IMG/VR virus record: IMGVR_UViG_3300042356_001602
DNA from: a virus
Taxonomy: Duplodnaviria; Caudoviricetes
Length of the DNA: 64,000 nt
Direction: 5' to 3' (one strand)
How positions within the stretch are numbered: the first letter of the stretch is position 1; each line of letters opens with the position of its first letter. A model generated the notes under the pieces. It did no database searches, had not been told where the DNA came from, and saw only the letters and a list, made by a program, of their open reading frames with translations. Shown in pieces: positions 1 through 64,000 of this stretch. The position numbers and the translations under genes were made by a program.

Positions 1-29201: not shown

Positions 29202-30212
29202 TTAAACTCTCCAGAGCCATTCAGGATGAGCTTTAGTCCACTCGACTGTTAACTCTAAAGATCTCTCAAGAGCCATAGGAGCTACCCATCCAGCATCTGC
29301 AAGCTTTGTTCCATCTAGTGCATAACGAAGATCATGTCCTGGTCTTGTTGTGTGGAAGTCCTCAAATGTAAAACTCAATTCCTTGCCCCAGTACATAGCT
29401 ACAAGCTGAGCCATCTCAAGATTATCAATCTCTTTTTCGCCAACGATATGATACTTATCTGGTCTATCCGCATCTGGATAAGATGTAGCTGGTAGATTCT
29501 TCAAGATGAACACTAAAGCATCAGCCTGGTTTCTTGCGTGCAAGTAGAATCTTGATCCAATGTTTTCAGGAGTGCCGTGTATTGTCATTGGTATATCTTT
29601 CTCAAGACAATACATAATCTTTGGAATAAACTTCTCAGGATCCTGACGCTCACCAATAATATTCATAGTGTTAGTAATCACTACTGGAACACCAAAGGTA
29701 CGCCAGTAAGATATGCATGCAGCTTCTTGTGCAGCTTTAGATCCAGAGTATGGGTTAGATGGAAGGATGGTATCCCATTCTTTGTGAGCATATCCCTTTG
29801 GAGCCGGACCATATACCTCATCTGTAGAGACCTGCAAGAATACTTCTGGTTTGATCTTACGTGCAAGCTCTAGCATGTTAACTATAAGTGCTACGTTATT
29901 AGTTATGAATGGAGCTGGATCTGTAATTGATCTATCTACATGTGAATCAGAAGCCATAGAAATAATATAATCAATATGACCCATGTCTTTAATCATTACG
30001 TCAGAGAATGGAACAGTAAGATCATGAGTGATTAGTTTTACTCGATGCTTATTTTCTTCCCATGATTTGATAGAAGTAATTCTATCTGTCACTCCACGGT
30101 GACGGAATGAATCGCTAATGACGACATCCCAATCTGTTGTTTTAAAAATATGTTCTAATGTGTGATGTCCTACAAAACCACCAGCACCTGTTAGTAATAC
30201 TCTTTTGCTCAT
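29202..30212 (-). CDS. rmlB: dTDP-glucose 4,6-dehydratase-like NAD-dependent epimerase/dehydratase
   Basis: LLTGAGGFVG, SHVDRSI, STDEVYG, PYSGSKA, RPGHDLRYALD. Confidence 0.9.
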   Translation of the reverse strand: MSKRVLLTGAGGFVGHHTLEHIFKTTDWDVVISDSFRHRGVTDRITSIKSWEENKHRVKLITHDLTVPFSDVMIKDMGHIDYIISMASDSHVDRSITDPAPFITNNVALIVNMLELARKIKPEVFLQVSTDEVYGPAPKGYAHKEWDTILPSNPYSGSKAAQEAACISYWRTFGVPVVITNTMNIIGERQDPEKFIPKIMYCLEKDIPMTIHGTPENIGSRFYLHARNQADALVFILKNLPATSYPDADRPDKYHIVGEKEIDNLEMAQLVAMYWGKELSFTFEDFHTTRPGHDLRYALDGTKLADAGWVAPMALERSLELTVEWTKAHPEWLWRV

Positions 30213-30225
30213 TTTATTTTCCTTT

Positions 30226-31134
30226 TTAAATTTCATCTTCATCATAAAAAATATCTTCCTTTACTTCATAACTTTCTATCGGAATGCCATAAAGTTTGGT
30301 AACAAGAGCAGAACATAATCTCGGCTTGTAGCCAAAAACGCCAATAGAGTTGTGCCCTTCGGCTCTCTTCTTGGCTATTTCGTACCACTCTTCTTTGCCA
30401 TATTTTTCTTCACCATCATACCATTTTTTTTCACCTTTAGTTGAATGTTTCAAATACATTCTAACTAAAAATTTACTACTCTTTTTTATTCCATCAACCG
30501 CATGAAAGTAAGGTTCGCCACCTGGGTATAAGGGTGAGCCAGAAGGGAATACAATTATCTCTCCAGCTTGTGGTTTATACTTAATTATTTCATCACCTAT
30601 AGAAAACATTATCTCCCCACCCTCATAATCATCATTCATATATGTTGTAGCAGTTAATAAGAATTTTTCCCCCGGCCAATACCATTCCCCAATCCCATAG
30701 TCAGTGTGGTACTGCATAGTCTTGCCTTCGCCAGTATCTACTCCTGGATTATATCTACCTATATTTTGATCTGATATATAAGAGTTTTCTGGCAAGGTCA
30801 CATCATTAATGGCTACATAATTACTAATTGCAGCTGTTACTGCTTCATTAAGTCTAATATGTAATAATAACTCTTGTTCATATAAATCAAAATCATAACT
30901 AATACCATTATCAAAAGATTCTTTAATATCTTGTATTATAAATTTGTAATATCTTGAACTACAATATTTTCCAAACACAAACCAATCAGTCCATTTAGAA
31001 TAAACACCCTTGCCCTGCGATTCATTTTCTGATTTTTTCATTATAGTGTGAAGGCTTTTATGGTCCGGAAATAAATTAGTATATACAAAAATTTTAGGAT
31101 AAATTTCTTTGTATGTTAGATCTAGACTTTGCAT
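30226..31134 (-). CDS. 2OG-Fe(II) oxygenase (prolyl-4-hydroxylase-like)
   Basis: MQYHTD, YMNDDYEGGEI, FPS, FHAV motifs. Confidence 0.88.
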   Translation of the reverse strand: MQSLDLTYKEIYPKIFVYTNLFPDHKSLHTIMKKSENESQGKGVYSKWTDWFVFGKYCSSRYYKFIIQDIKESFDNGISYDFDLYEQELLLHIRLNEAVTAAISNYVAINDVTLPENSYISDQNIGRYNPGVDTGEGKTMQYHTDYGIGEWYWPGEKFLLTATTYMNDDYEGGEIMFSIGDEIIKYKPQAGEIIVFPSGSPLYPGGEPYFHAVDGIKKSSKFLVRMYLKHSTKGEKKWYDGEEKYGKEEWYEIAKKRAEGHNSIGVFGYKPRLCSALVTKLYGIPIESYEVKEDIFYDEDEI

Positions 31135-31142
31135 ACAAAAAC

Positions 31143-31688
31143 TTAATCTTCTAGTGAGTAGAAGTTGGTATAAGAATACTTAGCGCCTTTAATTATAGGA
31201 TTAGTATAGTGTGACTTAAGGGCATCAAAGAAGATAACCATTCCTCTTCTTGGAACTAGAGTCATTAATTTGTTTATCAATAAATCTTTACTCACTTCAC
31301 AAAATATCAATTCTCCACCAGTAAAATCCTCATTAAGATACGTGACAGAACTAATGTCTACTCTCTTTTTATCAAGAGTTTGAACGTACACATCTTCCGG
31401 GGCCCAGTCTGCATGTAGTCCTATGTATTGTCCTTCTGTATAGCGAGTGACTGATCCACTTGTGTATTGAGATATCTTTACCTTGTAGTGTTCCTCTAGT
31501 GTACTAGTCAGCTTAGTATTAATCATGTCAGTTATTGATGCATGAATATAGTCTTTAGGTATTTGATAGCTAAATAAATTTGGGTTATTTGGCGCGGAAT
31601 CAAAAGGTGCATCAGCAAAAGATTCTATTAGTAAATCTAGATCTTTATCATCAATAAAGTCTTCTACTATTAAAGTAGAGTATGTCAT
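31143..31688 (-). CDS. 2OG-Fe(II) oxygenase
   Basis: LHAD, YLNEDFTGGEL, SHYT..KYS. Confidence 0.88.
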   Translation of the reverse strand: MTYSTLIVEDFIDDKDLDLLIESFADAPFDSAPNNPNLFSYQIPKDYIHASITDMINTKLTSTLEEHYKVKISQYTSGSVTRYTEGQYIGLHADWAPEDVYVQTLDKKRVDISSVTYLNEDFTGGELIFCEVSKDLLINKLMTLVPRRGMVIFFDALKSHYTNPIIKGAKYSYTNFYSLED

Positions 31689-32299
31689 TATAGTGTCTCC
31701 CATCTTAAGTATTTTCTGTATTTATCAATTGGCAATACGTTCGGGTCAACCCACCAGTCTTCGTGAATTTCTCTTACTACAAGAGTATACCCTAAAGAAT
31801 CTAGGATTTCTCTTTGTGCGTCACGCATACCAGTATTTCTAAAGTACATATTTGAATCATGCTCAAAAGTTATGACAGAGAATCTATACTGAGTCAACGG
31901 TAAAGATATAAGCCCCAGTAAAGTAAGGTAATGGTTGCCGAACGGTCTACCATCTTCTTGGTAACCAGCGTCTATATCTACTTGAAGATAATCTATTTGT
32001 TTAGGGAAATTATTCTCTTCAAAGTAATTAATATAATTAAACTTTAAAGCATCTCCGTAACAAGGATTTTTTCTATTCGATATAAATTGATTGCGTCTGT
32101 CATCTAGTATTTCAAAGGAAACACCATTCCATTCGTAATCATTCTCAAGATGATATGTGTTACTCCCTAAGTTAGAATCAAAAGCGCCTAACTCAACGTA
32201 ATAACCATTTCTTTTTTCATTTAGTAGATTTAAAACAAAAGCTTCTTGTACACTATCACCCTTATACAGAGGGGGTTTTCTACTAGGATCATGATTCAT
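31688..32299 (-). CDS. FkbM-like methyltransferase
   Basis: YYVELGAFD..SNTY.LE...W.G; IDYLQVDID; FEHD. Confidence 0.8.
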   Translation of the reverse strand: MNHDPSRKPPLYKGDSVQEAFVLNLLNEKRNGYYVELGAFDSNLGSNTYHLENDYEWNGVSFEILDDRRNQFISNRKNPCYGDALKFNYINYFEENNFPKQIDYLQVDIDAGYQEDGRPFGNHYLTLLGLISLPLTQYRFSVITFEHDSNMYFRNTGMRDAQREILDSLGYTLVVREIHEDWWVDPNVLPIDKYRKYLRWETL

Positions 32300-32319
32300 T
32301 TTTACTCCGTGTTTAAGAT

Positions 32320-32395
<76 letters not shown>

Positions 32396-32407
32396 ATATG
32401 TGTTACT

Positions 32408-32416
32408 AGTATACCA
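32408..32416 (-). promoter_or_regulatory. Extended -10 promoter (TGGTATACT) upstream of the atypical tRNA-Gly
   Basis: TGn-TATACT ending 12 nt before the tRNA 5' end. Confidence 0.6.
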
Positions 32417-32502
32417 TGGATATACTCAATATGATTTTCTTTTTGATAGGATTAATGCAAAGGTGGAGAGTCTATTGGACTCTATTAACTAACCCCGCAA
32501 AA

Positions 32503-32730
32503 CTAATCCCTATCATCTAGATCGTAACCACCTAGTTTTACTGTAGCAGTAAACTCTTCTACTATGCCCATGATCTGATTCATCATAGATGGAAATTCTA
32601 CCTTAGTATAAACAAAGATGTCATTTAATGCGTCTGTTATACGAAGGGCAGCTTTGTGAGTTTTTTCATGTGGCATACCTGCTTTGGAAATCTCCGCATA
32701 AATCTGTCTGTAGTTTTCAGTGTAAGTCAT
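32503..32730 (-). CDS. Hypothetical protein
   Basis: Coupled to the upstream gene. Confidence 0.65.
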   Translation of the reverse strand: MTYTENYRQIYAEISKAGMPHEKTHKAALRITDALNDIFVYTKVEFPSMMNQIMGIVEEFTATVKLGGYDLDDRD

Positions 32731-33118
32731 CTATTTCTTCTTTCGTTGGAGATAGCATGGTTGCACTAACCAAGAGACTATCTGTAAATTTAAGGTCATA
32801 ATTTAACCACAGGTCGTATGTATTGACTTTAGTACCAAAAGCATCAGGGTCCAAGTATATCCCCATGTGAACTTGAATGTGTCCATGATAATATATTTTT
32901 TCATAAGTTGATCTTATATCTTCCTCAAAGTCAATAAGATTAGAAACATATATTCTGCCAGCGTTGTCAATATAATATCGATCCAAGACGCAATCCATAT
33001 CTTTTGTTTGAAACTCATCTTGACTAAAAGCAGCCAATATATGAGGGACATACTTTCTGGGTACGTAGCTTTCAATTGGCAGTGGGTAATCTATCTTAAA
33101 GTAATCAAACATTCCCAT
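32717..33118 (-). CDS. Conserved phage hypothetical protein (MGMFDY..FQTKD motif)
   Basis: MGMFDY and EFQTKDMDC motifs recalled from many phages. Confidence 0.75.
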   Translation of the reverse strand: MGMFDYFKIDYPLPIESYVPRKYVPHILAAFSQDEFQTKDMDCVLDRYYIDNAGRIYVSNLIDFEEDIRSTYEKIYYHGHIQVHMGIYLDPDAFGTKVNTYDLWLNYDLKFTDSLLVSATMLSPTKEEIDDLH

Positions 33119-33239
33119 AATTTTCCTGTAATTTAAGGACTAGGTCACTAGCCAGCGAACATAAAGCAATCAAATTGTATCATAGAAAAACATAAAAATA
33201 TGAGTACTATTATTAAATAATAACCCAAAGGGAGAAGCT

Positions 33240-34160
33240 ATGGCTAGTGTAAGAGGAATTTCCGCAAGCATACTAGCCGGTAGTAGCGTAGGAGCTATGG
33301 GTTATGGCTACAACAAGAATAGCCAAGGTAGATATATGGATGCAGTCGGGGCAGGCACTATTGGTGCTGGCCTTGGTGTTGGAGCTTACAAGATTGCTCG
33401 TGGTGGTGGAAAATCTTTATCCAATGCTGACTATGCAAGGCGTGGAGCCAGTGCTATAGAAAAAACTAGTGGCAGATTTAAAAAAGGTGGCATTGGTCTT
33501 GCAGCAATGGGCGTAGGTGGAGCAGCCTACAGTGCACAACAATTTCAACAAGGTGATTATGGTCAAGCTGCAATAGGAGCAGGAGTATCAGCGGTGGGCA
33601 TTGCAGGGGCTTCAGGGATGCTTGGAGCCATGTCTAAGGGCAACAAGGTCTCTGGTGCTATTCGTGAAAGCCTAGACGCTGCAGATGTAGCTATGGAAGC
33701 ATCGAAGAAACTTTCAAATAGAGCAGATGCTTTTAGAAGTCCAAGAAACTTTGGATACGGAACAATGGCAGCTGGCGCTATGACCATGGTAGGGGGAATG
33801 CAAACCGGTTCCATGGGTGCGACTGTTGCCGGAGCTGGAATCATGGCGATAGGCGGTGGCATAACTGCTGTTGGTAGGAGTGGCGTTTCTAGGAATATGG
33901 CTAAGTCAAACGCAGCAAGAAAGTCTTCAATGAAACTAGAAAAAGGAGCTGCTGGGATAGCTAGAAGCGCAGAAAAATTTGGAACAACAAGCCTAGGCAC
34001 TATGCGTAAAGCATCTGGAGCTGCAAGAAGATCAGACAAAGCCCTATCTGAAAGCGTTACCCTACTGAGAAAGAGTAAGGCTGGCTACGGTGCACTTGGT
34101 GTTGCAGCTTTTGGTCTTGGATCAGCAGCAATAATGGGTCATAGCATGGGATTATTCTAG
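33240..34160 (+). CDS. Gly/Ala-rich protein with hydrophobic helical repeats (putative internal virion/ejection protein)
   Basis: GGAG RBS; TACTAT motif upstream; repeated GxGAAxxGxG hydrophobic segments. Confidence 0.7.
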   Translation: MASVRGISASILAGSSVGAMGYGYNKNSQGRYMDAVGAGTIGAGLGVGAYKIARGGGKSLSNADYARRGASAIEKTSGRFKKGGIGLAAMGVGGAAYSAQQFQQGDYGQAAIGAGVSAVGIAGASGMLGAMSKGNKVSGAIRESLDAADVAMEASKKLSNRADAFRSPRNFGYGTMAAGAMTMVGGMQTGSMGATVAGAGIMAIGGGITAVGRSGVSRNMAKSNAARKSSMKLEKGAAGIARSAEKFGTTSLGTMRKASGAARRSDKALSESVTLLRKSKAGYGALGVAAFGLGSAAIMGHSMGLF

Positions 34161-35373
34161 ATGGGTTTTTTTGATAAGCTCAAGAAAGGTCTAGGTGTAG
34201 GCGATCTTGGTCCATCTGGGCTGTCGGGGATGTTGGAGTCTATACATGCCGAAATCCAAAGTTCGCAAACTGCTGTAGAGTCTGCATCTAGCCGGTGTAT
34301 CTCAAACGTTTACAAATGATATTATCTATCCCAATTTAAATCCTCCTGTAACTAGACCTATAATTACAGCTGTAGACACAAAACCTATAGACAAATTCTT
34401 GCAAGACATTGGTAGAATATCAAACCCAGATCAGTTTTCTGAAGCTGAAGCTTTACACCCATTACAAAGAGGTAAAAAGGTATTCTTTTATCACGCCTCT
34501 TCATCTCCAATAGCACCGCACTTGATGGACGTTCATCCAAACGTCCAAGACACTATAGATATTTTATTTGATCAAGGAATTATCAAAGCAGAGGAAATAG
34601 AAGCTGCAAAAAATCCGGAAACACTTTTAAAGATTATTAGTGAAAGAGTTAAAGACGGACCCTTTAAAGAAGCAAACCAAGATAACCTAGATGGAATTGT
34701 TGGCTTCTTATCAGGAGAGAGTCAGGACGCTGCTTCAGTCTTCCATGCCGGAACTTTATCTTCTGCTCGTGATAGAATGGGACGAGAAGCTAGAGATGGC
34801 AGTGATGTTTTCTTGCACGCATATGAGGTGGATACAAGTGTCATGGAAACGGCAATCCATGACGATAGCATGCTCCCCAAACTTTCTAAGCAAGGCGCTG
34901 ATGCAGAACAGATATATACCGAAGCAATAACTAGAAGTGTTGAGGTAGAGGATATTAATCTTAATCCATTCCCTCCCGAATCCGGAATTGAGTTGAAAGG
35001 TACAATAGCTACAGGAAAAAAGGTTGCACTTCGTGGCCGAGTACATCCTTATAGAAACGCTGTAGAAGATATAGGTAACATTTCTGTTTCAATACCAAGA
35101 ACTGCGGTAGGTTCTTCGGTTAGATATTCTGGTGCAGTCGATATGACTCCGGTAATGAATCCTACTATTTTTGATGAATTTGTTAGGCAGCCGATTGTAA
35201 CAGCAAGAAGGGCTCTTGGTACCCTAGGTGCAAAAGTATCGTCTGCTACAGATGACATAGCTGAAAGTGCAGGCCCAGTACAAAGAGTTGCTAGAAGGAT
35301 TGGCGTCATGAGTAGAGGAACATTGGCAAAAGTAATTGAAGCAGGGGAAACTGCAGCTAAAGTAATGAGATAA
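34161..35373 (+). CDS. Putative ADP-ribosyltransferase-fold protein, 403 aa if CGGT 34293-34296 is read as a +1 shift
   Basis: ATG 34161 directly follows the previous stop; TCT AGC CGGT GTA joins to the 324-aa ORF; FFYHAS, FHAGT..SARDR and YRN..ED.G..S motifs resemble polyvalent-protein ART domains (inferred). Confidence 0.65.
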
Positions 35374-35546
35374 TTTTCGGCAGTTTAAGGGCCTAGAGTT
35401 GAAAAAATATTACTTATAATAATTCTATTTTGTACTAGAAAAAAAAGATTTAAATTCCCAGGTGCTAGGAAAAATTTAAAAAGGAATTGGGCCTACAAAT
35501 TTTTTTCTAAATTTTACCCTATATAGCAATTTTAAAAACAAAATAG

Positions 35547-36044
35547 TTAGTAACAACCACTCATTTCACAAATGTCACAAGCCCATTCATAATCAAATTT
35601 TTCAATGTTTTCTTCATTTTCAATAATCAAAATTCCTGAATTAAGATCTTCTTTGGGAAAAGTACAAAAGTAATATCCTAAATTTTTTTGAATATGCAAT
35701 TCATCTGCAAGATTCTTAGCTTCAATCTGTTCTGAAGTAAGAATTCTTTCTATGAGTTCTCCATTAAGATAATAGCTTCTATCTTTTTTATTATTGCCAT
35801 AGCCATAAATTTCTTTTACTTCTTCTATTGTTCTTTCAAAATAATACAAGTATGCACAGTCCCAACAACACTTTGATACCATAGGAAATGATGGTTCTCT
35901 TAAAGTGCCACTATCGGTAATCATAGGTGGTTCAAAATTAGGAATTGGTTTAGGAAAATAAAATCCCATTACATCGGGATGATTAATTTTTTGCTCTTTG
36001 CATAATTCAAGGTATTCAGAGTTACTCATTGTAGGTTTTGTCAT
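35547..36044 (-). CDS. Hypothetical protein with CWDC and CDIC motifs
   Basis: AAAGGAG RBS. Confidence 0.7.
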   Translation of the reverse strand: MTKPTMSNSEYLELCKEQKINHPDVMGFYFPKPIPNFEPPMITDSGTLREPSFPMVSKCCWDCAYLYYFERTIEEVKEIYGYGNNKKDRSYYLNGELIERILTSEQIEAKNLADELHIQKNLGYYFCTFPKEDLNSGILIIENEENIEKFDYEWACDICEMSGCY

Positions 36045-36069
36045 AACATCTCCTTTATTGTATTAAAAA

Positions 36070-36294
36070 TTATTCAGGGATTTGCGTATAGTTGTACTCT
36101 TCACGTAGAGTAGATATTTGAAGTTTGAGATCTTGGTTTTCTAGTTCTAATCTTTTAGCGTGATCTACCCAGAATTTAATAAGTTGTCTCTGATTAGTTA
36201 TTGTTTCACTTTGGGTAAGATCAGGTTGATCAGAATTATTAGGATGACGCTTTAATTTCTTTATTGCCTCTGCAATAGGATTATGGTGTGTCAT
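36070..36294 (-). CDS. Coiled-coil hypothetical protein
   Basis: Operon packing. Confidence 0.6.
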   Translation of the reverse strand: MTHHNPIAEAIKKLKRHPNNSDQPDLTQSETITNQRQLIKFWVDHAKRLELENQDLKLQISTLREEYNYTQIPE

Positions 36295-36487
36295 TTTTTC
36301 CTGCGTTTCTTATTATGTCAATAAAAAAATCTTCAAGAGTAATATTTGCAGACATAGCTGCAAGAGTTATTCTCAAAAATTCTCTATCCGTAAATTTAAC
36401 GGTGCAAATCTTTTTACCGGTTGATTGAAGCCTAAAAATAACTTTATGCTTTCTACGGTTTTTAATCTTTGAAATAATCATCTTCAT
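36281..36487 (-). CDS. Hypothetical protein
   Basis: Start moved to ATG 36487. Confidence 0.55.
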   Translation of the reverse strand: MKMIISKIKNRRKHKVIFRLQSTGKKICTVKFTDREFLRITLAAMSANITLEDFFIDIIRNAGKNDTP

Positions 36488-36665
36488 CTTCAACCACTTC
36501 AAAACAGTCGTCACAATACCATAGCTTATACATTTTATCAACTGTTATAAGATCTGTGTATCCGCCTTGATTTTCATCAAAAGGATTCTTGCAGTTATTG
36601 CAAAAGTCATTATGTATCTGGTTTAGTGCTCTAGTCATAGCATCTCGCATTTCTTTATGATCCAT
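36462..36665 (-). CDS. Small zinc-finger protein
   Basis: CNNC..YCDDC. Confidence 0.65.
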   Translation of the reverse strand: MDHKEMRDAMTRALNQIHNDFCNNCKNPFDENQGGYTDLITVDKMYKLWYCDDCFEVVEDEDDYFKD

Positions 36666-36852
36666 CAGAAGTAAATCCCCACTCTTGACTTATTACGTGA
36701 CACACCTGCTTGCAAACAGGACAACGTGGATTTGAGTATTGTCCCCACATAGAGTGTGATGGTACTTGACCACAAGAACATTGTAATACAACTTCAGGAC
36801 CCCAGGTTCTAATCAATCTATCCTTAGCTTCAAAAGATATATCTCTTTTCAC
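36655..36852 (-). CDS. Small zinc-finger protein
   Basis: CSCG..CPVC. Confidence 0.65.
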   Translation of the reverse strand: MKRDISFEAKDRLIRTWGPEVVLQCSCGQVPSHSMWGQYSNPRCPVCKQVCHVISQEWGFTSDGS

Positions 36853-36853
36853 T

Positions 36854-37309
36854 TTAAGGATTTTCGTGTTGATGAGGAAAATTCCATACTTCTTTAGAAG
36901 AAGGATTTATTCTTTTATTATATTTATCTTGAATAGATTTTCTTTTTAAAAGAATAAGGTTTTGAACTGGGGCATGGAAAGAAGGCCAATTAGCATGAAG
37001 GTTATCCATCATTTTTGTAAAAGCAATGTCAGAATTAGTATAATTGGGAATATAGCTAGAATCTGTAGCTTTAGTCTTAATAGCTTTATAGATATAATAA
37101 AGTTGTTCTTTTTCAGAAGCATCTAAAGAAAACCAACCTTCTGTACCCGTAGAAGCATAAGATGGAGTTACATTAACTGAACTAGTTCCAGTGTAAGGAT
37201 TAGAAGTAGTTATTTGAGAAACAGGTTTTGGGGTAACAGTTTTATCAGTTGTAGCCAATCTAACTATAGCATTGGTTAGATTGTTAATAGCTTGAATTAA
37301 AGATTTCAT
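36854..37309 (-). CDS. Hypothetical protein
   Basis: GGAG RBS. Confidence 0.7.
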   Translation of the reverse strand: MKSLIQAINNLTNAIVRLATTDKTVTPKPVSQITTSNPYTGTSSVNVTPSYASTGTEGWFSLDASEKEQLYYIYKAIKTKATDSSYIPNYTNSDIAFTKMMDNLHANWPSFHAPVQNLILLKRKSIQDKYNKRINPSSKEVWNFPHQHENP

Positions 37310-37328
37310 ATTTTCTCCATTAAATTAA

Positions 37329-37499
37329 TTAGGTGTAACCACGAGCTAACGCGTTTTCTAATCTGTGCATTTCTTGCTCACGATACTGAGCAATCGATTT
37401 CCATTCATCAAGATCCATTTGAAGAATCTCGATTTTGGCAACAGCACATTCTGGGCATTTAGTAACCCACTCCAAAAGTTCTTCTTTACTTTGGTTCAT
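37329..37499 (-). CDS. Small protein (CPEC plus coil)
   Basis: GGAG RBS before ATG 37499. Confidence 0.6.
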   Translation of the reverse strand: MNQSKEELLEWVTKCPECAVAKIEILQMDLDEWKSIAQYREQEMHRLENALARGYT

Positions 37500-37716
37500 A
37501 AGGTTTTCTCCAGATAGAAGGAGAGTGTACACTCTCAATTTTAATTTTATGTTCATCGTCTTCATAAAGACGGATAATGTGCATGCAAGGATCTGATCCG
37601 TCTGCAAACTCATCATCTTCTTCTTCACTCATAGGAAGACCGTCATGAGTATAGCATACAGCTGGTCCACACCAATTGTTATCTAAACCTATTTTAATCC
37701 ACTCGTCAAAATTCAT
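37486..37716 (-). CDS. Conserved small actinophage-type protein (WCGPAVCYTHDG..DPC.H)
   Basis: Motif recalled from actinobacterial phages. Confidence 0.7.
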   Translation of the reverse strand: MNFDEWIKIGLDNNWCGPAVCYTHDGLPMSEEEDDEFADGSDPCMHIIRLYEDDEHKIKIESVHSPSIWRKPYEPK

Positions 37717-37720
37717 AATA

Positions 37721-38053
37721 TTAAAATGGATCGTTGTCTGATTGATCAATAAACTGTTCTTGAAATCCTTGTTGGATAACAGCTAATTCACTCATATCAT
37801 CTACAGCAAAACCTATTTGAAAGTGCTTACCTTTTAATTGATTGTGATTAATAAATTTAGCTAAATCATCAAGAGCAGATTTTAATTCGCTTTTTAGTTT
37901 AGGGTTTAAACTACTGTTAGTAATAAACTCTTGTTTTGAGGCAATGAAATTTTTAATATCAGTGTTGTTAAAGAGAGAAGAATTTTTATTAGATTCAGTA
38001 CTCTTGATAGAATTAGAGTTTTCATTTTTTGATACCTTTGAATTTTGTGGCAT
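37721..38053 (-). CDS. Hypothetical protein
   Basis: ORF; start uncertain (38053 or 38074). Confidence 0.55.
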   Translation of the reverse strand: MPQNSKVSKNENSNSIKSTESNKNSSLFNNTDIKNFIASKQEFITNSSLNPKLKSELKSALDDLAKFINHNQLKGKHFQIGFAVDDMSELAVIQQGFQEQFIDQSDNDPF

Positions 38054-38081
38054 AGGCCAATTGGAACTAATCATTAAGATA

Positions 38082-38393
38082 TTAAACTCTTTCTAAAGGA
38101 AAGACTTTTTTAAGTCTTTTCTGACATTTGTGTGTTGGCTCCTCGTTAATACCAATACCGATTTTAACGGTGGCTTGACAAGAATGGCATAACCATTTTG
38201 TATTAGGTGGATACTTAGTTTTTGCACGACGAGGTTCCGGAGACAAAGGAATGTCTTCCGTAGGATCTTCTTCTTCTACTTCGTCTATTGGTTTAATGGT
38301 ACAATCTGGACAAACCTTTGGTTTTCTTCCTCTAGTTTTCTGACGGTTCCATTCAATGCTGCAAGAGCTGCATGTAAGTTTATCAAAATCCAT
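38082..38393 (-). CDS. Zinc-finger hypothetical protein
   Basis: CSSC..CPDC..CHSC..HKC. Confidence 0.7.
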   Translation of the reverse strand: MDFDKLTCSSCSIEWNRQKTRGRKPKVCPDCTIKPIDEVEEEDPTEDIPLSPEPRRAKTKYPPNTKWLCHSCQATVKIGIGINEEPTHKCQKRLKKVFPLERV

Positions 38394-38405
38394 TATTATT
38401 CCGTT

Positions 38406-39017
38406 CTATGACTCTTCCTGTACATAACAATAGTAAGGGGGACCAGTATAGGGGTCAAATTTTGCAGAAACCGCAATAGCTTTAAGGCAGAAAGTTTTAG
38501 CCTGAGCGATGTTAGGAATGCCCTTTTTAGGAAAGAGGATAGACATAGCACCTAGAGCGTAGGAAGCGCCTGTACCGAGCGCGTAGAGGCCACTGACGTC
38601 AGATGTCCAAGAGTAGTCTCCATCCACAACATAGATGGAGCCATTAATGGAACAGATGACAGTAGAGCCCTGCTCAGCTATGTGGCTTGACTCATCTCTT
38701 TCAGGAGCAGCATAACCTTGAACTTCAAATGTAGCTCTTAAAGATGGTATAAACTTACTAGTAAAGAACTGGTCCAACTTAGAATCTGTTGTGCCTGGTG
38801 GTGGTACAGGTGGCTGAAAGACGTGATGCAGGATATTTATAGCTCTAACATCTCCAGCAGCACCTAAAAGGTATCTACCATTAACTGCTACCTTAGAAGA
38901 GTTTTTTCCTAAAGTTGTTATTTGAGAGGCGAAACCACCATCGTCCATAGAAGATATTCTGGAATCTGTACAAATAATACTGAAACCATCACCTTGAACT
39001 CCAATTATTGTAGTCAT
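38406..39017 (-). CDS. HslV/proteasome-beta-like Ntn-hydrolase (Thr protease)
   Basis: N-terminal MTTIIG, TDSR, K, GAAGD and GTGASYALGAM motifs. Confidence 0.85.
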   Translation of the reverse strand: MTTIIGVQGDGFSIICTDSRISSMDDGGFASQITTLGKNSSKVAVNGRYLLGAAGDVRAINILHHVFQPPVPPPGTTDSKLDQFFTSKFIPSLRATFEVQGYAAPERDESSHIAEQGSTVICSINGSIYVVDGDYSWTSDVSGLYALGTGASYALGAMSILFPKKGIPNIAQAKTFCLKAIAVSAKFDPYTGPPYYCYVQEES

Positions 39018-39221
39018 GTAAATCCTCGTTTATAAATATCGGCAAAAGGATTATACTACATATCCTGGACAAAAACAATTTAAATAGATTCTTGATTAGG
39101 ATTATAATATAAAGAACCAAAGACTTTTAAAGCAATTTCTTTAATTTGCCTAGGGTCTTTAGTTTGATGGGTATAGTAATTATGAGATTTCTGTTTGTAT
39201 GTATTTTTGTTCTTTTTACGT

Positions 39222-39467
39222 TTAGACAACTGTTTCCCCTTGTTTGTACAAGCACTGAGAAAGATAGGTGTCTCTTATGTTAACATTAAAGAACTGACCT
39301 GAAGAGGTAGCTGCAATAAAATTTTCGTAGATAGTTTCAGGAACTTGGCGATAAAGCCAAACTGCTCTTGAACGAAAAATGATAATAAGATCTCTTGTCT
39401 CATTATTCCAAGAGGCAGCATGTAAAACGCTACTCTCTTTAAAGTTGTGTAATTTAAATGTTTCCAT
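39222..39467 (-). CDS. KTSC domain protein
   Basis: SS...ASWN.ETRDL.I.F..R..Y.Y..VP...YE.F..A.S.GQFFN.NIR. Confidence 0.88.
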   Translation of the reverse strand: METFKLHNFKESSVLHAASWNNETRDLIIIFRSRAVWLYRQVPETIYENFIAATSSGQFFNVNIRDTYLSQCLYKQGETVV

Positions 39468-39540
39468 ATTTTTACTTTCGATTATAAAGAGCAGCTATTA
39501 TTCTAGTATTTCGATGGACCTGAGCAATAGCTACCCTTTG

Positions 39541-39612
39541 CGCCTCCACTAGGAATCGAACCTAGAACGGGGGATTAGAAGTCCCATGTTATATCCATTT
39601 AACTACAGAGGC
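39541..39612 (-). tRNA. tRNA-Arg(UCU)
   Basis: Canonical cloverleaf; loop CTTCTAA; no encoded CCA. Confidence 0.95.
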
Positions 39613-39632
39613 AATAAACAATTATATCACCA

Positions 39633-40058
39633 CTAAGGGTATCCATAATTGGTATAAGTTTCTGAGTCTATAAATAATTTGATTTGAATAATATTTTTTT
39701 TGTCTCTAACGACATAGACAAATCCGTTAGTCCAACATACACCTTCAACAATATACCCAGGTTGAGTGTCAGTAGGATCTACTAGTCCACATTCTAGATT
39801 TTGTAATAACTTATATCTGAAAGTGTTTAATGGTACAGCACTCCAGTATAGGTCATTAAGAATATCTTCAGGAAAAGGAATCTTTCCGTGAAAATTCATA
39901 AAATTATTAGCAAGAGACAGAGCAACTTGATTAGATATTTCTGTAGAATCATATACTTTCCAGTCTTTGTAAGACTGATAAAATATTAAAAATTCATAAG
40001 AGTCCTCTTCAAAAAAAGAAGAGTCTAAAGATTGTATTGACTCTATAGAAATGTTCAT
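39633..40058 (-). CDS. Hypothetical protein
   Basis: ORF with tight packing. Confidence 0.7.
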   Translation of the reverse strand: MNISIESIQSLDSSFFEEDSYEFLIFYQSYKDWKVYDSTEISNQVALSLANNFMNFHGKIPFPEDILNDLYWSAVPLNTFRYKLLQNLECGLVDPTDTQPGYIVEGVCWTNGFVYVVRDKKNIIQIKLFIDSETYTNYGYP

Positions 40059-40059
40059 A

Positions 40060-40440
40060 TCACTTGTTCTTTAACAGTAGCTTTACGTAGAGAGTTCTTC
40101 TTTCAATATTAGAAAGAAACTTGACAGCTGTCATTCTCCAGTTGTTTTGTTTGTTAACATAATCTAGAACTTGAGACTCAGAATACTGAGAACTGTTTTT
40201 TCTTAAATTATTTTTATGCATTTCAACTTTACTTTTCTGGCAAGATAGTTGAAGTTCAATTTCTCTTCTAACTAATTGAAGACTGTAATGCCAAAGTTCA
40301 AGATGAGAGTGAAGATATGTTCTAACTTCATCAGATGTTTCAGAAGACTTAATGTCGAGGGCAACGACTTTTTGAAACTTGGACATCTCGTAGTCTGAGA
40401 TAGAAGCTATAGCTTTATCATTCAGGTATGTGAGCTCCAT
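40060..40440 (-). CDS. Helical hypothetical protein
   Basis: ORF with tight packing. Confidence 0.7.
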   Translation of the reverse strand: MELTYLNDKAIASISDYEMSKFQKVVALDIKSSETSDEVRTYLHSHLELWHYSLQLVRREIELQLSCQKSKVEMHKNNLRKNSSQYSESQVLDYVNKQNNWRMTAVKFLSNIERRTLYVKLLLKNK

Positions 40441-41176
40441 TTTTATTGCCTTTCTTATATATAAATTGGTACACTTGTAAGATATCTTCCTTGAAGGAAG
40501 CTTGAGCAGGTTCTCCAGATTTTAAAACATAGTTTAAAGAATAGAGTGGATATATTGGCCAACTACCTAGCCAGTTTAATTTTTGTTTGTAGTCTTTTAT
40601 TTTAAGGTCTGTGCCAAAAAGATTAGATAGAACAGTGTTTCCTATTGGACATATAATCTTAGGATTCATAATATGAATTTCGTTATGAAGATATGGCAAA
40701 CAGTTGTCTATATATTTTTGATCTACATCCCTGGTAGGACATCTCAGTAGATATGTTACACAGGCTTTTTCTGAAGAGAATCCTACTTCTTTCAAAGAAG
40801 ATATGAAGAAATCAGAAGAAGCTTGATCTAAATAGGAAGTCTCAAATATAAATAAAACGTCAGGGTTATTAACATTCCATTTAGGTAAAACTGGACTAGA
40901 AGAAAATTGACACTTCCTACAATTGTGAGTAACTGTATGCAGGTCTGTAATCTTTAAAGAAGTTTTTAAAGAATTAGAAGAAACTCTTGCCTCTTTAATG
41001 ATGTTAGCAACATCTGCATTTGGCAACTTCTTATCAATTGCTGAGAATATATTAGAAACTATATCTGTCTCCATAAAGCCGAGTTGACCATAAGATCTCT
41101 CAACTGATGGAGATTCAGATAAAGCTTCGTTTATAATTTCTTCTACTAAGGAAGCGTCAAATGAATTAGAACTCAT
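40418..41176 (-). CDS. Uracil-DNA glycosylase family 4-like protein
   Basis: NCRKC, PDVLFIFE, LLRCP, CLPYL..EI....PKII, YP.YS..Y; start ATG 41176. Confidence 0.8.
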   Translation of the reverse strand: MSSNSFDASLVEEIINEALSESPSVERSYGQLGFMETDIVSNIFSAIDKKLPNADVANIIKEARVSSNSLKTSLKITDLHTVTHNCRKCQFSSSPVLPKWNVNNPDVLFIFETSYLDQASSDFFISSLKEVGFSSEKACVTYLLRCPTRDVDQKYIDNCLPYLHNEIHIMNPKIICPIGNTVLSNLFGTDLKIKDYKQKLNWLGSWPIYPLYSLNYVLKSGEPAQASFKEDILQVYQFIYKKGNKNGAHIPE

Positions 41177-41615
41177 CCGGAACAGAGTTAGCTGATCCAG
41201 CTTGCTTAGTCTGATCGTTAGTTGCTGCTGTGTCGGACTTCTGGAAGGAAGAGCCAACATAAGTTAGGGCTTCTGCAACAATAACAATCTTCGAACGAGC
41301 TGATCCTTCTTGCTGCCAACGCTCTTGAACCAAGCGTCCAACAAGCTGAACTTGTGAACCCTTTTTCATTTTGCCTTCGCTGATTTGCTTAGAAACAAAC
41401 GAAGCATTCTTAGTAGCAAAGTCTGTTCCATCTTTAAGGTAATAGGTAACATCAAAGTATCCTGAAGTTACGCCTGCACCTTTTTCGCTGCCTGCAAAGT
41501 CAACTGCAATTCTGAATTTAGCAATGTTGCCATTAGCAATCACTTCTGGATCAGACACGATGCCTGCTGTTAATATTACGTTGTTACGTGGATCTATCAT
41601 TTCTATTGTCTCCAA
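41166..41615 (-). CDS. ssb: Single-stranded DNA-binding protein
   Basis: ILTAGIVSDPE, FRIAV, VGRL.QERW, C-terminal PDEF. Confidence 0.9.
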   Translation of the reverse strand: METIEMIDPRNNVILTAGIVSDPEVIANGNIAKFRIAVDFAGSEKGAGVTSGYFDVTYYLKDGTDFATKNASFVSKQISEGKMKKGSQVQLVGRLVQERWQQEGSARSKIVIVAEALTYVGSSFQKSDTAATNDQTKQAGSANSVPDEF

Positions 41616-41858
41616 TTATTCTTTGTTTAATGTATCTTTAAATGTATTAGATATTTGATCTAAAAATTCAGTAGAAATTCTAACTGCTTCTGCTGAACCA
41701 TATTCTACCATAAGGTAGTTCAAAAGATTAAGGTATAAATTATATATACCCATCTTGAGATCTGTAACCACATCTGTGGTAGTGCCTTCAGGAATGTCTT
41801 CAAGAAGTTTAAATCCTTCAGCATACTCCTGTTCTTTTTGATTATCTTCTGTTGACAT
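41616..41858 (-). CDS. Hypothetical protein
   Basis: Operon packing. Confidence 0.65.
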   Translation of the reverse strand: MSTEDNQKEQEYAEGFKLLEDIPEGTTTDVVTDLKMGIYNLYLNLLNYLMVEYGSAEAVRISTEFLDQISNTFKDTLNKE

Positions 41859-42156
41859 TTGTATTCACCCTATTCGATAAAGCTTCGTCAATTATTTGGC
41901 CAAGATATTTAGTATCCTTATAACCTTTGTCGTACAAAACAGATATAACAGGTTTTGGATCAACATGATTATATGTTATAAGTTGAAGATTTAAAACATC
42001 ATTTATAGTATAAATTCTGTAATTATTTAAATCTCTTCTAGGGTTAGGGTACTTATTATTTTTTTCTCGATTAGCGATAGTCAATGTAGAAACATTGAGA
42101 ATTTTAGCTACTTCAGATCTGTTAAAAGAAGGCTGAGATGATTTGTTTTTGGTCAT
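41842..42156 (-). CDS. MerR-type HTH regulator
   Basis: SEVAKILNVSTLTIANRE..PRRDLNNYRIYT..D. Confidence 0.85.
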   Translation of the reverse strand: MTKNKSSQPSFNRSEVAKILNVSTLTIANREKNNKYPNPRRDLNNYRIYTINDVLNLQLITYNHVDPKPVISVLYDKGYKDTKYLGQIIDEALSNRVNTNVNRR

Positions 42157-42211
42157 TCGTATTACCTTTTCAAGCTTAGATTATATATAATAACAAAAAG
42201 GTATATAAAAG

Positions 42212-43453
42212 TCAAGACGGAAGAACAGAATTCTGAATAATATTAGAGAACATCTGTCTACACTGAATGTAAGAAGATGGTTTAATATTGATTCTATGAG
42301 AATTCAAGAATTTAACAGAATCATCTAAAGCTTGAGTTAAAGTACGGTTTTCAGATAAGAAGCGCTTAGCAATAAATTTTTGATAAGCTTCTAGTTCAGA
42401 AAATTCGTGAAGATGAACACAATTGTCGGAGCAATAATCACTGTGGCAATCATCCTCATCAGAATCAGTTTCGTGAATAACATAATCATGAGAATCACAA
42501 AATTCATGAATTAAGTTATCTCTGAGGTTGTTTATATGCTGGTAATAGAACTCAGTTTCAGTGAAAGTATTCCAAGATAATTTAGAAATTTCAGAAAGAG
42601 GAACTTGTTCCCAGCATTTGAAGAAAGGACTGTGCCATTGAGAAGGCAAGTTAGAAGGAAGACTATATAAATTATGATCTCGCAACCAATTCATATTAGG
42701 CATAGTTTGAGGATTTAAATATTTTTCAAACTGTTCATACTTTTTACAATGCAAAAAGAAAGATATACTTTCAGTAATATCGAAATTAAAACCACTGTTC
42801 CAGATCCAGTCGTAAGCAGAAGCAATTACCCCAGAAAGATCTTTAGGGTATTTCTCAATGTCTTCCATGTTACTAAAGAAAGGTCTGCACAAAGTGCCAT
42901 TAGAATAAAAGTTGTACAAAGGAGGAGAGTAAATAGGTTGGTCCAATGAAGCTAAAGAGTTAGATGTAAAAAACATCTTAACAGAAACTAATCTCATGTC
43001 TTCTGGATTGTACATAGCAATATAGACTTGCCAGGGAATAGGCAGGTAGTATTCCGATGTACCAGTTTGACTACTTATTTGATCTCTGTAATCATTGTAA
43101 GTTGATACCACTTTATGACACGGAGGACGTTCAAATAGTATAATTCCAGGTGACAAATGTCTAACTCCTGGGAATAAAAGAGATTCATCTTCAGAAAAAG
43201 AACGATGAGAAATAGCAGATTTAAGTTCTTTCATTGCATTTTCTGCAACAGTTATATTAAAGCTTTGAAAAGACTCAAGATTTTGAATTTTCATTTCCCG
43301 AGAAACAGTAGAAGACTGATCAGATATCTTTAAGAAATAATCAGAGACAGAATAAGAAGAATAACGACCAGCAAGAGCTAAAGGACTATAGTTGAATTCA
43401 ATATACTCCGAAGAAGATTGTTCATTATATATAAAATCGGCAGGTGTTAACAT
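42212..43453 (-). CDS. Prokaryotic E2-like protein (Prok-E2_D/PRTRC-B-like)
   Basis: FERPP, LPIPWQVY, P.YSPPLYNFYSNGTLC motif. Confidence 0.6.
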   Translation of the reverse strand: MLTPADFIYNEQSSSEYIEFNYSPLALAGRYSSYSVSDYFLKISDQSSTVSREMKIQNLESFQSFNITVAENAMKELKSAISHRSFSEDESLLFPGVRHLSPGIILFERPPCHKVVSTYNDYRDQISSQTGTSEYYLPIPWQVYIAMYNPEDMRLVSVKMFFTSNSLASLDQPIYSPPLYNFYSNGTLCRPFFSNMEDIEKYPKDLSGVIASAYDWIWNSGFNFDITESISFFLHCKKYEQFEKYLNPQTMPNMNWLRDHNLYSLPSNLPSQWHSPFFKCWEQVPLSEISKLSWNTFTETEFYYQHINNLRDNLIHEFCDSHDYVIHETDSDEDDCHSDYCSDNCVHLHEFSELEAYQKFIAKRFLSENRTLTQALDDSVKFLNSHRINIKPSSYIQCRQMFSNIIQNSVLPS

Positions 43454-43456
43454 GAT

Positions 43457-44596
43457 TTAAATATTCTCCGATTGTTTAATATAAGGAGCGATCTCAGAAT
43501 GATCAAACTCGTTTTGTAAATTGTCAGGGTCAAAATTCAACATAGCCTTGTATATTGAAGCAACAATATAAGGGTTAGAAATATAATCAAGAATAAGAGA
43601 ACTTTGATAATTTTTTATAACCACTTTAAAACTTGTTTCGTTTACAACTGAAGGATATTGTCCATAGTTATGAGTCAAGATTCTTGCTATTCTATGCCAG
43701 GGAGCAGTTGCATTTTGGTGAGATTGAGATATTAAAATAAAAGAATCTAAATTAGATTTATTAAAATGATGTCTTAGTGTTGGATGGTAAGAAGTTTTTT
43801 CTTTAGTGTAAGTGATGTAGCCAATGTGCTCTTGTAAAGAAATATTAGACAAAAGATACAAAAGACTCTTGTAATACTTTGCAGTGTTATGTCTTTTGTA
43901 ATAGTTAGAAATAATAGCAGCACTCTTTTTATTTTGTGATATTTTTTCAACTATAGGAGCAAAATATTCTAGGTTTTGCATAGCACAAGAAAGATCGCAA
44001 TTCCATCCACCAAAATAAGAATTAAAAGTATGATTATAAATATCAGTTATAGAAGAACCATTTTCAATCATCTGGCTAGTTGGTAAAGAATCTTGTCCCA
44101 TACAAATATTGCCAGAACTAGAATTAGGAAGATAGCAAGGAACTAACTTATCATCAAAAGATTGAAGGGGACCATCGTTAAAGTATAAATGAAAAACAAA
44201 AGAACTACTAAAAGAACCTGATTGATACTCAGTAGATATAACTGAAACGGTCCATGGAATCCACATCTTAACTGATTGTAAATATTTAGGAGTAGTCCTA
44301 GGGCGATAAGAAGTTGCAGTAGAAAAGTCTATTTCTATCTCAAAAGGAGGGCGCTCTATAATATGAGTCTTGCCGTCAGGAGATGAATACCTAACGGCCA
44401 AAGGCAATAGGGAATAATCTCTAGTAAAAGCAGATTTAGAACGATCTTCTATTACTTTATTAGTATCTAAAAAACTAACCTGGTAATTAATCCAAAGATC
44501 ATTGTCAACAACTCTGGGAGTTGCTTGATGGGTAAGATTAAATATATTCTGTGGGGTATACAAAGAATAATTATAGTCATAATATTCAGGATCCAT
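43457..44596 (-). CDS. Second E2-like paralogue
   Basis: IERPP, WIPWTV, PCYLPNSSSGNICMG, FNSYF..WNCDL. Confidence 0.6.
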   Translation of the reverse strand: MDPEYYDYNYSLYTPQNIFNLTHQATPRVVDNDLWINYQVSFLDTNKVIEDRSKSAFTRDYSLLPLAVRYSSPDGKTHIIERPPFEIEIDFSTATSYRPRTTPKYLQSVKMWIPWTVSVISTEYQSGSFSSSFVFHLYFNDGPLQSFDDKLVPCYLPNSSSGNICMGQDSLPTSQMIENGSSITDIYNHTFNSYFGGWNCDLSCAMQNLEYFAPIVEKISQNKKSAAIISNYYKRHNTAKYYKSLLYLLSNISLQEHIGYITYTKEKTSYHPTLRHHFNKSNLDSFILISQSHQNATAPWHRIARILTHNYGQYPSVVNETSFKVVIKNYQSSLILDYISNPYIVASIYKAMLNFDPDNLQNEFDHSEIAPYIKQSENI

Positions 44597-44600
44597 AATA

Positions 44601-45182
44601 TTACTCCTTAGAAACTAAAGTCTTCAAATAAGAATTTGTTTCTTTTTGTTTGGGGATCAACATAGCATCTTCAGCTACATCTTGTTGAACAAACTGTATA
44701 GACAAATCAATTAAAAACTTATTAAATAAAGAAATTGCTTCTAAATTTAAGTTGTCGTTTTCCATTTCTATTTGAGTGTATTTAAATTGAGAATAAACAT
44801 TTAAGTTATTATCATAAATTCTATAAAGATATGTTCCGTCATAAGAACGAAATCTTGAAAGATAATAATCAATGTCATTATTAGCTCTTACCTTATTCAT
44901 AACAGAAAAGTCTGGCTTATACAACGGGCAATTAGACTGTTCCATTGCATAGACACAAGAGATAGGTTGGCCATCGTTAGACTTGCGAGTAGGAGCTGAA
45001 CAAGAATATATGCCGGGATTATTAGCGTAAGCATAAGAAGAAGATGCATTAAGATTAGAAGGAGAACTGTGATGCTGACAAGATGTTAAAGTATTTTTAG
45101 AAATCTCTTTGGCAAGTTCATAATCATCACTTTTAGGATCCGTTATAGAATCCAAAAGATTTCTTATTGTTGATGTTGACAT
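44601..45182 (-). CDS. Hypothetical protein with Cys/His motifs
   Basis: CQHH..CS..C...CPLY. Confidence 0.7.
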   Translation of the reverse strand: MSTSTIRNLLDSITDPKSDDYELAKEISKNTLTSCQHHSSPSNLNASSSYAYANNPGIYSCSAPTRKSNDGQPISCVYAMEQSNCPLYKPDFSVMNKVRANNDIDYYLSRFRSYDGTYLYRIYDNNLNVYSQFKYTQIEMENDNLNLEAISLFNKFLIDLSIQFVQQDVAEDAMLIPKQKETNSYLKTLVSKE

Positions 45183-45188
45183 TATTAA

Positions 45189-45833
45189 TTATCTCCAAGT
45201 CATTTGAGAAACTTGATAGTTCTCAGTCTTAAGGTTTTGAATTTGCTCAAGAAGAGAATTTATATATATATCTTTTTCAGATAAAAGATTTAAAAGGTAT
45301 TGATTATCAATTTTAGTTAAATTAAAAGAATCGATAAAAGAAGATATAGAAGATTGAAAATTATCAGAATTACTAAAACTGTGTACGGTAAAAGGTTGAT
45401 CTAACTTGTGTGTATTAAGAAGAACAACAGATCCAGATCCTTGACCAGATATCTTAAGATAATTGTTTGCAGTTAATTGAGATATGATATTCTCATAGTC
45501 ACTTGGTAGAAAGGAATCAAAAGCTATTGTTTTAAAAAGTTTTTTAGATCCGATGAAAGCATAAGTTGTGTGAGATGTATTAAAAATATCATCAGCAAAA
45601 GCGCGTGCAACAACTGTTTGACTTAGAGTTAGCTCTGAAGTTAGTTGAGCATACCGTTCTACAGTTATCTCAGAACTTTTAGGTAAAGTTTTAAGATAAG
45701 AATAATTCTTATTTAAAAGATGATAAGCTATAAAAGTATTAACTGGATAAAGATGATCATCAATAGAATCAAGAATATCATCTAAATGCTCATTGGTGAA
45801 TCCAGTTGTAGGTATTTGATATATAGGTAGCAT
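45189..45833 (-). CDS. Hypothetical protein
   Basis: ORF with tight packing. Confidence 0.7.
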   Translation of the reverse strand: MLPIYQIPTTGFTNEHLDDILDSIDDHLYPVNTFIAYHLLNKNYSYLKTLPKSSEITVERYAQLTSELTLSQTVVARAFADDIFNTSHTTYAFIGSKKLFKTIAFDSFLPSDYENIISQLTANNYLKISGQGSGSVVLLNTHKLDQPFTVHSFSNSDNFQSSISSFIDSFNLTKIDNQYLLNLLSEKDIYINSLLEQIQNLKTENYQVSQMTWR

Positions 45834-46042
45834 TAAGTCTCCGTAAGTATAGATTCAAAGGACAATGTTTTATTTTGTAATGAATCAAGAAATGGCAAAG
45901 ATGACAAATGCAACGAATGTATTTCGTCATGCACTTGTTTTGCAATTGGATATATTTTATGTAAAAAATAGAAATTATTTAATATATTAAAATTTTCAGA
46001 TTCTACAAATAGAACAGAAACGTTATTGATCGGTTCCGTCAA
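45833..46042 (-). CDS. Hypothetical protein
   Basis: Probable TTG start overlapping the upstream gene end; start approximate. Confidence 0.45.
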   Translation of the reverse strand: MTEPINNVSVLFVESENFNILNNFYFLHKIYPIAKQVHDEIHSLHLSSLPFLDSLQNKTLSFESILTET

Positions 46043-46412
46043 ATAACTTTTCGTCAGCCAGGCTCTCAATGGCTGAGGCAACTCCTGGACTTTCTGCAGC
46101 CAATAGACCACCGGCTCCTTCTTTCATGGCTTCAAGCATTTGTTTTCTGCTGTGAGCTATAGTGTCCATAAATATTTTTTGGGATTCAGGAGTAGCAAAT
46201 TTAATTTGGGCTATAAGGCCTTCCATGTTTACTGCTTGCTCGCCAAAACCAAGAATTAAAGTAGCAATCTGCTTCTCTAGATTCTCAATAGACTCATCAA
46301 ACTCTTTAAATCTTTCGTCTATTTTATTAGACATAGATATAATAAGTTGCTGAGTTTGTTCTCTGAGAAGGTCTATATCGCTTATGCCTTCGAATAATGA
46401 ATCATCTGACAT
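46023..46412 (-). CDS. Coiled-coil hypothetical protein
   Basis: ATG overlaps the upstream stop. Confidence 0.65.
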   Translation of the reverse strand: MSDDSLFEGISDIDLLREQTQQLIISMSNKIDERFKEFDESIENLEKQIATLILGFGEQAVNMEGLIAQIKFATPESQKIFMDTIAHSRKQMLEAMKEGAGGLLAAESPGVASAIESLADEKLFDGTDQ

Positions 46413-47029
46413 TATGCGTCGTACCATTCTGTGTTGTTAGTGACATGGGAAGCTAAAGAAAGATCAAGCAAATAAGAAATGCTTACGATATCTTGACGAC
46501 TTACTTTAATAGAGTCAACAGACAGAGGTGATTTCATATCAGGAATAAATGCACCACTGTCAGACTTGCGAGCTTTAAAATGACCAGCTTTCCAGATGAA
46601 CGCATTAGTATCTACGTTGTCTCCAGACTGCCAATACTGACATTTAAAGATTCTACTGATTGATTGACCAGCAGCAGTCATAGTTCCACCATAAGAAACA
46701 TATGCTTCAGGTGTAGCAAGGCCAAGTCTTTCATTAGCAGGAAAGTTAAGAGCAGCAGTTCCATTGGTTATAGCTTTAAGGTAAGCTGCAAAGTCAATAG
46801 CATCAACAAAACAGTTAGTATTACTTTCAAGCTTTCCAGAAGCATTGGTCTTACCAATGTCAATGGAAAATTTCATACCCTGAAACCAAGGTCGAATGGA
46901 AATAAAACCACTTTGGGATTTAGATTTAAACCATTTCTTATAAAGTGTATTAGTGTATTTTGGTTTATCATCTTGGTTATCAGAATCTAGTGATTCTAAG
47001 AACTCTTCTACATTTTCTTCAATTGACAT
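46412..47029 (-). CDS. Hypothetical protein
   Basis: AAAAGG RBS. Confidence 0.75.
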   Translation of the reverse strand: MSIEENVEEFLESLDSDNQDDKPKYTNTLYKKWFKSKSQSGFISIRPWFQGMKFSIDIGKTNASGKLESNTNCFVDAIDFAAYLKAITNGTAALNFPANERLGLATPEAYVSYGGTMTAAGQSISRIFKCQYWQSGDNVDTNAFIWKAGHFKARKSDSGAFIPDMKSPLSVDSIKVSRQDIVSISYLLDLSLASHVTNNTEWYDA

Positions 47030-47051
47030 AATTACCTTTTGTTTAAGATTG

Positions 47052-48650
47052 TTAGACTTTCAAGTCCCAAGAAGGGGCTTGAGAAGATTTTTGTTTACCA
47101 AGTATATCATCTATGTCATTATACTGGAAGCTAGAAGCCCAGTCCCAGTTGTCATAAGCATAACGATATAAGTCTCTAATCATTTCGCGTTCTTTATTCC
47201 AAAGAATATTACGCATAAATGGAGCAGCTTTTACTACATCAGCAGTATTGAGCATGCGGTGTTCAGCAGAAACAACATTGAATTTTGTTTCTTTAACTAA
47301 TGATTTAATTTCTGCACCAGTAAAGTACTTGGTTGCTTGAGCTATAGCAGAGTAATCATAAGTGTCTTCAGGAAGATAGATCTTAATAATTTCAATTCGT
47401 TCTTCAAATGATGGCAAGCCAACAAAGAAGATCTTATCGAAGCGTTCTGCACGAAGCATTTCTGGTTTAAGATGGTTTAGCTGGTTAGCAGCACACATTA
47501 AGAAAACATCGTTAGGAAGTTCTTGAAGTCCAGTAAGAAATTCACCATGAACACGATCGGTAGTGCCACCGTCTACTTGAGACGAGCTTTGACCACCAGA
47601 CATATCTCGACCAAACTCGTCAATCCATACGCAAAGCGGAGCCATGACTTTAATTTGCTGAAAGACTGTACGCATGTTTTGTTCTGATTGACCGATAAAA
47701 GAATTCATGACTTGACTTACACCAGTTCGGGCAAGGTCAAGACCAAGAGCACTAGCAGTTGCCTCACATATAGCAGACTTACCAGTGCCGGGAATGCCAA
47801 CAGTTAGCATGCGACGAATAGGCTGAATGCCAAACTTCTCAGCTTCTTCAGGATTATTCCAGAAGTAAAGATTGCGCATAATAACATCTTTAATATTATC
47901 AAGGCCACCAATTTGATCAAAAGTAATCTTAGGTTTTATTATTTCAAGGATTCCGTTTTTCTTAACATTAGCCATTTTAGCTTCATAGATGTAAGAAGAA
48001 CTAATTGTTCCATGTTCAAGTACTGACATAAGACAGAGATTGATAAATTTAGATTCTGTAAGACCAAGTCCAGCATTGGAAATTTCTTTGGCTTTAGCAG
48101 CATCTAATACTTCGCCATTAGTAGAAGTATGTATGTGGTTGAGAATTTCGTTTAGCTCTTGAAGAGTGGGGTACATATCTTCATGAACATAAAATAAATG
48201 CGCAATTTCTTCTGGAACATCAGAAGCGCTCAAGACTATGAGCTGAAGTGGCATTAAAGAAATGTCATCAGATTTAAAAGATTTTCTGTAATCAGAATGC
48301 AGGGAAGAGACTAAGCCTGAAAATTCATTAGCAAATGCTTTAGGATCTCCAATTAAATTGTAAATAAAAGATTTAGGAAGATCTTTAACAGCAGAAGAAT
48401 TAAGCATGTAGTCAAAAGACAATGACAAATCAGTAGTTGTCTTGATTATTGGTGGAGCACCGTCTTCAGGAGCAGGTATAGAAACAAGAACTGGTTTCCA
48501 TTGGAAGTTTATGTTTTGAGAAAATCCATCTTTTGAAATTGTAAAGTATGTACGCTTATCAAAGGATGTAATATTTTCTTCGAGTCTGTAAGGGTCGGTT
48601 GTTTTAATCCAAATAGCGGGAATTCCCAATTGGATTTGCTGAAAGAGCAT
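47052..48650 (-). CDS. AAA+ ATPase (Ycf46/Cdc48-like)
   Basis: TFDQIGGLDNIK, GIPGTGKS, WIDEFGR, AANQ, RAERFD, FTGAEI. Confidence 0.92.
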   Translation of the reverse strand: MLFQQIQLGIPAIWIKTTDPYRLEENITSFDKRTYFTISKDGFSQNINFQWKPVLVSIPAPEDGAPPIIKTTTDLSLSFDYMLNSSAVKDLPKSFIYNLIGDPKAFANEFSGLVSSLHSDYRKSFKSDDISLMPLQLIVLSASDVPEEIAHLFYVHEDMYPTLQELNEILNHIHTSTNGEVLDAAKAKEISNAGLGLTESKFINLCLMSVLEHGTISSSYIYEAKMANVKKNGILEIIKPKITFDQIGGLDNIKDVIMRNLYFWNNPEEAEKFGIQPIRRMLTVGIPGTGKSAICEATASALGLDLARTGVSQVMNSFIGQSEQNMRTVFQQIKVMAPLCVWIDEFGRDMSGGQSSSQVDGGTTDRVHGEFLTGLQELPNDVFLMCAANQLNHLKPEMLRAERFDKIFFVGLPSFEERIEIIKIYLPEDTYDYSAIAQATKYFTGAEIKSLVKETKFNVVSAEHRMLNTADVVKAAPFMRNILWNKEREMIRDLYRYAYDNWDWASSFQYNDIDDILGKQKSSQAPSWDLKV

Positions 48651-48698
48651 ATGTACTCCAGGTATCAAAATAATAATCTAATGGCTTTATAAAAAATA

Positions 48699-48761
48699 GT
48701 GGGGGGGACTACTCTGTTAAGAGTCTAATAAACTATCAAGTAGTTTAATAGTCCCCCCCAC
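48699..48761 (-). terminator. Terminator-like element with a 13-bp stem enclosing two inner hairpins
   Basis: GTGGGGGGGACTA / TAGTCCCCCCCAC; inner CTCT-GTTA-AGAG and AACTA-TCAAG-TAGTT; U-tract follows on the minus strand. Confidence 0.75.
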
Positions 48762-48780
48762 GATCATGTTAGGAAAGGTG

Positions 48781-49032
48781 TTAGCCCTTTTCGCCTGCAC
48801 GGCGATGGAACTCAACGTTGTCGTTTGACTGAATGACATAGTTCTCGTCAAGCTTGTCTTTGCCCTTGTAAGCAATAGCATCTGAGCTAATGCCCCAGAG
48901 CTTGCTGAACTGCTCACGGACCTGTCCAACAGTCTTTCCTGAGACTGGTGCTGGTTGGTTGTATACACCGTAACGAACGTTGGCTACGCCTTCGCCTGTG
49001 CTGGTGTTTGTTTGGTTGGAATTCATTTCCAT
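48781..49032 (-). CDS. Ubiquitin-like beta-grasp protein ending AGEKG
   Basis: GKTVGQVR..W.I...A........DENYVI..ND.VEF.RRAGEKG; adjacent to the E1. Confidence 0.85.
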   Translation of the reverse strand: MEMNSNQTNTSTGEGVANVRYGVYNQPAPVSGKTVGQVREQFSKLWGISSDAIAYKGKDKLDENYVIQSNDNVEFHRRAGEKG

Positions 49033-49053
49033 GTTATTATCTCCGTTTATTAA

Positions 49054-49803
49054 TTATAGGTAAGCGGGTTGCTGTTGATTGACCATACGATTATATGGTT
49101 GGGACATGCCAAGACCTAGATCAAAGTAGATCTCTGACTGTTCTGGATTTTGTTCGGAAACAATAGTATATTGAATACGACCAAGAATCATTGCAGCAAC
49201 AGCCATATTGGTGGCAAGTATTTGGGTGCCACCTTCTACTTCGGCTCGTTCTTGACAAGACATTTCACCTGGATTGCGATCAGGTGGATTTTGGTATTCT
49301 GGGTGTGTTTCTACTGGATGAGCAGTAACGTCTACGCCATCACGACGACGATAATGATAGATGCTACCAAAAAGGTTATCATCGTTTCCACCAGTAAAAA
49401 CATCTACGTTGTTAAGTTTTGAAGCTGCGTCAAATAAAATTTTACGAGCAGAAAAGTTATCAACAACAGCAAGAACGATATCGCCTTCAGCGAGCAACTT
49501 AGTTGCTCTAATCTTGCTAGACTCTTCATCTGTTTCAGGATGTTCATCAGAAACAACCCATTTAGGAATAGGTATAACAAGAGTCTGATTAAATTGCTTA
49601 GTCAGCTCAAGAGCTTTAACTGAAGCTTTGTTGCCGACTTGAGTGAATGATTGACGCTCTAAGTTTCTTTGCTCATAGCTGTCACCATCAACGATTATCA
49701 AAGCAGATCCAGGATATTTCCATTCAAGAAGTCTAACAACTCCTTCTGCTAACCAGGTGCCAATGCCACCGGCACCAACTAAAACTACTCTTTTAGGTTC
49801 CAT
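49054..49803 (-). CDS. ThiF/E1-like activating enzyme
   Basis: VVLVGAGGIG, VDGD.YE..NL.RQ, NKA, AVVDN..AR, SC..R. Confidence 0.92.
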   Translation of the reverse strand: MEPKRVVLVGAGGIGTWLAEGVVRLLEWKYPGSALIIVDGDSYEQRNLERQSFTQVGNKASVKALELTKQFNQTLVIPIPKWVVSDEHPETDEESSKIRATKLLAEGDIVLAVVDNFSARKILFDAASKLNNVDVFTGGNDDNLFGSIYHYRRRDGVDVTAHPVETHPEYQNPPDRNPGEMSCQERAEVEGGTQILATNMAVAAMILGRIQYTIVSEQNPEQSEIYFDLGLGMSQPYNRMVNQQQPAYL

Positions 49804-49813
49804 AAATTATTCC

Positions 49814-51466
49814 TTAATCGTAACTAGACATAGTATTGCTGAGTTCATAAAGAGTAAAATCTTTACATTCACCAATAGGGGTTTCAATCTTTTGTTTGTT
49901 TTTTGCAAAATTAACAATTGAATTTAAATAAGGTTTGCAGTTGCGAGAATAATAAAATTCGCAATCAACACAAGCAGCTTTATTATCATACACATTGTAT
50001 GGATGACTTTGATCGAATTCAATTACATCATCGTAATAGACAGTTTTTTCACAAGTGCATTTTTCAACTGTGTACAAATGAACATCACAACAAACTGTTC
50101 TTGTTTCGTCAAATCCTTCATAGAAGTAACCATCAAGAACTTCTAAAGTTGGACCAGAATTAGTAGTCAGCAATGATGTATGCAATGAGCTATCATCATC
50201 GTTATAATCTACTTCTTTAATTCGCATAAGCAAATCTTGATCTTGAGCATCTTTAGTCCAAAGATAATAAGTTATATTAGAATCAAATTTTCTGTCAGTT
50301 AAATACTTTTTAGCGTTGTCAATTATCTCACCATAAGAGTCTGACATAAGGGCAAAGCATAAATCGCAAGTGTCGCAATAAAAACTCTTAGGGACATAAG
50401 CAAGAACTTCAGCTTGACATGATGGGCATTCAGATCCAGCAGAATCTACTTCACCAATAACAAGATAAGGTTCATCGTCCTTAGGGTCTGGATACTCTTG
50501 AAGTCGAGAATCTCCGTTACGAATACCAAGAGGAGTAAAGGCCTGCGGTAGAGTCTGTGCCTGCGTTGTAGCCTGCGCTGTAGACGCCTGTGCCACCTGA
50601 GTAACCGAACCCCCCGCTATAGGGGGGAGTGCTTTTTTTACTTTAGCAGTCCATCCTACGACTTCAGGATCGGGTTCTTTTGTGAAAACATAATCTTCAA
50701 ATACATCTTCTGGTTTAAGGGTGTAAGTGTGACCAGCCATTTGCATCTCAATGTGATATTGAGTTGCGCCATTGTTGACAGACTTTTGCCATCCATAAGT
50801 AATATGAATGCCATCGAAGTCTGCTTGGTCTGCATGATCTGTGCCAGATGCATATGCAGCCATGTCAGGATGACTGTGAACAGAACCAACAATCAAAACA
50901 TCTTCTGGCTTTTGATCTACGATACTATCTGCATCATACTTGCAATGAACAGAAGTGTTTACTTGGTCTGGGACAAGAACGCCCCAACCCTGAGAAGTAC
51001 CTTCATGCTGAGGATCAAATGTCAAAAGAACAATTGACTCAGTACCATGTTGAGTGTGAACGAGTCTAAAGAACTCGTCTAGTTTATCGATGATAACCCG
51101 AGGAATTGCTGGAAGACTATACTCAGCTGTTTCACGAGTAGCTTCAAAGTCATACAAGTCTTCATCAACAATTTCAGAAACAGTTCTTCCAACAAAGTTG
51201 TTAACAACCTTAACAATCTTAGTAGAAAGATCAGTTACGTAAGAAACGTTTTTGGTTGTAATGCCTTTGTCGTAAACATTAGTTTCGACTTTGCGGTCAG
51301 TAGCAACATTGCAAATCAGGTAGTAAATATTGAAACCAAGAAATTCAATTTCTTCTTCAATGTTAGGTCTGTTTGCCATAAAGCATGGAACTCCGGATTT
51401 AGTCCAGAAGTAATTTAAGTCTTCCAACTTAACATTCATATAAGTAATATTATCTATTTGGTCCAT
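49814..51466 (-). CDS. JAB/JAMM metallopeptidase (PRTRC-A-like) with Cys-rich C-terminus
   Basis: E..HSHPDMAAYASGTD (E-HxH-x7-S-x2-D); CPSC..CDTC and CVDC..C motifs. Confidence 0.88.
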   Translation of the reverse strand: MDQIDNITYMNVKLEDLNYFWTKSGVPCFMANRPNIEEEIEFLGFNIYYLICNVATDRKVETNVYDKGITTKNVSYVTDLSTKIVKVVNNFVGRTVSEIVDEDLYDFEATRETAEYSLPAIPRVIIDKLDEFFRLVHTQHGTESIVLLTFDPQHEGTSQGWGVLVPDQVNTSVHCKYDADSIVDQKPEDVLIVGSVHSHPDMAAYASGTDHADQADFDGIHITYGWQKSVNNGATQYHIEMQMAGHTYTLKPEDVFEDYVFTKEPDPEVVGWTAKVKKALPPIAGGSVTQVAQASTAQATTQAQTLPQAFTPLGIRNGDSRLQEYPDPKDDEPYLVIGEVDSAGSECPSCQAEVLAYVPKSFYCDTCDLCFALMSDSYGEIIDNAKKYLTDRKFDSNITYYLWTKDAQDQDLLMRIKEVDYNDDDSSLHTSLLTTNSGPTLEVLDGYFYEGFDETRTVCCDVHLYTVEKCTCEKTVYYDDVIEFDQSHPYNVYDNKAACVDCEFYYSRNCKPYLNSIVNFAKNKQKIETPIGECKDFTLYELSNTMSSYD

Positions 51467-51498
51467 AAAATCTCCAGATTTAGGGTTTCTTTATTTTG

Positions 51499-53331
51499 TT
51501 AAAAAGGTTCGGTGCTAGGCACATTGTTAGATTGTTTGTGAGTTCCAATAGATTTAGAAAAAGTATGAACAGCTTGTTTAATTGCAACTTTAACATACTC
51601 TTCTTGGAATGGCTGATAATAAGCAACCATGTTTCCGTCAGAGTCTTCGGTAACATTGCCAAGACATTCAGCACAACACTGGGTTACAGTAATGGAAGTG
51701 TCTTCTGGCAATATAGTTGGAGTGCATGATCCAAATTGATCAGTATTATTCTTTAACAATCCGCAAGGACAAGTAAAGTGCTGAGCATTACATGGTTGAC
51801 AAAGGGTAATAACCTTAGGAGCTAAAGTCAAATCAGGTGTAGCAACCATAGCTTTTGACATAGGGTAACTTTCTCCCCAACCATTAGTTTTAATAGCAAC
51901 TGCTTGACATATGTAGCAGTTAGTAGGAGTTAATTCATTGTCTGCTATAAAATGAGGTTGGCAAGTAGGGCAAATTACTTCTTCAGAACCAGGAAGGTGA
52001 AGAAGTTGTTTAAACATAATTGATTTTGAAGAATCAGAATGACCATTTACGCCTACCCAATTTGAACAAGTATGGCATTGTGCAACGGTATCTTTAACTT
52101 TATGATAATATTCACAATCAAGTTCTGAATATATTATGTTATCATCTTCTTTATGATAATAACCATCAACAGATTCAATGAAAACATAATAGTCACCTAA
52201 GCAACAATTACATACATCATTGCCATTAATGTCTCCAATAGGTTCTTCATCACTTGTATTATACTGTTCATCGCAGCAAATACATACCCAATCATTTTCA
52301 TCATCTTCATCATTATTGTTAGAAAATAAGTTTGGAGCTAAAACTGCAGAGCCGTTTTTTTCTCTGTTAGCAACAGTAAAGTCATAAGGATTATCTTTAG
52401 CCTCATGAGTATAGTTTACCGGTGAAGAAGCAAAAGCTTTTTTAAACATATCAGCAATGTTTACATCAGTAAAAGATAGATCAGGACGAGATATAATATT
52501 ATACATCTTAGGAATGTTAGTATCAGAGTAGTATGCTTGGTAATTACCTAGCATAGCCATAGCAAGAGTTAGCTCTTGACCCTTGTCATCATGTTGACCT
52601 TGATCGTCCATGTCTTTAACTTTAACAGGAATCCAAAGCTCTTCATTTAAGGTCCAGTTAAAACCTTCTTCTTCAGACTTTTGTTGCCAAAGCTGAGGAT
52701 TAGTAATATATTCAGGTTTTCCCTTAGAAGCATAGAACCGAGGGCCATCAGTCTCTGACATGTTGGCGTCATTGTAAGTCTCTACTCCTGAGCAGCGCTC
52801 AATGAAACGAGAAACTTTTTCATTAAAAGGAAGAGAAGACCAATCGTCTTTGTGGTATAAGCAAATCCAACCTACAGCATTTCCTCGGTAACCTTTGCAG
52901 TTAATGTTAGGAAGGTTAACGTGATAAAGAACGTTATTGGGAGAGGTAATTGGATATGGAGAGTAAAACATCTTAGCACCTAAAAGGTTGCCGTTTTCAA
53001 AGTCTCCAATAACAATACGATAAGGCTGGGCTACGTAATATGTCTTAGCATTCTTATCGCCTTCGTGAGCTCCCCAGTTGATGTGATACGTACCGGGGGC
53101 ATGTTGTGTCACAACCTGGGTCTGAGGGCCAGCAGAACGGATTGCAAGCACGCCTGTGCCATTTAGAGGAAGTAGACCAGTATCAAAGGACGCAAACTGA
53201 GAGAAGTTATTGTAAAAAGATACAATATCTTTATCAGTTACGTGGTCTAAGTTAAAAGATTTAACAGAAGACCGGATGGCATAAGTGCCTTGATCGTTCT
53301 TGACCAAAGAGTAGTTATATGAATCAGTCAT
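51499..53331 (-). CDS. Prokaryotic E2-like protein with C-terminal multi-zinc-finger region
   Basis: VAQPYRIV, LYHVNLPNINC..GWICL; many CxxC motifs after residue 350. Confidence 0.65.
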   Translation of the reverse strand: MTDSYNYSLVKNDQGTYAIRSSVKSFNLDHVTDKDIVSFYNNFSQFASFDTGLLPLNGTGVLAIRSAGPQTQVVTQHAPGTYHINWGAHEGDKNAKTYYVAQPYRIVIGDFENGNLLGAKMFYSPYPITSPNNVLYHVNLPNINCKGYRGNAVGWICLYHKDDWSSLPFNEKVSRFIERCSGVETYNDANMSETDGPRFYASKGKPEYITNPQLWQQKSEEEGFNWTLNEELWIPVKVKDMDDQGQHDDKGQELTLAMAMLGNYQAYYSDTNIPKMYNIISRPDLSFTDVNIADMFKKAFASSPVNYTHEAKDNPYDFTVANREKNGSAVLAPNLFSNNNDEDDENDWVCICCDEQYNTSDEEPIGDINGNDVCNCCLGDYYVFIESVDGYYHKEDDNIIYSELDCEYYHKVKDTVAQCHTCSNWVGVNGHSDSSKSIMFKQLLHLPGSEEVICPTCQPHFIADNELTPTNCYICQAVAIKTNGWGESYPMSKAMVATPDLTLAPKVITLCQPCNAQHFTCPCGLLKNNTDQFGSCTPTILPEDTSITVTQCCAECLGNVTEDSDGNMVAYYQPFQEEYVKVAIKQAVHTFSKSIGTHKQSNNVPSTEPF

Positions 53332-53728
53332 TATATTTTCCATTCGCAATGTCATCTAGCTCTAAATCTACATCCATAGAAAAATCACCAAAGGTCATAG
53401 CTAACCAGTTGGGATCTTGTTCTGCAGTTGTAATTAGTTGAAGCTTAGGAAGTATTTTATTTTTAGCATCGATAAGATCAGCAACCCGATCTAAAGCTTT
53501 AGCAACTTTTTTTATCTCTTCTTTATCTTCACTAATGTTTAAGATAAAACGTATGATAGGCATATCAGATAAAGTAAAGTGATCAACAATTTTATCTATT
53601 CTTTCATCTATATGAGCAAGATCAGATTGAAGTTGTTTTTTAATTCCTTTAGCTGCATCGAGTCTAAAGTAAAAGTTATCTATAGGAGCGTTAGCACTGA
53701 TGGGAATTTTTTCTGGATAAGAAGTCAT
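53324..53728 (-). CDS. Hypothetical protein
   Basis: AAGGA RBS before ATG 53728. Confidence 0.7.
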   Translation of the reverse strand: MTSYPEKIPISANAPIDNFYFRLDAAKGIKKQLQSDLAHIDERIDKIVDHFTLSDMPIIRFILNISEDKEEIKKVAKALDRVADLIDAKNKILPKLQLITTAEQDPNWLAMTFGDFSMDVDLELDDIANGKYND

Positions 53729-53738
53729 ATAATCCTTA

Positions 53739-54410
53739 TTAGTAGATCTTAAAGCCAAGAGATTCTCTAATGGACTGAAAGGATTGATTGATATAAGCGT
53801 TAGAAGAGAAAGAACGAACATCGATATTAGAATAATCTTTATCGATAATCGCTTTCATAGGAACTCTGTTGATTTGTTCACACAACTTTTCATAAATATC
53901 AATGTTGCGATTTATAGAATGAGTCATAACTTTATGCATAGAACCAAAGTATATGCGAATAAAGGAATCGTTTAAAGTAATATTCAAATGTTTAGCAGCA
54001 AGCTCAAAAGACTTTGTATTGTCTGCAGTTATTATTGCATTTAAAAATTCTATAATAGCAAAACGTTTTGCAATTGATTCTTCAAGTATGTCAGCATACA
54101 ATTCGCTAGCATACTTGCCATCAGATAATTTATTTAAAGCGTTAAAAATTGACCGATTTAAAGATTCAGATTCAAAAATAAAACGGTTTGAAACTTCATA
54201 AAATGAAGTAATTACGCCAGTTCTAAGCATGAAGCCACCAGAACCGACTCCTTTGTTCTTAGCATAATCTTTGCTAGATTCGATAAGAGCTTCTAGTTCT
54301 TCGTCTTTTCCAAGACTAGTATTTGAAAATACATTATGGAAAGAAGGAGCTTGAGCTTGAGCTGATGGTTCTTGAAAAAGATCATCATCGTTGTCAGAGT
54401 AATGAGACAT
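53739..54410 (-). CDS. Hypothetical protein
   Basis: Long ORF in the operon. Confidence 0.7.
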   Translation of the reverse strand: MSHYSDNDDDLFQEPSAQAQAPSFHNVFSNTSLGKDEELEALIESSKDYAKNKGVGSGGFMLRTGVITSFYEVSNRFIFESESLNRSIFNALNKLSDGKYASELYADILEESIAKRFAIIEFLNAIITADNTKSFELAAKHLNITLNDSFIRIYFGSMHKVMTHSINRNIDIYEKLCEQINRVPMKAIIDKDYSNIDVRSFSSNAYINQSFQSIRESLGFKIY

Positions 54411-54451
54411 TAAATATCCAAACTGTAAGTGGTCTATTTTTTTGTGTAAGA

Positions 54452-54531
54452 TTGTACGGGCGACGGGAATTGAACCCGCGTGCCACCAACTACCCTTTCT
54501 ACACTTTATAAGAGTGAGGGGATACGCCCGT
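54452..54531 (-). ncRNA. tRNA-like element lacking a canonical D-arm (loop CUUAUAA, anticodon-like UAU)
   Basis: Acceptor ACGGGCG/CGCCCGT plus A; T-arm GCGGG-TTCAATT-CCCGT; middle CCCT-CACT-CTTATAA-AGTG..AGGG. Confidence 0.55.
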
Positions 54532-54575
54532 GTACGAAAACGGAGATGTATCCAAACATATTCGAAAATCTAATT

Positions 54576-54845
54576 TCATTGTGCAGTCTGTTTCTGGGGT
54601 TGTTCTTTTACAATTTGGTGCAAAGCTTGTATGCCAAGCTTGGTTATAGTATAACCTTTATCTGACTTTATAGCAAGCTGCTGTCGAACAAGAACATCAA
54701 GTGAGCGCATAACAGAACTTAATCTTTTATTATACTTTGTAGGAGATAAAGCCATAAGATCATTTTCGGTAGACCATTTATGGCCCCTGATTTTAAGATA
54801 ACACAATGCTACATGAGTAGGTGAATTACGCTTAATGTTAATCAT
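54576..54845 (-). CDS. Winged-helix-like protein
   Basis: GGAG RBS; RSLDVLVRQQLA..GY.IT..G pattern. Confidence 0.6.
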   Translation of the reverse strand: MINIKRNSPTHVALCYLKIRGHKWSTENDLMALSPTKYNKRLSSVMRSLDVLVRQQLAIKSDKGYTITKLGIQALHQIVKEQPQKQTAQ

Positions 54846-55125
54846 TATTTCTCCAATATAATATAAAATAAATTGACAGCAGGCAATGGGGCGATATGGG
54901 GCCACTAGTGTCATTACTTTTGGTTAGCAATTCAGTCGGCTTATTTCTGTGTTTTACCACGTAGTAAGTTTGAATTTACTAGCTGCTATCAAAGCTAGTG
55001 ATGGCGAACGCTCACGTCCATAAACGTTCACCATCAAATTAATTAACCAGTAGTTACAACGGAAGATATGGGTCCACCCTAAAATATTGTAATTACGTAT
55101 CCACTACAGGGCTACTAGTTAAATC

Positions 55126-55596
55126 TTAGTGGATATTAAATCCACCGCAGTTTTCAAGAAAGACTTGAAATTCTTTCATAAGATCTAAACTCATATGGTA
55201 CCAAGCTATATGAGATGAAACTTTTAAAGTTCCATTGCAAGCATTGCACACTTTGGTGAGAATGGTTCCATCTTCTTGATTCCAGTCACGGTTGCCCGTT
55301 CCTTCACAATGTTTGCAGTCTTCCAATGGAATAGCTGCAATAGATGCATAAAAGTCAGTGATATACTGTTCTATGATTCCTTTTTCTAAGTCTTTTTTTA
55401 AAAGCTTAGATAAGGTTAACGAGTCTCTAGCATTTAATCCATCGCCAGAGTTATCATGTGGAGATTCGCATTTGCCACAGATAGTAGGGTGAAGGTCATC
55501 AAGACATGCCCATAAAGGATGCCAGTACCAAACATTGGCACGAAAATATTCGCCCTGTTCGTTCTTTGGCTTTCTGCCATAAACGTCCATTCCCAT
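55126..55596 (-). CDS. Conserved phage protein with a DnaJ-type CxxCxGxG finger
   Basis: MGMDV..YFRANVWYW.PLW; CKHCEGTG..CNACNGT; FLENCGGF. Confidence 0.8.
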   Translation of the reverse strand: MGMDVYGRKPKNEQGEYFRANVWYWHPLWACLDDLHPTICGKCESPHDNSGDGLNARDSLTLSKLLKKDLEKGIIEQYITDFYASIAAIPLEDCKHCEGTGNRDWNQEDGTILTKVCNACNGTLKVSSHIAWYHMSLDLMKEFQVFLENCGGFNIH

Positions 55597-55598
55597 GT

Positions 55599-55862
55599 TT
55601 AGTCTCCTATTAGCTTAGTGTACACTTCACCATTCTCTTGTATTTTTGTATCTTCATACGGTGCTGCAATACGACGGTAAAGTTCTAATTTTGCACACTC
55701 TAAAGCTCCAATAACTTCGTTAATGGTAGAATATGATTTACCCTTCTTATCAATAAAGTGATTAATAAGGGTAGAGATGTAATAATTTAATTCGCCGGCA
55801 TTGACTATAGCTTCAGGGCTAAGCAATATCTCGGCTCTTAATTCAGGTTTAATGTAAGGCAT
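55599..55862 (-). CDS. DUF6899-like phage protein
   Basis: MPYIK..GELNY..Y...NEVIGALECAK.ELYRR.AAPYED.K..ENG.VY. Confidence 0.8.
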   Translation of the reverse strand: MPYIKPELRAEILLSPEAIVNAGELNYYISTLINHFIDKKGKSYSTINEVIGALECAKLELYRRIAAPYEDTKIQENGEVYTKLIGD

Positions 55863-55864
55863 AA

Positions 55865-56125
55865 TTAATAATCCTTTTCTTGTTCGCCAAAGACTTGATT
55901 CCAACATGCTGGGTGAGTTCCAGAAATCATCCATTCTCTAGTCTCTTTATCAAGCTGTGGAAATACGTCTTGAACATAAAGCCCACGAACTTTCCATTTG
56001 TTATATTGTTCTTTAGTCATTAAAAAGAATGTTTCACCTTCACAATGAATGCATACTGTATGAACATTTTCAGGACAATAAGAGTTTTCATCTTCTGCAA
56101 CACGATAATAAATAACGTTAGTCAT
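55865..56125 (-). CDS. Zinc-binding hypothetical protein
   Basis: CIHC..IQ.VFP.L....RE..ISG.HP.CW...F. Confidence 0.75.
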   Translation of the reverse strand: MTNVIYYRVAEDENSYCPENVHTVCIHCEGETFFLMTKEQYNKWKVRGLYVQDVFPQLDKETREWMISGTHPACWNQVFGEQEKDY

Positions 56126-56279
56126 AGGTTTCCTGTTCAGGGTAATACCAATTGTTGGTAGAAGTAGGAGCAATTTTAGAAGCAACATAAAAAATAAATA
56201 TTGCAAAGAATTGCATGAAAAGAGATTCAGTTAATACTATATAGAATAACCAAATATACATAAAAATAGTTTTAAACAT
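56118..56279 (-). CDS. Small membrane protein (53 aa) starting 2 nt after tRNA-Ile2
   Basis: Not in ORF track; hydrophobic; overlaps the next start. Confidence 0.55.
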   Translation of the reverse strand: MFKTIFMYIWLFYIVLTESLFMQFFAIFIFYVASKIAPTSTNNWYYPEQETYD

Positions 56280-56281
56280 AG

Positions 56282-56355
56282 TGGGCCCTCTGGGGCTCGA
56301 ACCCAGGACACACGGATTATGAGTCCGATGCTCTAACCGACTGAGCTAAAGGCCC
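56282..56355 (-). tRNA. tRNA-Ile2/Met(CAU), probably Ile2
   Basis: Canonical cloverleaf; loop CTCATAA; G1-C72 paired and no GGG/CCC initiator stem. Confidence 0.9.
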
Positions 56356-56516
56356 GTAAGACAGTTGTGAATGCTTAAATGGAAGGATAAGCATATTGGT
56401 ATCACTTTGTGGACGGGCCAGTTGTAAACAAGTGGTGATCCGTAGCAATGGGGACTGTAAGCTCCCATAGATTAAAATGATTGCATGTCACTGCATAACA
56501 TTAATCAAATAAAATA

Positions 56517-56717
56517 TTAAAGCTTTCCAGCTCCTGGAATATACATATTGATCTTAGCGGATTCAAACATAACTGAAGGTTGATCATCTCTATCGTATTC
56601 AGCGCCAATTGACAATAGCTCAGTTAGCTCTTCTTTTAGTAGAGTAACTGCTAGGATGTCATCTTGAAATTCGCCAGGAATATCGGCATGGATTTCAACA
56701 ATTAATTTAACTTTCAT
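56517..56717 (-). CDS. Hypothetical protein
   Basis: ORF. Confidence 0.6.
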   Translation of the reverse strand: MKVKLIVEIHADIPGEFQDDILAVTLLKEELTELLSIGAEYDRDDQPSVMFESAKINMYIPGAGKL

Positions 56718-56871
56718 GAGTTGGTGTAGCCTCTTCTGTAAGTAGTAAGTATAGACGAATGTCTAATAGCAGGTCTGTCATTTCAGATGACGAGACAAGC
56801 TGTTGACCAGAAATGTCTCCAATAGCTTTATCAACCATTTGGATAGCATTGTTTTTTGGATTAATAGTCAT
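56707..56871 (-). CDS. Small hypothetical protein (54 aa)
   Basis: Not in ORF track; GGAGGGGAAG RBS; overlaps the upstream stop. Confidence 0.6.
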   Translation of the reverse strand: MTINPKNNAIQMVDKAIGDISGQQLVSSSEMTDLLLDIRLYLLLTEEATPTHES

Positions 56872-57149
56872 TACGCTTCCCCTCCACGTTTTTTATATAT
56901 AGTAACTGCTTTTTCTAAGGTGGTGCAGTAATCACCATTCGATGCTTCAAAGCCTTGAGGTATAGCCACAACGCTCCATACTACGTATGGATGAAGCTCG
57001 TTCTCTTTATGACAAATAGTTATCCAATGAGCATAACTATCGTCAGGAATCCTATCAGCTTTTTTAGTAGCTGTTATAACCGTCCTATTGGTGGTGCCTA
57101 CAACATCGCCAATATGAAGTTCGTTTAGTAAATTTAATTCATTTGTCAT
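56871..57149 (-). CDS. Hypothetical protein starting 2 nt after tRNA-Lys
   Basis: HPYVVW...GDYC motif; ATG 57149. Confidence 0.7.
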   Translation of the reverse strand: MTNELNLLNELHIGDVVGTTNRTVITATKKADRIPDDSYAHWITICHKENELHPYVVWSVVAIPQGFEASNGDYCTTLEKAVTIYKKRGGEA

Positions 57150-57151
57150 AG

Positions 57152-57224
57152 TACGCCCTCCGGGGCTCGAACCCGGGACACACGGATTAAAAGTCCGATG
57201 CTCTACCAACTGAGCTAAAGGCGC
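57152..57224 (-). tRNA. tRNA-Lys(UUU)
   Basis: Canonical cloverleaf; loop CTTTTAA. Confidence 0.95.
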
Positions 57225-57234
57225 GTGATGTCAT

Positions 57235-57447
57235 CTATGGATAGATGTCATCAATGGTAGTGGGTTCAACTATGTCTAGTGTTTGTAAAACTTGTTTAAG
57301 CTTTTTACTTTTTTTAATTTTATAACCAGCTGCATTAAGATCTTGAATAATTTTTTCTGGAATACCATGCCAGATTACAATACCAGAAGCAGTTAAAGAA
57401 TGAGCAATAATATCAAGCTTATGTTTTTTGTGAAGTTTAAATATCAT
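57235..57447 (-). CDS. Hypothetical protein
   Basis: AAGGA RBS. Confidence 0.6.
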   Translation of the reverse strand: MIFKLHKKHKLDIIAHSLTASGIVIWHGIPEKIIQDLNAAGYKIKKSKKLKQVLQTLDIVEPTTIDDIYP

Positions 57448-57481
57448 TAATTAATCCTTATGTCTATATGTATAATAACAA

Positions 57482-57682
57482 TTATACAACGCGAACGTTG
57501 ATTGCTTCAGGACCTTTACGTCCTTCGCCAATATCGAATTGAACACTTTGACCTGTAGTCAATGCAGGCTGGGCAGCTTGTTCAACATTAGAAGTATGAA
57601 CAAAGATGTCTCCATCTGTGTCTGTAGAAATAAAGCCAAAGCCTTTTTCTTCATTGAAAAATTTTACAATACCTGTAGGCAT
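57482..57682 (-). CDS. cspA: Cold-shock protein
   Basis: GIVKFFNEEKGFGFI..DIFVH..GPEAINV. Confidence 0.95.
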   Translation of the reverse strand: MPTGIVKFFNEEKGFGFISTDTDGDIFVHTSNVEQAAQPALTTGQSVQFDIGEGRKGPEAINVRVV

Positions 57683-57932
57683 TAGTACTCGTTTCTATTA
57701 TATTTTTTGTTTAATGGATTCCATAATAAATTATGGTTTCCATAGTTTTTCTACTATAAAAGTTAAAACACCTGCAATAACTAATATGATTAGTATATCT
57801 TTCATTCGTAATAACCTTGATTTCTAGTAGAGATTCCATAAGGAGTTTGATGGATTTTGTTATAGGATTTATAACGTTGTCTAGCTGTACGCTTAAACCT
57901 AATCCTATTAATTAAATGTTGAATAGAGTAAA

Positions 57933-58220
57933 TCATATTCCATCCTTATTGATAATTCTTTTAGGTTTTCTTTTGGCATTGCCATAAGGAAAATAACCTA
58001 GTTTTACACGTTGTTCTTCTGTTTCGCCACCCCATATGCCGTACTCAAGGTTGTCACGAGCATAAGCTCTGCACTGAGTGGCTACTGGGCATTGAGAACA
58101 AATGGTCAAAGCTTTTGCTTCTCGTTTAACTCTAGCTTGAGGGCGTTCGTTATAAAGCGGAAAGAATAAATCAGTTTGATTTTTACATGCCGCTGCATCG
58201 AACCATGAAGGGTGATACAT
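57933..58220 (-). CDS. whiB: WhiB-family Fe-S transcription regulator
   Basis: AAC..LFFP..AL.ICSQCPV..QC..YGIWGG.TE..R. Confidence 0.93.
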   Translation of the reverse strand: MYHPSWFDAAACKNQTDLFFPLYNERPQARVKREAKALTICSQCPVATQCRAYARDNLEYGIWGGETEEQRVKLGYFPYGNAKRKPKRIINKDGI

Positions 58221-58263
58221 TTAAATCCTTAAAAGGTACTAATTTGATATAAAGGTCACTTAA

Positions 58264-58554
58264 TTAAAGAGGCCAGTGTTTTGAATCTGCCTTAGGATCT
58301 AATGCAGGTATTATATTGCATGATAGATTATGCTTTTCTTGAGTTGAATCAACCCAAGCTTTTGCTTGTTCTAAGGTAGCGAATGGACCCCATGATACAA
58401 CATGGGTGTATCCATGATACTGGGCAAAGTAAGTATACTTAGGTAGATCATCTTGTTGCAAAACAGAATTATACCATTCCATTTTTGACATATTAACATC
58501 TATATCTTCTAGAATAGATATAGTTTTAAGTGCGTTTCTAATTTTTTTAAACAT
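58264..58554 (-). CDS. Hypothetical protein
   Basis: WGPFAT..QAK.W motif. Confidence 0.65.
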   Translation of the reverse strand: MFKKIRNALKTISILEDIDVNMSKMEWYNSVLQQDDLPKYTYFAQYHGYTHVVSWGPFATLEQAKAWVDSTQEKHNLSCNIIPALDPKADSKHWPL

Positions 58555-58557
58555 GGG

Positions 58558-58842
58558 TTAATCCTGACCAAAGTTAACGTGTACAACATTGTTTACGTCA
58601 TTAGTTTTAGGGGTGTACAAGAGTACTTTAGCCAAAGCTTGAGAATAACCCTTAAATGCTGGATGATCATCTGGAATTTCATCTCCGTACTCTGCACGAT
58701 GAATGTAAAGAACACGTCCATCTTCAAAGTGGAAATCTAAACGATATCCAGAATCAGAAGTAAAAGCTTCCAAAGCATCTTCGATATTTAAATGATCAGC
58801 AGTTAAGCCATCATTTGAACGAGTTGAGTAAGTAATAAACAT
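58558..58842 (-). CDS. Hypothetical protein
   Basis: GGAAG RBS; coupled to the upstream gene. Confidence 0.65.
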   Translation of the reverse strand: MFITYSTRSNDGLTADHLNIEDALEAFTSDSGYRLDFHFEDGRVLYIHRAEYGDEIPDDHPAFKGYSQALAKVLLYTPKTNDVNNVVHVNFGQD

Positions 58843-59045
58843 TATAGATACTTCCATTTATCAATTGCAGGGATGAGGCCTAAAATAGAACCATCATCCC
58901 ATTTTGCAAATACAGTTCCGTTAGAATCTACCGCAGTTACTGTTCCCTGAGAGCCAGGGACAAGATTAGTGTATCTGTCGGTGCAAGTAATTATTTCTAT
59001 ACGTCTACCTAATAGGTGAGACATGTCATATTTGGATTTTGTCAT
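58842..59045 (-). CDS. DUF4314-like SH3-fold protein starting 2 nt after tRNA-Asn
   Basis: G.RI......D.YT.L.PG..GTV..VD..G.V..KWD.GS.LGL. Confidence 0.8.
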   Translation of the reverse strand: MTKSKYDMSHLLGRRIEIITCTDRYTNLVPGSQGTVTAVDSNGTVFAKWDDGSILGLIPAIDKWKYL

Positions 59046-59047
59046 AG

Positions 59048-64000: not shown

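Follow-up and report, generated by a model that had tools for sequence, protein, structure and literature searches.

The 64,000-nucleotide stretch analyzed here (hereafter the window), from a ~200-kb jumbo phage of lake water, carries a conserved cassette that, judging from its sequences, probably encodes a ubiquitin-like (Ubl) protein-conjugation system of the bacterial 6d / Prok-E2_D type. In agreement with the initial annotation, the open reading frames of the window include five contiguous, co-oriented, conserved genes on the minus strand (47052–53331), none of them broken, for an E2-like protein (E2a), a JAB/JAMM peptidase, an E1, a Ubl, and an AAA+ ATPase. A survey of related phages, also suggested in that annotation, recovered the same gene order in 9 and then in ~47 related contigs, a conservation far beyond chance. 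In the ~47 contigs the five genes are accompanied by p165 and by two more E2-like paralogues (42212–44596). The cassette extends past 47052–53331, with p165 upstream and the paralogues E2b and E2c downstream; the five genes first proposed as an operon are real, but the unit is bigger. Identities among the related cassettes are 82–95% for the Ubl and 83–98% for E1.

More distant phages and bacterial metagenome-assembled genome (MAG) contigs share a four-gene core, E2-JAB-E1-Ubl, whose linkage is kept from 98% down to ~26% E1 identity, and the E2a profile matches the E2 gene adjoining JAB in the bacterial loci. A related set is found in the cultured Bacillus cereus jumbo phages vB_BceM_WH1, Edson, and KLEB27-3, where the Ubl is encoded as a polyubiquitin-like precursor; in vB_BceM_WH1 and Edson it is a five-repeat poly-Ubl. 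In the window, the cassette is surrounded by genes for replication, nucleotide metabolism, and tRNAs, and in distant loci it is found next to genes for dCMP deaminase, RNase H, or RNA polymerase. The phage genome is rich in tRNAs, and DNA-modification genes are also present.

The Ubl gene (48781–49032, minus strand) encodes an 83-residue protein with a candidate reactive Gly at its end. The AF2 model (pLDDT 80.5) is a beta-grasp fold with the order beta-beta-alpha-beta-beta-beta, and its best Foldseek matches in the PDB are ubiquitin, NEDD8, and SUMO (probability 1.0); its AFDB matches include MoaD/ThiS and Ubl clusters. A Pfam search gave no ubiquitin or Prok_Ub match. The C-terminus (EFHRRAGEKG-stop) is invariant among relatives, which bears out the earlier description of a beta-grasp Ubl ending in AGEKG, and the pattern EF..AG.KG is common to the versions from distant phages and bacterial MAGs. 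GxKG stands directly at the stop codon in 43 of the 54 distinct phage Ubls, and the others have short extensions or tandem copies.

The E1 gene (49054–49803, minus strand) encodes the ThiF/E1 protein first annotated (Pfam ThiF, PF00899, 48.9 bits against a cut-off of 28.1; 6e-13), which consists of a single adenylation domain of 249 residues. Its Rossmann loop (G10-A-G-G-I-G15) is invariant, and its sole Cys, C183, lies in a P-G-E-M-S-C-x-E-R loop. R50, K59, D115, and C183 are invariant from the window to gp216 of a Bacillus phage, and C183 is retained in distant homologues as well; by motif position, these residues appear equivalent to R73/K86/D130 of MoeB and C184 of ThiF. No E2-docking domain is recognizable in E1. 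The JAB/JAMM metallopeptidase (49814–51466, minus strand) consists of a conserved N-terminal domain (residues 1–125), a JAMM core (130–260), and a Cys-rich C-terminal half. It scores above the Pfam cut-off for Prok-JAB (PF14464, 26.7 bits against 25), and the metal motif E..HSH..S..D noticed initially is complete and invariant in the alignment (E143, H197-S-H199-x7-S207-x2-D210).

The reading frame of E2a (51499–53331, minus strand) is open from 53355, and homologues begin at the ATG at 53331. Numbered from the longer frame, residues 1–345 form a putative UBC/Prok-E2-like domain with the candidate catalytic C165, and residues 350–618 are Cys-rich, with some nine CxxC pairs arranged as an array. 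Within the motif P149-N150-x-N152 ... G162-W163-x-C165-L-Y167, both C165 and N150 occur in 149/149 aligned representatives of a family of 207 clusters. The AF2 model (pLDDT 77) has UBC-type topology, and its AFDB fold matches include ‘PRTRC system protein B’ (1.7e-5) and a ‘UBC core domain’ cluster (4.6e-5), with a TM by hit of 0.63. Ten solved E2 structures recur for the model and span the whole E2 core, but the matches are weak (Z 2.9–3.5). Foldseek against the PDB returned nothing, and Pfam gave no match, including to Prok-E2_D (PF14460); the closest Atlas cluster to E2a is 13% Prok-E2_D. The start of E2a is overlapped by the end of p165 (53324–53821, minus strand), which was placed by tblastn/HMM synteny upstream of E2a in all tier-1 cassettes (the ~47 related phage loci) and also at three distant loci (L012–L014). 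Family-profile searches gave no match for p165.

The two downstream paralogues, E2b (42212–43453, minus strand) and E2c (43457–44596, minus strand), each have one near-invariant Cys within an N-x-G-x-C motif, and all three E2-like proteins have a conserved Cys after an Asn-containing loop, as in E2s. E2b is recognized by its motifs (FERPP, PIPW, and N181-x4-G-x2-C189, with C189 and N181 in 34/34), by profile links, and by a sub-threshold match to Prok-E2_D (0.037, 14.2 bits against a cut-off of 25, with relatives scoring 18–21 bits, also below it). The profile link between E2a and E2b is weak (E 0.0015, probability 16%), and the E2a protein matches the E2b-like gene of the distant locus L010 at 1.5e-4. 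E2c has the motifs ERPP, IPW, and LPN-x5-G-N-I-C165, with C165 kept in 32/33, matches E2b by hhalign (97.5%), and is syntenic across the tier-1 loci. The initial annotation had named the lack of a UBC fold or of a catalytic Cys in the E2-like proteins as an argument against conjugation; this objection was not borne out, because one family-invariant Cys and UBC/Prok-E2 fold matches, weak in the case of solved E2 structures, were found.

The fifth gene (47052–48650, minus strand) encodes a single-ring classical AAA+ ATPase (PF00004, 1e-22, plus AAA_lid_3) with a unique N-domain of ~235 residues. It shows the features of the classical clade, namely Walker A/B, an aromatic-hydrophobic-Gly pore loop, and a second region of homology that contains the Arg fingers, and the motifs (Walker A GIPGTGKS, Walker B WIDEF, pore loop F-I-G, and RAERFD) are invariant in the alignment. 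The best PDB match is the D2 ring of VAT/Cdc48 (1.8e-53), in line with the description as Cdc48-like. With only one ATPase ring, the protein is not a Cdc48 orthologue, and its TIGR01243 score of 108 bits falls short of the cut-off (802). Immediately past the Ubl gene and ahead of the AAA+ gene, sequence reading and folding identified a terminator-like hairpin with a G7...C7 stem and a T-run (48691–48761, minus strand; -35.8 kcal/mol, z -3.75). The G-run, C-run, and T-run are conserved in five relatives, and the loops differ. E2-JAB-E1-Ubl and AAA+ are set apart by this hairpin and do not form one simple operon; the genes are co-oriented and adjoining, as initially described, but the single operon does not stand, given the conserved hairpin and the absence of AAA+ from distant phage cassettes.

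Two further genes lie beyond the AAA+ gene. The conserved neighbor p205 (46412–47029, minus strand), identified by synteny, also occurs in two distant cassettes (L010 and L011) and has a weak Whirly-like (ssDNA-binding) match (Atlas feature score 0.84 to a Whirly cluster) that serves as a lead only. A candidate Ntn-hydrolase of the proteasome-beta / BPH / HslV type (38406–39017, minus strand) begins with M-T-T-I-I-G and has a sub-threshold Pfam Proteasome match (16.6 bits against 22.4, residues 2–23 only), with BPH (5ovs) as its best PDB match (E 0.058). It is present in 4/4 complete relatives, 8–13 kb from the cassette, and a link between the two is only possible.

From the observed genes, folds, catalytic motifs, conservation, and linkage, we infer the chemistry, AAA+ coupling, and targets of the cassette as follows. 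The small, homodimer-type E1 would adenylate the exposed C-terminal Gly83 of the Ubl and then hold the Ubl as a thioester on C183, before handing it to the invariant E2 Cys, that is C165 in E2a and probably C189 in E2b and C165 in E2c. Without an E3, the three E2 paralogues may decide which proteins are tagged and attach the Ubl to lysines, each by means of a different variable C-terminal region, which in E2a is a zinc-type Cys array. The JAMM peptidase would remove or edit the tag and, in relatives with a C-terminally extended Ubl or tandem poly-Ubl, would make the mature tag. The Cdc48/VAT-like AAA+ ATPase, presumably transcribed as a separate unit past the conserved terminator, would most likely unfold or extract tagged proteins. 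We lean toward targets that are handled in takeover or replication rather than virion parts. A miniature pathway in which the three E2s tag chosen host (or phage) proteins, AAA+ unfolds them, and the Ntn peptidase destroys them seems doubtful; if true, a virus would be running its own counterpart of the ubiquitin-proteasome system inside a bacterium.

Other functions for the cassette were considered. Attachment of the Ubl to structural proteins, or its action as an assembly chaperone, would resemble the TAPI Ubl/TAPK JAB of lambda and the Ubl + JAB pairing in lambdoid tail assembly (PMC1779556), and in Bacillus phage vB_BceM_WH1 the poly-Ubl, gp211, bears the annotation ‘virion structural protein’. 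However, this annotation is unverified and we found no paper on vB_BceM_WH1, the gene neighborhoods in the window and in distant loci described above point elsewhere, and lambda has neither E1 nor E2, which makes a role in assembly unlikely. It is even harder to credit the cassette with counter-defense only, in which JAB would free phage proteins of host tags, with the Ubl, E1, and E2 serving as decoys or competitors, against host Ubl-based immunity (Bil, CBASS Cap2, or 6d-type operons). Host Bil is reported to tag the phage central tail fiber (10.1101/2023.09.04.556158), and the presence of homologous cassettes in bacterial MAG contigs suggests that phage and host versions could meet, but a decoy needs no full cascade, whereas E1, three E2s, JAB, and Ubl are all strongly constrained and the cysteines of E1, E2a, E2b, and E2c are all retained. 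Least probable by far is a sulfur carrier akin to ThiS/ThiF or TtuB/TtuC, providing a thiocarboxylate for thio-modification of tRNA, DNA, or cofactors. The minimal ThiF/MoeB-like domain of E1, the MoaD/ThiS clusters among the AFDB matches, and the many tRNAs and DNA-modification genes would fit such a carrier, but no rhodanese, cysteine desulfurase, or thiolase partner was detected among the 8 cassette-region and 10 neighboring proteins scanned. Moreover, the strict linkage to a JAMM peptidase and invariant-Cys E2-like proteins has no role in sulfur transfer, and among solved structures the Ubl is closest to ubiquitin, NEDD8, and SUMO.

There is an appreciable, if minority, chance that the Ubl core is real while AAA+, p205, and the Ntn peptidase are unrelated neighbors by common descent, with AAA+ serving, for example, replication or assembly. 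AAA+ and p205 are absent from tier-2 cassettes (~24 distant phage loci in the case of AAA+); together with the terminator found in its own clade, this absence means that the adjacency of AAA+ could be inherited gene order. The Whirly-like lead for p205 also fits unrelated neighbors, and the Ntn peptidase never occurs within 10 kb of E1 in the surveyed loci. Against this, AAA+ lies 3′ of the Ubl gene in all ~47 tier-1 loci at a distance of 0.3–2.5 kb, despite insertions, and AAA genes are linked to homologous cassettes elsewhere: in a Bryobacteraceae MAG (L100), a homologous Ubl-E2-JAB-E1 set is preceded by an AAA of proteasomal type with Prot_ATP_ID_OB domains, and at L099 a different AAA lies ahead of a homologous cassette. 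These two linkages are independent, and the AAA subfamilies are unrelated.

A conjugation system with a tag-directed AAA+ unfoldase, the reading preferred here, would be of broader interest. Bacterial Ubl conjugation is currently seen as a means by which hosts fight phages (Bil, CBASS Cap2, and probably Bub), and to our knowledge studies of such tagging kits have dealt only with bacterial versions and their part in anti-phage defense; eukaryotic viruses also use protein tagging. Our literature search found no paper describing a phage-encoded conjugation cascade. A complete, conserved cascade in the core genome of a large jumbo-phage clade, with related versions in other phage groups, would mean that the virus side tags proteins too, and the recurrence of AAA+ unfoldases beside such cassettes may point to tag-directed unfolding beyond archaea, actinobacteria, and eukaryotes. 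We know of no function assigned to the 6d/PRTRC-type module since 2006, and the phage cassette would make it accessible to experiment. Because cultured Bacillus cereus jumbo phages carry the related set, direct tests could address which conjugates form, what the targets are, and what the peptidase does.

Among known systems, Bil (BilABCD; Type I and Type II, ‘6C’), a bacterial ISG15-like anti-phage system (PMC10557695; 10.1101/2023.09.04.556158), shares with the phage cassette a Ubl, an E2, a JAB deubiquitinase, and an E1 with thioester chemistry, as well as a JAB that can pre-process the Ubl (the chemistry and pre-processing being predictions for the phage). Neither has an E3, which presumably leaves target choice to the E2. 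The cassette is not Bil, however: its E1 has 249 residues and one adenylation domain, in contrast to the large tandem IAD-AAD-CYS protein of Bil (PMC11601596), no sequence-family link to Bil was found, and Bil is a host system acting against phage whereas the present cassette is phage-borne. Bub (6E) likewise has an E1, an E2, and a Ubl, and some members of both families have multi-Ubl precursors, but Bub makes oxyesters with fused proteins, no catalytic cysteines, and a DUF6527 serine protease (PMC11601596). The phage E1 and E2 cysteines are invariant, the genes are separate, and there is no DUF6527 match, and thus Bub was also rejected.

Lambda/T1 TAPI and TAPK (JAB + NlpC) similarly combine a phage-encoded Ubl with a conserved terminal Gly and a JAB peptidase (PMC1779556), but lambda lacks E1 and E2 and its Ubl forms one domain within an assembly protein rather than a free, conjugatable tag. 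The archaeal SAMP/UbaA/JAMM system with Cdc48/PAN-proteasome resembles the cassette in its small Gly-ending tag, minimal E1, JAMM peptidase, and classical-clade AAA+ unfoldase; however, it has no E2. The actinobacterial Pup-Mpa-proteasome likewise pairs a small tag with a classical-clade AAA+, although Pup is not a beta-grasp protein. The candidate proteasome-beta-like gene elsewhere in the phage genome is a further likeness to these systems, whereas the phage AAA+ differs in being single-ring with its own N-domain.

The cassette most closely matches the 6d / Prok-E2_D type, which includes PRTRC. Operon type 6d comprises separate genes for a Gly-ending Ubl, a JAB with an N-terminal extra domain, an E1-like protein, and an E2-like protein (Iyer, Burroughs and Aravind, 2006; PMC1779556). 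Its counterpart in Pfam is the Prok-E2_D / Prok-JAB / ThiF set, and it takes in the Ubl module of PRTRC cassettes. The likeness to PRTRC operons pointed out initially is upheld by PRTRC_ThiF, PRTRC_A, and PRTRC protein B as top matches. With the NCBIfam profiles TIGR03735/03736 and partners, E1 matches PRTRC_ThiF best and over its full length, and JAB matches PRTRC_A weakly, at scores far below the cut-offs (41 bits against 144.75 and 17.7 against 101.8, respectively); no match to the ParB-like partner of PRTRC was found among the 8 cassette proteins. The phage cassette has the same four separate genes as 6d, a Ubl ending in Gly, a JAB with a conserved N-terminal domain, a small E1 without a rhodanese domain, and an E2 in which the Cys is kept and the strict HPN His is missing. 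In contrast to 6d, the phage version belongs, as a conserved block, to the core of lytic-type jumbo phage genomes, has three E2 paralogues and long Cys arrays on E2a and JAB, and is adjoined by a Cdc48-like AAA+ ATPase.

The window is phage DNA, with genes that include a DnaE-type polymerase, a primase, a helicase, and a Nol-like carbamoyltransferase. Most closely related to it are IMG/VR contigs that measure 202-210 kb and have direct terminal repeats. On the minus strand at 47052-53355, amongst replication, nucleotide-metabolism, and tRNA genes, five open reading frames lie head-to-tail: an E2-like gene (E2a, 51499-53331), JAB (49814-51466), E1 (49054-49803), Ubl (48781-49032), and AAA+ (47052-48650). 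Homologues bear out the ATG at 53331 that the initial annotation took as the start of E2a (residues below are numbered from a longer reading frame starting at 53355) and place the AAA+ start at the ATG at 48650. Three of the five proteins exceed the thresholds set by Pfam itself, namely Prok-JAB for the 550-aa protein, ThiF for the 249-aa protein, and AAA with AAA_lid_3 for the last. The 6.3-kb region had no megablast match in the phage collection. The gene order p223-p165-E2a-JAB-E1-Ubl-AAA-p205-p134-p92-p214-p193 is identical in nine related IMG/VR contigs, where identity is 75-98% for E1, Ubl, AAA, and p205, and 55-62% for E2a and JAB in the more distant relatives.

The E1 contains the adenylation motifs (GxGGxG loop, R50, K59, and D115) and a single cysteine, C183, within a P-G-E-M-S-C-x-E-R loop that stays invariant even in a homologue from a cultured Bacillus phage with just 28% identity, in agreement with its annotation as a ThiF/E1 gene. 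A profile of six E1s matched nothing amongst PDB sequences, and the single E1 sequence gave weak matches only (9egc ThiF-type chain, 0.013; UBA5, 0.017; Cap2, 0.14). The JAB protein, recognized by an E..HSH..S..D signature, has the complete JAMM motif (E143, H197-x-H199-x7-S207-x2-D210), a Cys-rich tail, and a conserved N-terminal domain; a JAB with an extra N-terminal domain has been described for operon type 6d (PMC1779556). Searches of PHROGs and PADLOC returned nothing for E2a, JAB, or Ubl, only CBASS 'E1-E2' models, weakly, for E1, and IetA for AAA+.

The description of the 83-aa Ubl as a beta-grasp protein ending in AGEKG is supported by both its model and its conservation. In the AlphaFold2 model (pLDDT 80.5), the secondary structure runs beta-beta-alpha-beta-beta-beta, as in a beta-grasp, and the tail is free; Foldseek places ubiquitin variants, NEDD8, and SUMO at the top of its PDB matches (probability 1.0, TM 0.55-0.66), and MoaD/ThiS and 'ubiquitin-like' clusters were matched in AFDB. 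Six Ubls gave no useful match to Pfam at E ≤ 10. The C-terminus ...EFHRRAGEKG-stop occurs in all close relatives, distant relatives retain EF-x-R/K-x-x-G-x-K-G, and GxKG is the exact C-terminal end of 43 out of 54 distinct phage Ubls.

The E2a protein matched neither Pfam nor, by tblastn, the phage collection. Residues 1-345 make up a family of their own (207 clusters at 50% identity), in which C165 (G-W-x-C-L-Y) and N150 (P-N-x-N) occur without exception across 149 representatives while the other cysteines vary (87% retain C153, and 40% C188); C165 is the well-supported candidate for the catalytic cysteine. The model (pLDDT 77) starts with a helix and a beta-meander, which are followed by a long loop bearing C165 and N150 and by further helices. 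It matched 'PRTRC system protein B' (1.7e-5) and 'UBC core domain-containing protein' (4.6e-5) in AFDB, and Foldseek found no match in the PDB at E ≤ 0.001. Against solved chains the Z scores are low (2.9-3.5), and ten different E2 enzymes recur with 116-128 residues aligned each. The nearest Atlas cluster is viral, with Prok-E2_D on 13% of its members. The E2-like assignment thus stands as regards the single invariant cysteine, and the modelled fold is likely UBC-like. Residues 350-618 contain about nine CxxC pairs, and this array showed no significant similarity to the Cys-rich C-terminus of JAB. Further downstream on the minus strand are two genes that we read as E2 paralogues, E2b (42212-43453) and E2c (43457-44596), which are mutually homologous (hhalign 97.5%) and linked weakly to E2a. 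Each has an Asn...Gly-x-x-Cys motif with one near-invariant cysteine (C189 of E2b in 34/34, C165 of E2c in 32/33), and their Prok-E2_D matches are sub-threshold.

Walker A and B motifs, RAERFD, and an F-I-G pore loop occur in the AAA+ protein. The D2 ring of VAT and Cdc48 matches it best (1.8e-53), as the label Cdc48-like implied, but the protein has one ring only, preceded by an N-domain of about 235 residues to which no family was assigned. The Ubl stop leads directly into a G7...C7 hairpin and a T-run (48691-48761, minus strand; -35.8 kcal/mol, z -3.75); the G-run, C-run, and T-run are retained in five relatives while the loop sequence varies. Because of this conserved hairpin and T-run, transcription probably proceeds in two units, E2a-JAB-E1-Ubl and AAA-p205-.... 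The proposed E2-JAB-E1-Ubl-AAA+ operon accordingly holds in gene set, strand, and order, but probably not as a single unit, nor in extent, given E2b and E2c further downstream. Between the hairpin and the AAA+ start lies a conserved motif, ATAAAGCC-N-TTAGATTATT, as a possible phage promoter; a near-copy is found at 54746-54764 on the plus strand. The neighbouring gene p205 (46412-47029, minus strand) always follows AAA+ and is also kept in L010 and L011, two distant cassettes. The sole lead for p205 is a weak similarity to Whirly-like (ssDNA-binding) proteins in Atlas (0.84).

Scanning viral contigs with the E1 profile and scoring the resulting loci with custom HMMs carried out the survey of related phages suggested initially, and the cassette recurs in 71 loci that fall into two tiers. 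The first (about 47 loci, E1 identity ≥ 51%) has the full array, with AAA+ 0.3-2.5 kb after Ubl. The second (about 24 loci, E1 identity 31-39%) is limited to a giant E2b/c-like protein, JAB, E1, and Ubl, and HMM scoring found no AAA+, E2a, or p205 in these loci. The second-tier Ubls (L070-L091, e.g., L070:10723-11196) begin with a fused Rho-N/SAP-like domain and end in ...LEFLKPAGKKG, some extending 1-5 residues further, and one locus encodes a tandem di-Ubl (L083:10707-11666). In L070, a second ThiF-like gene and a multisubunit RNA polymerase beta-prime-like gene follow the cassette.

Amongst prokaryote assemblies, the full first-tier array is present on a 22-kb contig (L094, JBDNFI010000049.1) that binning assigned to a Cyclobacteriaceae MAG. 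A 193-kb contig labelled Flavobacterium sp. carries a near-identical Ubl (P0306). Both are probably mis-binned phage contigs, and their labels provide a lead to Bacteroidota as hosts, a phylum that, to our knowledge, lacks a Pup-proteasome. About 25 contigs labelled as CPR, Planctomycetota, and other phyla encode E2-JAB-E1-Ubl or Ubl-E2-JAB-E1; they share the Ubl ending with the phage cassettes, and their E2 gene is matched by the E2a profile (1e-9 to 4e-4).

The E1 also led, by tblastn, to the cultured Bacillus phages vB_BceM_WH1 and Edson. The E1 of WH1, gp216, has an identical Cys loop; gp215 of this phage is homologous to JAB (hhalign 93.7%), and gp214 is a probable E2 by its weak match to the E2b profile (E 5.7e-4), which includes the Asn...Cys motif; gp213 has no similarity to E2a or E2b. 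Near these genes is gp211 (L023:781-1680; LC597490 178788-179687), annotated as 'virion structural protein', which is made up of five Ubl repeats in tandem, each about 57 aa long and ending in ...IEFKVQAGTKG, and a 15-aa tail after the fifth. Judged by its sequence, gp211 of this cultured phage is a polyubiquitin-like precursor. Edson and vB_BauM_KLEB27-3 also encode such a protein, and no literature was found on these proteins.

We lean towards a functional link between the putative unfoldase AAA+ and the cassette, mainly because a different AAA subfamily is independently linked in two prokaryote-assembly contigs. In a Bryobacteraceae MAG (L100:6455-10780, DATJMA010000154.1), an AAA with proteasomal OB domains (Mpa/PAN type) is directly upstream of Ubl-E2-JAB-E1, and in L099 (labelled Saccharibacteria) another AAA precedes E2-E2-JAB-E1-Ubl. 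That the adjacency of AAA+ is mere synteny is a somewhat improbable but serious alternative. At 38406-39017 (minus strand) is a 203-aa protein that starts with M-T-T-I-I-G and has weak proteasome-beta and BPH matches. Each of the four complete genomes from related phages retains this Ntn peptidase gene at 8-13 kb from the cassette, yet in the HMM-scored loci it is never within 10 kb of E1. Adjacency hence does not support it as a cassette member, and a tag-unfold-degrade pathway is a speculative possibility.

No description of a phage-encoded E1-E2-JAB-Ubl cascade was found in jumbo-phage reviews or the Bil and Bub papers, which does not prove its absence in print. The likeness to PRTRC-type operons in the initial annotation is partly retained: PRTRC supplies the best NCBIfam and fold matches, but every one of them falls far short of the family cut-offs, and no ParB-like gene, the PRTRC partner, was seen amongst the cassette proteins. 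The E1 of Bil is a tandem IAD-AAD-CYS protein (PMC11601596), whereas the phage E1 has 249 aa; Type II Bil is '6C'. Bub, unlike the phage cassette, involves oxyesters and a DUF6527 protease (PMC11601596). The layout of the phage cassette matches that of operon type 6d (Iyer, Burroughs and Aravind 2006; PMC1779556).
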